A stretch of 64,000 bases of DNA, from assembly GCA_033763895.1 (NCBI GenBank), contig JANRJQ010000010.1:2146-66145 (forward strand), written 5' to 3'. The notes under the pieces are model-generated. The model made no database searches. It worked only from the letters and a program-made list of their open reading frames with translations, and was not told the DNA's origin. Both the position numbers and the translations under genes were made by a program. Positions 1 through 64,000 of the stretch are shown piece by piece. Position 1 is the first letter of the stretch; every line of letters starts with the position of its first letter. Source of the DNA: Chloroherpetonaceae bacterium. Lineage in GTDB: Bacteria > Bacteroidota > Chlorobiia > Chlorobiales > Thermochlorobacteraceae.

Positions 1-657
1 GATTCTCCAAGTGTGGTGCAATCCGGTATGACTGGATTCTCGGAATTCACCATTGGCGCCGATGGGGCGATAAATCCGCTTCCGGTTGAGTTATCTGCAT
101 TCACGGGTGCACGAAGTGCGAATGGGATTCTTCTAACTTGGACTACGGCATCTGAGAAGAATAACTCAGGGTTTGAAGTCCAAAGGAACACAGAACAAGG
201 GGAATGGAAAGCGCTGGGCTTTGTGAAGGGAAAAGGAACGACGACAGAAGCGCAGAGTTATTCTTTCATTGATCGTAGCGTTTCGGGCAAAGTGACCTAC
301 CGATTGAAACAAATCGACTTCGATGGAAAGTTTGAACTTCACCCCACAATTGAAGTGGATGCCGGTTTGCCAAATACCTATGCCTTAAATCAAAACTACC
401 CCAACCCGTTCAACCCAAGCACCACGATTGGCTACCAACTTCCGGTGGCAGGCGCAGTGAGCCTCAAGGTCTATGATGTGTTGGGAAGAGAAGTATCAAC
501 GCTGGTGAACGCAAGCCAAGCGGCGGGGAGCTATCAAGCCAATTTCAATGCAAGCAATGTGTCAAGCGGGGTGTATTTCTACCGGCTTGAAGTCCGCTCG
601 ACTGGCTCGCAAACTGTTAACTTCATGCAAACGAAGAAGATGGTGCTGGTGAAGTAA
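1..657 (+). CDS. C-terminal part of a secreted protein ending in a T9SS (Por) C-terminal sorting domain; the 5' end lies outside the window
   Basis: Frame 1 is open from base 1 (track ORF 13..657). The tail has the typical sorting-domain pattern 'LNQNYPNPFNPSTTIGYQLP...VSLKVYDVLGREV...SGVYFYRLE'. Upstream is an 'LSAFTG...LTWTTASEKNNSGFEVQR' module. Confidence 0.75.
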   Translation, partial: DSPSVVQSGMTGFSEFTIGADGAINPLPVELSAFTGARSANGILLTWTTASEKNNSGFEVQRNTEQGEWKALGFVKGKGTTTEAQSYSFIDRSVSGKVTYRLKQIDFDGKFELHPTIEVDAGLPNTYALNQNYPNPFNPSTTIGYQLPVAGAVSLKVYDVLGREVSTLVNASQAAGSYQANFNASNVSSGVYFYRLEVRSTGSQTVNFMQTKKMVLVK

Positions 658-683
658 AATTTAGGGAGTTACAATCTTTTCAG

Positions 684-712
684 AAGCCTCGGCGAAAGTC
701 GGGGCTTTTTTT
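684..712 (+). terminator. Rho-independent terminator after the T9SS-substrate gene
   Basis: GC-rich hairpin GCCTCGG-CGAAAG-TCGGGGC (with G-U pairs) followed by T7 at 706-712. Confidence 0.6.
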
Positions 713-822
713 GATAGGTCATCCTCACGGCATTCTCCAAAGAATGATTATATTCAATAACTTATCACAAAAGTATCACAAGATTTTTCATCCGAAGTTT
801 CGTCAACCTAAATCCTAAAATT

Positions 823-1752
823 GTGCTTCAAAATAAAGCAGATATCCGCACTGTGGCTTATCTCATGACCACCACGGCATTATTTTTTGTGCAATGGAAT
901 CTCGAGAGCCTGAATCCATTTCTCTATGTGTGGCTTCTTTTTATGTCGGTTTCAGTTGCGGTTATTGCGCACAACCACAATCACTTACCGATTTGGAAAT
1001 CTTCGGTGATGAATGGAATCACCGACTATTGGCTCACGGTTTTCTACGGCTTCCCAACTTTTGCTTGGATTCCAACTCACAATAAAAATCATCACAAATT
1101 CAATAATCGCGAAGGCGACTATACCATCACCTACCGATTCACCGAAAAAAATAATTTTTGGACTATCATTTCTTACCCCACCATCAGCAGTTATTTTCAA
1201 CAAACCCCAATTCGAGATTTTCTCAAAAAAACGTGGGAAAAAGATAAAGGCAAATTTGCCTTCTACATCATGCAGTATGTGGCATTGGCCGCTGTGGTGG
1301 CTGTGGGACTTTGGGTGGATTGGAAAAAGGCGATTCTTTATATCCTGATTCCGCATCAAGTGGCGCTGTTTTCTGTGCTTGTTTTCAATTATCTCCAGCA
1401 TGTCCACGCCGATGAAACCTCGCCCGTCAATCACTCGCGCAACTTCGTGAGCCCGCTCTTAAATGCGTTGCTCTTCAACAACGGCTATCACACCGTTCAT
1501 CACGATAATGCTCAGCTTCATTGGAGCCTCACACCGGAAGCCCACGCCAAAATGGCCGGGAAAATCGATCCTTATTTAAATGTGCCAAGTTTTTGGGGAT
1601 ACATCGTCAAAACCTATTTCTTAAGCCCCTTCAACAAAAAATTTGCTTCGTATTCTCTCCGCTTGGAGCGAATGAAACAAAAAGCAGCCGCTGAAATGTC
1701 CAAGGCCGTGAATTCCCCAACTGAAAAGCATCAAGAAAGCATTCACGCCTAA
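823..1752 (+). CDS. Membrane fatty-acid desaturase family protein
   Basis: 309-aa ORF with a GTG start. It has three histidine boxes (HNHNH, HNKNHH, HTVHH) separated by hydrophobic segments, which is the di-iron membrane desaturase/hydroxylase signature. Confidence 0.8.
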   Translation: MLQNKADIRTVAYLMTTTALFFVQWNLESLNPFLYVWLLFMSVSVAVIAHNHNHLPIWKSSVMNGITDYWLTVFYGFPTFAWIPTHNKNHHKFNNREGDYTITYRFTEKNNFWTIISYPTISSYFQQTPIRDFLKKTWEKDKGKFAFYIMQYVALAAVVAVGLWVDWKKAILYILIPHQVALFSVLVFNYLQHVHADETSPVNHSRNFVSPLLNALLFNNGYHTVHHDNAQLHWSLTPEAHAKMAGKIDPYLNVPSFWGYIVKTYFLSPFNKKFASYSLRLERMKQKAAAEMSKAVNSPTEKHQESIHA

Positions 1753-1998
1753 GCCGATACCTCATTGACTTCATCCCCCTTTTTCCTAATCACCAAATTC
1801 TATAGACATAAAATCCCCTCGGGATTAACAGGCGATAATCCGATGGCGAAGCCATCGAATGTTTGTAGCCTTTCAATAAATAAAACCTATTCGATTCAAA
1901 AATGCCCTGACTTAATTAAACCTTTGCAAAGCGTGAGATGTCTTAAAAACATAAGCCAAGTCTGTTTACCAACATAAACGCTCGTGTAGAGAACACCA

Positions 1999-2391
1999 AT
2001 GAAAAAGAGAATCCTCATTGTCGAAGACGATCCGATGATTTCAAAATTGCTTTTCATCTCCCTTTCCGATCAATACGATCTCGCTTTTGCAAAAAATGGC
2101 GAAGAGGGCATCGAAAGGTATCGTTTATTGAAAGACTCGCTAAGCCTTGTCATCACAGATTTTCAAATGCCCATTAAAAACGGAGATGAAGTCGCTTTGT
2201 TTGTACGTTCCAATGACAGCACGATTCCGATACTCTTTGCCTCGGGGTCGGATTGGCGCGATCTCAGCCCGAAGCTCGCCGTAATTCCTAATCTTATCGT
2301 CATCGCTAAACCCATACGTGTCGTGGCGTTACGGGAGGTCATTTCAAATTTGATCAATAGCCCTGCAGAGCGGCGACCCGCCTTCTCGTAG
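1999..2391 (+). CDS. Single-domain response regulator (CheY-like receiver)
   Basis: 130 aa. It carries 'ILIVEDDP', 'LVITDFQMP' (phospho-acceptor Asp) and 'AKP' receiver motifs and has no output domain. Confidence 0.85.
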   Translation: MKKRILIVEDDPMISKLLFISLSDQYDLAFAKNGEEGIERYRLLKDSLSLVITDFQMPIKNGDEVALFVRSNDSTIPILFASGSDWRDLSPKLAVIPNLIVIAKPIRVVALREVISNLINSPAERRPAFS

Positions 2392-2425
2392 CTTCTTCCG
2401 AGGTAATCTCACGAAATACTCGTTT

Positions 2426-2440
2426 TGCAAAGTCTTTGCA
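2426..2440. promoter_or_regulatory. Candidate operator: perfect palindrome TGCAAAG-T-CTTTGCA upstream of the TldD cluster
   Basis: A 7-bp perfect inverted repeat with a 1-nt spacer. An extra CTTTGCA half-site sits at 2467-2473. The TTTGCA cores at 2424, 2435 and 2468 are 11 and 33 bp apart. Confidence 0.3.
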
Positions 2441-2581
2441 TTCAAGTGTAAAATGATTGAGCAAGCCTTTGCATTTCCACTTCAGTGTGATTAAACTTCA
2501 AAAATTGTTTCGTGCATCAGTCCTATCTCAACGAAACAAAGGTCAATTTTTGAATCAACATAAACTTGGAGGAACTGCCGC

Positions 2582-4243
2582 GTGGAGCGTCGAGATTTCT
2601 TGAAATTAGCCGGATTAGGAGTCTCCGGCGCAGCATTAACCAGCCTGACTTCACTTCCTACCTTCGCTAAAGAAATTCCTGTTGAACAGTCTCTTGCCTC
2701 ACTTGCCGATTTCGTCGATGTGAAAAAATTGAGCGATGCCGCACTTTCAGCGGCCAAAGCTGCTGGTGCCACTTACTGCGATGTTAGAATCGGTAGATAC
2801 CTCAATCAAGCAGTGTTTACGCGCGAAAACAAAGTGCAGAATGTAACCAATACCGAATCGATTGGAGCAGGGATTCGCGTCCTTGCCGGTGATAAAGCCA
2901 CGTGGGGCTTCGCGTCAAGCAACGATTTATCGCCTGAAGGCATCGCCCGAACTGCACGCGCAGCAGTGGCTATTGCAAAAGCCAATTCACGCATTCAAAC
3001 CGATCCTGTGAAGCTTGCACCGACACCTTCGCTCGGAGAGGTTTATTGGAAAACCCCAATCGAAAAGAATGCCTTCGAAGTGCCAATGAAAGAAAAGGCC
3101 GATCTTTTGCTTTCGGTCAACGCCGCTGCAATGAAAAATGGAGCACCGTTTGTGACTTCATTTGTCTTTTGCATCAACGAACAAAAATATTTTGCCTCAA
3201 GCGATGGCTCCTACATTTCGCAAGATGTGCATCGCTTGTGGCCGGCGGCTTTTGTCAATGCCGTGGATCAAACCTCTGGAAAGTTTGAAACCCGCAGTGC
3301 GCTCTCTTCACCCGTCGGAATGGGTTGGGAGTATCTCTCCGGTCGGAAGGAAGGCAAATTTGCCGGGCCTCAAGGCACCGTAACGCGTTACGGAAAGTAT
3401 TATGATATGGTCGAGGATATTGGGAATGCCGCCATTTTGGTAAGAGAAAAACTCAGCGCGAAGTCGGTTGAAAAAGGCAAATATGACCTCGTACTTGACC
3501 CGTCACACTTATGGCTGACAATTCACGAATCCGTCGGTCATCCGCTTGAACTCGACCGTGTGCTCGGCTATGAGGCCAATTATGCGGGAACGAGTTTCGC
3601 GACACTTGACAAGTTAAAATCGGGCAACTTCAAATATGGCAGTAAGCTCGTTAATCTCTTTGCCGATAAAGTTCAACCCGGTTCATTGGGTGCGGTGGGT
3701 TACGACGATGAAGGCGTAAGCACCAAGCGATGGGATTTGGTGAAGGAAGGAACGCTTGTAAACTATCAAGCCATTCGTGATCAAGTTCATATTCTAGGGC
3801 AAAACGAATCTCACGGTTGCTGTTACTCGCAAAGCTGGGCTGATGTACAATTCCAACGCATGCCTAATGTCTCGCTTGCTCCCGGAAAGAAAAAACTTTC
3901 GGTAGATGAATTGATCAAAGATGTGAAGAAAGGAATTTATATCGTTGGCGATGGCTCCTTCTCCATCGATCAGCAACGCTATAATTTCCAATTTGGCGGA
4001 CAGCTTTTCTACGAAATTAAAAATGGAAAAATCACCGGAATGCTCCGCGATGTGGCTTATCAATCCAATACGCAAGAATTCTGGAACTCGTGTGCAGCAA
4101 TTGCGGACGACCGCGATTTCAGGCTCGGCGGTTCATTCTTCGACGGAAAAGGGCAGCCCTCGCAATCAAGCGCGGTTTCTCACGGGTCTTCAACCACCCG
4201 CTTTAATGGGGTCAATGTGATTAACACATCTCGCAAAATTTAA
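2582..4243 (+). CDS. TldD/PmbA-family metalloprotease (TldD-type) with a twin-arginine (Tat) signal peptide
   Basis: 553 aa with a GTG start preceded by GGAGG. The N-terminus 'MERRDFLKLAGLGVSGAAL...TFAKE' is a Tat motif. It also has the TldD zinc motif 'HESVGHPLELD' and 'GYEANYAGTSF'. Confidence 0.9.
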   Translation: MERRDFLKLAGLGVSGAALTSLTSLPTFAKEIPVEQSLASLADFVDVKKLSDAALSAAKAAGATYCDVRIGRYLNQAVFTRENKVQNVTNTESIGAGIRVLAGDKATWGFASSNDLSPEGIARTARAAVAIAKANSRIQTDPVKLAPTPSLGEVYWKTPIEKNAFEVPMKEKADLLLSVNAAAMKNGAPFVTSFVFCINEQKYFASSDGSYISQDVHRLWPAAFVNAVDQTSGKFETRSALSSPVGMGWEYLSGRKEGKFAGPQGTVTRYGKYYDMVEDIGNAAILVREKLSAKSVEKGKYDLVLDPSHLWLTIHESVGHPLELDRVLGYEANYAGTSFATLDKLKSGNFKYGSKLVNLFADKVQPGSLGAVGYDDEGVSTKRWDLVKEGTLVNYQAIRDQVHILGQNESHGCCYSQSWADVQFQRMPNVSLAPGKKKLSVDELIKDVKKGIYIVGDGSFSIDQQRYNFQFGGQLFYEIKNGKITGMLRDVAYQSNTQEFWNSCAAIADDRDFRLGGSFFDGKGQPSQSSAVSHGSSTTRFNGVNVINTSRKI

Positions 4244-4246
4244 ATC

Positions 4247-5890
4247 ATGAAGCGAAGAGATTTTATAAAACTTTCCGCCTTAGGGCTTGGCTCAGCTGCC
4301 TTGGTAAGTCCCGTGCTTTCAAAGCCGTTTGAAAAATCGGTTGATGAATCGCGCCTAAAGGAAGCAACACTTTCAGCGGTCGATAAAAAGAATTTGGCAA
4401 CTGTGGCACTCACTGTCGCGACTTCCTCCGGAGCTTCATATGCCGATGTCCGTTTGGGAATGTATCTCCGCCAAGCCATCAACACCCGCGAAAAGCAAGT
4501 GCAAGGCATTCAAAGCGGCGAGTCGCTCGGTGCCGGGGTTCGTGTGATTGTGAACGGCACGTGGGGATTTTCATCCACCAACGATCTCACCGCCGATGGC
4601 ATCGCCAAAGCAACTCGCGGCGCAGTAGCCATTGCAAAAGCGAATTCTCGCATACAAACCGAGCCTGTTAAACTTGCGCCCACTAAAGGTTTGGGCGAGG
4701 TGTCGTGGAAAACACCGATTTTGAAAAATGGATTTGATGTTCCCATTAAAGAAAAAGTAGAGGTATTGCTTAGCGCCAATGCTGCAGCAATGACTGCCGG
4801 GGCGAGCTTTGTGAATTCACAACTCTTCCTGATTAATGAGCAAAAGTACTTTGCTTCGACCGATGGCAGTTTCATTGATCAGGATATTCACCGAATATGG
4901 CCAAATTTCTCTGTCACCGTTACTGATGGACCGGGCAAATTTGAGACTCGCTTGGCGCTCAGTGCCCCTTCAGGAATGGGCTATGAGTATTTGGATAATA
5001 ATGCCAAACCGGCACTTACCACTGCGCTTGACTTGTACGACAAGAGATATAATATGATTGCCGATGCTCGTGATGCCGCCAAACAAGCCAAAGAAAAGTT
5101 AAGAGCAAAGTCGGTGGAAAAGGGCAAGTATGATTTGGTTTTAGACCCAACGCATCTTTTTCTTACTATTCATGAATCTGTTGGTCATCCGCTTGAGCTA
5201 GACCGCGTCCTTGGCTATGAAGCCAATTATGCCGGTACAAGTTTTGCTACGCTTGATAAATGGAAAACCAAAAAGTTTAATTACGGTAGCCCCATAGTCA
5301 ATTTCTTTGCGGATAAAACTCAGCCCGGTTCGCTTGGCTCTGTCGGTTATGATGATGAAGGCGTGCAATCCAAACGCTGGGATTTGGTCAAAGACGGCGT
5401 GCTTGTCAACTATCAAGCGACGCGCGATCAAGTTCACATTATCGATCAGAATGAATCACACGGTTGTTCTTACGCCGATAGTTGGAGCAGCGTGCAATTT
5501 CAACGCATGCCCAATGTTTCACTTGCGCCCGGAAAAAAGAAGATTACCCCAATGCAAATGATTAAAGATGTTAAAAAAGGCATCTACATTGTTGGTCGTG
5601 GGTCATATTCCATCGACCAGCAGCGATATAATTTCCAATTTGGTGGGCAGCTTTTTTATGAAATCAAAGATGGGAAAATTGCAGGGATGCTGAAAGATGT
5701 GGCTTATCAATCCAATACACAAGAGTTTTGGAATTCGTGCAGTGCACTTTGTGATGAGCGCGACTACCGTCTGAATGGATCGTTCTTTGACGGCAAAGGT
5801 CAGCCATCCCAAGTGAGTGCCGTCTCGCACGGCTCGCCCACGGCCCGCTTTAACGGAATCAATGTTTTGAATACAGGACGTAAAATCTAA
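4247..5890 (+). CDS. TldD/PmbA-family metalloprotease (TldD-type) paralog with a Tat signal
   Basis: 547 aa. It has 'MKRRDFIKLSALGLGSAAL', 'HESVGHPLELD', and a C-terminal half that is collinear and mostly identical to 2582..4243. It starts 3 nt after the previous stop. Confidence 0.9.
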   Translation: MKRRDFIKLSALGLGSAALVSPVLSKPFEKSVDESRLKEATLSAVDKKNLATVALTVATSSGASYADVRLGMYLRQAINTREKQVQGIQSGESLGAGVRVIVNGTWGFSSTNDLTADGIAKATRGAVAIAKANSRIQTEPVKLAPTKGLGEVSWKTPILKNGFDVPIKEKVEVLLSANAAAMTAGASFVNSQLFLINEQKYFASTDGSFIDQDIHRIWPNFSVTVTDGPGKFETRLALSAPSGMGYEYLDNNAKPALTTALDLYDKRYNMIADARDAAKQAKEKLRAKSVEKGKYDLVLDPTHLFLTIHESVGHPLELDRVLGYEANYAGTSFATLDKWKTKKFNYGSPIVNFFADKTQPGSLGSVGYDDEGVQSKRWDLVKDGVLVNYQATRDQVHIIDQNESHGCSYADSWSSVQFQRMPNVSLAPGKKKITPMQMIKDVKKGIYIVGRGSYSIDQQRYNFQFGGQLFYEIKDGKIAGMLKDVAYQSNTQEFWNSCSALCDERDYRLNGSFFDGKGQPSQVSAVSHGSPTARFNGINVLNTGRKI

Positions 5891-5921
5891 TAACAATTTT
5901 TTCTTAACGATTAATCGCTTT

Positions 5922-7262
5922 TTGAAAGCAATGCCAATACTAACCAAAGAAGAAGCACAAGCGATTCTGAGTAAAGCGCTTGGGTACTCCAAAGCGCCGG
6001 AGTGCGAAGTGAATTTGGGCGGAAGCGTCGGCGGAAATATCCGTTACGCGCGAAACACCGTTTCCACGAGTGGTGAAAATAGCAACATGACACTTGTGGT
6101 TCAATCCAAATTTGGAAAGAAAACCGGAACAGCAACCGTCAATGAATTTACCGATGCTGCCATTGAACGCACCGTTCGCCGGGCTGAAGAGCTTGCGCAG
6201 CTTGCACCTGAAAACCCCGAAGCGATGCCGCTTTTGGGTCAGCAAAAGTATCTTGAATCGGTCACAGCATTTGCATCAACCGAGGGGATTACGCCGGAGT
6301 ACCGTACCAAAGTGGCTGAAGACAGCATTATACCCTGCACCGGAAAGGATTTACAAGCGGCGGGGTTTTTGGATCACGATACCTCATTTGGCGCAGTTGC
6401 CAATTCAGCGGGGCTTTCACTTTATCAAAAATCGACCAGTGTTGAGTTTACACTTACCGTTAGAACCACCGATGGCACCGGCTCGGGGTATGTTACTCGA
6501 GACTACAACGATGTCTCACAGTTTAACTCAGCAGCGGCTTCGCAAGTCGCCATCGAAAAAGCGCTTCGTTCACGCGAAGCCAAAGCCATCGAGCCGGGGA
6601 AATACACCGTCATTCTTGAGCCTGCCGCTTTGCTTGCCAATACTGATGCAAGTCTTATTGGCGCAATGATTAACGCAATGGATGCTCGCAGTGCTGATGA
6701 AGGCAGAAGTTTCTTCTCAAAAAAAGGCGGAGGAAATAAAATCGGTGAGAAATTTATCGACGAACGTATCAGCGTTTTTTCCGACCCAACCAATAGTGAT
6801 ATTCCTTCAACCCCTTGGGTAGGCGACGGTCGCCCGCGTGAAAAAACCACTTGGGTTGAAAACGGTGTGCTTCAAAATCTTTTCTACTCGCGCTATTGGG
6901 CTGAAAAGAAAGAAAAGAAATCGATTGCCCCGCCCGGCGGCATCATCATCCCCGGGACAAATGCGAGCCTTGAAGATTTGATTAAAGACACGAAAAAAGG
7001 AATTCTAATTACTCGGTTGTGGTATATCCGTCCGGTGGACCCGCAAACCTTGCTTTACACCGGGCTCACGCGCGACGGAACATTCTTTATCGAAAATGGA
7101 AAAATCGCTTTCCCAATTAAAAACATGCGCTTCAATGAAAGCCCCATCATTATGCTCAATAACCTTGAAGCCTTGGGTAAGCCGGTTCGAATGGCAGGGA
7201 ACATGATTCCGCCGATGAAGATTCGGGATTTCACTTTTGAAAGCCTTTCAGACGCAGTCTAA
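5922..7262 (+). CDS. TldD/PmbA-family protein (PmbA/TldE-type), with no signal peptide
   Basis: 446 aa. The likely true start is the ATG at 5931 ('MPILTKEEAQAIL'). It lacks HExxxH, as PmbA/TldE proteins do, and has a conserved 'GLTRDGTFFIENGKI' C-terminal region. No hydrophobic N-terminus. Confidence 0.85.
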   Translation: MKAMPILTKEEAQAILSKALGYSKAPECEVNLGGSVGGNIRYARNTVSTSGENSNMTLVVQSKFGKKTGTATVNEFTDAAIERTVRRAEELAQLAPENPEAMPLLGQQKYLESVTAFASTEGITPEYRTKVAEDSIIPCTGKDLQAAGFLDHDTSFGAVANSAGLSLYQKSTSVEFTLTVRTTDGTGSGYVTRDYNDVSQFNSAAASQVAIEKALRSREAKAIEPGKYTVILEPAALLANTDASLIGAMINAMDARSADEGRSFFSKKGGGNKIGEKFIDERISVFSDPTNSDIPSTPWVGDGRPREKTTWVENGVLQNLFYSRYWAEKKEKKSIAPPGGIIIPGTNASLEDLIKDTKKGILITRLWYIRPVDPQTLLYTGLTRDGTFFIENGKIAFPIKNMRFNESPIIMLNNLEALGKPVRMAGNMIPPMKIRDFTFESLSDAV

Positions 7263-7272
7263 CTTTCATTAA

Positions 7273-7305
7273 AGTCGGCTACAGTGCAGGTAGCCGACTT
7301 TTTTT
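7273..7305 (+). terminator. Rho-independent terminator splitting the TldD/E block into 3+2 genes
   Basis: Perfect 10-bp stem AGTCGGCTAC / GTAGCCGACT with a 7-nt loop, followed by a T-run (7299-7305). Confidence 0.7.
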
Positions 7306-7334
7306 AGTATTCATAAATCAACAACCATTTATAC

Positions 7335-8960
7335 ATGCAGCGACGCGATTTTTTAAAAGTAACCGCCTTTGGTGCCGGTGCCTTGATGTTGCCGAAATAT
7401 GCAGTAGCCTCCGTCATCGAGCCTGAAGCGGCTTGGATGGACGCTTCCCAAAAGAAAAAACTGGCAGATATCGCATTAAACGAAGCAAAAACACAAGGCG
7501 CAACTTATTGCGATGTCCGGCTCGGCCGTTACCTCAATCAATTTATTTTTGCTCGGGAAGATAAAGTTCAGAATGTGGTGGATACCCTCTCTGCCGGAAT
7601 CGGAATCAGGGTGATTGCAAACGGTACGTGGGGCTTTGCTTCTACCGACGATCTCTCGTCCGAAAGCGTTGCCAATGCCGCAAAGGAAGCTGTGATGATT
7701 GCAAAGGCAAATTCAGTCTATCAAACTGAGCCTGTCAAACTTGCCCCGCAAAAGGGTGTGGGTGAGGTTGTCTGGAAAACCCCGATTGAAAAAGATGCAT
7801 TTAAGATTCCCATCAAAGACAAAGCGGATTTGTTATTAAAGGCAAACGCAGCAGCAATGAAAAAGGGAGCCAACTACATCAACTCGGTGCTCTTCTTTGT
7901 CAATGAACAAAAATACTTTGCCTCAAGCGATGGCTCCTACATCGATCAAGATGTGCACCGCACTTGGCCAACATTTCAAGTAACCTGTATCGACGAAAAA
8001 ACCGGAAAATTTCAGACTCGAGACTCCCTTTCCGCTCCAATGGGAATGGGCTATGAATATCTCGATGGCAAATCATCCGAGAAATTAAAAGGCGTAACCA
8101 CCAACTATCGCAATAGTTACGATATGGTGGAAGACGCTTCGAACGCTGCGCTTGAAGCGAAATTGAAACTTAAGGCGAAATCGGTTGTGGCAGGGAAGTA
8201 CGATCTCGTGCTCGACCCTTCACACCTTTATCTCACCATTCACGAATCCGTTGGCCATCCACTAGAGCTCGACCGTGTTTTGGGGTATGAGGCCAACTAC
8301 GCCGGAACAAGTTTTGCAACCCTCGATAAATGGAAAACGAAATCGTTCAAATATGGTAGCCCAATCGTAACGCTCTTTGCTGATAAAACACAAAAGCACT
8401 CGCTTGGCGCCGTCGGATACGACGATGAAGGCGTACCCACAAAAAGGTGGGATTTGGTGAAAGATGGAATCCTTGTCAATTATCAAGCCATTCGCGATCA
8501 GGTTCAAATCATCGATCAAAATGAATCTCACGGCTGCTGTTATGCCGATAATTGGGGATCAGTCCAATTTCAACGTATGCCCAATGTGTCGCTTGCGCCG
8601 GGGAAAAAGAAACTTGCGGTCAGTGAAATGATTAAAAATGTTGAAAAAGGAATTTACATCCTTGGCGCAGGATCCTACTCTATCGATCAACAACGGTATA
8701 ACTTCCAATTCGGTGGCCAACTTTTCTATGAAATCAAAAATGGAAAAATTGGTGAAATGCTCAAAGATGTGGCCTATCAATCCAATACGCAAGAGTTTTG
8801 GAATTCATGTGTGGCCATCTGCGATGAAAAGGATTACCGCCTTGGCGGAACCTTCTTTGATGGAAAAGGACAGCCGGGGCAAATCAGCGCGGTTTCTCAC
8901 GGCGCTTCAACCGCCCGCTTTAACGGAGTTAATGTGATCAATACTGAACGCAAAATTTAA
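7335..8960 (+). CDS. TldD/PmbA-family metalloprotease (TldD-type), third paralog with a Tat signal
   Basis: 541 aa. It has 'MQRRDFLKVTAFGAGALML...AVASV', 'HESVGHPLELD', and is collinear with the other two TldD copies. Confidence 0.9.
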   Translation: MQRRDFLKVTAFGAGALMLPKYAVASVIEPEAAWMDASQKKKLADIALNEAKTQGATYCDVRLGRYLNQFIFAREDKVQNVVDTLSAGIGIRVIANGTWGFASTDDLSSESVANAAKEAVMIAKANSVYQTEPVKLAPQKGVGEVVWKTPIEKDAFKIPIKDKADLLLKANAAAMKKGANYINSVLFFVNEQKYFASSDGSYIDQDVHRTWPTFQVTCIDEKTGKFQTRDSLSAPMGMGYEYLDGKSSEKLKGVTTNYRNSYDMVEDASNAALEAKLKLKAKSVVAGKYDLVLDPSHLYLTIHESVGHPLELDRVLGYEANYAGTSFATLDKWKTKSFKYGSPIVTLFADKTQKHSLGAVGYDDEGVPTKRWDLVKDGILVNYQAIRDQVQIIDQNESHGCCYADNWGSVQFQRMPNVSLAPGKKKLAVSEMIKNVEKGIYILGAGSYSIDQQRYNFQFGGQLFYEIKNGKIGEMLKDVAYQSNTQEFWNSCVAICDEKDYRLGGTFFDGKGQPGQISAVSHGASTARFNGVNVINTERKI

Positions 8961-8968
8961 AATCAAGA

Positions 8969-10297
8969 ATGGCAATACTAACAGAAAGCGAAGCAAAACG
9001 CATCCTTGAGAAAGCGCTCAGTTTCTCAAAGGCTGATGAATGCGAAGTCAATTTAGGTGGTGGAAAAAGCGGCAACATTCGCTATGCACGCAACACCATC
9101 TCAACAAGCGGCTCACAAAATAGTATCTCGCTTGCAATCCAATCCTCTTTCGGCAAACGCACCGGCAACGTCACGACCAACGAATTGACAGACGATGCCA
9201 TTGAAAAGGCCGTTCGCCGTTCCGAAGAGCTTGCAAGGCTTGCGCCGGAAAATCCTGAGTTTGTCAAAAACTTGGGTAAGCAAACCTATCTGACTTCCAA
9301 AACACATTTCGAAAGCACCGCAGCCATTACGGCGGAGTATCGCTCAAAGGTTGCTGCAGCGGGAATCACGGCCTGTAAAGCCAATGGAAATCTGACCGCG
9401 GCAGGATTCTTTCAAAACAACGAGTATTTCCAATCGATGGCCAATTCTTCGGGAGTTTCGGCTTATCAATTAGGAACCAATACCGAGTTTAATCTCACGG
9501 TTCGTACCAACGATGGTACTGGGTCCGGCTATGTTTACCGAGATGTGAACGACATTGCTCAATTCGATGCAGCCGTGGCTTCTCAAATTGCGATTGAAAA
9601 AGCCTTGCAATCGCGTGAACCCAAAGCCATTGAACCCGGAAAATATACCGTCATTTTAGAACCCTCGGCGCTTGTTTCCGATGAAGGACTTTTGAATCAA
9701 ATGATGTTTAATATGGATGCCCGCAGTGCCGAAGAAGGAAGAAGCTTCCTTTCAAAAGCCGGTGGGAAAACCAAATTAGGCGAAAAGTTGATTGATGAAC
9801 GCATCACTATTTACTCCGACCCAACCCACCCCGATGTTCCCGCTCAAACGTGGAGTGGCGATGGGAGGCCACAAGAAAAAACTGTTTGGATTGAAAAGGG
9901 TGTAGTAAAAAATCTTTTTTACTCGCGCTATTGGGCTGAAAAAAAAGGAGTAAAAGCAACACCATTTCCAAGCAATATTATTATCGACGGTGGCACGGCA
10001 TCAATCGAAGATTTAATTAAAGATACCAAACGTGGCATCTTGGTCTCACGCCTGTGGTACATTCGCGATGTTGATCCGCAAACCTTGCTTTACACAGGCC
10101 TTACGCGCGATGGGACGTTTTTTATTGAAAACGGAAAAATCGCACATCCAATTAAGAATTTAAGATTCAATGAGAGCCCGATTATTATGCTCAATAATTT
10201 GGAAGCTTTAGGCAAACCAATGCGAATGTTGGGCAATTGGATTCCGCCGATGAAAATTCGGGACTTTACCTTCACCAGTCTTTCCGACGCGGTTTAA
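8969..10297 (+). CDS. TldD/PmbA-family protein (PmbA/TldE-type), second paralog, with no signal peptide
   Basis: 442 aa. 'MAILTESEAKRILEKAL' has no hydrophobic leader. It is collinear with 5922..7262 and starts 8 nt after the TldD stop. Confidence 0.85.
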   Translation: MAILTESEAKRILEKALSFSKADECEVNLGGGKSGNIRYARNTISTSGSQNSISLAIQSSFGKRTGNVTTNELTDDAIEKAVRRSEELARLAPENPEFVKNLGKQTYLTSKTHFESTAAITAEYRSKVAAAGITACKANGNLTAAGFFQNNEYFQSMANSSGVSAYQLGTNTEFNLTVRTNDGTGSGYVYRDVNDIAQFDAAVASQIAIEKALQSREPKAIEPGKYTVILEPSALVSDEGLLNQMMFNMDARSAEEGRSFLSKAGGKTKLGEKLIDERITIYSDPTHPDVPAQTWSGDGRPQEKTVWIEKGVVKNLFYSRYWAEKKGVKATPFPSNIIIDGGTASIEDLIKDTKRGILVSRLWYIRDVDPQTLLYTGLTRDGTFFIENGKIAHPIKNLRFNESPIIMLNNLEALGKPMRMLGNWIPPMKIRDFTFTSLSDAV

Positions 10298-10333
10298 TCC
10301 TGCTGCTTGTATGTTTCAATTCAGAGAATAAAA

Positions 10334-10364
10334 AGAGGCTGCACATTGCAGCCTCTTTGTTTTT
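10334..10364. terminator. Bidirectional rho-independent terminator between the convergent TldE and dut genes
   Basis: 10-bp stem AGAGGCTGCA / TGCAGCCTCT with a 3-nt loop, flanked by an A-run upstream and TTGTTTTT downstream. Confidence 0.65.
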
Positions 10365-10423
10365 AATTGATTCCTCTATTATGATCAACCAAGCCTAGAA
10401 TCTCTCTATAAAAAAATCAAGCA

Positions 10424-10870
10424 TTACTTTCTTTCTATGCCCGTGTGACCAAATCCTCCCACGCCGCGCTCTGTTGAACCAAGTTCCGAAACCACTTCAA
10501 AATGTGCTTGTTCAACTTTTGCAATAATCATTTGTGCGATTCGATCACCATTGCGCACGGTGAACGGTTCACGGCCGTGATTGATGAGAATAACCTTCAC
10601 TTCACCTCGATAATCGGCATCAATCGTCGCCGGCGAATTCGGAAGTGAGATGAGATTTTTGAGCGCCAAGCCACTTCGAGGGCGAAGTTGCGCTTCATAT
10701 CCTTCGGGAAGTGCAATCGCAAAGCCTGTGGGAATCAATGCAGAGCCTTGCGGAAGAATCGTGATATCCGAATCAAGGCAAGCGGAAATATCCATTCCCG
10801 CTGCTTGCTTCGTGGCATAAAATGGAAGTTTTGCTTCGGGATGAAGTCGTTGAAATTGAACGGACACCAT
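10424..10870 (-). CDS. dut: dUTP diphosphatase
   Basis: 148 aa. It has dUTPase motifs 'RPRSGLA', 'IDADYRGEV' and a C-terminal '[10 protein letters not shown]'. Confidence 0.9.
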
Positions 10871-10897
10871 TCTAGTATTCGATTATCGTTAAAAAAA

Positions 10898-12814
10898 TTA
10901 AAGATCATTCATCCCTAAAAGGTGCTTCGCCAAAAATTTTTCCATTGCTTCATAAAACTCAAATCGATTCTCTTCATTCCGAAACCCGTGGCCTTCATTT
11001 TCTTTAACCAAATATGGAACATCAATGCCTCGATTTTTTAGGGCTTCTACGATTTGATCAGATTCGGATTTTTTCACGCGAGGGTCGCGTGCACCCTGAG
11101 CGACAAAGAGCGGCGCTTTGATTTTATCCACATGAAAAACCGGAGAGGCATCACGAAGCAAAAGGCTATCCTTATCAGGGTCACCAATCATTTCATACAT
11201 CTGATCAAGATAGGGTTTCCAATAAGGGGGGATGGTTTCCATTAAGGTAAAGATGTTTGAGACACCAACATAATCAACCCCACAGGCATAAAGATCAGGT
11301 GTAAATGCAAGCCCCGCTAGCGTTGCATAACCGCCGTAACTTCCACCATAAATGGCGATGCGTTTTTTATCGGCTATCCCTTGTGAAATAAGCCACGCCA
11401 CACCATCGGTAATATCGTTTTGCATTTCCTTTCCCCACTTCTTGAAAGAAGCTTCCCAAAATGCGCGTCCATACCCCGTAGAGCCGCGGAAATTCATTTG
11501 CAAAACGGCATACCCGCGATTCGCCAAAAATTGAACCTCAGGGTCGAAGCCCCATTCATCACGAGCCCACGGCCCACCGTGCGGGTTAACGATCACCGGT
11601 AAATTTTTGGGTTCTATTCCTTTAGGCAAGGTTAAATAACCGTGGATGGTAAGCCCATCGCGCGATTGATATGAAATCGGCTTTACCTCACACAAATCGT
11701 CTTCATTGAGCCAAGGTGCAACCTCCGTCAGTTTAGAAAGTGTGCGTGTATTTTTTTCGAAGAGATACACAGCGCCACGAGAGCGGTCGCTCATTGTACG
11801 AACAATAAAAATCGATTCGTCTTTCGTTGCCGATGTAACAAACACTTCAGTATTGGGCAATTGTGCTTGTAGGTATTTGAAATCAGCTTCAGACTCTGCA
11901 TCTAAAAACTTTTGCTCGGTTTTCCAAGTCGTGAAGCTGATAGCCGTGAGAACTTTTCTCTTTTTTGAATAAGCCATTGAATAAACATCAACTTCGGGGT
12001 GTTCAAAAAGTAATTCTGTTTCTTTCACACTTTTGGGGTCAAATTTGACAATGGCTGCTTTATCTCTTCCAAGGTTAGACGCCGCGTAAAAAGCGGTGTT
12101 ATCGAAAGTAAAAAACAGAGGTGACAAAGATTCCTTAAAACTGGTAGTTAGAATCGGCGAAAAGGGTGCTGAGTCGTTTTCGCGATAAAGTACAGCTTGA
12201 TTGACGCCGTCGCTTTGAATGGCGATGCGAATCGTGCCGTTGTGGTCTGTCACCCAACTTCCCACACCACCCGGATTTTCAGCCACCATTTTCATTTCGC
12301 CGGTCTCGGTGTTAAGTCGGTAAACATCGAAATTTTCTCGGTCGCGCTTATTCAAGCCAACAAGAATATCTGTTGGGTGGTCTTCAAGGTCATCGATAAT
12401 TTCAGCACGAACACTGTCAAATGGCGTGAGGTCGCGCTCACCGGTGCCATCGGGATTGACGGCAAAAACATGAAAATTTTCATCGCCTCCAAAGTCTTTT
12501 GCATACAATATTTTCGACTCGCCTTTCCAGAAGTATCCGGAAATGTCACGATCTTTAATGGTAGTGATTTGTTTTGCGGGTTCGGTGGGGTCGCTTCGTT
12601 TGTAAACAAAAACATTCATTCGGTTTTCAACAGGTGCAAGGTAGGAGATAAAAGACCCCAAAGGAGATATTTGATAGCCTGCTTTCTCAGGGTTTCTAAA
12701 AAAATCGCGAAGTGGAATCATCGGTGGTGTTGGTTCTTTTGTTGTTGGTGCACAGCTTTCAATTCCTGCGGCGCCGCTTGATATAAGTGCTAAAATAATC
12801 AAGAGTTTTTTCAT
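10898..12814 (-). CDS. S9-family serine peptidase (prolyl oligopeptidase / dipeptidyl peptidase type), secreted or lipoprotein
   Basis: 638 aa with an N-terminal signal 'MKKLLIILALISSGAAGIESC'. A beta-propeller region is followed by an alpha/beta hydrolase domain carrying 'GGSYGGY' and a catalytic Asp/His region. Confidence 0.85.
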   Translation of the reverse strand: MKKLLIILALISSGAAGIESCAPTTKEPTPPMIPLRDFFRNPEKAGYQISPLGSFISYLAPVENRMNVFVYKRSDPTEPAKQITTIKDRDISGYFWKGESKILYAKDFGGDENFHVFAVNPDGTGERDLTPFDSVRAEIIDDLEDHPTDILVGLNKRDRENFDVYRLNTETGEMKMVAENPGGVGSWVTDHNGTIRIAIQSDGVNQAVLYRENDSAPFSPILTTSFKESLSPLFFTFDNTAFYAASNLGRDKAAIVKFDPKSVKETELLFEHPEVDVYSMAYSKKRKVLTAISFTTWKTEQKFLDAESEADFKYLQAQLPNTEVFVTSATKDESIFIVRTMSDRSRGAVYLFEKNTRTLSKLTEVAPWLNEDDLCEVKPISYQSRDGLTIHGYLTLPKGIEPKNLPVIVNPHGGPWARDEWGFDPEVQFLANRGYAVLQMNFRGSTGYGRAFWEASFKKWGKEMQNDITDGVAWLISQGIADKKRIAIYGGSYGGYATLAGLAFTPDLYACGVDYVGVSNIFTLMETIPPYWKPYLDQMYEMIGDPDKDSLLLRDASPVFHVDKIKAPLFVAQGARDPRVKKSESDQIVEALKNRGIDVPYLVKENEGHGFRNEENRFEFYEAMEKFLAKHLLGMNDL

Positions 12815-12949
12815 TGATTAATCTGGTATTGAATGTTTGAATCTTAAAGTTGCAACGATTACCAAAGGGTATGAGTTTATCTTACCTAAAATATTATGGT
12901 AATGTAAGAAACACCAAAATGAACCAAGTGGTTGTAAAATTTTATCTCA

Positions 12950-13636
12950 ATGATTGAGTTAAATAAAGTTAGAAAAGTTTACAATGAGAAATCCTCACCG
13001 GTTGAGGCGTTGAAAGACGCGTCATTTTCGGTTAGCCAAAGCGATATTGTGGCTTTAATCGGCAGCTCAGGAAGTGGAAAAACAACACTCTTGAATATGC
13101 TTTCGGCAATTGATATTCCAACCAGCGGAACGGTTGTCATTTCAGGCGAAGACATCTCGCTGTATTCACAAAAAAAATTAACAGAGTTTAGAAGAAGTAA
13201 AGTTGGAATTGTTTTCCAATTTTTTAATCTCATGCCCACTTTATCTGTTTTGGAAAATGTGACTCTTCCGGCTTTGCTTGCAGGGAAAAATGAAATGGAA
13301 TCGGCTAAGGCAGCAGAAAAATGGCTCGAGCGTGTTGCTCTTGCTCATCGCATGAATTATAAGCCACATACCCTTTCGGGCGGTGAAATGCAACGAACCG
13401 CCATCGCGCGAGCACTAATCAATAATCCAGAAATTATTATTGCGGATGAGCCCACGGGAAATTTAGATTCAAAAAATGCGGCCATCATCCTTAACCTGAT
13501 TAAAGAACTTGCAAGTGAGGAAAAAACTACTTTGATTATCGCTACTCATTCTAAAGAGGTGGCCAATGCTGCGAATCGGGTGATCTCAATTAAAGACGGT
13601 GTGACCTACGATGGTGATGAAATTGTGAAAGGCTAA
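12950..13636 (+). CDS. ABC transporter ATP-binding protein (LolD/MacB-like family); no permease gene adjacent
   Basis: 228 aa. Walker A 'GSSGSGKTT', signature 'LSGGEMQR', Walker B 'IIIADEPTGNLD'. Confidence 0.85.
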   Translation: MIELNKVRKVYNEKSSPVEALKDASFSVSQSDIVALIGSSGSGKTTLLNMLSAIDIPTSGTVVISGEDISLYSQKKLTEFRRSKVGIVFQFFNLMPTLSVLENVTLPALLAGKNEMESAKAAEKWLERVALAHRMNYKPHTLSGGEMQRTAIARALINNPEIIIADEPTGNLDSKNAAIILNLIKELASEEKTTLIIATHSKEVANAANRVISIKDGVTYDGDEIVKG

Positions 13637-13733
13637 ATGAAGGAGATTCGCTCAACTCAATGTTTTGCAAGTAAAATTTTTCTTCTAAATTCAAGCGTCA
13701 TTTCTCAACATACTTTTCGATAAATCTTACACT

Positions 13734-14888
13734 GTGATAATTCCTCACAAAGAAACTTTAACCTTTGATCTCTTGGTGCTGTCACAAGTTCCGGGAATTG
13801 GTCTGGTTCGCCTCAAAAATCTCATCAATCGATTCCAAACTCTCGAAAACATTAAACGAGCCGGGGCAGGCGAACTTTCTCGAACGCCACTTATCGGCGA
13901 GCAACTTTCCGATACCATCTCAGCTTTTTTTCATAATCAAGAAGTTTTTCAAAAAGCATCCCATAATGCTGAAAAACAGGTATTGATGCTTGAAAAGTCT
14001 GACATTCGTTTTGTTACATTTTGGGATGAAACCTACCCAAGTTTGCTCAAAGAAATTGGTGATGCGCCGGCCTATTTTTTTATTCGCGGTGAGTTTAAGC
14101 CGGAAGATTCAAAATCTGTCGCAATTGTTGGGACTCGATCACCTTCAGAATATGGAAAGAATGCAACCAAGAAGATTGCCACCGAACTTGCAGAAGCCGG
14201 AGTGACCATCATCAGCGGCTTGGCTATCGGAGTTGATACCGAAGCCCACCGCGCAGCCCTTGATGCAGGCGGAAGAACGCTCGCGGTACTTGGAAATGGA
14301 ATCGACGATATTTATACCGATCGATCCAGAAAACTTTTTCCAAGAATTTTGGAAAATGGTGCCATCATTACAGAAGAGTGGATTGGAACGCCGCCTGTTG
14401 CGGAAAACTTCCCAAAGCGAAATCGTATTATCTCAGGGCTTTCACTTGGTGTAGTGATTGTAGAATCGGATGTCACCGGCGGTTCACTTATCACAGCAAA
14501 GTACGCCTTGGAACAAAATCGAGATGTCTTTGCCATTCCGGGGAGCATTTTTTCGAGGAAGTCGAATGGGACAAACGCGCTAATTCGTGACGGTGCAGAG
14601 CTTGTTTCATCCGGAAAAGAAATATTAGAATCACTAAATCTCTTATCCAAAAATAAAAATTCTGAGAGAGGTAATGCGCTTCTCCCCCTCGTTTTGCCTG
14701 AAATGACAGAGCAAGAGATTCATGTTTTTCGCCATCTTTCCGAATCCCCATTGCATATTGATCTCATTGCAGAGCGGACAGGGCTAGATATCAGCGAAGT
14801 TCTTGTCGCGCTATTCGAATTAGAATTCAAAGATTGTGCAGTCCAAGAAGCAGGCCGGTTTTTTAAGAAGTCGGCGAAGTACGCATAA
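13734..14888 (+). CDS. dprA: DNA-processing protein DprA
   Basis: 384 aa with a GTG start. It has the DprA Rossmann-like core 'VAIVGTRSPSEYG...GLAIGVDTEAHRAAL...GSLITAKYALEQNRDVFAIPG' and a C-terminal winged-helix region. Confidence 0.85.
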   Translation: MIIPHKETLTFDLLVLSQVPGIGLVRLKNLINRFQTLENIKRAGAGELSRTPLIGEQLSDTISAFFHNQEVFQKASHNAEKQVLMLEKSDIRFVTFWDETYPSLLKEIGDAPAYFFIRGEFKPEDSKSVAIVGTRSPSEYGKNATKKIATELAEAGVTIISGLAIGVDTEAHRAALDAGGRTLAVLGNGIDDIYTDRSRKLFPRILENGAIITEEWIGTPPVAENFPKRNRIISGLSLGVVIVESDVTGGSLITAKYALEQNRDVFAIPGSIFSRKSNGTNALIRDGAELVSSGKEILESLNLLSKNKNSERGNALLPLVLPEMTEQEIHVFRHLSESPLHIDLIAERTGLDISEVLVALFELEFKDCAVQEAGRFFKKSAKYA

Positions 14889-14900
14889 ACTCCGAGCATC

Positions 14901-14937
14901 AAAATCAAAAACGGGCACAATGCCCGTTCTTGATTTT
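14901..14937. terminator. Bidirectional terminator between convergent dprA and rplS
   Basis: 8-bp stem AACGGGCA / TGCCCGTT with a 3-nt loop. An A-rich run lies on one side and CTTGATTTT on the other. Confidence 0.6.
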
Positions 14938-14981
14938 CAGTAATCTGGGTTAAGTCTTTAATCTAATCGAATGCAATTGAT

Positions 14982-15344
14982 TTAAGCTTTTGCCGGGCGT
15001 GCTTCGCGCTCTTTAACACGGGTTGCTGCTTTTCCGGTCAGTCCGCGCAAATAAAAGAGTTTCGCACGGCGAGCTTTACCGAGACGGGTAACATCAATTT
15101 TTGCAATACTTGGAGAATGAAGTGGGAAAATACGCTCAACCCCAACGCCGTGCGCAATTTTACGAACGGTCATCGTGGCGGATAGGCCACTGCCACGGCG
15201 GCTGATGACAATTCCTTGAAACAACTGAATTCGCTCTTTATCACCTTCAATAACGCGTACATGAACTGTAATTGTATCTCCGTGGCGAAACTCAGGAATA
15301 TCGCTCTTCGCGTAGCCGGCTTCAACTAATTTAATTTTATCCAT
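14982..15344 (-). CDS. rplS: 50S ribosomal protein L19
   Basis: 120 aa with the L19 signature '[29 protein letters not shown]'. It sits downstream of trmD, as in the conserved cluster. Confidence 0.95.
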
Positions 15345-15397
15345 TGTTCGAATAGTATAGTTTTAAGAAAATGATTGACCTGCTTACGCAGTGAAAA

Positions 15398-16072
15398 TTA
15401 TTGTAAAAGATCCGGTCGGCGCTGTTTGGTTCGCTCAAGCGAATTCAACTGCCGCCATTCTTCAATTCTTTTATGGTTTCCTGAAAGTAACACTTCTGGT
15501 ACTTTCATCCCTCTAAATTCGGCCGGCCTTGTATAATGAGCCGTATCTAACTTTCCATCTTGAAATGAATCAAGCAAAGCCGATTCGATATCTGTCATAA
15601 CCCCGGGTAACAAGCGTACGATGGAATCTGTAAGAACCATAGCCGCTGGCTCACCGCCAGAAAGAACAAAATCACCGATCGAAATCTCCTTTGTGATCAA
15701 TGTTTCTCGTATTCGCTCATCAATGCCTTTATAATGACCACAAAGCAAAATCAAATTTTCTTTGAGCGAAAGCCGGTTACTGATTGATTGATTCAGCGGT
15801 TCACCATCAGGGGTGAGATAAATAACCTCATCGTAAACGCGTTCAGATTTAAGCCTTTCAATGATCTTGAACACGGGCTCACACATAATAATCATCCCCG
15901 AACCGCCCCCGAATGGAGAATCGTCAACCTGTTGATAGTTTCCAATCCCATAATCATGAAGATTATGTGTGACAATTTCAACAAGGGATTTGGATTGCGC
16001 AATTCGAACGATACCATTTTGCAAAAACGATTCGAAGTATCGCGGCATTACCGAAATCAGGTCAAGCCTCAT
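15398..16072 (-). CDS. trmD: tRNA (guanine37-N1)-methyltransferase
   Basis: 224 aa. TrmD motifs '[12 protein letters not shown]', '[13 protein letters not shown]' and '[11 protein letters not shown]'. Confidence 0.95.
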
Positions 16073-16114
16073 AAATCAAGCCTTGTAAAAAATATCTTAG
16101 AGCTGAGAAGAAAA

Positions 16115-16639
16115 TCAAAGAAATTCTTCGAACCGCCTTACGATTACTTTTCGGTTTTGCAAATCAACCGAAGCAATAAATTCCTCTAAGGCCGGAATCA
16201 AAATGGTTTTTGAACGGTCGGCTTCCAATTGTATTTCGTACGAATCGCACGAAGGATAATTGAAGACATTACTCACAACACCAAGCGGCTCAAGTGCTTC
16301 ATTAACAACCGTTAGACCAATGAGTTCGTGAATAAACGCTTCATTACGCCGCGGTTTTGCCATTTCACGTTCATCCAAAAAAATTGTGGAACCTAAAAGT
16401 GGCTCAGCCTTTTCAAGGCTATCGATACCCTTAAAGGCAAGGAAAACAAAATCATCTTGTATTCTTGCCGAGTCAACTTCAAAGAGAACAGCGTCAGTTT
16501 CTGTTTTACCAAGAAATAATCGCTTGCGCGTCTTAAACTTTTCAGGAAAACTTGTTTCAGAAAGAACCTTTACTTCACCTTTTAGCCCTCTTGTTTTTAC
16601 GATTTTCCCAATCGTTACAAATGGCATTGAGGCGGTCAA
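16115..16639 (-). CDS. rimM: 16S rRNA processing protein RimM
   Basis: 174 aa. The N-terminal 'IGKIVKTRGLKGEVKV' is RimM/PRC-barrel-like. It lies between rpsP and trmD. Confidence 0.85.
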   Translation of the reverse strand: MTASMPFVTIGKIVKTRGLKGEVKVLSETSFPEKFKTRKRLFLGKTETDAVLFEVDSARIQDDFVFLAFKGIDSLEKAEPLLGSTIFLDEREMAKPRRNEAFIHELIGLTVVNEALEPLGVVSNVFNYPSCDSYEIQLEADRSKTILIPALEEFIASVDLQNRKVIVRRFEEFL

Positions 16640-16646
16640 TTAAAGA

Positions 16647-17048
16647 TTAAGAAGCGGCTTTTTCACTGCTTTCCGCCTTCTTTTTCTTTCGGCGAATGGA
16701 TTTGCGCGAAGCCTTCTTCTTTAAGCGATTTTCCTGACGAGCGGTCCACTTTGCCATTTCCGCGATAATTTCTTCTTCGCTTTTCCCTTTTCTTTGAAGC
16801 GACATTTTATAAAGAAGACCGGTAGAGCGCAAAACACCTTGCGCCGTTACGGTTGGCTGCGCACCAACACCGAGCCAATAAACCACTCGGTCTTCCTTCA
16901 GCGTTACTCGCTGAGGACGAAGTTTTGGCTCATAGCGACCCAAAACTTCCAAAAATTTTCCATCTCTACGGGCGCGAATGTCCGTAGCCACGACTTGATA
17001 GATCGGGAGTTTTTTTCTACCAATCTTGCGTAATCTAATCTTAACCAA
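16647..17048 (-). CDS. rpsP: 30S ribosomal protein S16 with a Lys-rich C-terminal extension
   Basis: 133 aa. It has the '[23 protein letters not shown]' S16 N-terminus and a basic tail '[19 protein letters not shown]'. Confidence 0.9.
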
Positions 17049-17126
17049 TGTTGTGCAATATTTAGTGTTTAAGAGAAACTGTACCTTAGAAGCAAGGCTT
17101 CAAAAAACTATTCGCAATTCACAAGC

Positions 17127-18479
17127 CTATGACCGATTCAAAAGCCTGCCAAGCTGCATGTTATCGGCCGTTAATTTGCGGCCGGATTTTGCCATTTTCG
17201 TAATCGACTTCATCATTTTTTTCATTTCAGTGAACTGCTTTAGAAGTGCATTCACATCCTGAACAGAAGTTCCACTTCCCTTGGCAATGCGAATTCGACG
17301 ACTGCCATTAATAACATCCGGCTTTTTTCGCTCTTCTAAAGTCATAGAATGAATAATTGCCTCTACCTTTTTCATATCTTTTTCATTGATTTGATCGGTT
17401 GGAAGCATTTTACTCATTCCCGGAATCATTGAAACGATATTTTGAAGTGAGCCCATTTTTCTAATTTCTTGAATCTGACCGAGGAAATCCTCGAGGTTGA
17501 ATTCATTTTCAAGAAGTCGTTTTTGCAACTCTTCACTCTTCTTCAGGTCAAGTTTTTCCTGCGCTTTTTCGACGAATGAAACGATATCGCCCATTCCTAA
17601 AATGCGCTGCGCCATTCGTTCGGGGTAGAAAATATCAAGGTCTTCTACTTTTTCCCCTTGGCTAATAAATTTAATCGGCTTTTGAACAACGGTTTTAATA
17701 GACAGAGCCGCACCGCCACGGGTGTCACCATCCATTTTGGTTAGTACCACACCGTCAAAATCAAGCCGGTCATGAAAGGCTTTGGCTGTTGAAACAGCTT
17801 CTTGCCCAATCATTGAATCAACAACAAAAAGAATTTCTTCAGGAGAAAGCAACCGCTTCAATTCTGCGGCTTCACTCATCATTTCTTCATCAATCTGCAA
17901 ACGGCCGGCGGTATCGAGAATCACAATATCGCGAGCATTTTGTTTTGCAAATTCAATTCCCTTCGTGGCGGCTTTAATGGCATCCTTTTCTTCAATTGAA
18001 AAAACAGGGATATCAATTGAAGCGCCTAATGTTTTTAATTGATCAACGGCTGCGGGTCTGTAAACGTCAGCAGCAACAAGGAGAGGATTTCGCCCTTTTT
18101 TCTTGAGCTGAAGTGCAAGCTTTGCTGAAAAGGTTGTTTTACCTGACCCTTGAAGCCCTGCAACCATTATGACCGCGGGGATTCTGTTGGTTTGAAGATT
18201 TAAATCCGCTTTTTCGCCACCCATTAATAATGTTAATTCGTCGTAAACGATCTTAACTATCATTTGTGAGGGTGAAACACTTTGAATCACCTCATTACCT
18301 AATGCGCGCTTCCGAACATCCTCAATAAATTGCTTGACAACATTATAGTTGACGTCGGCGTCTAAGAGCGCACGCTTAATATCGCGGAGCGCATTTCCGA
18401 TATTGACCTCATTGATTTTCGACTGCCCCGAAACTTTTCGAAGCGCAAGATCAAGTTTATCGCTTAGTGACTCAAACAA
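17127..18479 (-). CDS. ffh: Signal recognition particle protein Ffh
   Basis: 450 aa. The NG domain has 'GLQGSGKTT', 'DTAGR' and 'TKMDGD'. The C-terminus is a Met-rich M domain. Confidence 0.95.
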
Positions 18480-18825
18480 TGTGATTGAAGATGGATTAAT
18501 AACCTAAAAACCCTTATTGAATAAGACATTTGCTTATCCTATTCAAAAAAATGCTCCTTTTTTGCTTTCTGAGCGTATTCCCGCTAAAAAAAGTGAGCGG
18601 CAAATTTACATGAAATTTTCAAAAGCACAAAAATGATTTTCGGGTTTCTTGATTTCATTTCTTCAAAAGAAAATGTGTTTTTTTGAGGAGTCTTTTTGAA
18701 AAAGCATTCTAAACGCATAGACAAAAAAGAGGGTTTTCATTAACACATATTTCAAGGTCTGTAAACTTTTCAAAGAATCTGAAAGAGTAGAATCTCTTTT
18801 TATACGAAATGATTAAATTCCCTTC

Positions 18826-21800
18826 TTGCCCAAAAAGAATATGCCCAAAACGAAACCAAAAAAAAGCGAGGCCGGAGTAAAATACGAGCAAGCCAAACCG
18901 GAAAAAAAATCTCGGCGTGAACCAAAAAAAAGTGCGGTTCAAAATGGCCATTTAAACCGTGTAAGTAATTCAATGAAAGCTGTAATGAAAGAAGCTGTAA
19001 AACCCGAGTCTAATTGGGATGTAAAAAAGGGTGATATTTTCATCAAAGGTGCCAGAACGCACAATCTGCGGAATGTCGATGCGCTTTTTCCACGCGGAAA
19101 GTTAATTGTGGTTACAGGTGTGAGTGGTTCGGGGAAATCAAGCTTAGCGTTTGATACACTTTATGCAGAAGGGCATCGGCGTTATGTAGAGTCAATGTCG
19201 TCTTACATTCGTCAGTTTTTAGAGCGTATGCCCAAGCCGGATGTGGATTACATTCAAGGAATCGCTCCGGCGATTGCAATTGAGCAGAAAACAATTTCTA
19301 AAAACCCTCGTTCCACGGTTGGTACAATTACTGAAATTTATGATTACTTAAGACTACTCTTCGCAAGAATTGGAAAAACCTATGCCCCTGATACCAATGA
19401 AATGGTTCAAAAACATACACCTGATGATGTTCTTCTCCAATTAAAAATTTTTTCGGAAGGGGCAAAATTTTATGTGTGTTTCCCTATTCCACATCATCAC
19501 GATGAAAAAGATAAAGAACGAACTTTTGAAGAAGAACTTCAAACGCTAAAACAAAAAGGATTTTATAGGCTTGTTTCCAGTATCAAAGCCGGAAATGAAC
19601 TTTTTGATTTAAGCGACCCTGAATCAGAAAAAAAATTACTCAAGCTTACTAAATCAGAGAAAGGGCAATTGCTGATTGTTGCCGATCGATTGATTTTACG
19701 CCACACAGAGGAATTACTTTCACGTGTTTCTGAAGCGGTTGAGTCTGCGTTTCGGGAATCCTACGGCTTTTGTACCATTCGAATTGAAATAAATGGAAGT
19801 TACCGAGATCTTTCTTTTAGCGATAAGTTTGAGATTAATGGGGTTGAATATGAAGAACCTTCGCCCCAAATGTTTGCCTTTAATTCTCCGGTTGGGGCTT
19901 GCCCGAAATGTCAGGGGTTTGGGCGTGTGGCGGGTATTGACGAAGATGCCGTAATTCCTAATCGTGCACTGGCTTTGCGCGATGGAGCAATTGTGGCGTG
20001 GAGTGGTGAAAAACACTCTAAACATTTCTTCGACTTAATTCGAATTGCACCTAAGTACGGAATTGACTTAGGAACGCCATACTCATTGCTGCCCACTGTG
20101 GCAAAAAAGATGATTTGGGAGGGAATTCCGAGCGAAAAGTTTATTGGGTTAAATGCCTTTTTCAAATTCATCGAAAAAGAAAGTCTGTACAAAATGCATT
20201 ACCGCGTCTTCTTGAATCGATTCCGTGGCTATTCGACCTGTCCGGAATGTGGCGGTTCAAGGCTTAAGAAAGACGCGCTTTACGTGAAAATTGGAGGTAA
20301 GAATATCGCCGATATTGTTCAAATGACGATTTCGGAGGCAATTGAATTTTTCAAAGCAATCGCGATTTCTCCCTTTGATCGTGAAGTTGCAAAAACACTG
20401 CTCAACGAAATCCAAAAACGCTTGCAATATCTTTTGGAAGTTGGGTTAGAATATCTCACGCTCGATCGACCTGCAAATACCCTCTCAGGCGGTGAATCGC
20501 AAAGAATTAATCTTGCCACTTCTTTAGGTTCATCGCTCGTTGGATCAATCTATATCCTCGATGAGCCTTCGATTGGTTTACATCAACGCGATTCCGCTCG
20601 GTTGATTACGATATTGAAAAAACTACGTGATATTGGAAATACAGTAATTGTTGTTGAGCACGATCGCGAGATTATGGAAGCGGCCGATGTCATTCTTGAC
20701 TTGGGTCCGAAAGCCGGCAGATTAGGTGGTGAACTTGTTTTTCACGGTACGCATTCACAAATTCTTACCGCTCAGCATACACTCACCGGGAAGTATCTGA
20801 GAAATATCAACGAACTGCCTTACCCTGAAAAGCGAAGAAATGTCAAGCTTTCCAATGCCTTGGAAGTAGAAGGAGCTATGGAAAATAACTTGAAAAATAT
20901 TTCAGTCAAGTTTCCTTTAGGGGTTATGACCTGCGTAACCGGAGTCAGCGGGTCGGGAAAATCGACTCTGGTTGGGGATATTCTTTACCTTGGTCTCTTA
21001 AAGCAAAAAGTAGGCACGGCCGAGAAAGTAGGAACTCACAAAGCGCTTAAAGGAGGAGAAAAAGTGAGTAAAGTAGAATTGGTTGATCAATCGCCAATTG
21101 GAAGAACAAGCCGAAGCAATCCGGCAACCTATCTTAAAATATTTGATGATATTCGCACCCTTTACGCTCAAACTCAGGTTGCAAAATTAAAAGGCTGGGA
21201 TGCCGGATATTTTTCATTTAACATTCCGGGTGGCCGCTGCGAAACTTGTGCCGGTGAAGGGTCCGTTCATGTTGAAATGCAGTTTCTTGCCGATCTTGAT
21301 ATCCCTTGTGAAGCGTGTGGAGGAAGGCGATATAAAGAAGAAACACTTTCAGCGGTTTATAAAGAAAAGTCAATAGCGGATGTATTAGAAATGACAATTG
21401 CAGAAGCCCTTAGCTTTTTTTCTGAACACAAAAATATCAGCAAAAAACTTCAGATTCTTGTCGATGTCGGGCTTGGTTATTTGCAAATGGGACAGTCGGG
21501 AAGCACGCTTTCTGGTGGCGAAGCTCAACGGTTAAAATTAGCCTATCATATCTCAAGTGCAGAATCAAAAGAGGCACTCTTTATCTTTGATGAACCAACA
21601 ACCGGGCTTCACTTCGACGATATTCAAAAACTCTTAAAATGCTTTAATCGCTTAATTGAGCAGGGTAATACTTTGGTGATTATTGAACATAATCTGGATG
21701 TCATTAAACAAGCCGATTGGGTGATTGACCTTGGCCCTGAGGCTGGTGATAAAGGGGGGGAGATTGTGGCTGAAGGAACACCCGAAGATATCGCAAAAGC

Positions 21801-21855
21801 AAGGCATTCACTTACAGGAGCTTATCTCAACGAATACTTGTCTGTAAAGAAATGA
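18826..21855 (+). CDS. uvrA: Excinuclease ABC subunit A (start uncertain: TTG 18826, ATG 18841 or ATG 18973)
   Basis: 1009-aa ORF. The conserved core begins near 'IFIKGARTHNLRNV'. It has two ABC modules (GVSGSGKSS / GVSGSGKST; LSGGESQR / LSGGEAQR) and CxxC zinc-finger pairs. The first ~50 aa are a Lys-rich low-complexity region. Confidence 0.9.
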   Translation: MPKKNMPKTKPKKSEAGVKYEQAKPEKKSRREPKKSAVQNGHLNRVSNSMKAVMKEAVKPESNWDVKKGDIFIKGARTHNLRNVDALFPRGKLIVVTGVSGSGKSSLAFDTLYAEGHRRYVESMSSYIRQFLERMPKPDVDYIQGIAPAIAIEQKTISKNPRSTVGTITEIYDYLRLLFARIGKTYAPDTNEMVQKHTPDDVLLQLKIFSEGAKFYVCFPIPHHHDEKDKERTFEEELQTLKQKGFYRLVSSIKAGNELFDLSDPESEKKLLKLTKSEKGQLLIVADRLILRHTEELLSRVSEAVESAFRESYGFCTIRIEINGSYRDLSFSDKFEINGVEYEEPSPQMFAFNSPVGACPKCQGFGRVAGIDEDAVIPNRALALRDGAIVAWSGEKHSKHFFDLIRIAPKYGIDLGTPYSLLPTVAKKMIWEGIPSEKFIGLNAFFKFIEKESLYKMHYRVFLNRFRGYSTCPECGGSRLKKDALYVKIGGKNIADIVQMTISEAIEFFKAIAISPFDREVAKTLLNEIQKRLQYLLEVGLEYLTLDRPANTLSGGESQRINLATSLGSSLVGSIYILDEPSIGLHQRDSARLITILKKLRDIGNTVIVVEHDREIMEAADVILDLGPKAGRLGGELVFHGTHSQILTAQHTLTGKYLRNINELPYPEKRRNVKLSNALEVEGAMENNLKNISVKFPLGVMTCVTGVSGSGKSTLVGDILYLGLLKQKVGTAEKVGTHKALKGGEKVSKVELVDQSPIGRTSRSNPATYLKIFDDIRTLYAQTQVAKLKGWDAGYFSFNIPGGRCETCAGEGSVHVEMQFLADLDIPCEACGGRRYKEETLSAVYKEKSIADVLEMTIAEALSFFSEHKNISKKLQILVDVGLGYLQMGQSGSTLSGGEAQRLKLAYHISSAESKEALFIFDEPTTGLHFDDIQKLLKCFNRLIEQGNTLVIIEHNLDVIKQADWVIDLGPEAGDKGGEIVAEGTPEDIAKARHSLTGAYLNEYLSVKK

Positions 21856-24800
21856 AGCACTTGCATGAAGAAATTGAAATAACACAGCGGCTTTTTGAAC
21901 TTTGGAAAAAAATGCGCCGGAGAATTTGGGAAACAGGCATACTTCAAGTTCTAATGGCGGCTTTGGTAGTGCTTTTCTGTTTTGGTTTAACCGAGTGGAT
22001 TTTTGAGTTTGGTCGGATTGGGCGAGGGTTTTTATTGATTCTTGTACTGACTTCTGTTGCGAGTGCATCGATATACTTTTTATTTCGCCCATTAAAGAGA
22101 TTCCCTTTTAACCGCGAAAGAATGGCCAAACTTATTGGGAATATGATTCCTGAAATAGGCGATAAACTGATAAATGCGTTACAAATCTATCAAGAGTCTC
22201 CTGAGAATGCATTTTCAAGGGCGGCACTGATTTCTGCTTATCAATCTGCTTCTCTATTCAACTTCCAAGCCAAGGTTTATGATGATCGATGGTTCCGAAA
22301 ATTTGGCCCAAGTGTCTTAAGCCTTTCTCTTTTTTCATTATTGCTTTTTCTACCGCCGATTCAACTTTCAGAGCCGTTAAAGCGAATTCTATTTTTTTAT
22401 GAGCACTTTTCACCGCCTGAGAAATTTCAATTAAAAGCGCTTTCTGGAGATTTGGAAGTATTGGCAGGGAAGGAGGCGGTTCTTCAATTTACGATAGTTT
22501 CACTTTTGGAGGGAGTCGACGACTCACCGCCCCACGAAATGAAGATTTTTTTAGTGAATAAAGATGGATTTTCATTCGCGGAGCAGGCGCTTATTGCCGA
22601 TAGTAGCGGCAAATTTAACTTTAAAATGCGATCCGTTAAGGAAGCGCTTCATTATTACGGCGTAGCAAAACTGAACGAAAAAAAAACAATCACAAGCGAC
22701 ACTCATCGCATTGCTCTTTTACAAATTCCTTCGGTTAATTTCTTTCAACTATCCATTAAGCCACCCGGCTATACCGGTTTGCAGCCTGTTAAAATTGAAC
22801 CGAATTTTGGCGATGCCACTGTGATAAGAGGTTCAGAAATTGAATTAAACTTGCGTGCTTCAACAGCGTTATTGAAAGCACGAACCATCATCGATTCCCC
22901 GCTCCCTGATGTGATTGAAATGAGTGTCCGTTCAGATTCTGCCAAAGTAAAACTTTCTATCCGTGAAAATACCACCTATCGTTTTTTGATTGAAGATAAA
23001 AATGAAGTTAAAGGTGAACTTTCTCCGAAGTATCAAATTAAAGCAATAGGTGATAACCCTCCGGAACTAAAAGTTGTAGCACCCTCAACGCCTGAATTCG
23101 ATATTCCCCAATCAATGAAGCTACCCGTGATTGCAAACCTTCGCGATGACTTCGGCTTCAGTCGTTTCTCTCTTTTTTATCGCAATTCAAAATCAAATTA
23201 TAAAGAGCCGGAACAGTTTTATTCCGAGTTAATTCTATCACTTGAATCAGCTGAAGGAAGTAAAACAGAAAAGAGAATCAATTACCAATTCGATCTCTCT
23301 AAAATTCAAATTTCAGAAGGTGATGAATTAGAATTCTATCTCCAAGTTTGGGATAACGATGCGGTTTTAGGATTTAAATCAGTAAAAAGTGAAACTTTCA
23401 AATTAAGACTGCCAACGCTTGATGAACTTTATACTGAAGTCGAAAAAGAAGAGGAAAGCATCTTAAAAAATTTAGATGACAAAATTGAAAAGGCAGCTGA
23501 ATTGCAACGCGAATTAGAAGCAGTTCAAGATGAACTGCGCCAAAAAGTTCAATCCGATTGGCAAGATCGAAAAGCAATTGAACAAGCGATGCAAAAACAA
23601 AAGGAATTGCAAGCGAGCATTGAGGAAGTAAAAAATGAAATGCGTGAGATGCTCTCCAAAGCAGAAGAGCGCGAATTGCTTTCCGAAGAAACATTGAAAG
23701 AATATGAAGAGGTTATGAAATTGATGGATGAAGTGAAATCTGCTGAAATTGAAAAGGCAAGGGCTGAAATGGAAAAGGCGCTCTCTCAGATGAATGAACA
23801 AAAAATGAGAGAAGCATTAAAAAATTTTTCAATGAATGAAAAGAAATTGAAAGAAGTGCTTGAGCGAACAAAAGAATTGCTTACCCGAAAACAGATTGAG
23901 CGCAAAATTGATGAAATGATAACGAGAATGGATGCCCTCTCAGAAAAGCAAGATAAACTCCAACTAAAAACAGAGCGTGAACTTTCACAACCCGCAAAGT
24001 CAGAGAAAGTGCAGGAAGAAAAGGCGGCATCCCTTGCTCAAGAGCAAGAAAAATTGAAGCAGGAGTATCAAGAGCTTCAAGCACAAAACGAGGAATTAAA
24101 GTCGCTTATGCAATCGTATCCGAAGCAAGATAAACTGCCTACAAAGGAACAGCAGGATTTTGAAGAGGAAATGAAGTTTCAAGATGTCACGCGTGAGATG
24201 AATGAAGCAGCAAAAGAAATCAAAGAGAGAAAACTTGAAAGTGCCAAAGAGAAGCAGCAATCTGTACAAGCGAAAATGAAATCTCAAAAAGACCGCCTTG
24301 CATCAATGAAAAGGGAAGTCACCAAACAGCGTAAAGAGGAAGTTTTGGATGCAATGCAAAATCTCGCTCATTCTGCTCTTGAACTCTCTTTGGAACAGGA
24401 AGAATTACGAGGCAATATTGATGAACCTGATATGAATGCCGGCACGGAAGAAATGCGTCAAAAGGCAGCAGGGCAACAAGAGCTTTTGGAATCACTTCGC
24501 CAAATGCAACAATCAATTTCGAATGTTGGAAAAAAATCATCTCAAGTAAGGCAAGAACTTTCAGAATTGCTTCAAAAGGCTGCAAGCCAAATGGAGGCTT
24601 CGATTCGTCAATTGGAAAATCGCAACACACCGGCTGCGCAGCTTGAAATGCAATCGGCAATGCAAAACTTGAATGAATTCGCTAGTCGATCCGCGGAAAT
24701 GATGGCTGCGATGCAAAATCAAGGTCAAGGCGGTGAAGGAGGAGGAGAAGATGGCGAAGATTTGGGCGAATCAATGAATGGTCTCGCGGGCGAACAAGGT

Positions 24801-25313
24801 AAATTAAATGAACAGACTCAAGAAATGGGAAGTCGAGAAGAGCAAAGCAAGTCCGAAAGAATGTCTCAACTTGCGGCACAACAAATGGCTCTGAAAGAAC
24901 AGTTGGAAGGAATTCGTCAAAGGCAAAAGCAAAAAGAAGAAAAAGCGTCAAAAGATGGAAAACCTTCCTCACAAGAGCTTTTAGGGAACCTTGATGAACT
25001 GGCAAGCGAGATGGAACAAACCGCAAAAGAATTGGCGCAAAATCAATTCAATAAGGAACTTGTTTCACGCCAACAAAAAATTCTAACAAGAATGTTGGAA
25101 TCAACCCGTTCTCTTCAAAAGCGTGAGGAAGAGGAGCAACGAGAAGCGAAAAGCGCAAAAAGTATCTTTAAACGATCGCCGGCTGAACTGCCAAAAACGC
25201 CCCCTCCGAACCGACTCCGAGATGCCCTTAAACGTCTAAAAGAACAGGGCTTTACTGAAGATTATGAAAGAATCATTAGGCGCTATTACGAAAAAATCGA
25301 TCAAACTTTATAA
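21852..25313 (+). CDS. Large membrane-anchored coiled-coil protein (DUF4175-like architecture); function unknown
   Basis: 1153 aa. Two N-terminal hydrophobic helices are followed by a ~450-aa globular region and then ~600 aa of E/K/Q-rich heptad-like sequence. The ATG overlaps the uvrA stop (ATGA). The family assignment is from memory of the architecture only. Confidence 0.5.
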   Translation: MKHLHEEIEITQRLFELWKKMRRRIWETGILQVLMAALVVLFCFGLTEWIFEFGRIGRGFLLILVLTSVASASIYFLFRPLKRFPFNRERMAKLIGNMIPEIGDKLINALQIYQESPENAFSRAALISAYQSASLFNFQAKVYDDRWFRKFGPSVLSLSLFSLLLFLPPIQLSEPLKRILFFYEHFSPPEKFQLKALSGDLEVLAGKEAVLQFTIVSLLEGVDDSPPHEMKIFLVNKDGFSFAEQALIADSSGKFNFKMRSVKEALHYYGVAKLNEKKTITSDTHRIALLQIPSVNFFQLSIKPPGYTGLQPVKIEPNFGDATVIRGSEIELNLRASTALLKARTIIDSPLPDVIEMSVRSDSAKVKLSIRENTTYRFLIEDKNEVKGELSPKYQIKAIGDNPPELKVVAPSTPEFDIPQSMKLPVIANLRDDFGFSRFSLFYRNSKSNYKEPEQFYSELILSLESAEGSKTEKRINYQFDLSKIQISEGDELEFYLQVWDNDAVLGFKSVKSETFKLRLPTLDELYTEVEKEEESILKNLDDKIEKAAELQRELEAVQDELRQKVQSDWQDRKAIEQAMQKQKELQASIEEVKNEMREMLSKAEERELLSEETLKEYEEVMKLMDEVKSAEIEKARAEMEKALSQMNEQKMREALKNFSMNEKKLKEVLERTKELLTRKQIERKIDEMITRMDALSEKQDKLQLKTERELSQPAKSEKVQEEKAASLAQEQEKLKQEYQELQAQNEELKSLMQSYPKQDKLPTKEQQDFEEEMKFQDVTREMNEAAKEIKERKLESAKEKQQSVQAKMKSQKDRLASMKREVTKQRKEEVLDAMQNLAHSALELSLEQEELRGNIDEPDMNAGTEEMRQKAAGQQELLESLRQMQQSISNVGKKSSQVRQELSELLQKAASQMEASIRQLENRNTPAAQLEMQSAMQNLNEFASRSAEMMAAMQNQGQGGEGGGEDGEDLGESMNGLAGEQGKLNEQTQEMGSREEQSKSERMSQLAAQQMALKEQLEGIRQRQKQKEEKASKDGKPSSQELLGNLDELASEMEQTAKELAQNQFNKELVSRQQKILTRMLESTRSLQKREEEEQREAKSAKSIFKRSPAELPKTPPPNRLRDALKRLKEQGFTEDYERIIRRYYEKIDQTL

Positions 25314-25323
25314 AACGCGTTGT

Positions 25324-25635
25324 ATGCTTTTACTTTCAAAGGTTAAACGAACCGAATCAAATTCGCTGCGCTTCGATTGGAATGATGGGCAAAGCTCAGA
25401 AATTGAATTAAAAAAAATGCGTGATGAATGTCCGTGTGCGAGTTGCAAAGGAGAAACCGTTCTTTTTGAATCCGCGCCGCCCAAGCTCCCTATCTTTGTT
25501 CCCGGAATGTACGATTTAAAGAAAATCGAAATTATTGGTAACTACTCTTTACAGCCAACGTGGGGAGATGGGCATCAAACGGGTTTATATTCTTTCGACT
25601 ATCTTAAGAAACTTTCTTCACCTGTTGTTAACTGA
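25324..25635 (+). CDS. DUF971-family small protein (gamma-butyrobetaine-hydroxylase-N-like Zn-binding fold)
   Basis: The track ORF 25264..25635 overlaps the previous gene, so the ATG at 25324 is more likely. Pattern: 'LRFDWNDGQSSEIELKKMRDECPCASCKGE...WGDGHQTGLYSFDYL'. Confidence 0.7.
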   Translation: MLLLSKVKRTESNSLRFDWNDGQSSEIELKKMRDECPCASCKGETVLFESAPPKLPIFVPGMYDLKKIEIIGNYSLQPTWGDGHQTGLYSFDYLKKLSSPVVN

Positions 25636-25639
25636 AATA

Positions 25640-26104
25640 ATGGCGAAAAAGAAGGAAGAAGAATACAGCAAAAGTATTTCAAATCGTAAAGCGAGATTTG
25701 AGTATGAAATTCTTGATACCTTTCAAACCGGCTTGATTTTGAAAGGCACTGAGGTCAAATCGATTCGAAAAGGAAAAGCTTCGTTAGAAGATAGTTTCGC
25801 TTTGCTTAAAAATGGCGAGGTCTATTTAGAAAACATGAATATCTCACCGTATGAACTTGGAAATATTCATAATCACGATCCACGCAGAAGTCGAAAGCTT
25901 TTAATGCACAAATCAGAAATTGAAAAACTTCGTTACGATGTTTCTGATAGCGGCCTTACGCTCATCCCACTTCGTCTTTATTTTAATGATCGTGGAAAAG
26001 CAAAAATAGAATTAGCATTAGCCAAAGGGAAAAAGCTACACGATAAACGCGATTCCATTCGTAAGCGAGATGCAGAACGCGAACTGCGGCGTGGTGGAGA
26101 ATGA
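25640..26104 (+). CDS. smpB: SsrA-binding protein SmpB
   Basis: The internal ATG at 25640 gives a 154-aa protein starting 'MAKKKEEEYSKSISNRKARFEYEILD'. It has SmpB motifs 'GTEVKSIR' and 'HDPRRSRKLLMHK'. The upstream part of the track ORF overlaps the DUF971 gene. Confidence 0.9.
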   Translation: MAKKKEEEYSKSISNRKARFEYEILDTFQTGLILKGTEVKSIRKGKASLEDSFALLKNGEVYLENMNISPYELGNIHNHDPRRSRKLLMHKSEIEKLRYDVSDSGLTLIPLRLYFNDRGKAKIELALAKGKKLHDKRDSIRKRDAERELRRGGE

Positions 26105-26131
26105 AAAACGCCCATTCGGGCGATTTTTTTT
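26104..26131. terminator. Bidirectional terminator between convergent smpB and the solute-binding protein gene
   Basis: Stem CGCCC / GGGCG with loop ATTC, A5 upstream and T8 downstream. Confidence 0.7.
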
Positions 26132-26149
26132 ATACTTATCAAAAATCAC

Positions 26150-27883
26150 TTATTCGATTTCCCATTCATAAAATCGATCAAGTGACGAAACAGATGATGG
26201 GCTCGCGTTTTTCACCCGCTTTGATATTCCCGTTAAATTGGTCCACCAATAAAGAATCGTTTCAGGTTGCTCGTCATAAATAATCTTAGCGTATTCTTTC
26301 CAATATTTTGCGGTATTAAGCACATTAAGCTCTCTTCTTCCTAATTCTATCAACTCATCAACGCGAGAATTCTGAAAGCAATTTTGATTGTACGGTGTAT
26401 TCTCAAAATCAGATTTGCGTGTTTCCGCCGGGTCAATGTCAGGTGGAACAACGGCAAATCCAAAAACGAATGCATCAAGTTTTCGATTCCGTATTTGCTC
26501 CTGAAGAATATTCGATTCAACTGATTGGACATTACATTCAATCCCAATTGAACGCAAATTTTGTTGAATCACAGTCGCTGCATAATTACGCCGTTGATTT
26601 CCATTGTTTATAAATAGTGTAAATGAAAATGGTCGTCCATTCTTTGTTAAAATACCATCGGAACCCGGTTTCCAACCATCGGCAGCGAGCAGTTTTTTTG
26701 CCTGTTCAGGGTCGTAGGGGTAAGGTGAAAGGGAAGGGTTTTGAGCCCATTTGCACTCAAGCACCACATCTGAAACCGCCAACTTACCATAGCCCTGTAA
26801 ATGTCCATCCACAATGGATTGGCGGTCAATCGCATAAGTAAGTGCTTTTCGAACGTTTTTTGATCCAAAGAGCGGATGAGGATTGATCTTTAAAGGTTTC
26901 TTTTCTGAGGATTTAAGAGCGATTTCTTTATTGCGATGATAGTCTTCAATATCAATATTCATCCAATTCACAATGTCATAAAAAACATAACCGCGCTCAT
27001 AAACATGAGTTAGGGAATCATTTTTAATCCGAATTGCATCTTCTGGTGTGAGACTTTGAACCATATCCGCACCTCCCGTTTTAAGAAGTGTGATGCGAGT
27101 GGTGTATTCAGGAATAACACGCATCAAAAATTTTTCAATCTTTGGTTTTCCTGTGATAGGAAAATTGTCATCCGCAATAAGAGTGAGTTCCTGATTTTTT
27201 ACCCACTTCGAAACACGGTAAGGGCCACAACTGACAATTTTTTCATTCTTAAAATTTCGTTCATCAGTCCGAATATCTTTGCGGTTGACATTCTTCCAAA
27301 TATGATATGGGATAAAGGCAAGATTGGTGTATTTATATGCAACATGTGCCGGCATCGACTTAGAGAAACGGATAACAAGTGTTTGATTATCTGGCGTTTC
27401 AATAGATTTTTCAAAATCAATACTTCCGTCCGGCTTACGAAGAAAGTCGTCGCAGAAATTTTGTCTCGTTGTGCCAATAATCGGATCTCCATAAAGTTCA
27501 TAACTGAATTTCCAGTCACTTGAAGTTACAGGTGCGCCATCGGTCCATTTCAGGTCGCCGCGTAATTGAACGGTCATTACACGATTGCTATCTGAAAACG
27601 CCCATTGTTGAGCCACGAATGGCTTGTAAATAGTTATCCCAACAGTGGTATCAAAAGTTTCTTCAAACAAATGAGGAAATACAAGGAAATTCATATCTCT
27701 GCTGTTGCTATCCGTAATGAGGATTGGATTCATGTAATCAACATCCGCAACATAAGCGTGTACAAAGGTTTTCGAGTTCTGCTGCGTTTTTGAATTCTTC
27801 GAACACGAAGAAAAAAAGCAAAACACAAGTAGAAGTATTGCAATCGGTATTCTCTTGAAATCATTCATAAGCCCCCTATTCAT
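26150..27883 (-). CDS. ABC-type peptide/nickel family-5 solute-binding lipoprotein (OppA/DppA-like), orphan
   Basis: 577 aa with lipoprotein-type signal 'LLLVFCFFSSCSKN'. Length and sequence pattern fit the SBP_bac_5 fold. No permease or ATPase genes flank it. Confidence 0.75.
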   Translation of the reverse strand: MNRGLMNDFKRIPIAILLLVFCFFSSCSKNSKTQQNSKTFVHAYVADVDYMNPILITDSNSRDMNFLVFPHLFEETFDTTVGITIYKPFVAQQWAFSDSNRVMTVQLRGDLKWTDGAPVTSSDWKFSYELYGDPIIGTTRQNFCDDFLRKPDGSIDFEKSIETPDNQTLVIRFSKSMPAHVAYKYTNLAFIPYHIWKNVNRKDIRTDERNFKNEKIVSCGPYRVSKWVKNQELTLIADDNFPITGKPKIEKFLMRVIPEYTTRITLLKTGGADMVQSLTPEDAIRIKNDSLTHVYERGYVFYDIVNWMNIDIEDYHRNKEIALKSSEKKPLKINPHPLFGSKNVRKALTYAIDRQSIVDGHLQGYGKLAVSDVVLECKWAQNPSLSPYPYDPEQAKKLLAADGWKPGSDGILTKNGRPFSFTLFINNGNQRRNYAATVIQQNLRSIGIECNVQSVESNILQEQIRNRKLDAFVFGFAVVPPDIDPAETRKSDFENTPYNQNCFQNSRVDELIELGRRELNVLNTAKYWKEYAKIIYDEQPETILYWWTNLTGISKRVKNASPSSVSSLDRFYEWEIE

Positions 27884-27900
27884 TTGAATTCAATACAACC

Positions 27901-29175
27901 TTACTGAATTGAATGTATCACAACTCCAGTTAAAACTTTTGGAAAAAAGAAGGTTGATTTTTGCGGCATAACCTCGCCCACTTGTGAGACCGCCTCAACC
28001 TCTTGAATACTAGTTGGATTCATCACAATTCCTATTTGACAGAGGTTTGAAGAAACCTTTTCATAAACCTCATCAAAATCTTTAGAATAATTGAGATTGG
28101 TTTGTGCTGCTTGAGCTTCCTGCGAAATCCCTAAAATTTTCCCGACAATTAATTGATGGAGTACCACAACATCAAGCATCTTTAATTCTTTCGCCATAGT
28201 CTCTTCAATGGCACTTAAAGGAGAACTCACAAGTTTAATTCCATAAAGTCCATTTTTCATTACAATTCCAAACGCATGAGGGGCAGAAGATTTGAGAAAA
28301 GTTTTCATCGAAGCCTTATCTGGGAGAACTCTAACCTCGAAGTGCTTTTTTAGGGAATCGATAAAGATGTTTTCGCTGAAGCTTTCAAGACTGTGAATAA
28401 GCCGATGTGTTGGGAAAATAACAAGACCTTCATCAAAAATATTTGTCATATACATCATTATGAAATTGTATGCTTCATTGCCGGTATGACCCGGGTTTTC
28501 ACTTTGACGAAGATTTCTATAGTTAATTGCTGTTTCATAACGATGATGCCCGTCAGCAATGTACATTTGTTTGGTATGGATGACCTGTTTAACGGTGGAA
28601 ATAATCTCAGGGTCGCTAAGTTCCCATACTTTATTTCTGGTGTTTTGGTAATCCATTGCGTCTATAAATGGCGCCTGAGTTTGGGTAAATTTCTCAATAG
28701 CTTTGTCGCCCAACTTTTCTTGATCAGCATACAGCCCGAAGATTGGGCTGATATTTGCACCCGTTTTAATAAAAAGCTGCAATCGATCTTTCTTTGGACC
28801 CGATAATGTTTTTTCATGTGGAAGCACAACACCCTTTTCAAACTCATAAAGTTTGCAGCGTGCTATAAACCCCTTGCGCGTGTATTGCACACCATCTTTA
28901 GTAGTAAAAGTTTGATGATAAGGGTAAATCGATTCCTTAGTGGAGTTCTTTAAAATACCTTCGCTTAGCCAAGTTTTCAGTCTTTCAGCAGCTGCATCAT
29001 ATTTATTTTCTTCTTTTGGTAACTCAAGACGAATGGCGTTATAAGGAGATGTAGCATAAAGCGACTCCTGCATTGCCGGAGGAATTACATCATAAGGTGG
29101 GCAAAGGACACTTTCAAAATTTGAAATGAATTCGGAGTTATAAATGATTCCTTGAAATGCAGCAATTTCTGGCAT
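27901..29175 (-). CDS. DUF1015 family protein
   Basis: 424 aa with the family hallmark 'YIADGHHRYETA' and overall DUF1015 length. Confidence 0.75.
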   Translation of the reverse strand: MPEIAAFQGIIYNSEFISNFESVLCPPYDVIPPAMQESLYATSPYNAIRLELPKEENKYDAAAERLKTWLSEGILKNSTKESIYPYHQTFTTKDGVQYTRKGFIARCKLYEFEKGVVLPHEKTLSGPKKDRLQLFIKTGANISPIFGLYADQEKLGDKAIEKFTQTQAPFIDAMDYQNTRNKVWELSDPEIISTVKQVIHTKQMYIADGHHRYETAINYRNLRQSENPGHTGNEAYNFIMMYMTNIFDEGLVIFPTHRLIHSLESFSENIFIDSLKKHFEVRVLPDKASMKTFLKSSAPHAFGIVMKNGLYGIKLVSSPLSAIEETMAKELKMLDVVVLHQLIVGKILGISQEAQAAQTNLNYSKDFDEVYEKVSSNLCQIGIVMNPTSIQEVEAVSQVGEVMPQKSTFFFPKVLTGVVIHSIQ

Positions 29176-29205
29176 AAAAAATTGGAATAGAAGTGAAATG
29201 AAGAA

Positions 29206-29919
29206 TTAGGCGGCTTTTGAAATCCAAAAGTCGTTGTAATCGTCTTGTGTAATCAAAGTGATGAGGTGGCTCTTCGCCATTTCTAAAATGGCAAGAAAGG
29301 TCACAACAATTTCAATTCGATCGGCAAATTGAGATACCGTTTCGATAAAAGATAGTTGAACCTTTTCTTCGAGTGCTTTCAAAATAAATTCAGTTTGCTG
29401 TTCAATCGTTACAGGGATTCGTTTGATTTCGTGAACCGTTTTCTTAGGCATTTTTTCAATGGCTCTTCGATAGGCCTGAATCAAATCAAAAAGGGTCGGG
29501 CGTTGAAGCGCATCTTCATCAATCACTCTGGCCTCAACAGTCTCGAAAGTTAATCGGGGGAAAATTAATCGGCGATCTTCTTCAAACCGTTGAAGGGCAA
29601 GAGCCATTTCTTTAAATCGTCGATACTCAAGAAGCTTCTGTACAAGCTCATTGCGAGGGTCAAATTCATCAAGTTCTTTTCCGTGACCGTCTGGCTGTGG
29701 AAGTAACATCTTTGCCTTAATGCTCATTAAAACGGAGGCCATATAAATGAAATCCGAGGCGATTTCAAGATCAAGCTCTCGCATTGCATCCAAATATTCC
29801 ATAAAGTTTTTGAGTATGTGGGTAATTGGAATATCATAAATATCAATTTCATCACGCTTGATAAAAAAGAGCAAAAGATCTAACGGACCTTCAAATTCGG
29901 TGAGTTGTATTCGATACAT
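29206..29919 (-). CDS. scpA: Segregation and condensation protein A
   Basis: 237 aa with the ScpA N-terminus 'FEGPLDLLLFFIKRDEIDIYDIPI'. Confidence 0.85.
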   Translation of the reverse strand: MYRIQLTEFEGPLDLLLFFIKRDEIDIYDIPITHILKNFMEYLDAMRELDLEIASDFIYMASVLMSIKAKMLLPQPDGHGKELDEFDPRNELVQKLLEYRRFKEMALALQRFEEDRRLIFPRLTFETVEARVIDEDALQRPTLFDLIQAYRRAIEKMPKKTVHEIKRIPVTIEQQTEFILKALEEKVQLSFIETVSQFADRIEIVVTFLAILEMAKSHLITLITQDDYNDFWISKAA

Positions 29920-29957
29920 TAGTGATTAATGCAAATTTCATCAAGACAAAAACTTAA

Positions 29958-30011
29958 TAAAAAAAATATGGGCGAAGTCAAAACCTTATTGGTCAATGAA
30001 TTCGCCCATAT
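29958..30011 (-). terminator. Rho-independent terminator of the HK/RR operon (large-loop hairpin)
   Basis: Perfect 11-bp stem ATATGGGCGAA (29966-29976) / TTCGCCCATAT (30001-30011) with a 24-nt loop. On the minus strand it is followed by T8. Confidence 0.6.
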
Positions 30012-30025
30012 AAATCAAAAAAGAC

Positions 30026-31018
30026 TTAAGAACCGAAAATTTTCCGTGCTGTTCTTAATTTTTCTCTCCACCAATTACCTTTTTCCGGTGCATTTTTTTC
30101 AACGATTGTTGGCGCCACTTCCTTTGCAACATAATGAATATTTCGGAGTGGCTGCGCACGGTACGAACGCGCTCTTGCCATTGCAGACTGTATCGTTTTA
30201 TCAAGATCTTCAACAGAGCAAGGCTTGACATGATATCGGTACACTTGAAACTCATTAATCGACTTAATGGCTAAAAGAGCATCGCGTACTTGTGTAAGAA
30301 GAATAATCACAATGTTGGGATACTCTTGCTTAACAGCATAGAGAAAATCCATACCATCGTCTGTATTCAAATTTAAATCCGAAAGCATTACATAAATATC
30401 ATTGTTGGAAAGATGGTTGAATGCTTCATCAACAGAGAGTGCCGGGAGCACATTATACTTCTTCTCGAATACTTTTATCATTGCATTCAACTGCTCTTTG
30501 TTGAACTCAACAATTAATAAATTTTCTTTTTGACCACTCGTAATGGCAGGCATTTGGTCTATTTCATCAGCATCAGAGATGTCTGCAGTTTCAACCGTGG
30601 CTTTCATCACATCACTCTTATTGGGATAAATCTGACCAACTTTTTGCGCGATTTCAACGGCAGCCGCCACGGTCTCGCGCAATTGATCTACCTTCCACGG
30701 CTTTGTCAAAAAGCGAAACACTTCACCCGAATTGACAGAACTCATAATTGCATCCAAATCTGAATAGCCCGTCAATAGGATACGTATGGTACTTGGACTA
30801 ATGGTTTTGATAATCCTCAAGACTTCGTGACCAAGCATCCCCGGCATCCGTTGGTCGCTCAAAACAACATGTATTTGATTTTGACGAACAACCTCTATGG
30901 CGTCTTTACCATTCGTTGCGGTAAAAATATTATACTGTCTGCGAAAAGTGGCCGAAAGTGATTGTAACACTAAAGGCTCGTCATCAACAAGAAGGATATT
31001 GATATTTGATTCCGGCAT
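30026..31018 (-). CDS. Response regulator with two receiver domains (the second is degenerate) and no output domain
   Basis: 330 aa. REC1 has 'ILLVDDEPLV...VVLSDQRMPG...TKPW'. REC2 has 'LLIVEFNKEQ...VMLSDLNLNTDDG...VKPC', so the acidic pair is replaced by EF. Confidence 0.8.
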   Translation of the reverse strand: MPESNINILLVDDEPLVLQSLSATFRRQYNIFTATNGKDAIEVVRQNQIHVVLSDQRMPGMLGHEVLRIIKTISPSTIRILLTGYSDLDAIMSSVNSGEVFRFLTKPWKVDQLRETVAAAVEIAQKVGQIYPNKSDVMKATVETADISDADEIDQMPAITSGQKENLLIVEFNKEQLNAMIKVFEKKYNVLPALSVDEAFNHLSNNDIYVMLSDLNLNTDDGMDFLYAVKQEYPNIVIILLTQVRDALLAIKSINEFQVYRYHVKPCSVEDLDKTIQSAMARARSYRAQPLRNIHYVAKEVAPTIVEKNAPEKGNWWREKLRTARKIFGS

Positions 31019-31107
31019 AAAACCTCGCTAAGCGTTAAAAAACAATGAATTTCTATAAATGTTGAAGAATCAAAAGGCGTAACAACACAGAACTCAATTT
31101 ACGCAAA

Positions 31108-32862
31108 TTAATTCAAAACCGACTCATTCGAGAAGACTTGTTCCACTTTTTCATCCCCAGCTTTCTTGATTGGCAAATAAATGAAAAAGTCGGTTCCGTG
31201 TCCAACGCGACTCTTGACTTCGATACGGCCTTTGTGACCGACTTCGATAATTTTTTTGGAAATTGAAAGACCTAAACCCGTTCCTTTTCCTACAGGTTTT
31301 GTCGTAAAGAAAGGATCAAAAATCTTTGAAATTACTTCCTGCGGAATTCCTTTTCCATTATCAGAAATTTGAACAATCAAATCATTTCCTTGTGTACTCG
31401 TTTTGATAAGTAAAGAACCTTGCCCCTTTTCCTCGCAGGCGTGAGCGGCATTGGTAATGATATTCAAAAAAACTTGGTTTAACTGAGCCGCTGAGCAAAG
31501 AATATCCGGCACATTCGCATAATTCTTTGTAACGGTCATATGCCGTTTAAGAATGTGATTGGCGATAACTAATGTTGAATCCAAGCAATTATTAATATTA
31601 GCTCGTTGCTGATTGGCTTGGTCTAAACGCGAAAAATTCTTCAAATTTGAGATGAGTTCTTGAATCCGATCAAGACCTTCAAGGGTACTGGTTAAAAGAG
31701 ATTTATTTTCATCTACAATACCAATTTTTTGAACCGATGTCACCTTTTGAATTGCGCTTGGAGCCACTTTTGATAACGTTTCAAAATCCTGCTTTTCAAT
31801 GGCTGCTGTCATCTCACCGGCTGCTTCAACCGCTTCAAGCAAATCAATTTCATTTGCACTGATAATTTCAACATTGCTACGAACAAAGCCTAAAGGTGTA
31901 TTCATTTCATGAGCCAAACCAGCAACCATTTGTCCGAGCGAAGCCATTTTTTCAGATTGAACGAGTTGGTCTTGAGATTCACTGATAATTTTCGATTGGC
32001 GTCTCAGTGAAATCGTCAAACGAATCGCCATAAACGCAAAAACGAGCAAACTGGAAATAAGCGCAGCCAATTGGAATATTTGAAGCCTTTTGCTTCGTTC
32101 ACTTGCAAGTTGACCCAGTGTAACGATAAAATCTCGAGTGGATGAAAGCACGATATCATCATTCACAATAGAATAATCGACCGCAGCTTCAAGCGCTACT
32201 TGATCAATTTTTTTTGTTTGCTCAAATGTCTTGAAAATTTTCATCAAATTCTCTTTTTTCTCGTCCCAATGCGCAAATGAGGTATCAACGGTCGCTTTTG
32301 CACGAGGGTCAGTAACAGGTGTTACTTCAATCGAAGCACCGTCAATATCGAGAATTCCGCCATATTGCATTGCGGCAACCGTTTTTCCGTACATTTCAAG
32401 AGCTTCTCGATACTTGGTAAAGTCGGCATAAATTGCTTCACGCTTTGAAATAATTTGTGGGATTAAAGCAGTATCGATCGGTGCAATGATTAATTGATAG
32501 GTTTCGATAGGCTTACCTTTGCTTTTCTTAAGTGCCGCGGCAATTTGTTCATCTGTAAGCCGTATGGTATCAATTCTAGGGGAAATCATTGGGTACAAAT
32601 CCGGGTCGATATTGGCTTGTTCAATCATCCCGTTAAGAAGAACAAACCCGGTTTGCGTGTTGCTAACATAAGTCAAAGACTTTTGCCAAAATTCCTGTTG
32701 CTTCGTTGCACAAAAGATTTGTTCAGCATCTCGCTTACTGTCTTGTGAGAGAATCAAATTAACAACAAAGACTGAGGCTACAAGGACAAGGAAAATTGAG
32801 CCATAAATAATCAGTTCCGTGTATCGTATCGTTGTTTGTTTTTCATCCTTCTGTTGTGCCAT
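31108..32862 (-). CDS. Sensor histidine kinase with a large extracytoplasmic domain between two TM helices
   Basis: 584 aa. H-box '[11 protein letters not shown]', N-box 'NIITNAAHA', G-boxes 'DNGKGI' and 'GTGLGL'. TM segments lie near aa 17-38 and 262-285. Confidence 0.85.
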
Positions 32863-33025
32863 AAGAAGACCAATGGTTTTGTTGTGAAAAAGTGATGAGC
32901 CGGTTTTCTACAATGAACTCAATTTTGAAAGGTAATTCCACTAAAATCCTCAAAGAATATACCTTCACATTTCGAAAAAAAAAATTTATTGGGCTTTTCT
33001 TAAACGCTTGTTAATCATTTGTAAA

Positions 33026-33964
33026 TCAGATGTTTTTTTTGATAATATCCGAAATGGCTCCCTCTAATTCAGGAAATTGAAATAAAAACCCGTTTTTGAT
33101 GAGTTTTTCCGGTGAAACCCGTTGGCCTTCAGAAATTACTTCGGCCGCTTCTCCAAAAAGAACCTGCAACACCGCATTAGGTACAGAAATCAGTGAAGGT
33201 CTCTTCAATACTTTTCCAAGTGTTTTTGCAAATTCGTTCATTAATACAGGTTTTGGTGCAACTGAATTCACCGGGCCCTCTAATGAAGAACTTTCGAGAG
33301 CATATTGAATAACTTTTATTTCATCTTCCAAATGAATCCAAGGAACCCACTGTAGCCCTGAACCAATTGGGCCGCCTGAAAAAAGCTGAAAAGGGGGAAT
33401 CATTTTCGAGAGTGCCCCGCTTTTTGTAGAAAGCACGATTCCAGTTCGAATCGTAACCACACGAACATGTTCATTCGAGACCTCTAAAGCAAATTTTTCC
33501 CAATCAACACAGACTTTGGATAAAAAATCATGTCCCGGTAAATCCTTTTCGGTAAAAATCGATGCTTCATGACCGTGCGGAGAATTACCATAATAGCCAA
33601 CGGCTGAAGCACAGATAAAAACAAATTTCTTTTGTCCTAAACGGCTGAGCCGCTGAAGCGACTGAGCTATGGCTTGTGTGGTTAAAATTCTTGAATCGTA
33701 AATTTCCTTTTTGGTTTCATCATTCCATCGAACTCCTACAGGAGCCCCTGCGAGATGAATAACCGCATCACAGTCTTGTAAAATCAAATCAAGCGATTCA
33801 CTATTCATTCGGGGAAGATGCCCTGTTTTTTTAAGAAAAGGAAATTTTTGGAGCAGTTGGTCGGGATTTCGACCTAAGGCTGAAATCGAATGCCCCTCGC
33901 TGTTTAATTTCTTTGCAAGAAATTCACCGATAAGCCCATTAATACCTGTTATTACAATTTTCAT
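33026..33964 (-). CDS. TIGR01777/YfcH-like NAD-dependent epimerase family protein (SDR with a DUF1731 C-terminus)
   Basis: 312 aa. It has an N-terminal Rossmann 'ITGINGLIG' and a C-terminal 'GQRVSPEKLIKNGFLFQFPEL' pattern. Confidence 0.75.
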   Translation of the reverse strand: MKIVITGINGLIGEFLAKKLNSEGHSISALGRNPDQLLQKFPFLKKTGHLPRMNSESLDLILQDCDAVIHLAGAPVGVRWNDETKKEIYDSRILTTQAIAQSLQRLSRLGQKKFVFICASAVGYYGNSPHGHEASIFTEKDLPGHDFLSKVCVDWEKFALEVSNEHVRVVTIRTGIVLSTKSGALSKMIPPFQLFSGGPIGSGLQWVPWIHLEDEIKVIQYALESSSLEGPVNSVAPKPVLMNEFAKTLGKVLKRPSLISVPNAVLQVLFGEAAEVISEGQRVSPEKLIKNGFLFQFPELEGAISDIIKKNI

Positions 33965-34022
33965 GTGTTCGAAATGTGTTCAACTCTTAAAAATGGCTTT
34001 CTAAATAAATAATTCCACGAAT

Positions 34023-34046
34023 AAAAAAAGCCACCCGAAGGTGGCT
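34023..34046 (-). terminator. Rho-independent terminator of rpsA
   Basis: Stem AGCCACC / GGTGGCT with loop CGAA. On the minus strand it is followed by T7 (plus-strand A-run 34023-34029). Confidence 0.7.
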
Positions 34047-34067
34047 TTCGATTCAATCAGCGAATCA

Positions 34068-35840
34068 TTAACTTTTCATCATATCAACAGACGCCAAATC
34101 CGGAGTCGGAAGTGGTGTATCTAAGGCGGTAACCGCTTCTTGAATTTTCTGCTTTTCATTCGGATGAGCCGCTAAGTAGGCATCAATTTCTTCCTTACTC
34201 TTTCCTTTAAAGTATTCAAGTGCAGATAGAATGATACGACGGTTTTCCTTATCAAACTCAATCACTTTCAGCGGTAGTTCATCACCCGATTTAAAGGAGG
34301 TTTTCAAATCTGCAACCCCGCCTTTAAGTAAATGTGAAGCAGGAACAAACCCATCAACACCAAGCGGCAACTCAACAAGTACACCTTTTTCGATAATCGA
34401 AGAAACTTTTGCTTTCGTTTCTGTACCGGTGGCATAAACTGATTCAAAGTTATTCCACGGGTCTTCAGTCACTTGTTTATGACCCAAAGCAATTCTTCTT
34501 GCCTTTACATCAACTTTCAAAACTTTAACATCCAATTCGTCACCCTTCTTTACCATTTCGCCGGGATGTCGAATCTTGCGAGTCCAAGAGAGATCGGAAA
34601 TATGAACCAACCCATCAACACCGGTTTCAAGCTCTACAAATACACCAAAATCGGTGAGATTTCGAACAACTCCCTTATGAATGGTATCAAGAGCATACTT
34701 TTCAGCCAGTTTTTGCCAAGGGTCGGATTCCGTTTGCTTCATTGAAAGTGAAAGCTTGGTGTTTTCCTTATCAATGTTGAGAATAATACACTCAACTTCT
34801 TGGCCCATAGCAACAAATTGACTGGGATGCTTGATATGCTGTGTCCAAGACATTTCGGAGATATGAACAAGACCTTCAATTCCTTTTTCAATTTCAATAA
34901 AAACTCCATAATCGGTAATGGATACCACTTTACCTTTAACGCGGGTACCAATTTGATATTTACCTTCAATGTCTTGCCACGGATGAGGCGTAAGCTGTTT
35001 CATACCCAATGAAACACGCTGTTTATCTCCATCATAACCAATAACCACAACTTTAATCGGCTCATCAAGTTTAACCGCTTCTGAGGGGTGTTGGATTCTG
35101 CCCCAAGTGATGTCAGTGATATGTACCAAACCATCTAAACCACCGAGATCAACAAAAATTCCGAAGTCAGTAATATTCTTCACGGTTCCTTCAAGCACCA
35201 TTCCAACTTTGATATTGGAAAGCATTTCTTGACGGCGAGATTCATATTCAGCTTCAAGAATAACTTTATGACTCACAACGATATTGTTGGTCAAAGGATT
35301 AATCTTAACAACACGGAAATCCATTGATTGACCGACTAATGCATCGAAATCGCGAACTGGCTTAACATCAATTTGAGATCCGGGTAAAAATGCTTCAACC
35401 CCACCAAGAGAGACGGTCATTCCACCTTTCACACGGCTTGTAATCTTTCCGTTCAAAATGGTGGTTTTTTCGAGAGATTCACGAATCTTGTCCCAAATAC
35501 GCATCATATCAGCGGTTTTTTTGGAAAGATTCAACTGACCCATTTTGTCTTCGAGGCTCTCAAGATATACCTCAACATCATCGCCGACTTTTAATTTATC
35601 AGGCTCACGGAATTCCATCAACGCAACAACACCTTCCGACTTAGCGCCGATATCGATGGTTACATCTTTTTCCGAAATACTGACAATTCGCCCTCTAACG
35701 ATTTCACCAGCGTTTAATTCGTTCAAAGTACCTGAATACATTGCTTCAAGCATCTGAATTTCATCCGGCAAATAGTCGGCAAAAATCTTTGCTATCTTCT
35801 TTTTCTTAGTCTTCTCCTGCGGAGTATCTACAAGTTGCAT
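34068..35840 (-). CDS. rpsA: 30S ribosomal protein S1
   Basis: Six tandem S1 OB-fold repeats (recurring 'G.V..I.DFG.FV.L..G.DGL.HIS' pattern). The track ORF extends to a GTG at 35972. The ATG at 35840 ('[10 protein letters not shown]') gives a more typical ~590-aa protein. Confidence 0.9.
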
Positions 35841-36305
35841 AAGTGAATCTCTCTTTGTTTTACCGCTTTCGACGCAAGAGAGAACGTCGGGCAGTTTTTG
35901 GTTAAAAAAAATCGAAACACTCTCTGAATACTTAAGACGCAAAAAGCGAACAACTTTCGCCGTTCGCTCCACTTTGTTCCATCAACTGATGATTACGAGG
36001 TGACTTACACCAAATTATTTTTTAGCGTCATAATATTTAGATGAAGTAGTGGCGCATGACAAAAAAAGAACTTGGCTCGGCCGTTACAATAAAACGTATG
36101 AATATGAATGTCAAAATGGACTCACGAATTATCGCTAGACTGTGGCATTAAAGAAGAAATTTATTGCCATACAAACGAACCGAACGAACAAAAAAATAAT
36201 GATTGCAATAATCAAAATTTATTTCTTTGGGCTGCAAAGATAGAGAAAATTCACTACAATGCAAATCAAATTTTTCTCAAAATGAGAATGTGAATCTTTG
36301 ATTGG

Positions 36306-38363
36306 CTAAGTCAAACCACCATTAATTTTAACGCCAATTTCGTCTTCCATTTTTTTGATTTCATCTCTAAGGTATGCAGCTTTTTCATATTCCATTTTGT
36401 CCGACGCTTCCTGCATTTCGATATACATTTGCGTGATCATTTCAATGATGTCTTCCTTTGACATTTTTGCAAGTTGTTCGCTGAGAATATCTTTTGGAGA
36501 ATCCGAGTGGATTTTGAGTTCGCGTTTTTGTTGGCGAATCGCAGCATCAGCGATACTTGTACCAACAATAACCTGATCGACACTTTTTTGAATGGTTTTT
36601 GGAGTGATGCCATTTTCTCGATTATACTCCTCCTGTAATTTTCTCCTTCGGGCGGTTTCGTCAATAACGGCTTTCATTGAATCGGTAATTTTATCGGCAT
36701 AAAAGACCACCAACCCATTGACATTGCGCGCTGCACGACCTGAAATCTGAAAAAGCGATTTTTTATCTCTCAGGAAACCCTCTTTATCAGCATCAAGTAT
36801 GGCGACAAGCGAAACCTCCGGTAAATCAAGCCCTTCACGAAGAAGATTAACCCCAACAAGAACATCAAATGCATTAGTTCTAAGGTCGCGTAAAATTTGA
36901 ACTCGATCCAATGCCTTGACTTCGCTGTGAAGATATTGAGAACGAATGCCGATTTTATCAAGGTAATCTTGCAAATCCTCCGACATCCTTTTGGTGAGGG
37001 TTAACACCAAACATTTTTCACCGACTTTGACCCGTTTGCGGATCTCTTCAAGCAAATCATCGATTTGATTTTTCACCGGTCGAACGGTGATTTCAGGGTC
37101 TAAAAGCCCTGTTGGACGAACAATTTGTTCTACCACAACTCCTCCAGATTGCTGAAGCTCAAAATCTGCCGGGGTTGCACTGACATAAATGGTTTGAGGG
37201 GTCATTTGTTCAAATTCTTCAAATCGGAGAGGGCGATTATCGAGTGCTGAAGGAAGCCGGAAGCCGTGTTCAACAAGTACCATTTTTCTCTGACGATCCC
37301 CAGAGTACATTGCTCTGATTTGAGGAAGAGTGACATGCGATTCATCAACCACTAAAAGAAAATCTTTCGGAAAATAATCTAAGAGGCAATAAGGTTTATC
37401 TCCTTCAGCGCGGTTTGAGAGATGTCGTGAGTAGTTTTCAATTCCAGAACAATAGCCAAGTTCTCGCATCATTTCAAGATCATATTTGGTGCGCTCTTCT
37501 AATCTTTGCGCCTCAAGATATTTTCCATCGTCTCTCAGAATATTTAAGCGCCAAACGAGTTCCTTTTGAATATCACGCATTGCACGGTGAAGGTTGTCTT
37601 CCATTGTTACAAATTGCTTCGCCGGATAAATGGTAACCGATCCAATGCGCTCTGTTATTTCACCGGATTTGATATCAAAACTTGAAATCTTTTCAATTTC
37701 ATCCCCAAAAAATTCGACCCGAATCCCAAAATCTTCATAGGCAGGCACAACATCGATGCTATCGCCTCTTACCCGAAATTTCCCTCGGGTGAACTCGACA
37801 TCATTTCTTGTGTAATGAATTCCTACAAGTTCTTGCAAAAATGCTTTTCTAAATTTGTGCTGACCTTCCTCAAGAATAATCACTTGGGATGCCCACTCTT
37901 CGGGTGAACCCAAACCATAAATACACGAAACAGAACTAACGATAATAACATCCTTACGACCGCTAAGCAAAGAGCTTGTCGCACGGAGCCTTAATCGATC
38001 GATTTCATCGTTAATTCGAAAATCTTTAGCGATATACTTGTCGCTTGAAGGGATATAGGCCTCGGGTTGATAAAAATCATAATAAGAGATAAAGTACTCA
38101 ACTGCATTATTTGGGAAAAACTGTTTGAATTCTCCATAAAGCTGTGCCGCAAGCGTTTTATTGTGGCTAATGACTAAAGTCGGTTTATTGACTTTGGCAA
38201 TCACATGAGAGACAGTGAATGTTTTTCCGGAGCCCGTTACACCAAGAAGTGTTTGATATTTATCACCGCGTTCTAAACCCTCATATAACTCTTGAATCGC
38301 TTTGGGCTGATCACCGGAGGGAGAATATTCAGAGTTTACAATAAATTTTCTTTCAGGCGGCAT
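36306..38363 (-). CDS. uvrB: Excinuclease ABC subunit B
   Basis: 685 aa. It has 'GVTGSGKTF', helicase motifs 'VVDESHV' and '[10 protein letters not shown]', and a C-terminal UVR domain '[15 protein letters not shown]'. Confidence 0.95.
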
Positions 38364-38426
38364 TGAAGGTCGAATTGGTTATCGAAAATTGCAAAAGTGA
38401 GAGAATCCTAAAAGGAGGGGGAGTCG

Positions 38427-38499
38427 TGGAGATAAGGAGATTCGAACTCCTGACCTCTGCAGTGCGATTGCAGCGCTCTACCAACTGAGCTATATCCCC
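38427..38499 (-). tRNA. tRNA-Ala (anticodon CGC); CCA not encoded
   Basis: The reverse complement reads GGGGATATAGCTCAGTTGGTAGAGCGCTGCAATCGCACTGCAGAGGTCAGGAGTTCGAATCTCCTTATCTCCA. It has a 7-bp acceptor stem with the G3:U70 alanine identity pair, anticodon loop AUCGCAC, and a T-loop GTTCGAATC. Confidence 0.9.
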
Positions 38500-38634
38500 A
38501 AAATTTTTGCCTTTGCAGAAATCCCAAAAATTTGCTTAAGCAAAAAGTAGAATCAATTTGGAGTAATATTGACTCTCAGACTTTGATGTTGGGTTGCAAA
38601 GATAACGCTTACACTTACGCTCTCCAAATCAAGC

Positions 38635-39570
38635 TTAATGAAGCCGTTTTACCACAATTTCCCAAATGGATTGATCAAGAGGAACAACTAAAAGCCAATG
38701 CTCAAGCAATGCAAGAATGGACATTGTGCCAATCAGTGAAAATCCTACTTGAATCCAAGCCTCATCCGATTGCTTAACTTTGTTCCATACATAAGCAGCA
38801 ATAAGCGTTGTTAGAGTAATTGAAAATGGGAAAAGCCAATTCATATGAGCAATTGTCATATAATGGGTCATACTTTCTACGGTTTCAGGTACAAGCTCCT
38901 TACCTGTATTCATAACGCCAAGAAAAATATTCAGCTTTGCCGATTGATGCATAAACCAAAACATCAAGTAAACATAAAGCCCAAATTTGTTTTTGGCTTT
39001 TGCAGAAATACCAAAAATTAAACATGCTAAAAAGAGTACTAATCCTTCGTGATAGGCACTTTGATGAACCGCTCTGAAAAATGAATCCATTGAGGGCTTG
39101 ATTGAAAAGATCGGTCGAACACGCGGGCCGACAATATACCCCGAGTAAAAACTGACTTCTACAAAAGCCCAAATCAAAACCCCAGCTGTAAATGAAATGT
39201 AGATAGCACGTTCAGAACGATCATTTCGGAAGTGATAAAGTAGGTAAAGTGAAACAAGAGCCAATCCAAGAGAGAATAAAAATGATAAAGTTCTTGTATT
39301 TGGAATAAAGGAGAGATACATGATAACCGCGGTCGAGAACCACCAAAAAATCAAAGAGAAAAAAAATGCGGTAAATACTCTTGACTGCTTTTGGGTTAAG
39401 GGCCATTTGAATCCATTAGAAAAAAAAAGGCGATGTAAACGACGCTCGGGGATGTGATTGTCAAGATTAGTCAATTTATCATCAAGAAAATCGCCCGTTG
39501 TCCTTCGTTGCGATTGAGAGGAACCGGAGTTTATTTGCCGAGTGTCTGAAACTTCTTCTGGCATAGACAA
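38635..39570 (-). CDS. Polytopic inner-membrane protein of unknown function (possibly DUF3623/PuhE-like)
   Basis: 311 aa with a polar ~60-aa N-terminus followed by 7-8 hydrophobic helices. The motifs 'HQSAKLNIFLGVMN' and 'ALLEHWLLVVPL' resemble my recollection of DUF3623; this is not verified. Confidence 0.4.
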   Translation of the reverse strand: MSMPEEVSDTRQINSGSSQSQRRTTGDFLDDKLTNLDNHIPERRLHRLFFSNGFKWPLTQKQSRVFTAFFFSLIFWWFSTAVIMYLSFIPNTRTLSFLFSLGLALVSLYLLYHFRNDRSERAIYISFTAGVLIWAFVEVSFYSGYIVGPRVRPIFSIKPSMDSFFRAVHQSAYHEGLVLFLACLIFGISAKAKNKFGLYVYLMFWFMHQSAKLNIFLGVMNTGKELVPETVESMTHYMTIAHMNWLFPFSITLTTLIAAYVWNKVKQSDEAWIQVGFSLIGTMSILALLEHWLLVVPLDQSIWEIVVKRLH

Positions 39571-39743
39571 GAATTAATTCATTTATTGACTTCTTAAAGT
39601 TACAAAAGTCAATTCCTCATTCCTAAACCAAACTTGTGAACGAGGTAAAGAGAATAAATTTGACTCAAATGAGGTGAAAATCTAAAAAAATTAGGGTGAA
39701 GTGCAACTTTTCTACCGGAAATGAATAAAAAGAGAATTGTAAA

Positions 39744-40181
39744 ATGTTTGATGTGATTCGATTTACATATTTCTTTTTTTCTAAAACAAACGCTTCATCC
39801 AATCTTATGAGTGAAAAGGTTTCTTATCAGCCCTTCTCGAGTGATGTGTATGCAGAGCATTCTGTTTCAAGTTCATCAAAAATCGAACAGTACTCTTTTG
39901 GTGATGTAAAAATCAAGTTTGAAAAAAAGGAAGTTTGGAGAAATGGCGTAAGACTCGATTTGTCTGATAAGGAGTTTCAGCTTTTAAGGTATTTTGTCGA
40001 AAACCGAGGTAAGGTGATTTCTCGTGGTGACTTACTTCGTTTTGTTTGGGGTTATCATCGGCTTCCGAATACAAGAACTGTTGATGTACATGTTGCTTGG
40101 CTTCGTCAAAAAGTAGATCAGCAAGTTAATCCACAATACATTTTAACGATTCACGGAAAAGGGTATAAATTTTCTGCATAG
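39744..40181 (+). CDS. Stand-alone OmpR/PhoB-type winged-helix DNA-binding protein (no receiver domain)
   Basis: 145 aa (an alternative start is the ATG at 39807). The C-terminal ~95 aa match the Trans_reg_C pattern 'LSDKEFQLLRYFVENRGKVISRGDLL...VDVHVAWLRQKV...I.T..GKGYKF'. Confidence 0.7.
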   Translation: MFDVIRFTYFFFSKTNASSNLMSEKVSYQPFSSDVYAEHSVSSSSKIEQYSFGDVKIKFEKKEVWRNGVRLDLSDKEFQLLRYFVENRGKVISRGDLLRFVWGYHRLPNTRTVDVHVAWLRQKVDQQVNPQYILTIHGKGYKFSA

Positions 40182-40404
40182 TTATTCCAAACTTTCCCCC
40201 ATTTCCATTACTCATCTAAATATCTTTCGTAACAGAAAAATCCCCTGAAATTGCAAAACAACAAATCTTTGATTCATAAGTTTGTCTTTATTAAATTGAA
40301 AATCTTTAAACGAATCTTTTGGCACAAGTGTCAAATAAATAGGGTGAGCCGGGCGTTATTCGGAGATGTAAAGAATCATACCGATGAATTTTTCTTGTTA
40401 TCAA

Positions 40405-41004
40405 ATGAAAGTTTTTAAGAGTTTTCAAGTTGAATCCACCATTAAGAAGTTTTTCTGGGATATAAAAATCACTTTTTTATTTCTCTTTTTGATAAGTTGC
40501 TTTCCTATTTTTGCAAACGCTCAGCAAAAAATCGGTTTTATCGACTCTCAAGCAATTATTGATCAATTACCTGAATCGAAGGATGCACAAAGAAAGTTGG
40601 AGTTGCTTGCAACCGAATGGCAACTCGAATTAAAAAGGAAAAAAGAAGTTTTGGATAAGCTTTTTAAGGAGTATCAAGCAAAAGAGATTCTTTATACAGA
40701 AGAAATTAAGAAGCAGAAGCAAACTGAGATTGTGGATGCAGAGAGGGATATAAACGACTTTCAATCCAAAAAATTCGGTCCAAACGGTGAATATTTTCAA
40801 AAACAAGGTGAAATTATGAAGCCTATTCAAGACCGAATTTTTCAAGCGCTTCGGCGGGTGGCAACTGACGATAAATATGATTATATCTTTGACCGTTCTG
40901 GGGAGGTTATGCTCATGTACGCGAATGAAGAACACAATTTGACACAAAAAGTATTAGAGAAACTGAAGGTTATTGCCCCAGTAGGCAATTCCCAACCGAG
41001 ATAG
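40405..41004 (+). CDS. OmpH/Skp-family periplasmic chaperone
   Basis: The track ORF begins at 40384. The ATG at 40405 gives signal peptide '...FLFLISCFPIFANA|QQ'. It has 'KIGFIDSQAI' and a coiled-coil core typical of Skp. Confidence 0.75.
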   Translation: MKVFKSFQVESTIKKFFWDIKITFLFLFLISCFPIFANAQQKIGFIDSQAIIDQLPESKDAQRKLELLATEWQLELKRKKEVLDKLFKEYQAKEILYTEEIKKQKQTEIVDAERDINDFQSKKFGPNGEYFQKQGEIMKPIQDRIFQALRRVATDDKYDYIFDRSGEVMLMYANEEHNLTQKVLEKLKVIAPVGNSQPR

Positions 41005-41049
41005 AATTTTTTAAGGATTTATTTCAAATAACAGGAGGAAATTAAATAC

Positions 41050-41592
41050 ATGAAATCGAAAGAAACATTGATTCGCATCGCTTCAAATTCAAAAGGAGTC
41101 ATTTTTGGCTTTGCCCTTGCTTTAGGGCTTGGAGTTGGTTCAGCTTTTATTCAGCGTTCACCCGAAAAGGTAGGCTATGTTGAAGTTGAAAAGATATTAG
41201 CTGAAATGCCCAAAGCGAAAGCGGTTCGGGAAAAACTTGAAAAAGATGCCAAAGCCGCTCAGGATGAAATGCAAAAGAAGCAAAAAGAATTGCAAGATGC
41301 GGGTGAGCAATATGAAAGAAAAAAATCGTTGATGAATGATGCGGAGAAAAAGAGACAAGAAGAAGAGTTAAGAACGCGTTATCAACAAGCACAACAAACC
41401 GCAGCACAGCTTTCGGAAAATCTCAGAAAAAAAGAAGCTGAACTTCTTCGTCCAATTGAAGAAGAAATAATGAAAGCTGTTGAAAAAGTGGCTCAAAAAG
41501 AGGGTTATAGTCTTGTGGTGAATAAAGCCGCAGTAATGTATGGCGCCAAACAGACCAATCTGACCTTTGATGTCATTAAAGCAATTCAATAA
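41050..41592 (+). CDS. OmpH/Skp-family periplasmic chaperone (second copy)
   Basis: 180 aa with an AGGAGG RBS upstream. It has a signal/anchor segment, 'VGYVEVEKIL', and a coiled-coil K/E/Q-rich core. Confidence 0.75.
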   Translation: MKSKETLIRIASNSKGVIFGFALALGLGVGSAFIQRSPEKVGYVEVEKILAEMPKAKAVREKLEKDAKAAQDEMQKKQKELQDAGEQYERKKSLMNDAEKKRQEEELRTRYQQAQQTAAQLSENLRKKEAELLRPIEEEIMKAVEKVAQKEGYSLVVNKAAVMYGAKQTNLTFDVIKAIQ

Positions 41593-41613
41593 TTTACATT
41601 TGGAAATTTTCAA

Positions 41614-41643
41614 AAGGCGATTCGGTGAATCGCCTTTTTTTTT
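41614..41643 (+). terminator. Rho-independent terminator after the Skp pair
   Basis: 10-bp stem AAGGCGATTC / GAATCGCCTT with a 3-nt loop, followed by a T-run through 41643. Confidence 0.75.
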
Positions 41644-41707
41644 GAGCATCTTTTTCAGATTCTGAGTACAAAATGTTAAGCTTTAAATTCAACCCTAAAT
41701 TCCAAAA

Positions 41708-42343
41708 ATGTGTCAAGTGAAATCGAACATTGCCGTGCTATTATTCTTCATGATTTTCAATATAGGTGTAAGTGCTCAAGTGAAAACAACAGAGGAAAGG
41801 GTTGTTTTATTTTTGGGAGATAGTATCACAGCCGGGCTTGGACTTTCGCTTGAAGAGTCTTTTCCGTTTTTATTACAGCAACGGGTTGATTCCTTAAACC
41901 TAAACGCGAAATTGATTAACGCGGGGCTTAGTGGAGAAACATCAGCGGGAGGTTTGAGAAGAGCACCTTGGTTGTTTAAGCAAAAGGTCGATATTTTAGT
42001 CTTGGAATTGGGTGGAAACGACGGGCTTCGTGGAATCGAACCGAATGCTACAAAAGTGAATTTGAAAGCCATCATAGACTTAGCAAGGGAAAAGAATCCG
42101 AGAATTGAAATTATCTTAGCAGGAATACAAGTACCACCGAATCTTGGCAAAAAATATCGCGAGTCGTTTAGTGAAATCTTTCCTGCTATTGCAAAAGAAA
42201 AAAAGGTAAGGTTAATCCCCTTCATCTTAGAAGGCGTTGGTGGAAACCCTAAGTTGAATTTGCCGGATGGTATTCATCCGACAGCCGAGGGGCATCGAAT
42301 TCTTGCTGAAACTGTATGGAAGCAATTAAAACTTGTACTGTAA
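41708..42343 (+). CDS. SGNH/GDSL-family arylesterase/lysophospholipase (TesA-like), secreted
   Basis: 211 aa with a signal peptide. Block I is 'FLGDSITAG', then 'GGNDG', and block V is 'DGIHP'. Confidence 0.8.
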   Translation: MCQVKSNIAVLLFFMIFNIGVSAQVKTTEERVVLFLGDSITAGLGLSLEESFPFLLQQRVDSLNLNAKLINAGLSGETSAGGLRRAPWLFKQKVDILVLELGGNDGLRGIEPNATKVNLKAIIDLAREKNPRIEIILAGIQVPPNLGKKYRESFSEIFPAIAKEKKVRLIPFILEGVGGNPKLNLPDGIHPTAEGHRILAETVWKQLKLVL

Positions 42344-42393
42344 GTAATGCTTGGAAATAACTTGGTTAGTGGATAAAACAAACGTTGTTATAA

Positions 42394-42747
42394 ATGGAAA
42401 ATTGTATTTTTTGCAAAATCGCATCCGGAGCGATTCCCTCCAAAAAGGTTTATGAAGACGAAGAAATATTTGCTTTTCATGATATCAATCCGGTAGCCCC
42501 AATTCACATCTTGATTATCCCAAAAAAACATATTGCGTCACTGGTAGAAGTAACGACAGACGATTTGTTTCTTTTGGGGAAAATGATGCATGTTGCAAAG
42601 CAGTTAGCGGCTGAATTTGGGCTTTCTGACAAAGGCTATCGTATCAACATCAATACAAATGCAGACGGTGGGCAAACAGTGTTTCATTTGCATGTTCATT
42701 TAATCGGAGGAAAGCGGATGGGGTGGCCTCCTTTCCCGACAATTTGA
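42394..42747 (+). CDS. HIT-family (histidine triad) nucleotide-binding protein
   Basis: 117 aa. It has 'CIFCKI' and the triad 'HLHVHLIGG'. Confidence 0.9.
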   Translation: MENCIFCKIASGAIPSKKVYEDEEIFAFHDINPVAPIHILIIPKKHIASLVEVTTDDLFLLGKMMHVAKQLAAEFGLSDKGYRININTNADGGQTVFHLHVHLIGGKRMGWPPFPTI

Positions 42748-42866
42748 CAGAAAAAAGGCGTAATTAATTTTGACTTTTGAAATAGGTAAAACGAATGGAA
42801 TTTCATTAACTTGAGTCTGAAATTCGATATGAATGAGTTTCGATAAAGAGTGATTTTCAAACGGGA

Positions 42867-43208
42867 ATGACCACATCACAACTTTCAACACGAATAGAAT
42901 TCTTGAAGAGTTTTTTGGAAAAGGATCCAAATGATTCCTTTTCTAGATATGCGCTTGCGCTCGATTATTTAAATAGTGGAGATATCTCCTTGGCGGTTGA
43001 AGAATTTGAAAGGTTACTCAAAATCGACCCTAATTATAGTGCTACTTATTATCATTTTGGAAAAGTGCTCGAACGATTAGGTAAAACTTCTGAAGCCAAA
43101 GAACTTTATCAAAAAGGCATAGAATTAACAACAAAAAAGGGTGAGGCACATGCCTTAAAAGAGTTAAAGGAGGCTCTTTTTACACTCACACTTAGTGAAG
43201 AAGATTAA
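42867..43208 (+). CDS. Small TPR-repeat protein
   Basis: 113 aa with two or three TPR-like units ('YALALDYLNSGDISLAVEEFERLLKIDPNYSATYYHFGKVLERLGKTSEAKELYQKGIEL'). Confidence 0.6.
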   Translation: MTTSQLSTRIEFLKSFLEKDPNDSFSRYALALDYLNSGDISLAVEEFERLLKIDPNYSATYYHFGKVLERLGKTSEAKELYQKGIELTTKKGEAHALKELKEALFTLTLSEED

Positions 43209-43245
43209 TTTGAATTGAAACCATAAACTTAACTCGCTTACCATT

Positions 43246-45993
43246 ATGGGTAAAAGTGTTACCATACAGAATAGAAACCTGCTGAAAACTGCAATGGCAT
43301 TCGTTGCAATTTTATTTTTTGCCCAATTTTCTTTGGCTCAAGATCAAATCTCAGTCAAGAATGAAAGCGCCGAAGAGGGAAAAGACCTTCGAGTAACAAT
43401 TAGTTTTCCATTACAACCGATAGTTAGTGCAACATTGCGGTATAAGGCCTTTGATAATGCCGATTGGCGAACTGTAGAAGCACGGCCGGAAGGTCAGAAT
43501 TTTATTGCAGTGATTCCGGGAGAATTTGTTGCTCCTCCGTCCATCATGTACTATGTTCAGGCCAAATTGGGAGATGGTAGGGTTTTAACTTTCCCTGTAA
43601 ATACCCCGACAACGACACCAGTGATAACAACCGTTCGTCCGAAACCGGAAGACGAGCGGCTTTTTATAATTTCGCCAACTGCCGGTGAAAAGATAAGACC
43701 AGAAGATTTGATTGTCGTGTATTCGTTTTATCGAATTTCGGATAAAGTGGCGCGTTTTCGAGTCGTTCTTTCTAAAGACGGTTCGCAACGTGATGTCACA
43801 AATCAAACCACAAAATCTGAGAATACTCTAACCTTTATTCCTGAAGAAGGAGAGATTGAAGACGGAGTTTACAGTGTAGAGGTTGTGCTATTTGATAAAG
43901 ACAATAAACCCATTGCTCAAGCGAAAAATAATTTCACGATGACGGGTTCGGGAAAGTTTGACGAATATGGAAATGAAGTGCCGCCTGCACCCGGCTTTTC
44001 TTACTTATCTGATACTTGGGTAGAAGGCCGTCAAGAAAAGCAAACATTTGCCAGAACTGTTCAATCGCTTATTGACCCTAGTTTACCACCTACAATTGAA
44101 TTTGCAGATACCAATTTAACCTATATCCGATTTAACACCAACCTTGATACGAAGATTAATGGCTGGTTAAGAATAGGTGGAAATGTTTATTTAACAAACG
44201 AAGAGAGAGCAAATGCCCAAGCGGCAAATCGGTTTTTAATTAAATTAGAAACGGATGTTTTGAGTCTTCGATATGGCGATGTTTTTCCTGAGTATTCTTA
44301 CTATCTCACCAACGGGGTTCGCGTGAGAGGGATAGAAGCCGATTTAAGGCTAGGCGGATTTAGAGCGACAGTAACACAAGGTGAAGCAAATCGGGCTTTT
44401 GAAGCGGTTTCTGATACAGTAATTACGTTAACTATTGCGAATGACACGATCGCAGCCATTGTTCAAAGGGATCAAGACAATGGGGTGCCCGGTATTTGGA
44501 CTTTGGTTGATTCCTCAGCTGCCGGTAAAACTTATCGGAGAATCACAACTGCTGGTTCGTTTAAGCGAAGTTTAACGACTGGGGTCATTGGGCTTGATTC
44601 AGATAATTTTAAGTTTTTACTTTCAGTATTAAAGAGCCGTGATGAAATTGGCGTAAATGAATTCAACACGAGAGGTGTAAGGCCACAAGATAACTTAGCA
44701 TTAGGGGGAACTTTGCACTTGAGTATTGTCCCCGAGCATTTTGATCTATTTGGAGATTTTGGAATTGGTGCTTCGAACCGTGACATTACCGGAGGTTCAT
44801 TAACCCCAGAGCAATTTGAGAGGCTTACTGACCAAAAGATTACTGCAGATCAGATACGAAACATACCGGGAGGATATGATTTTATTACAAATTTGATTAC
44901 ACTGAACGCCAACTTAAACCCGCTTAATCCCTTAGACCTATCTTCATTGGCTTTTAGAGGAGGGGCTAATTTGACAATTTCAACTAATTACTTGCGAGCT
45001 GAGTTTATTCGCCAAGGTCAAAACTATCAATCTTTCGGATTAGCCTTTTATCAACCGGATATTCAAGGATTTAGGGTTAATGATCGTTTAAGACTTTTTG
45101 GAAGTAAAGTCATTTTGAATGCAGGGTTTGAAAATATGCAGGATAACTTATTAGGGCTTCGAAATAAGCAAGCGGCTTCCCAAACGTTAGTTGGTACTGT
45201 AACCCGTCAATTAATTCGTGGCGGCGTGTCAACATTCTTAGGCGGCGGCGCACCAAATTTCCGATTAGAAGTTCAAGCGATTAACAACTCAAATGCAATT
45301 CCGCTTGTTTATCGAGATAGCGTTACAAGATTAGAGACAGGCTCCGTGGCGATATTAGGAAATAGAAGCGGTTTATCAGCTCGGGTAGATAATTCGACAA
45401 CAATGATTTCAGGTGATGTTCAAAAAGCTTTTACGATGGCAGACAACTCTGAAATTTCATTTACTTTACTCGGAACGCTGACCAGCCGAAATGATAATCG
45501 GGAACTCTCGCGTCCAAAAACAACCGGAGGAACTTCGGCGGCGGATACGATTCGATATTCATCACAAGATTTGGGAGTTCTTTCTCAAGATTTTACAAGC
45601 ACCAACTTTGGTTTTAGCACTACCTATTCTATACCTAATTCAATACGAGCCTCTTTAGCCTATTCAGCTCAAGGGCTTGAATATTTCGGACTAAATGAAC
45701 TAAATGCGCCAACGTTGATCAAGCAAAATTTTTCAAGTTTGGATGCAGCACTTGGGCTCAATTTCTTTGAAAATAAGTTACGCCCAATGCTTCGTGCTTC
45801 ATTTACTTTTGGTGATTTTTCAAGATCCCTATTTGGGTTAATCGTCGCTTATGACATCAATTCTTCAATGAATCTTGCCGGCGACTTTGCATACTCAACG
45901 GTAGGTGGAATTGCAACAAATGGCGTTCAAACGCCCAATAGCAATAATATTGTGGCTGCATTGCGATTCCAAATGGTACTTGGTAATCAATAG
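43246..45993 (+). CDS. Large secreted protein: N-terminal Ig-like modules plus a probable outer-membrane beta-barrel; function unknown
   Basis: 915 aa with signal peptide '...FFAQFSLA|QD'. About 230 aa of beta-sandwich-like sequence are followed by ~650 aa rich in G/N/S/T with an alternating hydrophobic pattern. I recognise no named family. Confidence 0.45.
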   Translation: MGKSVTIQNRNLLKTAMAFVAILFFAQFSLAQDQISVKNESAEEGKDLRVTISFPLQPIVSATLRYKAFDNADWRTVEARPEGQNFIAVIPGEFVAPPSIMYYVQAKLGDGRVLTFPVNTPTTTPVITTVRPKPEDERLFIISPTAGEKIRPEDLIVVYSFYRISDKVARFRVVLSKDGSQRDVTNQTTKSENTLTFIPEEGEIEDGVYSVEVVLFDKDNKPIAQAKNNFTMTGSGKFDEYGNEVPPAPGFSYLSDTWVEGRQEKQTFARTVQSLIDPSLPPTIEFADTNLTYIRFNTNLDTKINGWLRIGGNVYLTNEERANAQAANRFLIKLETDVLSLRYGDVFPEYSYYLTNGVRVRGIEADLRLGGFRATVTQGEANRAFEAVSDTVITLTIANDTIAAIVQRDQDNGVPGIWTLVDSSAAGKTYRRITTAGSFKRSLTTGVIGLDSDNFKFLLSVLKSRDEIGVNEFNTRGVRPQDNLALGGTLHLSIVPEHFDLFGDFGIGASNRDITGGSLTPEQFERLTDQKITADQIRNIPGGYDFITNLITLNANLNPLNPLDLSSLAFRGGANLTISTNYLRAEFIRQGQNYQSFGLAFYQPDIQGFRVNDRLRLFGSKVILNAGFENMQDNLLGLRNKQAASQTLVGTVTRQLIRGGVSTFLGGGAPNFRLEVQAINNSNAIPLVYRDSVTRLETGSVAILGNRSGLSARVDNSTTMISGDVQKAFTMADNSEISFTLLGTLTSRNDNRELSRPKTTGGTSAADTIRYSSQDLGVLSQDFTSTNFGFSTTYSIPNSIRASLAYSAQGLEYFGLNELNAPTLIKQNFSSLDAALGLNFFENKLRPMLRASFTFGDFSRSLFGLIVAYDINSSMNLAGDFAYSTVGGIATNGVQTPNSNNIVAALRFQMVLGNQ

Positions 45994-46001
45994 GGACTGC
46001 T

Positions 46002-47249
46002 GTGGAATCGCGTACTTCTGAAAGAGGATATACCGTAATTGCGCGGAAATATCGGCCGATGAAATTCGCCGATATTTCCGCGCAAGATCATATTACCCGC
46101 ACCTTGCAAAATGCGATTCGAACCGGAAGAATTGCTCACGGTTATATTTTTTCTGGTTCACGAGGCGTTGGTAAAACGACTTCTGCAAGGATTTTAGCCA
46201 AAGCTTTGAATTGTGAGAAAGTTTTGACCGACGAACATTATCGGAAGGAAATTGCGGAGCCTTGTGGGGTTTGTGAAAGTTGCCGCGACTTTGATTCAGG
46301 GGAAAGCCTAAATATTTTTGAATTTGATGCAGCATCGAACAATAGTGTTGACGATGTTCGTTCGCTCCGAGATAACATCCGATACGGTCCTCAAAAGGGA
46401 AAGTATCGGGTTTACATTATTGATGAGTTTCACATGCTCTCCGCAGCTGCTTTTAACGCTCTGTTAAAGACGCTCGAGGAACCTCCACCACATGCAATAT
46501 TTATTTTCGCGACAACTGAGCTTCATAAAGTCCCACCGACCATTTCGTCGCGGTGTCAGCGATTTATTTTTAAGCGAATTGCAGCTATTGATATTGCTCA
46601 ACGACTCAGGCATATTTGTGATGTTGAAGGAATTCGGGCTGATGAAGATGCGCTACAACTGATTTCAAGAAAAGCTGACGGGGCAATGCGAGATGCTCAA
46701 AGCTTGCTTGATCAAGTGATAGCATTCTTTTCAGCTGAAGAAGATGGCGATTCTTTTAATATTGATTACAAGCGCGTTTCTGAACTGTTGAATACAATCG
46801 GTGAAGAGCAACTCTTTTCAGTGACCGATGCAATAACAGAAAAAGATGCTCAAAAAATGCTCGAAGTCAGTCAATTCATTTATGAGAATGGCTACGACGC
46901 ATCCTATTTCTTAGATGAATTGGTAAGGCATATTCGAAACTTGATGATCATCAAAAATGTCCGATCAAGTCGCTTGATTGATGGTACAGAGCAAACCAAA
47001 AAGCGATATGAAAGCTCTGCACAAAATTTTACTGCCGATATTCTTACTCAATTTGCAGAAGTATTAGCAAAAACCTCTCAAGAGATTCGGCAATTGAGAG
47101 AACCTCAGTTAAGGCTTGAGCTCTCGCTTTTAAGACTGATTGATATTCATTCATCAGGTTCGTTGGATGCGAGATTGCAAGAGGTTGAAAAGGGTTTAGC
47201 CGCTATTCAAGAACTCATAAAAAAAAAGAATTCTTCCAAAACGGGATAG
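46002..47249 (+). CDS. dnaX: DNA polymerase III subunit gamma/tau, zero-frame product (415 aa, gamma-like)
   Basis: GTG start. It has AAA+ clamp-loader motifs 'GSRGVGKTT', a zinc module 'CGVCESCRDF', 'YIIDEFHMLS' and the 'SRCQRF' sensor. The frame ends at TAG 47247-47249, six codons after an A9G tract. Confidence 0.9.
   Translation: MESRTSERGYTVIARKYRPMKFADISAQDHITRTLQNAIRTGRIAHGYIFSGSRGVGKTTSARILAKALNCEKVLTDEHYRKEIAEPCGVCESCRDFDSGESLNIFEFDAASNNSVDDVRSLRDNIRYGPQKGKYRVYIIDEFHMLSAAAFNALLKTLEEPPPHAIFIFATTELHKVPPTISSRCQRFIFKRIAAIDIAQRLRHICDVEGIRADEDALQLISRKADGAMRDAQSLLDQVIAFFSAEEDGDSFNIDYKRVSELLNTIGEEQLFSVTDAITEKDAQKMLEVSQFIYENGYDASYFLDELVRHIRNLMIIKNVRSSRLIDGTEQTKKRYESSAQNFTADILTQFAEVLAKTSQEIRQLREPQLRLELSLLRLIDIHSSGSLDARLQEVEKGLAAIQELIKKKNSSKTG
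47219..47228 (+). other. Recoding signal: A9G tract containing the A_AAA_AAG -1 slippery heptamer (47222-47228) in zero-frame phase
   Basis: The zero-frame codons are ATA AAA AAA AAG. This is the same heptamer and phasing as the E. coli dnaX frameshift site. A nine-A run is also the transcriptional-slippage substrate described for Thermus dnaX. Confidence 0.6.
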
Positions 47250-47911
47250 AAGAACAAGAGAATGCAAGCCCTCAAAGCAATTATGCCCCATATTCAAAAA
47301 AGGATTTAGACAGGGAGCCATTTCTTCAATATCCAAATTTCAATACAGATAAAACACTTCAGAATAACACGGGGCTACATGCGATTGATCTTACCCAATG
47401 GCATGAAAAATTTCAAAAGTTCATTTCTGAAAGTAATTATCGGCCAAGGTTAGCGCCCAAACCAACTCCAGATTTTTTTGAACTCAATTCTGCACAGGTT
47501 CAAAATAATGTTCGAAACGATCTCCACGAAGCACCCAAAAATTTCCCCGTATCACTTATCAAGGAAAAGTGGGAAGGTTTCCTTAAGTATTTAGAGGAAG
47601 AGGGAGAATCAACGCTCAACGCTCATTTACGGTTTTGCGAATTAAGGAAAAGCGAGGGAAAATTATTTTTATTGTACTGTGAGAAAAGATTCTCATTTGA
47701 GCTACTGGCCGATAAAACGGAGTTGATCTCTGAAAAGGCTTCTCAGTATTACGGCTCATCAGTGAAATTTATCATCAAATTAGATAAAGAAGCGGTCAGC
47801 AAAAATGACCAATTTGAGTTAAATGATCGCGATATATTTAAGCGACTTGCCGAGTCTAATGAACTTGTCAAGTATTTGATTCAAGAATTTGGCGCTGAGC
47901 CGGGACTTTGA
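47228..47911 (+). CDS. dnaX: dnaX -1 frame continuation (tau-specific C-terminal region, 227 codons); needs a -1 shift or a +1A transcript to be joined to 46002..47228
   Basis: I translated the frame by hand from 47228 (EFFQNGIEEQENASPQ...) and found it stop-free to TGA 47909-47911. The track only lists its last 79 aa (47672..47911, TTG). The end, 'WEGFLKYLEEEG...KLFLLYCEKRFSFELL...VKFIIKLDKE', resembles the conserved DnaX C-terminal domain pattern. Confidence 0.65.
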   Translation, partial: EFFQNGIEEQENASPQSNYAPYSKKDLDREPFLQYPNFNTDKTLQNNTGLHAIDLTQWHEKFQKFISESNYRPRLAPKPTPDFFELNSAQVQNNVRNDLHEAPKNFPVSLIKEKWEGFLKYLEEEGESTLNAHLRFCELRKSEGKLFLLYCEKRFSFELLADKTELISEKASQYYGSSVKFIIKLDKEAVSKNDQFELNDRDIFKRLAESNELVKYLIQEFGAEPGL

Positions 47912-47927
47912 TTCTAAAGCCAAAAGA

Positions 47928-48707
47928 ATGAAGCATCAAATGAATAGAAAACTCTTGATTGAAAAATTACTCTTACTCATTTCAAACTTGAAGGTATTCA
48001 AGGGCGTAATCTCCTTAACCTTGATTGGTATAATGGGATGCCAAGGTTTTTTGGAAATTAATGACACGGTTATTTTCAACAATGATTTTGAATTTGATGC
48101 TCAAGGTTGGCGTGTGGGGTATTCTGATTACCCTTCGAACTTGACACTGACAGACAGTTTAGAATTGTATCAATTTCGATTTGGATATTCTCAACTTCCT
48201 CAAGAAATTTCACCTCCTCAATTTGGGATTCGGGTTCGTGGTATTAATCGAAGTGATGACTTATTTATGTATTTAAAGAAGCAAATTATAGGTTTAGAAC
48301 CCAACCAGTCATATCGAATCACATTTTCAATTGAAATTGCTTCGAATGTACCGACAAATGCAGTTGGTGCTGGTGGGGCACCCGGAGAATCTGTTTATTT
48401 GAAAGCCGGTGCAAAAGAATATGAACCTCTTAATTTTGTGGATGAAAATAATTTTTATCGGCTTAATGTGGATAAGGGAAATCAATCGATTGTAGGCATT
48501 GATGCAACACTCTTGGGAAACATTGGTGTTTCTGATACGACTACCATTTATGAACTCATTTTACGTGAAAGTCAAACCTCACTTATTTGTAAATCCAATT
48601 CCGATGGGGCGATATGGGTTTTTGTGGGAACTGATAGCGGATATGAGGGTTTAACAGAGATTTACTATAACAGCATCCGTGTGACTGCCACATCTCAAAG
48701 GAATTGA
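47928..48707 (+). CDS. Hypothetical lipoprotein
   Basis: The track ORF 47889..48707 overlaps the dnaX tail. The ATG at 47928 gives 'MKHQMNRK...LTLIGIMGC' with a lipobox-like signal. The rest is beta-rich with no recognised motif. Confidence 0.5.
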   Translation: MKHQMNRKLLIEKLLLLISNLKVFKGVISLTLIGIMGCQGFLEINDTVIFNNDFEFDAQGWRVGYSDYPSNLTLTDSLELYQFRFGYSQLPQEISPPQFGIRVRGINRSDDLFMYLKKQIIGLEPNQSYRITFSIEIASNVPTNAVGAGGAPGESVYLKAGAKEYEPLNFVDENNFYRLNVDKGNQSIVGIDATLLGNIGVSDTTTIYELILRESQTSLICKSNSDGAIWVFVGTDSGYEGLTEIYYNSIRVTATSQRN

Positions 48708-48724
48708 TGTAAATCAACTCGTTT

Positions 48725-48758
48725 AAAAAAAATAGCCACAAAAGCGGCTATTCTTTTT
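48725..48758. terminator. Probable bidirectional terminator between the convergent lipoprotein gene and hslU
   Basis: 7-bp stem AATAGCC / GGCTATT with an 8-nt loop, A8 upstream and CTTTTT downstream. Confidence 0.5.
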
Positions 48759-48776
48759 AACAACTTTTAATGGAAT

Positions 48777-50300
48777 TTAAAGAATATACCGACTTAAGTC
48801 ACGATCTTGAACAATGGTGTTGAGCCGCTTTTCAACAAGCTCACGGTTGATGACCACTTTTCCGGAGGGCATTTTCTCCGGTATATCAAACATAAGGTCT
48901 TCGAGAAGTGTTGTCATGATGGTATGAAGTCGCCGTGCGCCAATATTTTCTACAGATTCATTTACTCGGGTCGCAGTAGAAGCGATTGTGCGAACCCCAT
49001 CCTCAGAAAATTCCAACTCTAGATTTTCGGTTTTCATTAAAGCGGTGTACTGCTTTATGAGAGCGTTTTCGGGTTGGGTTAAAATTTTGAAAAAGTCATC
49101 TTCGGTGAGGCTCTTCAATTCGACGCGGATAGGAAAACGGCCTTGCAACTCAGGAATTAAATCAGAAGGCTTGGAAATATGAAATGCCCCGGATGCAATG
49201 AATAAAATGTGATCAGTTTTCACCATACCATATTTTGTTGTGATGGTTGAGCCTTCAACGATGGGAAGCAAATCTCGCTGAACGCCTTCACGGCTTACAT
49301 CAGGGCCTCCTCGACCGCCGCTTGCACCACCAGCGGTAGCGATCTTATCGATCTCATCGATAAATACGATACCGGCTTCTTCAACTCGTTTTATCGCTTC
49401 TTTTACAACGGCGTCCATATCAATGAGCTTTTGCGTTTCCTCTTGAGCCAAAATGACTTTTGCTTCGGCGATGGTCACGCGGCGTTTTTTTCGGCGCTTT
49501 GGTAATCCTCCCACGATGTCTTGCATTAGGTTCCCTAAATCCTCAACAGGACCAAAAGGACCTAAGATTTGCATCATTGCAGGGCTTTCGCCGGTAATTT
49601 CAAGTTCGATGGTTCGATCATCCAGTTTGCCAGCACGAAGCCGATCGCGCATTTTTTCACGACTGCGGTCATTCAGTTCAGCCTCAGCCGCATCAACGGT
49701 TATTTCTCCTTCTAAATCAACTGAATCAGACACTTCGGACTGGTCCTCGGGTTTTGAAAATCCAAATGATTGATTTTTTTTCGAAGGAGTTCCTTTGCGA
49801 AGTGGCGGGAGGAGAATATCAAGAACGCGTTCCTCGGCAAGTTGGCGTGCTTTTTCGGCCACAATTTCGCTTTGCTCCAAGCGAACCATTCCTACAGAGA
49901 GTTCAACAAGGTCACGAATCATTGCTTCAACATCTCGGCCGACATATCCAACCTCGGTAAATTTGGTGGCTTCTACTTTAATAAACGGTGCGCCTGATAA
50001 TTTCGCTAATCTGCGGGCAATTTCTGTTTTGCCAACGCCGGTTGGCCCAATCATAATGATGTTATTGGGCATAATTTCGTTTCGTAGCGGTCCCTCAACT
50101 TTTTGACGACGGAATCGATTGCGAAGCGCTATTGCAACGGATCGCTTGGCTTCATTTTGACCAATGATGTACTTATCTAATTCCTGTACAATTTGATGAG
50201 GGGTGAGCTGATGAACTTCTGACACTTCGGAATTTTTCTCTTTTCCGTTGAGAAGTAGTTTTGGTTCGTTGGATTCCTGAATGGTTTTGGACTTTGCCAT
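48777..50300 (-). CDS. hslU: ATP-dependent protease ATPase subunit HslU
   Basis: 507 aa. It has '[31 protein letters not shown]', Walker A '[15 protein letters not shown]', '[11 protein letters not shown]', and a ~30-aa N-terminal extension relative to the E. coli protein. Confidence 0.95.
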
Positions 50301-50340
50301 TTCAAAATGATGTTAAATAATAAAAACAAAATTAGAAGGT

Positions 50341-50871
50341 TTATAACTCTTCAATTCGAATATTGCTATTGGTATAAATGCAGATTTCAGATGCAACCTT
50401 TAGAGATTCATGAACGATGCTGCGTGCATCAAGAGAAGTAAACCGCATCATTGAGCGTGCCGCAGCCAATGCATACATCCCGCCGCTTCCAATTGCGATG
50501 ATATTTTCTTCCGGTTCAATGACATCGCCAGTTCCTGAGATAATGAGAGCTCGATCTTGGGCAATGACTGCAAGCATCGCTTCGAGTCGGCGAAGATATT
50601 TATCGGTGCGCCAATCTTTGGCCAATTCGACGGCAGCGCGTTCAACCTTTCCTCCGTGAGCTTGAAGCTTTTCATCAAATCGATCGATGAGGGTTATTGC
50701 ATCGGCGGTTGCTCCAGCAAAACCGACTAAAATTTTTCCGCCAAGCATTCGGCGAACTTTTGTGGTGGAGTGTTTCATGACCGTTGCGCCTAAGGTCATT
50801 TGACCATCGCTGCCTAAGGCCGCTTTTCCGTCGCGGATAACACCCACAACGGTGGTGGCATGTAGTTTCAT
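50341..50871 (-). CDS. hslV: ATP-dependent protease subunit HslV
   Basis: The internal ATG at 50871 gives 'MKLHATTVVGV', with the N-terminal Thr nucleophile context. The 40-aa upstream part of the track ORF looks non-coding. Confidence 0.9.
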   Translation of the reverse strand: MKLHATTVVGVIRDGKAALGSDGQMTLGATVMKHSTTKVRRMLGGKILVGFAGATADAITLIDRFDEKLQAHGGKVERAAVELAKDWRTDKYLRRLEAMLAVIAQDRALIISGTGDVIEPEENIIAIGSGGMYALAAARSMMRFTSLDARSIVHESLKVASEICIYTNSNIRIEEL

Positions 50872-50974
50872 TATTTCCGTTAATCCTAAAGAATTAAATA
50901 AAGTAACTGCGAAGATACTTAACTGTAAGTGCCATATAAAAAGAAATTGTATTACGCTATTGTAAAATGGGGGT

Positions 50975-51247
50975 TTACCGAGTGATGACAAACCCGTCGT
51001 TTCTGCCTACGGGTAGTTGTTCTGTGATTTGAAGATTGGAAACAAAAGAACCCCAAGGTCCTTTTCGAACAAGCTGAATAAACTCATTGATGTCATTTGG
51101 ATTTCCTTCAGCCTCGATTTCAACATCGCCATTCTGAAGATTTTTCACCCATCCGTTAATTGAATGGGTATCAGCTTTGTCTTTGGTGTACCATCGAAAC
51201 CCCACACCTTGAACTCTCCCTTGAACGATGATATGAAGCCGCTGCAT
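50975..51247 (-). CDS. Acylphosphatase
   Basis: The ATG at 51247 gives a 90-aa protein with the signature 'VQGRVQGVGFRWY' and 'GWVKNLQNGDVEIEAEG'. Confidence 0.85.
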   Translation of the reverse strand: MQRLHIIVQGRVQGVGFRWYTKDKADTHSINGWVKNLQNGDVEIEAEGNPNDINEFIQLVRKGPWGSFVSNLQITEQLPVGRNDGFVITR

Positions 51248-51248
51248 T

Positions 51249-51575
51249 TTAATGACCCAAGTAAATGGTTTGATCGGGAAGAAGGGCTGTAACATTTCCT
51301 TTCAAGCGGGATTGACAGCCTAAGCGGGATGTGAGGGTGATTCCGGTGCCTTCATCCAATTGGTCTTGCTCATCATCGCTTAATTCGGGGAGATTCTCCA
51401 TCCCGCTTTTAATGATGACATGACATGTTGAGCAAGCGCAGACGCCACCGCAATTGTGTTGTAGGTGGATGGCATTTTCCATACAAGCTTCGAGAATTGA
51501 AGTTCCATCATCAACCAAAAGTTGCTTTTCAACGCCGGGCTGATTGTGAAAGAGAAGAGTTAAAGTATGTTTCAT
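51249..51575 (-). CDS. [2Fe-2S] ferredoxin (adrenodoxin/ISC Fdx type)
   Basis: The ATG at 51575 gives a 108-aa protein with cluster ligands 'CGGVCACSTCHV' and 'LGCQ'. Its stop lies 1 nt from the acylphosphatase start. Confidence 0.85.
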   Translation of the reverse strand: MKHTLTLLFHNQPGVEKQLLVDDGTSILEACMENAIHLQHNCGGVCACSTCHVIIKSGMENLPELSDDEQDQLDEGTGITLTSRLGCQSRLKGNVTALLPDQTIYLGH

Positions 51576-51600
51576 AATCGAGTTAAAGAAATTTGGGCAA

Positions 51601-51633
51601 AAATAAAGAAAGCCGAAGATGTTTCTTCGGCTT
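51601..51633 (-). terminator. Rho-independent terminator after the cNMP-binding protein gene
   Basis: 10-bp stem AAGCCGAAGA / TCTTCGGCTT with a 4-nt loop. On the minus strand it is followed by TCTTTATTT. Confidence 0.6.
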
Positions 51634-51663
51634 AACTCTGAAAAGTGAAAATTAATTTTCTGT

Positions 51664-52470
51664 TTATTTGGGTCGATTTCGGTAACGAAGTTCCATTTCA
51701 CGAACTTTCAATTGGAGCTCCTCCATAGGAAGTTGAATGTAATAACTTACGATATCACGAATCATCAAAAGTCGGGTTGAGCTATCGGCTACAAGACCCT
51801 GCTTGCGCTTTTCTTCAAGAACGCGAACCAAGTTACCGCTTTGTAAATCTTCCAAGCTTAGCACATACAGTTCCTCTGATTTGCCTGTTCCTCCGGCAGA
51901 GGAAAGGGTTAAATGACCTTCTTTTGCCGGCGGTTGAACTGCGGCTGGTACAGGTACGGCGGGTGGTGCATCCGCTGTAGGAGCAGCGGTTGTTGATTCA
52001 GCCGGGTGATCAGCGTTTTCATCACCTTGGGCTTTAATCATTTTATTGGTCGTATCGCGTAGCCTTTGGGATAAAATTTTAATAAAATTAAGTAGGATTT
52101 TAATGGCCTCATTTGGGCGACTTTGAAGCATCCGATCAAAGTTGTATTTCGGTAAAACAAGCAACTCCGAGTATTCTTTGACAATAGCAGAAGCGGAACG
52201 CTTTTGCTGTTCGAAAAGCGACATTTCGCCAAGCAACGCACCGGGACCGAGTGTCAGAAAAGTGACATCATCGCCGGCTGCATTTTTCTTAGATAAGTCA
52301 ACTCGACCGGCAAGGATGACATACATAATTTGACCGACAATCAAGTTCTCACGGAAAAGAACATAACCCGGATCAAAATTTTTAACGAAGGCATACTTCA
52401 CAATTTGCTCCATTTCTTCGGCCGTAACGCCTTCAAAAATGGGTATCGTTGCCGGATCAATTTTACGCAT
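51664..52470 (-). CDS. Cyclic-nucleotide-binding domain protein with a Pro/Ala-rich linker and an uncharacterised C-terminal domain
   Basis: 268 aa. The N-terminal cNMP-binding fold has 'LGPGALLGEMSLF...RSASA'. The linker is 'STTAAPTADAPPAVPVPAAVQPPAKE'. The C-terminal ~90 aa match nothing I recognise. Confidence 0.75.
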   Translation of the reverse strand: MRKIDPATIPIFEGVTAEEMEQIVKYAFVKNFDPGYVLFRENLIVGQIMYVILAGRVDLSKKNAAGDDVTFLTLGPGALLGEMSLFEQQKRSASAIVKEYSELLVLPKYNFDRMLQSRPNEAIKILLNFIKILSQRLRDTTNKMIKAQGDENADHPAESTTAAPTADAPPAVPVPAAVQPPAKEGHLTLSSAGGTGKSEELYVLSLEDLQSGNLVRVLEEKRKQGLVADSSTRLLMIRDIVSYYIQLPMEELQLKVREMELRYRNRPK

Positions 52471-52903
52471 TTCGAGCTAGACAGGTAAGATTACAAATAT
52501 AATTTATGGCTGTTGGAAGAAGTAACTTCTTACCACAATGAATCGCCTATTAAATAAATATAGAGTTTAGAATGAGAATATCAATATCTCATGTAAAGCA
52601 ATCCAAACAAGATATTGTTTAAGAAAAAGTACCAAAATCTGAATAACAACTAAGGTTTCAACAAAGAAAAGAGTAAAGACGAGCCAACGAAGCTTAACCA
52701 GATTTCTGTATGTAAGAAAAAAAGTTGAGATAAAGTTCGTATGGATGAAAAGATAAAATGTGACATGATTTCAAACTGAAGCAATCAAAACTTTTACAGG
52801 ATGCTTCAAAAGACTTATTCCCAAAGTGTAAAAAAGCGGCCTTTAGCACAGTTCTTTTAATTAATATGATAATTGAAATCGCAATCAAAACCAATCATTA
52901 TCT

Positions 52904-54304
52904 ATGAAACTTACTTTTTTTGGGGCAACACACGGCGTAACCGGCTCATCTCATTTAGTGACAATCAATGGAAAAAATATTCTATTGGATTGCGGATTAT
53001 ATCAAGGAAAAAGAAGCGAAACAGAAGAATTAAATCAAACTTTTCCATTTCAGCCGGAGGATATCGATGTGATGGTACTTTCACATGCTCATACCGACCA
53101 TAGTGGAAATATTCCAAACCTTATTAAGCAAGGATACAAAGGGTTGATATATTCAACCCCGGCAACGCGCGATTTAGCCGCAGCAATGCTTCAAGACACG
53201 GCATTTTTGCAAGAAAAGGATGCGGAGTTCATCTCAAAAAGAAATGCAAAGAAAAAATTGCCTCCTGTTGAACCTCTCTATACAACACTTGATGCGCAGA
53301 TTTCGCTACAAAATTTTATTTCTGTTCCTTATCACAAACCAGTTGTAATCTCCGAAGGAGTAACCCTTACATTTTTTAATTCGGGGCACATTCTTGGTTC
53401 AGCCGTCGTTCGTTTAGAACTTGAAGAAAAGGGGGTTAAAGAAACCTTGGCATTCACCGGTGACTTGGGTAGGCCGCACACACCAATCCTTATTGACCCG
53501 GAACCAATTCAAGGTGTAAACTACCTTATCACTGAAAGCACTTATGGGAATCGGTTACATAAACCAAAAGAAAAGGTTGAAGAAACATTGACTTCCGTAT
53601 TACAAGATGCATATCAAACTGGTGGAAAAGTATTGATTCCTGCATTTAGTGTAGGAAGAACACAAGAGATGATTTATTACTTCAATCAATTGAAATTAAA
53701 AGGGTTGCTTCCTGATATGGAAATTTTTCTTGATAGCCCTCTCGCCATTGATATCACCAACATTTACCGGCTTCACCCAGAGTGTTTTGATAACGAGATG
53801 AAGAAGCTCATTTTAACAGATCAAAGTCCATTTAAACTTGATCAGGTTCGCTATTGTAGAACGGCAGATGAATCGAAACGGCTGAATGATTATCAGGGGC
53901 CTTGCATCATAATGGCAGGTTCCGGAATGGCGGAAGGCGGGCGAATTCGGCATCACTTAGCAAATCATATTTCAAATCCTACCACAACGATTTTGATAGT
54001 AGGGTATATGGCAGAAAATACGTTGGGAAGAAAAATTTTAGAAAAGCATAAGGTTGTAAACATTTTTGGTGAACCGTTTGAAGTGAATGCGAAAGTAATT
54101 GTGATGAATAATTTTTCTGCACATGCCGATCGAAATGAATTGCTTGAATACATCGGAAAGTACGATCGCAAGTCGATGAAAAAAATATTTTTGGTACACG
54201 GTGAAGATGAGGCAACGAAAGGGTTGAAGGATGGTTTAAATGAAATTGGGTTTCAACGTGTGTTTATCCCTAACCGACGTGAATCATTTAATCTTGGGGA
54301 ATAA
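52904..54304 (+). CDS. MBL-fold beta-CASP family hydrolase (RNA-metabolising type)
   Basis: 466 aa. It has the metallo-beta-lactamase motif 'LSHAHTDHSG', beta-CASP region 'ESTYG' and 'PAFSVGRTQE', and a C-terminal 'FSAHADRNEL' / 'VHGE'. Confidence 0.8.
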   Translation: MKLTFFGATHGVTGSSHLVTINGKNILLDCGLYQGKRSETEELNQTFPFQPEDIDVMVLSHAHTDHSGNIPNLIKQGYKGLIYSTPATRDLAAAMLQDTAFLQEKDAEFISKRNAKKKLPPVEPLYTTLDAQISLQNFISVPYHKPVVISEGVTLTFFNSGHILGSAVVRLELEEKGVKETLAFTGDLGRPHTPILIDPEPIQGVNYLITESTYGNRLHKPKEKVEETLTSVLQDAYQTGGKVLIPAFSVGRTQEMIYYFNQLKLKGLLPDMEIFLDSPLAIDITNIYRLHPECFDNEMKKLILTDQSPFKLDQVRYCRTADESKRLNDYQGPCIIMAGSGMAEGGRIRHHLANHISNPTTTILIVGYMAENTLGRKILEKHKVVNIFGEPFEVNAKVIVMNNFSAHADRNELLEYIGKYDRKSMKKIFLVHGEDEATKGLKDGLNEIGFQRVFIPNRRESFNLGE

Positions 54305-54334
54305 CTTTTATTCTACTGATAAAATGAGTGCAAC

Positions 54335-55030
54335 TTAAGATGATTTTTTTTCTAACATCGATTGAAAAACTGCCTTTAATTGGATAACAACTTCTCGAAA
54401 CCGGAATCGAAGAATTTCTTTGAAAATAAATCGATCAACTTGATTGAAAAGATGCAAATCCAACGAAAGATTTCTCAATACTTTTGATTCAGAAAGCGTT
54501 TTGGCTTCAACCCTTTTTACTTTACGAATCGATTTTCTGAATTCAGCAGTAAATGGAAAAGGATACTTCGCAAGAATTTCTTCCGATTCAAATACCCAAA
54601 TTTCTTTGCCTCGCTTCTGGACAAAAACATGTTTATTCGTGTATTCCAAGATATGACGAAGCCGAACTTCAATCATTCGATCGTTTTGAATAAACTCTGT
54701 TTTAGCTGATGGATGGTCTTTGACCAAAAGTATTTTTCCGCCTTTCTCTTTATGAACTTTCATTACAGCTTTCAAGAAAAGAGATTCAGATTTGGTTACG
54801 AGACCATCAATTGCCATTCTATGATAAGAAGTAACCAAATAATAGAGGAGGAATTGATTTTTTTGGGTGAAATAGGCAGGCCCAAAGACACGGTTTTCAC
54901 CGTTAAAAGCAACCACCACGAGGCCTTTCAAGGGGCTTAACGATTCAAACTCTGCAAGGCTTTCTGCCGGGTTAATTCTATTTTCGGATGAAGACTCTTG
55001 ATCCGAATTTGGGGTATCCTCTATATCCAT
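54335..55030 (-). CDS. Hypothetical protein
   Basis: 231-aa ORF with an acidic, disordered-looking N-terminus and no recognisable motif. It is the last gene of the long minus-strand run. Confidence 0.4.
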   Translation of the reverse strand: MDIEDTPNSDQESSSENRINPAESLAEFESLSPLKGLVVVAFNGENRVFGPAYFTQKNQFLLYYLVTSYHRMAIDGLVTKSESLFLKAVMKVHKEKGGKILLVKDHPSAKTEFIQNDRMIEVRLRHILEYTNKHVFVQKRGKEIWVFESEEILAKYPFPFTAEFRKSIRKVKRVEAKTLSESKVLRNLSLDLHLFNQVDRFIFKEILRFRFREVVIQLKAVFQSMLEKKSS

Positions 55031-55152
55031 AATCAGCTCCTTAAAACAAAAGTTGAAGTAATCTCCTTCACAATAAAAAAAAGTGAGTTAATAAATTCAT
55101 TAAGAGAAGTTACAAAACGTACTTTTTCTTTTTGGGATGAATATCACACCTT

Positions 55153-55953
55153 TCAATTTTTTTGTTTCGTTTTGATAAACCCTTTCCATACATCAGTTTT
55201 ATTTATTATACGAAAATCGGAAAGAGGGAATGGATGGTCAAAAAGGAAATAGGCTTTGGAAAGAGAATCTTGTTTCATTTCAAGATTAAGATTTCCAAAA
55301 CCGATGCGCTTTAAGTCGAGAACTTTGTTGCCAAGGGCTAAAAATATTTTCCGCACCTCACGGTTCTTTCCTTCGGTTAAGCAAATGGTCGCGCTATGAC
55401 TGGTTATCATTTGAAAAGATAAAGGTTTTGCAAGATACTCACTTCCGCGTTCTTGAATTAAAATGCCATTGGAGATGATTTCAATGTCTTTATCGGATAG
55501 AGGCTCGCGAAGCCGCAGAAAATATTTTTTAGGAATTTCATTTTCAGGATTAGTTAAAAAATTGGCGAAAACCGAGTCATTGGTGAAAAGTAATAAACCG
55601 GTTGAATCAAGATCTAGCCTTCCAACAGGGTTGATCCCATTGGTGTGTTGATTTCCTCTATATCGAAGGAAGGCATCGTAAACAGTTTTGCGCCCCAGTT
55701 CATCGCGTTTTGTAGTGACTTCTCCTTTTGGTTTATGGTAAATGAGATAAACAAAATCTTTCATTTGATTTTGGCTTGACTGAATGGGGTGGGAGCCGGT
55801 GATTGAAATATCAGAATCAGGATTGACCAGTTGTAAGGGGTGAGTAGCTTTTATGCCATTGACAAAGACGAGGCCGTTGAGAATGAGTGACTGAGCCTCT
55901 CGCCGAGAGCCCAGCCCTCTTTTAGAGATGAGACGTTCTAGTTTTTCTTTCAT
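55153..55953 (-). CDS. Pseudouridine synthase (RsuA/RluB family) with an S4 domain
   Basis: 266 aa. It has an N-terminal S4-like 'LERLISKRGLGSRREAQSLI' and the catalytic motif 'VGRLDLDSTGLLLFTND'. Confidence 0.85.
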   Translation of the reverse strand: MKEKLERLISKRGLGSRREAQSLILNGLVFVNGIKATHPLQLVNPDSDISITGSHPIQSSQNQMKDFVYLIYHKPKGEVTTKRDELGRKTVYDAFLRYRGNQHTNGINPVGRLDLDSTGLLLFTNDSVFANFLTNPENEIPKKYFLRLREPLSDKDIEIISNGILIQERGSEYLAKPLSFQMITSHSATICLTEGKNREVRKIFLALGNKVLDLKRIGFGNLNLEMKQDSLSKAYFLFDHPFPLSDFRIINKTDVWKGFIKTKQKN

Positions 55954-56038
55954 CCGCCAATAAAAACAGAGGTGCTATCGGCTTGCTTTTTTGCGCCTTT
56001 CAGCAAGTAGCTTTGAACTTTTCCCTTTCCTTTAAGAT

Positions 56039-57901
56039 CTAATTCCCCACGAGATTCGAGGTAAAATAGGGTTCTATCAATTGAAAAGTTGTTTCACTTA
56101 CTTGAATTTCACCTGCGATTCCTTGTGACTCAAGGCGGGAAGCAGTATTGACGGTGTCGCCCCAGAGATCATAGATGAATTTTTTATCCCCAATGACACC
56201 TGCAACCACAGGGCCGGAGTGGATGCCGATTCTTATGGCAAGGTTGACGCTCCCGGCGCTATCGAAATCGCGTATAACGCCCTGCATCGCGAGTGCAAAT
56301 TCTGCCACACGTTTGGCGTGATCTTTTTGCGGCTTAGGAATTCCACCGGCAGCCATATAAGAATCGCCGATGGTTTTAATTTTTTCAAGTCCATAAAATT
56401 CAGCGAGGGAATCAAAACGAGAGAAAATATCATTGAGAAAAGTGACGAGGGCTTCGGGCGTTGTTCCGATAGAAAGTTTTGTAAAACCAACCAGATCGGC
56501 AAAAAGAATGGTGCAATCAGGAAAGCTATCAGCGATTACCGATTCTCCTTTCTTAAGACGCTCGGCGATTGACTCCGGTAAAATATTTAGAAGCAGTTTA
56601 TCAGACTTGCTCCTTTCTGCTTCGATTTCCGTGTTTTGCTTGGCAAGTTCGCGAGCGGAAAGGCGTTTACTGCGATAAGCAAAGAGAATGAGTACAATAA
56701 TGATACCTAAAAGTACTAAGCCAATGGTAAATCCATTTTGAAGGATTCGTTGGCTTTCTGTTTTAAGGGTTAGCATTTCAATTTGAGCTTGGCGGACTTC
56801 GGCGTCATAACCGGCTTGGATGGCGGCGATACGCTTTTTGGTTTCTTCGCCAATAAGTGAATCGCGAATTGCGGTGGCGTTTCGGAGATACTGAAGCGAT
56901 GTTGCATAATCGCCTTTGGAGGCAAAGATATCGGAAAGGATGAGAGAAGAGCGTCTTGTTTGTTCCGGCGATTTCAACAGTTGTGAAGTTTGGAGCCCTC
57001 GCTTTGCGAAGTCAAGCGATTCACTATACTTTTTTAACATGAGGTAAGAACGGGCGATGTTATTAACCGCCACGGCAACGGCTTGTGGATTTCGCTGTGC
57101 TTCGGCAAGAGCAAGTGCTTTGAAATGATATTGAAGCGCATCGCGGTGATTTCCCATCTCGGCGTAGCATTCCCCGGTCAATGAAAGTGCAGCTCGAATC
57201 GCGGTTTTATCTTGTTCTTTCTCACGAATTTTTAGCGCATATCCAAAAGACTTTAGAGCATCTTGAAAATTACCTAAGGCTTGAAATGCTTCTCCAATGC
57301 GAAGATGGGCATAAGCACTCCCATTGTTTTCACCTAAAGAATCGAAAATTGCGAGCGCCTGTTTGGAAGCATTAAGCGCGGCATCAAGTTGATTATCAAT
57401 TCGGTAAATATCACCTAAATTATTTAAGGCATAAGCTTTTTGTTTTAGGTCTCCAATCTCTGCTGAAAATTTTTTAGCCTGAATAAAAGACTCAATGGCA
57501 AGTGGATAGTTCCCCACGTTTCGATAAGTAACGCCAATAAAGTTCAAGCCTTCAATCAGAGCCGGTTTATCTTGGCGCGATTCCGCCAAAGTGAGGGCTT
57601 CTTTGCCATAGCGAATGGATTTGGCGAAATCGATTGAGCGATAAAGCCAACACAATTGATTCAAAATTCTCACCCTCAATGAATCATTGCTTGTCTCAAG
57701 CTTTTGAACTAACGATGCTGCAAGGGAGTCCGAATGGCTTTTTATGTTGCCCAGCAGGGCAAGGTCTTGAGCGGAAAGAGAATTGAAAATGGGAGGGAGG
57801 GTAAATACGAAAACAGTGAAAAAAAGCGACTTGATTTGGAATAGGAATTCTGTTGTAAGCGAGCGGATTTGAATCTTAAAATGGAAAAAGGTGCTTCGCA
57901 T
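56039..57901 (-). CDS. TPR-repeat sensor fused to a class III adenylate/guanylate cyclase
   Basis: 620 aa: signal peptide, ~350 aa of TPR repeats, one TM helix ('GFTIGLVLLGIIIVLILFAY'), then a cyclase domain 'ILFADLVGFTK...KTIGDSYMAAGG...IGIHSGPVVAGVIG...YDLWGDTVNTASRLES'. Confidence 0.85.
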   Translation of the reverse strand: MRSTFFHFKIQIRSLTTEFLFQIKSLFFTVFVFTLPPIFNSLSAQDLALLGNIKSHSDSLAASLVQKLETSNDSLRVRILNQLCWLYRSIDFAKSIRYGKEALTLAESRQDKPALIEGLNFIGVTYRNVGNYPLAIESFIQAKKFSAEIGDLKQKAYALNNLGDIYRIDNQLDAALNASKQALAIFDSLGENNGSAYAHLRIGEAFQALGNFQDALKSFGYALKIREKEQDKTAIRAALSLTGECYAEMGNHRDALQYHFKALALAEAQRNPQAVAVAVNNIARSYLMLKKYSESLDFAKRGLQTSQLLKSPEQTRRSSLILSDIFASKGDYATSLQYLRNATAIRDSLIGEETKKRIAAIQAGYDAEVRQAQIEMLTLKTESQRILQNGFTIGLVLLGIIIVLILFAYRSKRLSARELAKQNTEIEAERSKSDKLLLNILPESIAERLKKGESVIADSFPDCTILFADLVGFTKLSIGTTPEALVTFLNDIFSRFDSLAEFYGLEKIKTIGDSYMAAGGIPKPQKDHAKRVAEFALAMQGVIRDFDSAGSVNLAIRIGIHSGPVVAGVIGDKKFIYDLWGDTVNTASRLESQGIAGEIQVSETTFQLIEPYFTSNLVGN

Positions 57902-57904
57902 TGC

Positions 57905-59725
57905 TTATGGGGTTACGGTTTGTATTGATTCTTTACCAAACGGAAACTTTGCACTCATTTTGACAGGAAGTTTGCCTTTTGCTGATACTTCGCCTTTCAG
58001 CCAACGGACGGCCGCTTGTTCGCAGGCTCGTGCTGATGAATAAGCAATAAGATAAGTGGGTGCTTCGGGATAAGCTAATATTAAATAAGGTGTTCCAAAG
58101 GAAATTAAGATGACAGGTGTTTTTGCAGCATTACAAGATTTAATGAGACGCTTCAAAAAGTTATCCAATTCACCATCAAAGCCATATTTGCCTTCAAAGG
58201 AACGAATATCTGCATAGCAGGAAACAACGACAGCTGCCGATTTTGGAATTTCTTTCAAAGTTTCATCAAAATCCATTTTGTTGCTTCGCTTATCAATTCG
58301 AATGCGTTCAGAATATGCAAAGGAATTTTTGAATGCGGTGTAAAAAGCTTCTCCGTAATTAGAAATTGAACTGTTTGAAATTGATATGTTCAGCATTTTT
58401 CGTTTGCGGCGAGTTGTTTTTGGCGCGAGCGGGATGCGCTTTTTTTCCAATTGCAATGCGGTTAATGCATTTTCAGCAATTTCTTGTGAGAGTGAAATCG
58501 ACGATTGATTGCCAACAATATCAGCAAGGGTTTCAAGGTTTGCAAAGCGCTGTTCATGAAGTTTGAGCCATTCCTTTGCGACAAGAATTCGCCGCGCTGA
58601 CTCATTAATTCGTTCTTCGGAAATTCTTCCGATTTGAACAGCTGAGAGCACAGAGGCATAAGCCTCGGTAATGTCAGGTGAATCAAGAATGATGTCGATG
58701 CCCGCATCAATGGCGGCAATAGCGGCCTCACCTGCGGAGTAAAATTTCCGAACGCCCGCCATTCGCATGCCATCAGTAACAATTAGACCTTGAAAATTCA
58801 AGGCTTTTCGAAGAAGGGAATCCACCATCAATTTTGAAAGGCTTGCAGGAATTTTCTCTGAACCGGTAATGGCGGGAACCGCCAAATGCCCCACCATAAT
58901 GGACATCACGCCGTTTTTGATTGCGCTGCGAAATGGCTTTAGTTCGATGCTATCTAAACGCCCCCGCGAAAATTTAAGTATGGGTAAATCTTTGTGGCTA
59001 TCGATTTCGGTATCACCGTGACCGGGAAAGTGTTTAACGGTAGCCAAAATCCCTTGAGACTGTGTACCTAAAATGTAGGCATCAGCCATTGCATTAGTAA
59101 GTTCAATGTTCTCTCCAAAAGAACGCGTGTTGATAATTGGGTTTGAGGGATTGTTATTTAGATCGACCGAGGGTGCATAATTATGATGAATTCCCATTGC
59201 GTGGGCTTCTCGTGCGGTAATCTGCCCGGCTTTATAAGCGAAGAGCGGATTCCAAGTAGCAGCAATACCCATATTGACGGGGAATTCGGTTGCACGGTCG
59301 ATTCGCATCGTTGCACCCCATTCCATATCTGCCGAAATCAAAAGTGGAAATCTTGCATTGCGTTGCAATCGATTAACAAGCATAGCGGCAGAATAAACAT
59401 CCCCTTTCATAAGCATTACCCCGCCGACCTTTCCTGCGCGAATAAGTTCAAGCACGCGTTGATACTGTTCGTTATCGCTTGGTAAAAAAACACTTGAACA
59501 AGAAGCAGCAAAAAGTTGACCGATTTTTTCTTCAATGGTCATTCGATTAAGAACGGCATCTGCCCAAAGTGAAGGTCGAGAAAAAATTTGCTCCGGCTTG
59601 GCTCGCTTTGTCGTATCTAAAAAGGCACTGGTTGGGAATTGGGCTTTGAGTGACTGTAACGATAGAAAGCCTATGACAAAAAACTTAAATAGCTGAGAAA
59701 AGAAATCGTAAACCCTTGATATCAT
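57905..59725 (-). CDS. Glycoside hydrolase family 3 (NagZ-like beta-N-acetylhexosaminidase) with a signal peptide and a C-terminal domain
   Basis: 606 aa. It has the 'KHFPGHGDT' GH3 motif, 'VTDGMRMAG', and an N-terminal signal '...FLSLQSLKAQ'. Confidence 0.8.
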   Translation of the reverse strand: MISRVYDFFSQLFKFFVIGFLSLQSLKAQFPTSAFLDTTKRAKPEQIFSRPSLWADAVLNRMTIEEKIGQLFAASCSSVFLPSDNEQYQRVLELIRAGKVGGVMLMKGDVYSAAMLVNRLQRNARFPLLISADMEWGATMRIDRATEFPVNMGIAATWNPLFAYKAGQITAREAHAMGIHHNYAPSVDLNNNPSNPIINTRSFGENIELTNAMADAYILGTQSQGILATVKHFPGHGDTEIDSHKDLPILKFSRGRLDSIELKPFRSAIKNGVMSIMVGHLAVPAITGSEKIPASLSKLMVDSLLRKALNFQGLIVTDGMRMAGVRKFYSAGEAAIAAIDAGIDIILDSPDITEAYASVLSAVQIGRISEERINESARRILVAKEWLKLHEQRFANLETLADIVGNQSSISLSQEIAENALTALQLEKKRIPLAPKTTRRKRKMLNISISNSSISNYGEAFYTAFKNSFAYSERIRIDKRSNKMDFDETLKEIPKSAAVVVSCYADIRSFEGKYGFDGELDNFLKRLIKSCNAAKTPVILISFGTPYLILAYPEAPTYLIAYSSARACEQAAVRWLKGEVSAKGKLPVKMSAKFPFGKESIQTVTP

Positions 59726-59808
59726 TGGTGAAGATTGTTGAAGGAAAAATCAAACGATGTAACTGTGAAAATCAAATTTGGTGTAAATAAGAAACAAGAT
59801 GAATAAAA

Positions 59809-61914
59809 TCAATGGCTTGAGACAGGTAACTCGATAAAAAAAGTTGACCCTGCGCCTTTCCCTTGTGAATGGGCGTAAATATCGCCACCGTGATCGGTGA
59901 TTAACTTCTTAGCAATATAAAGCCCCAAGCCGGAAGAGCTTTCTCCGCCGGTTGGTTTTGCAGAAAGTTTTTGGAAACGGCCGAACAGCTTGGCTTGGTC
60001 TTCAGCCGTGAGTCCTTGGCCTTCGTCTTTAATAGAAATACGCAAGGGTGAAGAGCCGTTTCCATCCCTGTTCGATTTAGGCGATTCAAAATTAACCCAA
60101 ATTGTTTTTCCGGGAGGAGAGTACTTGATTGCATTTGATATCAAATTATCAACAACCTCTTTGAATTTTTCTTTATCAACTTCAGCAATAAAAGAATTGC
60201 AATCGGTTTCAAAAACAATCGATTGCCCTTTGCGAGATTTCTGATAGTCATTCAATTCGATTACGCCTTTAATGAGATGAGGAAGATCAACGCGTGAAAA
60301 ATTTAATTCCATTCCAAACGCTTTCGGAGCGGAGTCGAGTAAATCTTTGATGAGCGAAAGCATTCGATCGGAAGAGAGGAAAATCCGCCGAATCATATCA
60401 AGATTTTGCGTGGTAATGGGTTTATCCAATTTGGTTTGTTCTTGCAAGATTTCGCTATATCCCAAAACGGATTGCAGGGGATTCTTTAAATCGTGGGCAG
60501 CGATTCGAATCAAATCATCCTTAAATGCAACGGCTTCGTAAGCGATTTTCCTTTGGCGTTCTGCTTCCGCGCGCTGTTCTTCCTTTTCTTTCAGGGCAAG
60601 GGCTAAGGCTTCATTTTTTTGGCGAATTTCGTTTTCAGATTTCTGCTTGACATAGGAAAAAAATGATAGCGCAACAAGCGATATTACTAAGATAATTACA
60701 CCAGCGATAAATTGATTTTGAGTGATACGTTGAGAGGCGATTTCGAGCTGCTGCTCGGCTTTGGTGATTGAGAGTTCGGCAATTTCGCGCTCCTTTTTTG
60801 CAACCTCATATTGCTCTCTAAAATTGGCTGCGGCCTTCAAGGATTCCTGACTTAAAACCGTGTCTTTGAAATCGGAGTAAACTTTAAAGTACTTCAAAGC
60901 TGTTGAAGCTTCTCCCAATTTCTCGTAAAGTGAACTCAATAGAAAAGCCGCATCTTTAATTTCCGATTGTACATGAATTGAATCCGCAATAGCTAACGAT
61001 TGCTTTGCAAATGGGATTCCTTTTTTCGGTTCACCGGTTGCCAAATACACTTTTCCCAAACCCTTCAAGGCATAGGTGTATAAGCGAGGAGCAGATAGTT
61101 TCTTTAAGATGTCAAGCGATTCTTGATAAAGCAATTTCGCCTTGGCGTATTGCTTTAAATCGAAATACACATCGGCAATTCCAATTAATGTATTCGCGAC
61201 GCCTCGGATATCACCAAGCTTTCTTCTGATTTCAAGAGAGCGGTTATATGATTTCAAGGCATCATCATTGCGTTTCATTTGATGCTCGGTGCTAGCAATG
61301 TTTACGAGCAAGATGGATATTCCTCGGTTGTTATTCAGATTTTCAAATGCTTTCAAAGCAGAATTATAAAACTTCAGAGCTTCGTCGAAATTCGATTGCT
61401 CGCTATAAACATTCGCGATATTATTCAAAAGCCGAGCTTCCTTGACGGTATCTTTTAGGAATTCAGAAATATGCAACGCTCTGAAGTAATGAGTTAATGC
61501 AGGCGTGTACTGACCTTGTTCCGAAAATGCTGCACCGAGTGTGGTTAAGGAACTTAAAGCACCGATACTATCGCCGAGTGTTTCATAAATTTTAAGGCTT
61601 TTGAAGAGATACTCTTTGCCCTCGCTGTAGCGGCTTTGATAGACATAATTGATTCCAAAAGCATTGTATGCCGCCGCGATTCCCTTTTGATACCCAATTG
61701 ATTTAGAAAGTTCAAGTGCAGCGCTGGCGCAGCTATCGGCTGAGTTATAATCATCATTGTTATAAAATTCAGATGCTTGATAGGCAAGCGAATCGGCAAG
61801 GGCTTGTTTAGCTTCGAGTTCGGGAGACTGTGCGAAGAGGATATGCTGAGAGAGCGTCACAAAAAATGTGAAAATAAAAAGGGTTTTAATGATTTTTTGT
61901 GACGCTTTCTTCAT
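59809..61914 (-). CDS. TPR-repeat sensor histidine kinase (no adjacent response regulator)
   Basis: 701 aa: signal peptide, TPR repeats, a TM helix ('FIAGVIILVISLVALSFF'), then H-box 'AAHDLKNPL', N-box 'LISNAIKY', 'DEGQGL' and 'GLGLYIA'. Confidence 0.85.
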   Translation of the reverse strand: MKKASQKIIKTLFIFTFFVTLSQHILFAQSPELEAKQALADSLAYQASEFYNNDDYNSADSCASAALELSKSIGYQKGIAAAYNAFGINYVYQSRYSEGKEYLFKSLKIYETLGDSIGALSSLTTLGAAFSEQGQYTPALTHYFRALHISEFLKDTVKEARLLNNIANVYSEQSNFDEALKFYNSALKAFENLNNNRGISILLVNIASTEHQMKRNDDALKSYNRSLEIRRKLGDIRGVANTLIGIADVYFDLKQYAKAKLLYQESLDILKKLSAPRLYTYALKGLGKVYLATGEPKKGIPFAKQSLAIADSIHVQSEIKDAAFLLSSLYEKLGEASTALKYFKVYSDFKDTVLSQESLKAAANFREQYEVAKKEREIAELSITKAEQQLEIASQRITQNQFIAGVIILVISLVALSFFSYVKQKSENEIRQKNEALALALKEKEEQRAEAERQRKIAYEAVAFKDDLIRIAAHDLKNPLQSVLGYSEILQEQTKLDKPITTQNLDMIRRIFLSSDRMLSLIKDLLDSAPKAFGMELNFSRVDLPHLIKGVIELNDYQKSRKGQSIVFETDCNSFIAEVDKEKFKEVVDNLISNAIKYSPPGKTIWVNFESPKSNRDGNGSSPLRISIKDEGQGLTAEDQAKLFGRFQKLSAKPTGGESSSGLGLYIAKKLITDHGGDIYAHSQGKGAGSTFFIELPVSSH

Positions 61915-61919
61915 TCGCT

Positions 61920-62417
61920 TTATCTATAGTTATCGTACTGAAGGGCAACTGGGAGTTCAATTGTAAGCAAGTGCTTTTGAATGGCTTGAAGGTCATCCAA
62001 TTGCTTGCCTGTTACGCGAACGGAATCGCCTTGAACCTGAGCGTTGACTTTCAATTTGGTTTCTTTAATGGCAGTCGTAATTTTTTTTGCGATTTCTTTA
62101 TCGATGCCTTGTTTCAGTTTCACTTTTTGGCGCAAGCTGTTGTGCGTGGCGGGTTCAAGCTTCCCAAAGTCTAACACCTTCGTCGCGATACCACGCTTAA
62201 TCATTTTTGATTGAAGAATATCGACGACGGATTTCAATGTGAATTCACTTGCCGATTCAAGGGTGATTTCCATATCCTTTTGGTTAAAAAGAATATCGGA
62301 ACCGGTGTCTTTTAAATCATAACGCTGCGCAAGTTCCTTCTTGGCTTGATTGAGTGCATTATCAAGCTCTTGCATATCAATTTTTGAAACGATGTCAAAT
62401 GAATGTTCCGATGCCAT
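61920..62417 (-). CDS. yajQ: YajQ-family nucleotide / cyclic-di-GMP-binding protein (UPF0234)
   Basis: 165 aa, collinear with E. coli YajQ ('SFDIVS..D.QE..NA', 'KLKQGI', 'KLKV.AQ.QGD..RVTGK..DDLQA'). Confidence 0.85.
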   Translation of the reverse strand: MASEHSFDIVSKIDMQELDNALNQAKKELAQRYDLKDTGSDILFNQKDMEITLESASEFTLKSVVDILQSKMIKRGIATKVLDFGKLEPATHNSLRQKVKLKQGIDKEIAKKITTAIKETKLKVNAQVQGDSVRVTGKQLDDLQAIQKHLLTIELPVALQYDNYR

Positions 62418-62486
62418 AAACGAGTTAAAGAATTTAAGTAAAAAAAATATGGTGATTGAATTAGTGTAAATATAGTGAAACCGAAT

Positions 62487-63425
62487 TTACCGCCGTTTCT
62501 TATCAAGTGTTGCATTAACGGCGCGTTTTACAAAGCCGTTTGCTTTTTTCAAACTTTCTTCTGCTTCTTCTTTGGTACAAACCAGAAAGTACATAGTAAT
62601 TGCGGTTTTCAATTTGCCGCCCGCGGTTTCCAGCAAGGCTTCGGCGGTTTCATAATCGGCTCCGGTGGCAAGCATGAAGATTCGCTTCGTTCGCTCAACG
62701 AGTTTCAAGTTTGTTTGCTGCAAGTCAATCATCATGTTTCCATAGGTTTTCCCATTCAGAATCATTGCTCCGGTAGAAACCATATTCAATACCATTTTAT
62801 GTGATGTTCCGGCTTTAAGCCGTGTTGAACCCATAATAACCTCGGGGCCAACAAGGGTGCGAATCACCACGCTTGCCGGTTCTTTGACATCGGGGTTTGA
62901 GGTAAGAAAAATGGTTTTGGCTTTAAGCTTGCGTGCGAAACGAAGCCCGCCCAGCACAAAAGGCGTGCGTTTGCTCGCGCTGATGCCGAAAAGAACATCG
63001 TGCTTCGAAAAACCACGCCTTTTTAATTCATTTGATGCAGCAGTTTCATCATCTTCGGCACCTTCGACGGACCGAAAAACCGCGTCATTCCCACCGGCGA
63101 TAATCCCTTGAACCAAATCGGGTGAAACACCAAATGTTGGCGGGCACTCCGAAGCATCGAGTATGCCAAGCCTTCCCGAGGTTCCGGCACCCAAGTAAAA
63201 CAAGCGACCACCGTTTTGAAATGCTTTCGCGACGAGCTGAATTGCGCGCGCGATTTCTGGCAGAGATTCGCCGACAGCCTTTGCTACGCGTGCGTCTTCG
63301 CGGTTGATGAGACGGGCAATCTCAAGCGCACCGGCTTCATCAATTTTTTTGGTTCGTGTATTGACTTGTTCTGTGAGAAGGGAAGAGATTTCACGAAAAA
63401 TGAGTTTTGATTTGCTTGTTGCCAC
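62487..63425 (-). CDS. murQ: N-acetylmuramic acid 6-phosphate etherase
   Basis: 312 aa. The SIS domain has 'LFYLGAGTSGRLG', 'DASECPPTFG' and 'GSTRLKAGT'. Confidence 0.9.
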   Translation of the reverse strand: MATSKSKLIFREISSLLTEQVNTRTKKIDEAGALEIARLINREDARVAKAVGESLPEIARAIQLVAKAFQNGGRLFYLGAGTSGRLGILDASECPPTFGVSPDLVQGIIAGGNDAVFRSVEGAEDDETAASNELKRRGFSKHDVLFGISASKRTPFVLGGLRFARKLKAKTIFLTSNPDVKEPASVVIRTLVGPEVIMGSTRLKAGTSHKMVLNMVSTGAMILNGKTYGNMMIDLQQTNLKLVERTKRIFMLATGADYETAEALLETAGGKLKTAITMYFLVCTKEEAEESLKKANGFVKRAVNATLDKKRR

Positions 63426-63596
63426 AGTAAGAAAACTTATTAAAGTCTATTGAAAGAATCATAATGAAAAAAAATCTGAATATTTGAATGCTGATAAGTA
63501 ATGAAATTATCGAAAGTTATCGCAACGTTTCCTATTTTGAAGAAGTCAAAAATGTTATCTAACTCAATTATAATTTATTATTAAAGGAGAATGGTA

Positions 63597-64000
63597 TGAA
63601 AATATTAAAATATATCGGTTATGGTTTTGGTGTTCTTTTATTACTTGTAGTGGTGTTGATTATTGCAATGCCGTCACAGTTTACTATTGTGCGAAAAGCA
63701 ACCATCAAAGCGCCGAAGAAAGTCGTTTATGAGCGGGTCATTTATTTCAAAAATTTTCCTAAATGGAGCCCGTGGCAAGATTTTGACCCGAAAATGACAA
63801 CATCGATAAAAGGTGAAGACGGGAAAGTGGGTGCGGTGTATGAATGGTCGGGCAATGATTCGGTTGGCAAAGGAACACAAAGCATAACGGCAGTTACGGA
63901 AGAGCGAATTGATTTAGACTTACATTTTATCACCCCGTTTGAATCTCACAGCAAAACAGACTATGTGGTGAAAGCCATTTCGGAAGTGGAGACAGAAATT
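63597..64000 (+). CDS. SRPBCC (START/polyketide-cyclase-like) family protein, membrane-anchored; 3' end outside the window
   Basis: Not in the ORF track because it runs off the window. The ATG at 63597 is preceded by AAAGGAGAA. Translation: 'MKILKYIGYGFGVLLLLVVVLIIAMPSQFTIVRKATIKAPKKVVYERVIYFKNFPKWSPW...'. Confidence 0.6.

Follow-up and report, generated by a model that had tools for sequence, protein, structure and literature searches.

Twin-arginine leaders confined to TldD-like subunits suggest a co-exported TldD/TldE protease in a Chloroherpetonaceae bacterium

The window, the whole 64,000-nt stretch analysed here, carries an array of five TldD/PmbA-family genes, all on the + strand. Two TldD-like catalytic subunits come first, D1 (2582-4243, 553 aa, with GGAGG 8 nt 5' of its GTG start) and D2 (4247-5890, 547 aa), followed by the TldE/PmbA-like subunit E1 (5931-7262, 443 aa from ATG). 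An intrinsic-terminator-like hairpin on the same strand (7271-7301, 12-bp stem and T-run) marks the E1/D3 boundary. The TldD-like catalytic subunit D3 (7335-8960, 541 aa) and the TldE/PmbA-like subunit E2 (8969-10297, 442 aa) follow, and a bidirectional terminator-like hairpin lies 3' of E2 (10332-10358). Spacers are 3 nt for D1-D2, 40 nt for D2-E1 and 8 nt for D3-E2. The E1 start was chosen by match to the conserved N-terminus of its homologues; a TTG at 5922 is an open alternative and would shorten the D2-E1 spacer to 31 nt. The gene order of the preliminary description was confirmed, and the array forms two putative transcription units, D1-D2-E1 and D3-E2, parted by the 7271-7301 hairpin. 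In a sister genus the D-D-E and D-E units sit on different contigs. The proposal that the paralogues are old duplicates also held, with identities of 67-69% between D proteins and 68% between E1 and E2. Identity between D and E is approximately 22%.

All five proteins match the first, second and third PmbA_TldD domains (Pfam PF01523, PF19290 and PF19289). They share the three-domain fold of E. coli TldD/TldE (PmbA), the metalloprotease that processes microcin B17 and CcdA (PDB 5NJ5 series; Ghilarov et al. 2017, PMC5810440). As in that enzyme, the encoded pair comprises a catalytic and a non-catalytic paralogue, and HExxxH, E270, D272 and R362 occur on D alone, E having no metal site. The HESVGHPLELD motif previously noted in every D protein is present from aa 315 in D1, aa 309 in D2 and aa 303 in D3, with HESVGH encoded on the + strand at nt 3524-3541, 5171-5188 and 8241-8258, respectively. 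Neither E1 nor E2 contains HExxxH. Comparison with relatives was based on 77 fetched loci, with counts taken over 122 D leaders, 126 D proteins and 111 E proteins. Residues corresponding to H262, E263, H267, E270, D272 and R362 of E. coli TldD were invariant (126/126 D proteins), and HExxxH was found in 0/111 E proteins. The structure model of D3, of low confidence in its catalytic domain (pLDDT < 50 over approximately residues 298-421), gave E. coli TldD 5NJ5_A as its best match (E = 3e-27, TM 0.69), and its top 16 structural matches were all TldD or TldE.

The window proteins differ from the E. coli enzyme in several respects. Identity is only ~20-25%, and scores fall far below the NCBIfam equivalog cut-offs, at 67-77 bits for NF008006 (TldD; cut-off 513) and 40-55 bits for NF008268 (PmbA; cut-off 438). 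The window genes lie side by side and in several copies, unlike the unlinked tldD and pmbA of E. coli. D proteins also carry a 6-residue insert after HExxxHxxExD. At the third metal ligand site, placed through intermediate relatives because direct pairwise alignment of E. coli TldD and D3 is ambiguous by 1-3 residues, 125 of the 126 D proteins have F-D-G-K-G-Q-P and no Cys, in contrast to x-C-G-K-G-Q-P in close relatives. The Asp of DGKGQ (nt 4142-4144, + strand, in D1) likely replaces E. coli Cys454 as the third ligand; Asp in place of Cys is described for some TldDs (PMC5810440). This exchange was considered as a mark of exported TldDs and rejected, because the leader-bearing representatives P0126, P0136 and P0153 retain Cys.

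A further difference from E. coli TldD is the twin-arginine leader on each window D. The D1 leader MERRDFLKLAGLGVSGAALTSLTSLPTFA (2582-2668, + strand) begins MERRDFLK and ends in TFA before K, the D2 leader MKRRDFIKLSALGLGSAALVSPVLS (4247-4321, + strand) begins MKRRDFIK and ends in VLS before K, and the D3 leader MQRRDFLKVTAFGAGALMLPKYAVA (7335-7409, + strand) begins MQRRDFLK and ends in AVA before S. The preliminary description regarded all three as textbook Tat signals. Profile searches of the first 40 aa with TIGR01409 (cut-off 16.7 bits) agreed for D1 (23.9 bits) and D2 (21.1 bits), with D3 just under the cut-off (15.9 bits). Scores against Pfam TAT_signal were 16-19 bits (19.0 for D3), all under the gathering score of 22.7. 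Residues 1-31 of the D3 model form a low-confidence segment ahead of the folded domain. The genome has 2,774 ORFs of 150 aa or longer, of which only eight combine RRx[FL][LIVM] at the N-terminus with an ensuing hydrophobic stretch free of charged residues; D1-D3 account for three of the eight. Homologous D proteins carry the RR leader at the same position (111/122), the remainder having RK (9) or RS (2).

E1 and E2, described earlier as leaderless, indeed match no signal model (TIGR01409 on the first 40 aa, or Pfam TAT_signal), and the 111 homologous E proteins likewise have no leader. A missed upstream leader can be dismissed, as a stop a few codons 5' of each E start closes the frame. None of the 111 E homologues has a signal-like upstream extension. 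Their N-termini are conserved, all starting M-A-I-L-T/S-x-EEA; this polar, acidic segment lacks both a hydrophobic core and RR, and it aligns with the beginning of the folded PmbA domain.

The same leader split extends well beyond the window genome. A single search returned more than 8,000 proteins of this very large subfamily, which is ~70% identical across phyla and is carried by Bacteroidota (including the Chlorobi-type group of the window genome), KSB1, Acidobacteriota and some Gammaproteobacteria. Our survey of distribution and synteny found the combination of Tat-leader D and leaderless E to be universal in the subfamily. The leader-on-D-only split was also seen in a sister subfamily (four genomes, 52-56% identity). 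Wherever the flank was sufficient in the 77 loci, D was followed by E or by D-E, with a few trailing extra D copies as the exception, and the median D-E gap across related loci was 33 nt. No natural D-E fusion was seen among the best 150 representatives from a scan of 1.84 billion proteins, the longest being 558 aa. Pairwise D-D and E-E distances correlated at r = 0.84, dropping to 0.60 when E was swapped between units within a locus. Judged by these distances, divergence of each E has gone hand in hand with that of the D next to it. When the window D proteins were set against relatives including the D-D-E units of Cytophagales, only D3 had a clear orthologue, namely the D of sister genome G001 whose gene stands ahead of those for E, DUF4159 and MoxR (100/100 support). 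Our literature search returned no paper relevantly linking TldD or PmbA with twin-arginine, Tat signal, MoxR or DUF4159. Strongly conserved and widely distributed, the subfamily has so far gone unstudied.

The Tat leader on D makes the periplasm, not the cytoplasm, the likely site of action. The genome encodes a Tat translocase (TatC, 210 bits; TatA, 71.7 bits). It contains no TldD/PmbA gene besides the five, leaving a leaderless E with no cytoplasmic catalytic partner. Since only D has a twin-arginine leader, an assembled pair would be carried on the D leader, and recurrence of the same split in more than 100 related gene pairs suggests that D and E are probably exported together. Our best reading of these sequences, with a probability of roughly 60%, is that D and E dimerise first and then leave the cytoplasm together on the D leader. 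The preliminary description had proposed such co-exported heterodimers; the universal leader split, the presence of TatA/TatC and D-E co-divergence argue in its favor, this support being comparative rather than experimental. We infer heterodimer formation, Tat dependence, E co-export and the substrate as follows. Going by the homologous E. coli enzyme, D and E would fold and acquire metal in the cytoplasm and come together there as a hollow heterodimer. TatABC would then move the assembled pair across the inner membrane on the D leader, with E as hitchhiker. The periplasmic pair, either free or membrane-anchored by the leader, would trim unfolded peptides.

Tat hitchhiker complexes include hydrogenase-2 HybO/HybC and DMSO reductase DmsA/DmsB, and were reportedly described by Rodrigue and colleagues in 1999. 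As in these complexes, the RR leader is on one subunit and the adjacently encoded partner has none. Assembly of a cofactor-containing complex before export would also be shared by D-E as proposed. Unlike them, the presumed D-E cargo is a protease shell rather than a redox enzyme, and we know of no dedicated chaperone for D-E. To our knowledge, TldD/TldE is known only as the cytoplasmic 'pencil-sharpener' protease of E. coli. If our reading is correct, many environmental bacteria would have TldD/TldE of a large periplasmic branch in their cell envelope, and the few known Tat hitchhiker cargos would be joined by a protease shell.

Export of D alone is an unlikely alternative. E would then act as a cytoplasmic escort or capping partner, comparable to TorD/DmsD-type Tat chaperones, holding D until it is export-competent and being released at the translocon, and periplasmic D would be a D-D homodimer or a heterodimer of D paralogues. 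The 3:2 D:E ratio in the window, together with the recurrence in other lineages of D-D-E units and of surplus D copies lacking an E of their own, including trailing ones, suggests that D may not always need E, and all extra copies retain the catalytic residues. E genes always start with ATG and half of D genes with TTG or GTG, which could yield an excess of E. E and D are, however, conserved to about the same degree, and E has co-diverged with its own D, so that a permanent structural partner fits better than a transient escort, and no known Tat chaperone has the PmbA/TldD fold. Precedent for D homodimers exists in earlier work as cited in PMC5810440, where E. coli TldD and TldE each homodimerise in vitro and a Sulfolobus (archaeal) TldD homodimer is reported active, but in E. 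coli both subunits are needed for activity, TldD is inactive without TldE, and the TldD homodimer is unstable while the TldD-TldE dimer is stable (PMC5810440).

Two further alternatives to co-export on the D leader fare much worse. E might reach the periplasm independently of D, through an unrecognised signal or another route, with targeting information held in the M-A-I-L-T/S-x-EEAK N-terminus conserved among the 111 E proteins; the polar, core-less character of this segment, its alignment with the start of the folded domain and the lack of any match of E to a signal model make this highly improbable. It is also very hard to sustain that the RR leaders fail to function as Tat signals, and that D and E, like the E. 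coli enzyme, stay in the cytoplasm or bound to the cytoplasmic side of the membrane: the sub-threshold Pfam and D3 TIGR01409 scores and the RK and RS variants would allow it, but leader motif, hydrophobic region and small-residue site are kept at the extreme N-terminus of more than 110 D proteins from several phyla, D1 and D2 exceed the TIGR01409 cut-off, RK variants are known natural Tat motifs, and such N-termini are very rare in the genome.

The gene neighbourhood was compared across the 77 loci. The preliminary description took nearby S9 peptidase and T9SS substrate genes as a hint of extracellular peptide processing. This was not upheld, since neither is a conserved neighbour in any locus. 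The response regulator and desaturase were likewise rejected as functional neighbours, as neither recurs beside D-E. The conserved neighbours are DUF4159, MoxR, DUF58, BatA_N, DUF4175 and a membrane protein, a linkage that sets the subfamily apart from E. coli TldD/TldE. These neighbours lie beside D-E in most Bacteroidota loci and in sister genomes. The DUF4159/MoxR set adjoins D-E in 44-49 of the 77 related loci and in G001 and G002, and co-occurs with the enzyme in every genome sampled. In most Bacteroidota loci and the sister genomes, DUF4159, MoxR (AAA_3), DUF58 and a BatA_N membrane protein follow D-E, an arrangement resembling the MoxR-DUF58/vWA 'Bat' (Bacteroides aerotolerance-type) operons. 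It differs from these in having DUF4159, DUF4175 and a 580-aa membrane protein instead of BatB-E.

The window genome departs from this arrangement, its DUF4159/MoxR set not being beside the array. Orthologues of DUF4159 and MoxR (70% and 67% identity) are on contig C8, and the DUF4175 and membrane-protein genes are on contig C10. Within the window, no MoxR, DUF58/vWA or BatA_N gene adjoins the array; the window genome gave no BatA_N match, and its DUF58 matches are only 26-34% identical. The D-E pair would work with DUF4159, MoxR, DUF58, BatA_N, DUF4175 and the membrane protein. We tentatively extend this, although we consider it rather doubtful, to a conserved eight-gene envelope system of which D-E is the exported part. 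One D leader would carry E and, where DUF4159 is leaderless (Bacteroidota), DUF4159 as well. Before export through Tat, cytoplasmic MoxR/DUF58 would act as a chaperone for assembly or metal loading and proof-reading. In the window lineage DUF4159 would have acquired a separate RR leader, after which its gene could move away from D-E. Co-occurrence of D-E with DUF4159/MoxR offers a testable route to the function of the protease and of several domains of unknown function. The DUF4159 structure model matched only 4I66 (unknown function) and weakly ThuA-like proteins, giving no functional lead. The DUF4159 orthologue has its own RR leader only in the family of the window genome, being leaderless in the Bacteroidota loci, and a Sec-type leader is seen on a second DUF4159 paralogue. 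These leaders indicate that the linked genes, too, point to the periplasm.

The array consists of five genes in the same direction, all with three PmbA/TldD domains in a Pfam search. The ORF listing places three TldD-like genes, D1 (2582–4243, +, GTG start, 553 aa), D2 (4247–5890, +, 547 aa) and D3 (7335–8960, +, 541 aa), with two TldE/PmbA-like genes, E1 (5922/5931–7262, +, two candidate starts) and E2 (8969–10297, +, 442 aa). For E1 the ATG at 5931 was taken as the start, since the N-terminus MPILTKEEA then matches all homologues. A hairpin with a 12-bp stem and a T-run (7271–7301) separates D1-D2-E1 from D3-E2, and a bidirectional hairpin (10332–10358) lies 3' of E2. ORFs, domains and the first hairpin bear out the order TldD-TldD-TldE, terminator, TldD-TldE proposed in the preliminary description. 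Pairwise identity is 67–69% among the D proteins and 68% between E1 and E2, but ~22% for D versus E.

Twin-arginine leaders had been proposed for all three D proteins, and each indeed begins with M(E/K/Q)RRDF(L/I)K and a Gly/Ala/Ser-rich hydrophobic stretch ending in a small-residue site (TFA-K in D1, VLS-K in D2, AVA-S in D3). The first 40 residues were scored with the signal profile TIGR01409 (cut-off 16.7 bits). D1 (23.9 bits) and D2 (21.1 bits) passed, D3 (15.9 bits) fell below, and E1 and E2 gave no match over the same length. The Pfam TAT_signal profile scored the D leaders at 16–19 bits, under its gathering score. The motif discriminates well within this genome: N-terminal RRx[FL][LIVM] with an uncharged hydrophobic stretch occurs in 8 of 2,774 ORFs (≥150 aa), three being D1–D3 and one an obvious membrane-protein false positive. 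Translocase genes for both TatC and TatA were found. In the predicted D3 model, confidence is low for residues 1–31, which lie ahead of the folded domain's first helix. The E proteins were confirmed as signal-less; stop codons just upstream of the E1 and E2 starts close both frames, thus excluding a hidden leader. As these five are the genome's only TldD/PmbA genes, the leaderless E proteins have no cytoplasmic catalytic partner.

A homology search returned at least 8,000 hits, with about 70–83% identity among the 120 matches listed (named sources include Rufibacter, Fibrisoma, Runella, Larkinella, KSB1 and 'Chlorobiales' MAGs). Scanning one genome per species gave at least 596 confirmed relatives among the 600 matches listed. 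We kept 77 loci, from Cytophagales, Flavobacteriales, Chitinophagales, Sphingobacteriales, Chloroherpetonaceae/Thermochlorobacteriaceae, Acidobacteriota and gammaproteobacterial MAGs. Where enough flank was present, D was always followed by E, or by D then E, except for a few trailing extra D copies; the median D-to-E gap was 33 nt. The leader pair was RR in 111 of 122 D proteins, RK in 9 and RS in 2, and all 111 E proteins start with M-A-I-L-T/S-x-EEA. In-frame start codons upstream of E were few, and the extensions they give are not signal-like and overlap the preceding gene. A sister subfamily (52–56% identity, four genomes) retains RR-bearing D and leaderless E. In a 1.84-billion-protein library, the best 150 of 6,781 hits included no D–E fusion. 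Start codons differ between the partners: half of the D genes have non-ATG starts (53 TTG and 9 GTG of 122; L007–L083 and the window, D1 being GTG), versus ATG in 111/111 partner E genes (L007–L083). This contrast might set the D:E ratio with E in excess.

The catalytic residues H262, E263, H267, E270, D272 and R362 (numbering of E. coli MG1655 TldD, the alignment reference) are invariant in 126/126 D proteins, and HExxxH is found in 0/111 E proteins. Cys454, the third metal ligand of E. coli TldD, is not conserved. D proteins read F-D-G-K-G-Q-P here (125/126) and related representative clusters x-C-G-K-G-Q-P, so Asp occupies the Cys position, direct pairwise alignment with E. coli TldD being ambiguous by a few residues at this point. 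Asp replacing Cys has been mentioned for some TldDs by Ghilarov et al. (PMC5810440). Leader-bearing TldDs with Cys exist, and the change is therefore no requirement for export. D3 is distant from E. coli TldD by sequence (phmmer E = 7e-15), and the nearest sequence match of E2 among structures is BT3649 (1VPB, E = 1e-18). The best 16 structural matches of the D3 model, whose catalytic domain is of low confidence, consist entirely of TldD and TldE chains, with TldD 5NJ5_A at the top (E = 3e-27, TM 0.69).

Both subunits of E. coli TldD/TldE are needed for activity and the dimer is stable (PMC5810440). On the reading we favour, with a probability of roughly 0.6, D and E would, like the E. coli enzyme, form a metal-containing complex in the cytoplasm, cross the membrane as a pair by Tat on the leader of D, and trim unfolded peptides in the periplasm. 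The main alternative, much less probable, is that E is a cytoplasmic escort, with D acting alone or with another D. In its favour, D outnumbers E and TldD homodimers have been reported. Against it stand the need for both subunits in E. coli, the conservation of E and its co-divergence with D. Distances between D proteins correlated with those between adjacent E proteins (r = 0.84), versus 0.60 after swapping E between units of one locus, indicating that units duplicated as D–E pairs and that each E diverged with its own D. Extra D copies lacking their own E form separate clades and recur in several lineages, all with the catalytic residues kept (third copies in L049, L055, L061, L068 and L076; first D of D-D-E in L046, L077, L078, L079 and L059). 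Export of E independently of D and non-functional D leaders are both unlikely, each with very little probability. Paired export on the D leader would make the system a variant of the TldD/E protease and of the Tat hitchhiker, with an uncharacterised conserved partner module. A literature search found no paper on a TldD with a Tat leader, or on a tie between such a TldD and MoxR/DUF4159.

Clustering of all neighbours across the 77 loci identified this module as six families in fixed order 3' of D-E, each in 33–49 loci: DUF4159 (b, 206 aa), MoxR AAA_3 (a, 331 aa), DUF58 (c, 298 aa), a BatA_N membrane protein (d, 414 aa), DUF4175 (e, 743 aa) and a membrane protein with no Pfam match (f, 580 aa). 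The array's own flanking genes (T9SS-tail protein, desaturase, response regulator, dUTPase and S9 peptidase) were rejected as partners, as none recurs beside D-E elsewhere; the earlier hint from the nearby S9 peptidase and T9SS substrate was not borne out. A T9SS Por_Secre_tail protein runs off the window start, leaving its C-terminal part (1–657, +). The window's genome has its b (70% identity) and a (67%) genes on contig C8, with e and f on C10; DUF58 gave weaker matches alone (26–34% identity), and no match to the BatA_N family was found there. The order D-E-b-a is intact in the sister genomes G001 and G002. In G001 the D of this unit is the D3 orthologue (100/100 support) and D-D-E sits on another contig, so the five-gene array is a local juxtaposition of two units. 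Elsewhere in the window (18826–25313, +), a 1,153-aa DUF4175 gene (21852–25313) begins within the last 4 nt of a UvrA-like ABC ATPase gene (18826–21855); DUF4175 is also a member family of the Bacteroidota D-E-linked operon. A paralogue of MoxR (AAA_3) is encoded on the tatC strand, 270 nt downstream of that gene (G000:C4:266834-268875; L089 5834-7875, minus strand).

Among 40 relatives, the 11 others belonging to the window's family all had D, as did a single genome from a neighbouring family; in two further families of the order, 0/25 and 0/3 genomes had it. DUF4159 of type b was present in exactly the D-bearing genomes. We take the window's family to be aerobic or microaerophilic, and the families without the D system to be strict anaerobes. 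Of 151 genomes sampled evenly across the phylum, 9 from 6 families carry the close D subfamily; b is found in exactly these 9 and is absent from the 4 with the divergent subfamily only. This scattered distribution and perfect match, among related genomes that are not independent, argue for a functional tie between D and b.

In the window's family, b carries a 36-residue N-terminal extension, MKRRDFLK or MTRR(D/E)FL followed by a hydrophobic stretch and ANA (TIGR01409: 16.6, 15.1 and 22.1 bits). It is encoded at G000:C8:288278-289000 (L088 4279-5004) and also in G001, G002, G003 and G005. Among D-E-linked DUF4159 proteins this RR leader is confined to the window's family; all 48 Bacteroidota b proteins, and the b proteins of the five other families in the phylum sample, lack a leader and start directly at FFFTRLQY. 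A second DUF4159 paralogue of the window's genome (G000:C12:52998-53702) has a Sec-type leader. Judged by these leaders, DUF4159 therefore looks extracytoplasmic in this family. It is unlikely that orthologues with 70% identity act in separate compartments. Outside the family, leaderless b may likewise be exported, as a passenger. Apart from weak matches to ThuA-like proteins, the predicted b model has a sole structural match, 4I66, a protein of unknown function. Across phyla b is ~70% identical (L008–L083, alignment A2), with the invariant motifs DDCNHDIDGLF, ELNGWGDD and SNKDYGCEWDYDFRNKR, including two invariant Cys.

Follow-up and report, generated by a model that had tools for sequence, protein, structure and literature searches.

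The dnaX locus and its reading frames

The window, a 64-kb stretch of DNA from an uncultured Chloroherpetonaceae genome, carries a dnaX gene spread over two frames of the forward strand. The zero-frame ORF (46002..47249, +) starts with GTG and encodes a gamma-like product of 415 aa with DnaX domains I–III. The GTG is the nearest upstream start, and the start in relatives lies about eight residues further in (MSYQVIARKYRP). Towards its end, the zero frame reads CTC ATA AAA AAA AAG AAT TCT TCC AAA ACG GGA TAG. The TAG (47247..47249, +), six sense codons past AAG, ends the gamma-like product.

Direct reading gives a homopolymer of nine A's (47219..47227, +), the proposed slippage site, with G at 47228. 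It also places an A_AAA_AAG heptamer (47222..47228, +) in the zero-frame phase as a candidate −1 ribosomal shift site. The −1 frame is closed by a stop at 47186–47188 and next only by the TGA at 47909–47911. The tau-specific segment in this frame (47228..47911, +) has 227 codons plus TGA and is laid out as a low-complexity linker and then a folded C-terminal domain.

The stop positions leave a sole stretch of 61 nt (47189..47249, +) with both the zero and −1 frames open, so the frame change must occur there, and A9G is the sole slippery element within it. The fused tau would comprise 409 + 227 aa, about 636 aa, with a junction of ...ELIKKK|EFFQNG..., and the peptide across this predicted junction is ...ELIKKKEFFQNG... 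One A added to A9 restores the 636-aa ORF. Past the tract, the zero frame is closed after 6 codons and the +1 frame is open for 42, so some mis-slipped transcripts would not yield clean gamma.

A sequence-only reading had earlier described this arrangement, and its particulars hold. They are the zero-frame sequence with A9G and the heptamer in the E. coli phase, the zero-frame stop six codons on with a 415-aa product, the −1 frame hand-translated as open for 227 codons from 47228 to 47911, and the predicted junction peptide ...ELIKKKEFFQNGIEEQ. Its denial of any plausible independent start for the −1 frame agrees with the ORF list, where the sole start is the TTG at 47672 (79 aa).

Elsewhere in the window, a second frameshift considered at the overlapping ORFs 25264–25635 and 25535–26104 (A8) was rejected, as these are two ordinary genes, the second being SmpB read from an internal Met. 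The 902-nt stretch without a large ORF at 42344–43245 likewise holds two ordinary small genes, HIT-like and TPR-like. The only tRNA within the 64-kb window is that for Ala.

Protein products of the two frames

The 415-aa product matches the Pfam families PF13177 (1.6e-42), PF22608 (1e-15) and PF12169 (3e-16), and scores 605 bits against NF011516, a 397-aa DnaX model with a cutoff of 560. An annotated 415-aa protein of a Chloroherpetonaceae MAG (P0001) is 99% identical to it.

The resemblance of the −1 frame to the C-terminus of long DnaX proteins, proposed in the sequence-only reading, was borne out by a model search. The −1 product matches the NCBIfam model NF011515 over positions 416–617 of 620 with an E value of 4.5e-22, and the fused protein aligns with contiguous Chlorobia DnaX across 98% of its length. 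Compared with 25 contiguous Chlorobia DnaX proteins, the −1 segment shows 14 invariant columns, and the invariant W, W, HL, C, FS, D and FG.E columns are common to both.

The AlphaFold2 model of a 177-aa tau C-terminal query has a mean pLDDT of 80, rising to 93–97 at residues 61–140. The predicted folded domain spans its residues 58–171 (47549..47890, +). The top Foldseek matches of this model are the KH-like DnaA domain I (4tps_D, E=3.9e-4) and DciA, and the E. coli tau entries match weakly with high rmsd (5fku_E, E=0.037; 2aya, E=0.10; 5fkv_E, E=0.24).

Other searches gave less. A Pfam scan of the −1 product returned no family match, and the C-terminal profile, searched against PDB sequences, returned a chance match only. 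As a query by itself, the 227-aa −1 product brought up no homologue, the word index not being sensitive enough for so divergent a region, while the fused protein succeeded. Judged by the NF011515 match, the −1 frame encodes a genuine tau C-terminus.

The out-of-frame tau segment is under purifying selection in the split lineages. Its dN/dS is 0.15–0.24 between split genes of other lineages, and split–contiguous pairs fall in the same range. For the window's own segment, synonymous change has reached saturation in the comparison with each available relative, with pN of 0.47–0.49 and pS of 0.80–0.84.

Tau binds Pol III alpha and DnaB, thereby coupling the polymerase and the helicase, and is expected to be essential. 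A decaying or truncated gene would make only the 415-aa protein and leave the downstream frame as a relic or a separately started gene. This would accord with the NCBI annotation of the 415-aa product only, and with the separate downstream ORF of 74–194 aa that gene callers often give to relatives. However, no −1 start lies ahead of the TTG at 47672, which would cut most of the conserved domain. Against decay also stand the dN/dS of the homologous segment in split lineages, the retained invariant residues, the confident domain model and the expected essentiality of tau, so that it is extremely unlikely.

Frame relationships among relatives

We surveyed 57 tract-bearing dnaX loci at the DNA level. 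A tract of A9–A11 occupies the homologous position in all of them. The gene is contiguous in 35, split with tau in the −1 frame in 18, and split with tau in the +1 frame in 4 (L043, L069, L077 and L093). The base 3′ of the tract is G, T or C. Among the −1 splits, eleven are G-type, all with the in-phase heptamer, and seven have T or C after the tract. Splits with A10G (L001/L002, L005, L006) and A10T (L089, L091, L092) are found alongside A9G.

The contiguous genes have their tract beginning in all three codon phases. The non-tau frames are closed within 10 codons in 108 of 114 cases (median 3), a Thermus-like layout. All three frame relationships are present across the FCB group. Splits at the same tract extend to Bacteroidota and many Chlorobiaceae, besides other lineages resembling Chloroherpetonaceae and Thermochlorobacter.

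The genome-collection scan with a full-length alignment was governed by motifs common to all DnaX proteins and gave only two Chlorobiaceae loci; 78 further loci from the genome-collection scan fed the wider survey. A metagenome scan with a 3-sequence C-terminal alignment confirmed only three loci.

At the protein level, 91 of the 120 best matches have 390–442 aa and the other 29 have 582–636 aa. Nearly all of the 120 keep KKK at the junction, and nearly all of the 91 short ones stop 0–8 codons past it. The NCBI annotation lists only a 415-aa "gamma/tau" for the host, so that tau seems to be missing from this genome. Annotation falls short in the same way for the dnaX of most Chlorobia and many Bacteroidota, as seen in these 91 of the 120 best matches.

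Some closely related loci differ in architecture. L085 and L089 are identical at 599 of 600 upstream positions, yet one is contiguous with A11 and the other split with A10, and L090 and L091 show the same A11/A10 contrast. L086 and L001 both read TC-A10-GCACCTGA, yet reading enters the tract in a different frame in each. Judged from the pairs L085/L089 and L086/L001, the contiguous and split architectures interconvert. L093 has flanks resembling those of the window with an A11 tract, and L003 has a second frame break adjoining a C7 run, likely an indel error. Some of the tract-length differences between loci (L085 versus L089, L093 and the +1 splits) could reflect wrong homopolymer calls in metagenome assemblies instead of biology.

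For the window itself, the sequence-only reading had named a miscall as the trivial alternative. The true tract would then be A10 and the tau ORF contiguous, possibly with Thermus-type slippage for gamma. The 636-aa ORF regained with one more A fits this reading, as do the long source contig (978 kb), which may mean a long-read assembly, the one-A difference between the near-identical L085 and L089 contigs, and the probable indel error at C7 in L003. However, the comparison with relatives that the same reading had called for turned up the identical ATA AAA AAA AAG split in three further independent assemblies (L003, L004 and L094). The closest homologues, with at least 64% identity, form sixteen short clusters and one long. 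The finished Chloroherpeton thalassium genome is also split according to Antonov 2013 (PMC3711429).

The other homopolymers of the window also speak against a miscall. Together, the ORFs with 120 aa or more take up 89% of the window, and the 56 other A/T runs of at least 7 nt that lie inside them break none. With the recurring A9G splits, the predominance of short forms and the unbroken genes elsewhere, an assembly error is very unlikely. Two of the other runs are themselves A9 (22678–22686 and 39420–39428) and lie inside ordinary genes, so A9 alone is no proof of programming.

The pairs L085/L089 and L090/L091 hint at another role of the tract, along with the A11 of L093 and the three coexisting frame relationships. 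The tract may serve an essential replication gene as a heritable, reversible DNA-level switch, or contingency locus, which we consider doubtful. Replication slippage would shift the tract among A9, A10 and A11, and strains or cells would differ in the default product and hence in the gamma:tau ratio. Transcriptional slippage would buffer each state, so that none would be lethal.

Slippage versus ribosomal frameshifting

Tau is very probably made by programmed recoding of one kind or the other. The inverted logic put forward in the sequence-only reading, with a gamma-like unshifted product and a recoded tau, gains support from the conserved split and the purifying selection. The reading offered two mechanisms, RNA polymerase slippage and an E. 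coli-like −1 ribosomal shift. The former fits the comparative pattern better and the latter less well.

The E. coli dnaX cassette for −1 frameshifting has three elements: an SD-like stimulator upstream, the A_AAA_AAG heptamer and, downstream, a stem-loop. High frameshift efficiency there reportedly depends on both stimulators (Larsen et al. 1997, as cited in PMC3711429). In the window, the heptamer and its phase are identical, and the junction is likewise the one at which domain III gives way to the tau-specific part. In contrast, neither stimulator is detected, the tract has nine A's, and the roles are reversed, the zero frame encoding tau in E. coli where the shift makes gamma.

The weak 6-bp hairpin noticed earlier, TTCTTC/GAAGAA, is present 3′ of the tract but insignificant. 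The predicted folding energy of the 82 nt past the tract is −6.7 kcal/mol, whereas shuffled sequences average −9.45 (z = +1.1), and 173 of 200 of them reach the same or a greater stability. No base pair is conserved in the clade alignment of five related sequences, and an Rfam search around the site gave chance matches only and no DnaX element. An SD-like element of the GGAG or AGGA type is not found within the 20 nt upstream (CCGCTATTCAAGAACTCAT), a stretch in which the clade alignment shows no conservation.

A ribosomal mechanism would make tau mainly by −1 programmed frameshifting on A_AAA_AAG (47222–47228), as in E. coli with the products reversed. The heptamer stands in the exact phase here and in all eleven G-type −1 splits, so that each of them offers the strongest −1 site known from bacteria. 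However, this phase is automatic for any −1 split adjoining a tract followed by G, and is hence not independent evidence for ribosomal frameshifting. The dnaX heptamer without stimulators gives about 14–16% frameshifting in vitro (10.1101/2025.10.02.679949), in support of this mechanism, and a 2016 review (PMC5009743) words the reversed dnaX genes as ribosomal frameshifting.

Several features speak against a ribosomal shift. The tract is always A9–A11, beyond the need of the heptamer, and is followed by T or C rather than G in seven −1 splits. Four splits require a +1 correction, impossible by a −1 shift, and the contiguous genes keep the same long tract in all three phases. The SD-like element, any significant or conserved downstream structure and the Rfam DnaX element are all missing, while an essential tau would demand high efficiency. 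Ribosomal frameshifting as the main route is rather unlikely.

Transcriptional slippage is probably the main mechanism for tau in the window. The retention of the tract whatever its codon phase or 3′ base, together with the lack of a conserved RNA structure and of an SD-like element, favours slippage of the RNA polymerase. We infer the slippage in this host, its level (RNA or ribosome) and its efficiency; in the indexed literature, we found no transcript or protein data on any Chlorobi dnaX.

In the proposed mechanism, RNA polymerase would stutter on nine template T's and produce a mixed mRNA population. The unslipped mRNA would be decoded in the standard way to the 415-aa clamp-loader subunit without the tau-specific C-terminus. 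Transcripts with one extra A (A10) would give full-length tau by ordinary translation, and the A9 transcripts with most other length variants would give the short product. The −1 ribosomal frameshifting on the in-phase heptamer may add to tau.

Such a gene would be a natural example of an essential protein dependent on a frequent decoding "error". As one tract serves the contiguous, −1 and +1 architectures, the default product would flip easily at slippage near 50%.

Relation to known recoding systems

The two-frame dnaX of the window is not new: genes of this type are on record from Chlorobi and Bacteroidetes. Antonov et al. 2013 (NAR 41:6514, PMC3711429) reported a structurally new kind of dnaX, so the concept has been in print since 2013. 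They named Chloroherpeton thalassium, of the same family as the window, with nine A's, gave published tracts of 7–10 A and preferred transcriptional realignment for the two-ORF genes. Atkins et al. 2016 (PMC5009743) restated the arrangement and noted E. coli-like stimulators in Chlorobium phaeobacteroides, where the tract is only A7.

The window agrees with the two-ORF genes of Antonov et al. in the gene, in the position at the end of domain III and in the poly-A tract. It also agrees in the −1 transition at the DNA level for tau, the zero-frame stop soon past the tract and the C-terminal region in the −1 frame without a start of its own. The A10 gene of Pelodictyon phaeoclathratiforme is both in their Figure S3 (PMC3711429) and in our survey as L001. 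With no essential difference, the window gene is an orthologue that lacks annotation, carried by an uncultured member of the Chloroherpetonaceae. Our survey adds the splits with a +1 correction and the tract kept in contiguous relatives, neither of which is in the article text of Antonov et al.

For the dnaX of Thermus thermophilus, experiments have shown transcriptional slippage at its A9 tract (Larsen et al. 2000, according to the summaries in PMC5009743 and PMC3711429), and the frame encoded in its DNA is offset by one nucleotide from that of the window gene. Both the Thermus gene and the window gene have A9 and then G at the gamma/tau junction, with products differing only by the tau C-terminus. 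No RNA stimulators are needed in Thermus, and stops lie close past the tract in the non-tau frames, whereas one non-tau frame of the window is open for 42 codons. The DNA-encoded frame is tau and the slipped one gamma in Thermus, but in the window the DNA-encoded product is gamma and transcripts with one additional A would give tau.

The IS3-family transposases (OrfA/OrfAB) resemble the window gene in that the longer, catalytically complete product likewise comes from recoding at an A-rich slippery site close to the upstream ORF's end, and both the ribosomal and transcriptional routes are known among them (PMC3711429). The proteins are unrelated and the IS3 fusion is a minor, regulated product, whereas the dnaX fusion is an essential part of the replisome, of which the cell presumably needs about as much as of the short form.

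Results

The dnaX zero frame runs on the forward strand from a GTG at 46002, a start uncertain by about 8 residues, to a TAG at 47247–47249, and encodes 415 aa. Read directly, it ends with CTC ATA AAA AAA AAG AAT TCT TCC AAA ACG GGA TAG, in which nine A's (47219–47227) precede a G at 47228 and the A_AAA_AAG heptamer (47222–47228) has the phase of E. coli dnaX. In the −1 frame, the stop at 47186–47188 is followed only by the TGA 47909–47911, so this frame encodes 227 residues from 47228, and the two frames overlap solely at 47189–47249. The sole ORF start listed in this frame is a TTG at 47672, giving 79 aa, while the +1 frame is open for 42 codons past the tract. All these elements (A9G, phased heptamer, early stop and a −1 ORF stop-free over 227 codons from 47228 to 47911 with that TTG as its only start) had been described by the sequence-only reading and were seen again on direct reading, by translation and in the ORF listing.

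The tau segment, 47250–47888, is the sole sizeable stretch after dnaX without a called ORF. The downstream 272-aa ORF is listed from a TTG at 47889, overlapping the tau-frame end by 23 nt (47889–47911). An ATG at about 47928 is more likely to be the start; with it, the two genes would lie side by side without overlap.

By homology, the two parts both belong to dnaX. Domains I–III are found in the zero-frame product (PF13177, 1.6e-42; PF22608, 1e-15; PF12169, 3e-16), which exceeds the curated cutoff of the 397-aa DnaX model NF011516. The −1 product matched no Pfam family and corresponds to positions 416–617 of the 620-aa DnaX model NF011515 (E = 4.5e-22), bearing out the tau C-terminus proposed for it. 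Contiguous Chlorobia DnaX proteins align to 98% of the fused 636-aa protein, and the invariant columns of the tau C-terminal domain are W, W, H-L, C, F-S, D and F-G-x-E. AlphaFold2 modeled the last 177 residues with confidence (mean pLDDT 80; 93–97 at residues 61–140). Searched with this model, Foldseek returned KH-like domains of replication proteins, namely DnaA domain I (4tps_D, E = 3.9e-4) and DciA, and E. coli tau C-terminal entries only weakly (5fku_E, E = 0.037; 2aya, E = 0.10); these hits would fit a tau domain-V-like fold.

The source of the window is a Chloroherpetonaceae MAG whose annotation carries the 415-aa protein as such (P0001). Among the best 120 homologues, 91 are of 390–442 aa, 29 of 582–636 aa and none intermediate. 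Exactly KKK is found at residues 373–399 in all 29 long ones, and nearly all short ones end with KKK plus 0–8 residues.

We read dnaX loci of other genomes and metagenome contigs (handles among L001–L094) at the DNA level. The same ATA AAA AAA AAG, with a zero-frame stop after it and the tau C-terminus in −1, recurs in L003 (Chloroherpetonaceae), L004 (Thermochlorobacteriaceae) and L094, so the A9G and early stop are indeed shared by relatives. Splits at A10G of the same phase occur in the Pelodictyon-type L001 and L002, a Chlorobium MAG (L005) and a Chlorobiaceae MAG (L006); L089, L091 and L092 are split at A10T. The out-of-frame segment has dN/dS of 0.15–0.24 in split–split pairs and the same in split–contiguous pairs. 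Open reading frames of 120 aa or more make up 89% of the window and contain 56 other A/T runs of at least 7 nt, none of which disrupts its ORF. The recurrent splits, length classes, dN/dS and unbroken other runs speak against both assembly error and gene death. The split thus appears genuine and conserved, and the conserved split and dN/dS support the interpretation that the zero frame is short and tau comes by recoding.

The undisruptive runs include A9 at 22678–22686 and 39420–39428. Both genes are intact: one encodes a Lys/Glu-rich protein of 1153 aa, the other is a minus-strand ORF of 311 aa whose sense strand has the run as T9. These two genes would also give some truncated products if the RNA polymerase of this organism slips on A9/T9.

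Among 57 dnaX loci with at least nine A's, 35 are contiguous with tau in the zero frame (A9 in 12, A10 in 19, A11 in 4), 18 are split with tau in −1 (A9 in 4, A10 in 14) and four with tau in +1 (A10 in 2, A11 in 2). The long alternative frame is the tau C-terminus by blastp in 10 of 11 non-Chlorobia splits (E 1e-7 to 5e-68). Non-tau frames close within 10 codons in 108 of 114 cases (median 3). All three codon phases occur at the tract start in contiguous genes, and its 3′ neighbor is G, T or C. TC-A10-GCACCTGA is common to the contiguous L086 and the split L001, which differ solely in the frame arriving from upstream.

The +1 splits (L043, L069, L077 and L093) reach the tau frame only if one A is lost or two are gained, and a −1 ribosomal shift is unable to correct them. 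L093 (tract 2688–2698) has window-like flanks, ATA AAA AAA AAA GAA; its tau begins KKKEFGTRLEP and its zero frame extends to 439 aa.

Two pairs of hot-spring metagenome contigs differ by one A. L085 (A11, 1537–1547) is contiguous and L089 (A10, 2408–2417) split, with upstream identity of 599/600, and L090 (2401–2411) contrasts likewise with L091 (2396–2405). Each difference is either genuine polymorphism in the population, by which the dnaX architecture would switch, or a miscalled homopolymer; some tract-length differences among metagenome contigs may be miscalls. In L003 the tau frame breaks again at about 4390–4442, just past a C7 run, before continuing in a different frame (called as genes 4218–4442 and 4471–4821). 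This is probably an assembly indel, which makes the homopolymer counts of that contig less reliable.

In the retrieval of species-representative loci (L007–L084), A9–A11 lies at the gamma/tau junction in 43 of 80, most of them from Bacteroidota and Ignavibacteriota. Among the 43 are 30 contiguous genes with both alternative frames closed within a few codons, suggesting from sequence that slippage of the Thermus type is common across this group.

Discussion

The window's dnaX is a genuine and conserved two-frame gene whose tau requires recoding at the A9 tract, and recoding of one kind or the other very probably makes it. The RNA 3′ of the tract is no more stably folded than shuffled versions of it (z = +1.1). 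Five related sequences have no base pairs in common and conserve only AT-A9-GA; neither an SD-like element upstream of the tract nor an Rfam element around the site was found. Throughout the 57 loci the tract exceeds the length needed by the heptamer, is indifferent to phase and 3′ neighbor, and serves corrections in both directions. These three features and the lack of ribosomal stimulators all point the same way, being predicted by RNA-polymerase slippage, unlike E. coli-type −1 frameshifting. The phased A_AAA_AAG has little independent weight since any −1 split beside such a tract and a G creates it automatically, though ribosomal shifting on it may add to the tau yield. On balance we favor transcriptional slippage as the probable route.

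The arrangement is already described, and the window's dnaX is an orthologue of the published case, hence of low novelty. Antonov et al. 2013 (PMC3711429) listed 17 genes of 12 genera, each divided between two neighboring ORFs joined by a −1 transition; poly-A tracts occur in 12 of the 17, with ten A's in nine and nine A's in Chloroherpeton thalassium. From the parallel with the A9 tract of Thermus, they make the case for programmed transcriptional realignment. Figure S3 of that paper shows Pelodictyon phaeoclathratiforme with CAAAAAAAAAAGCACCTGACA, the sequence we read in L001, and also Flavobacterium, Cytophaga, Capnocytophaga and Coraliomargarita. Atkins et al. 2016 (PMC5009743) note that tau is the product of a recoding event in some bacteria. 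No experimental test of Chlorobi dnaX was found in the indexed literature. The practical value here is an annotation correction and a candidate for such a test.

Three Bacteroidales species (L048, L060 and L083) have dnaX without a poly-A tract. An in-frame TAG lies past domain III (stop ends at 3595, 2790 and 3592, respectively), and the tau C-terminus of about 230–280 aa continues beyond it in the same frame. No description of this arrangement was found in the indexed literature. The TAG context is conserved as CCA/ACA TAG ATT GCW AGG (peptide P/T * I A R), with a possible hairpin 3′ of it. This looks like programmed UAG readthrough, which would be a third way to gamma and tau.
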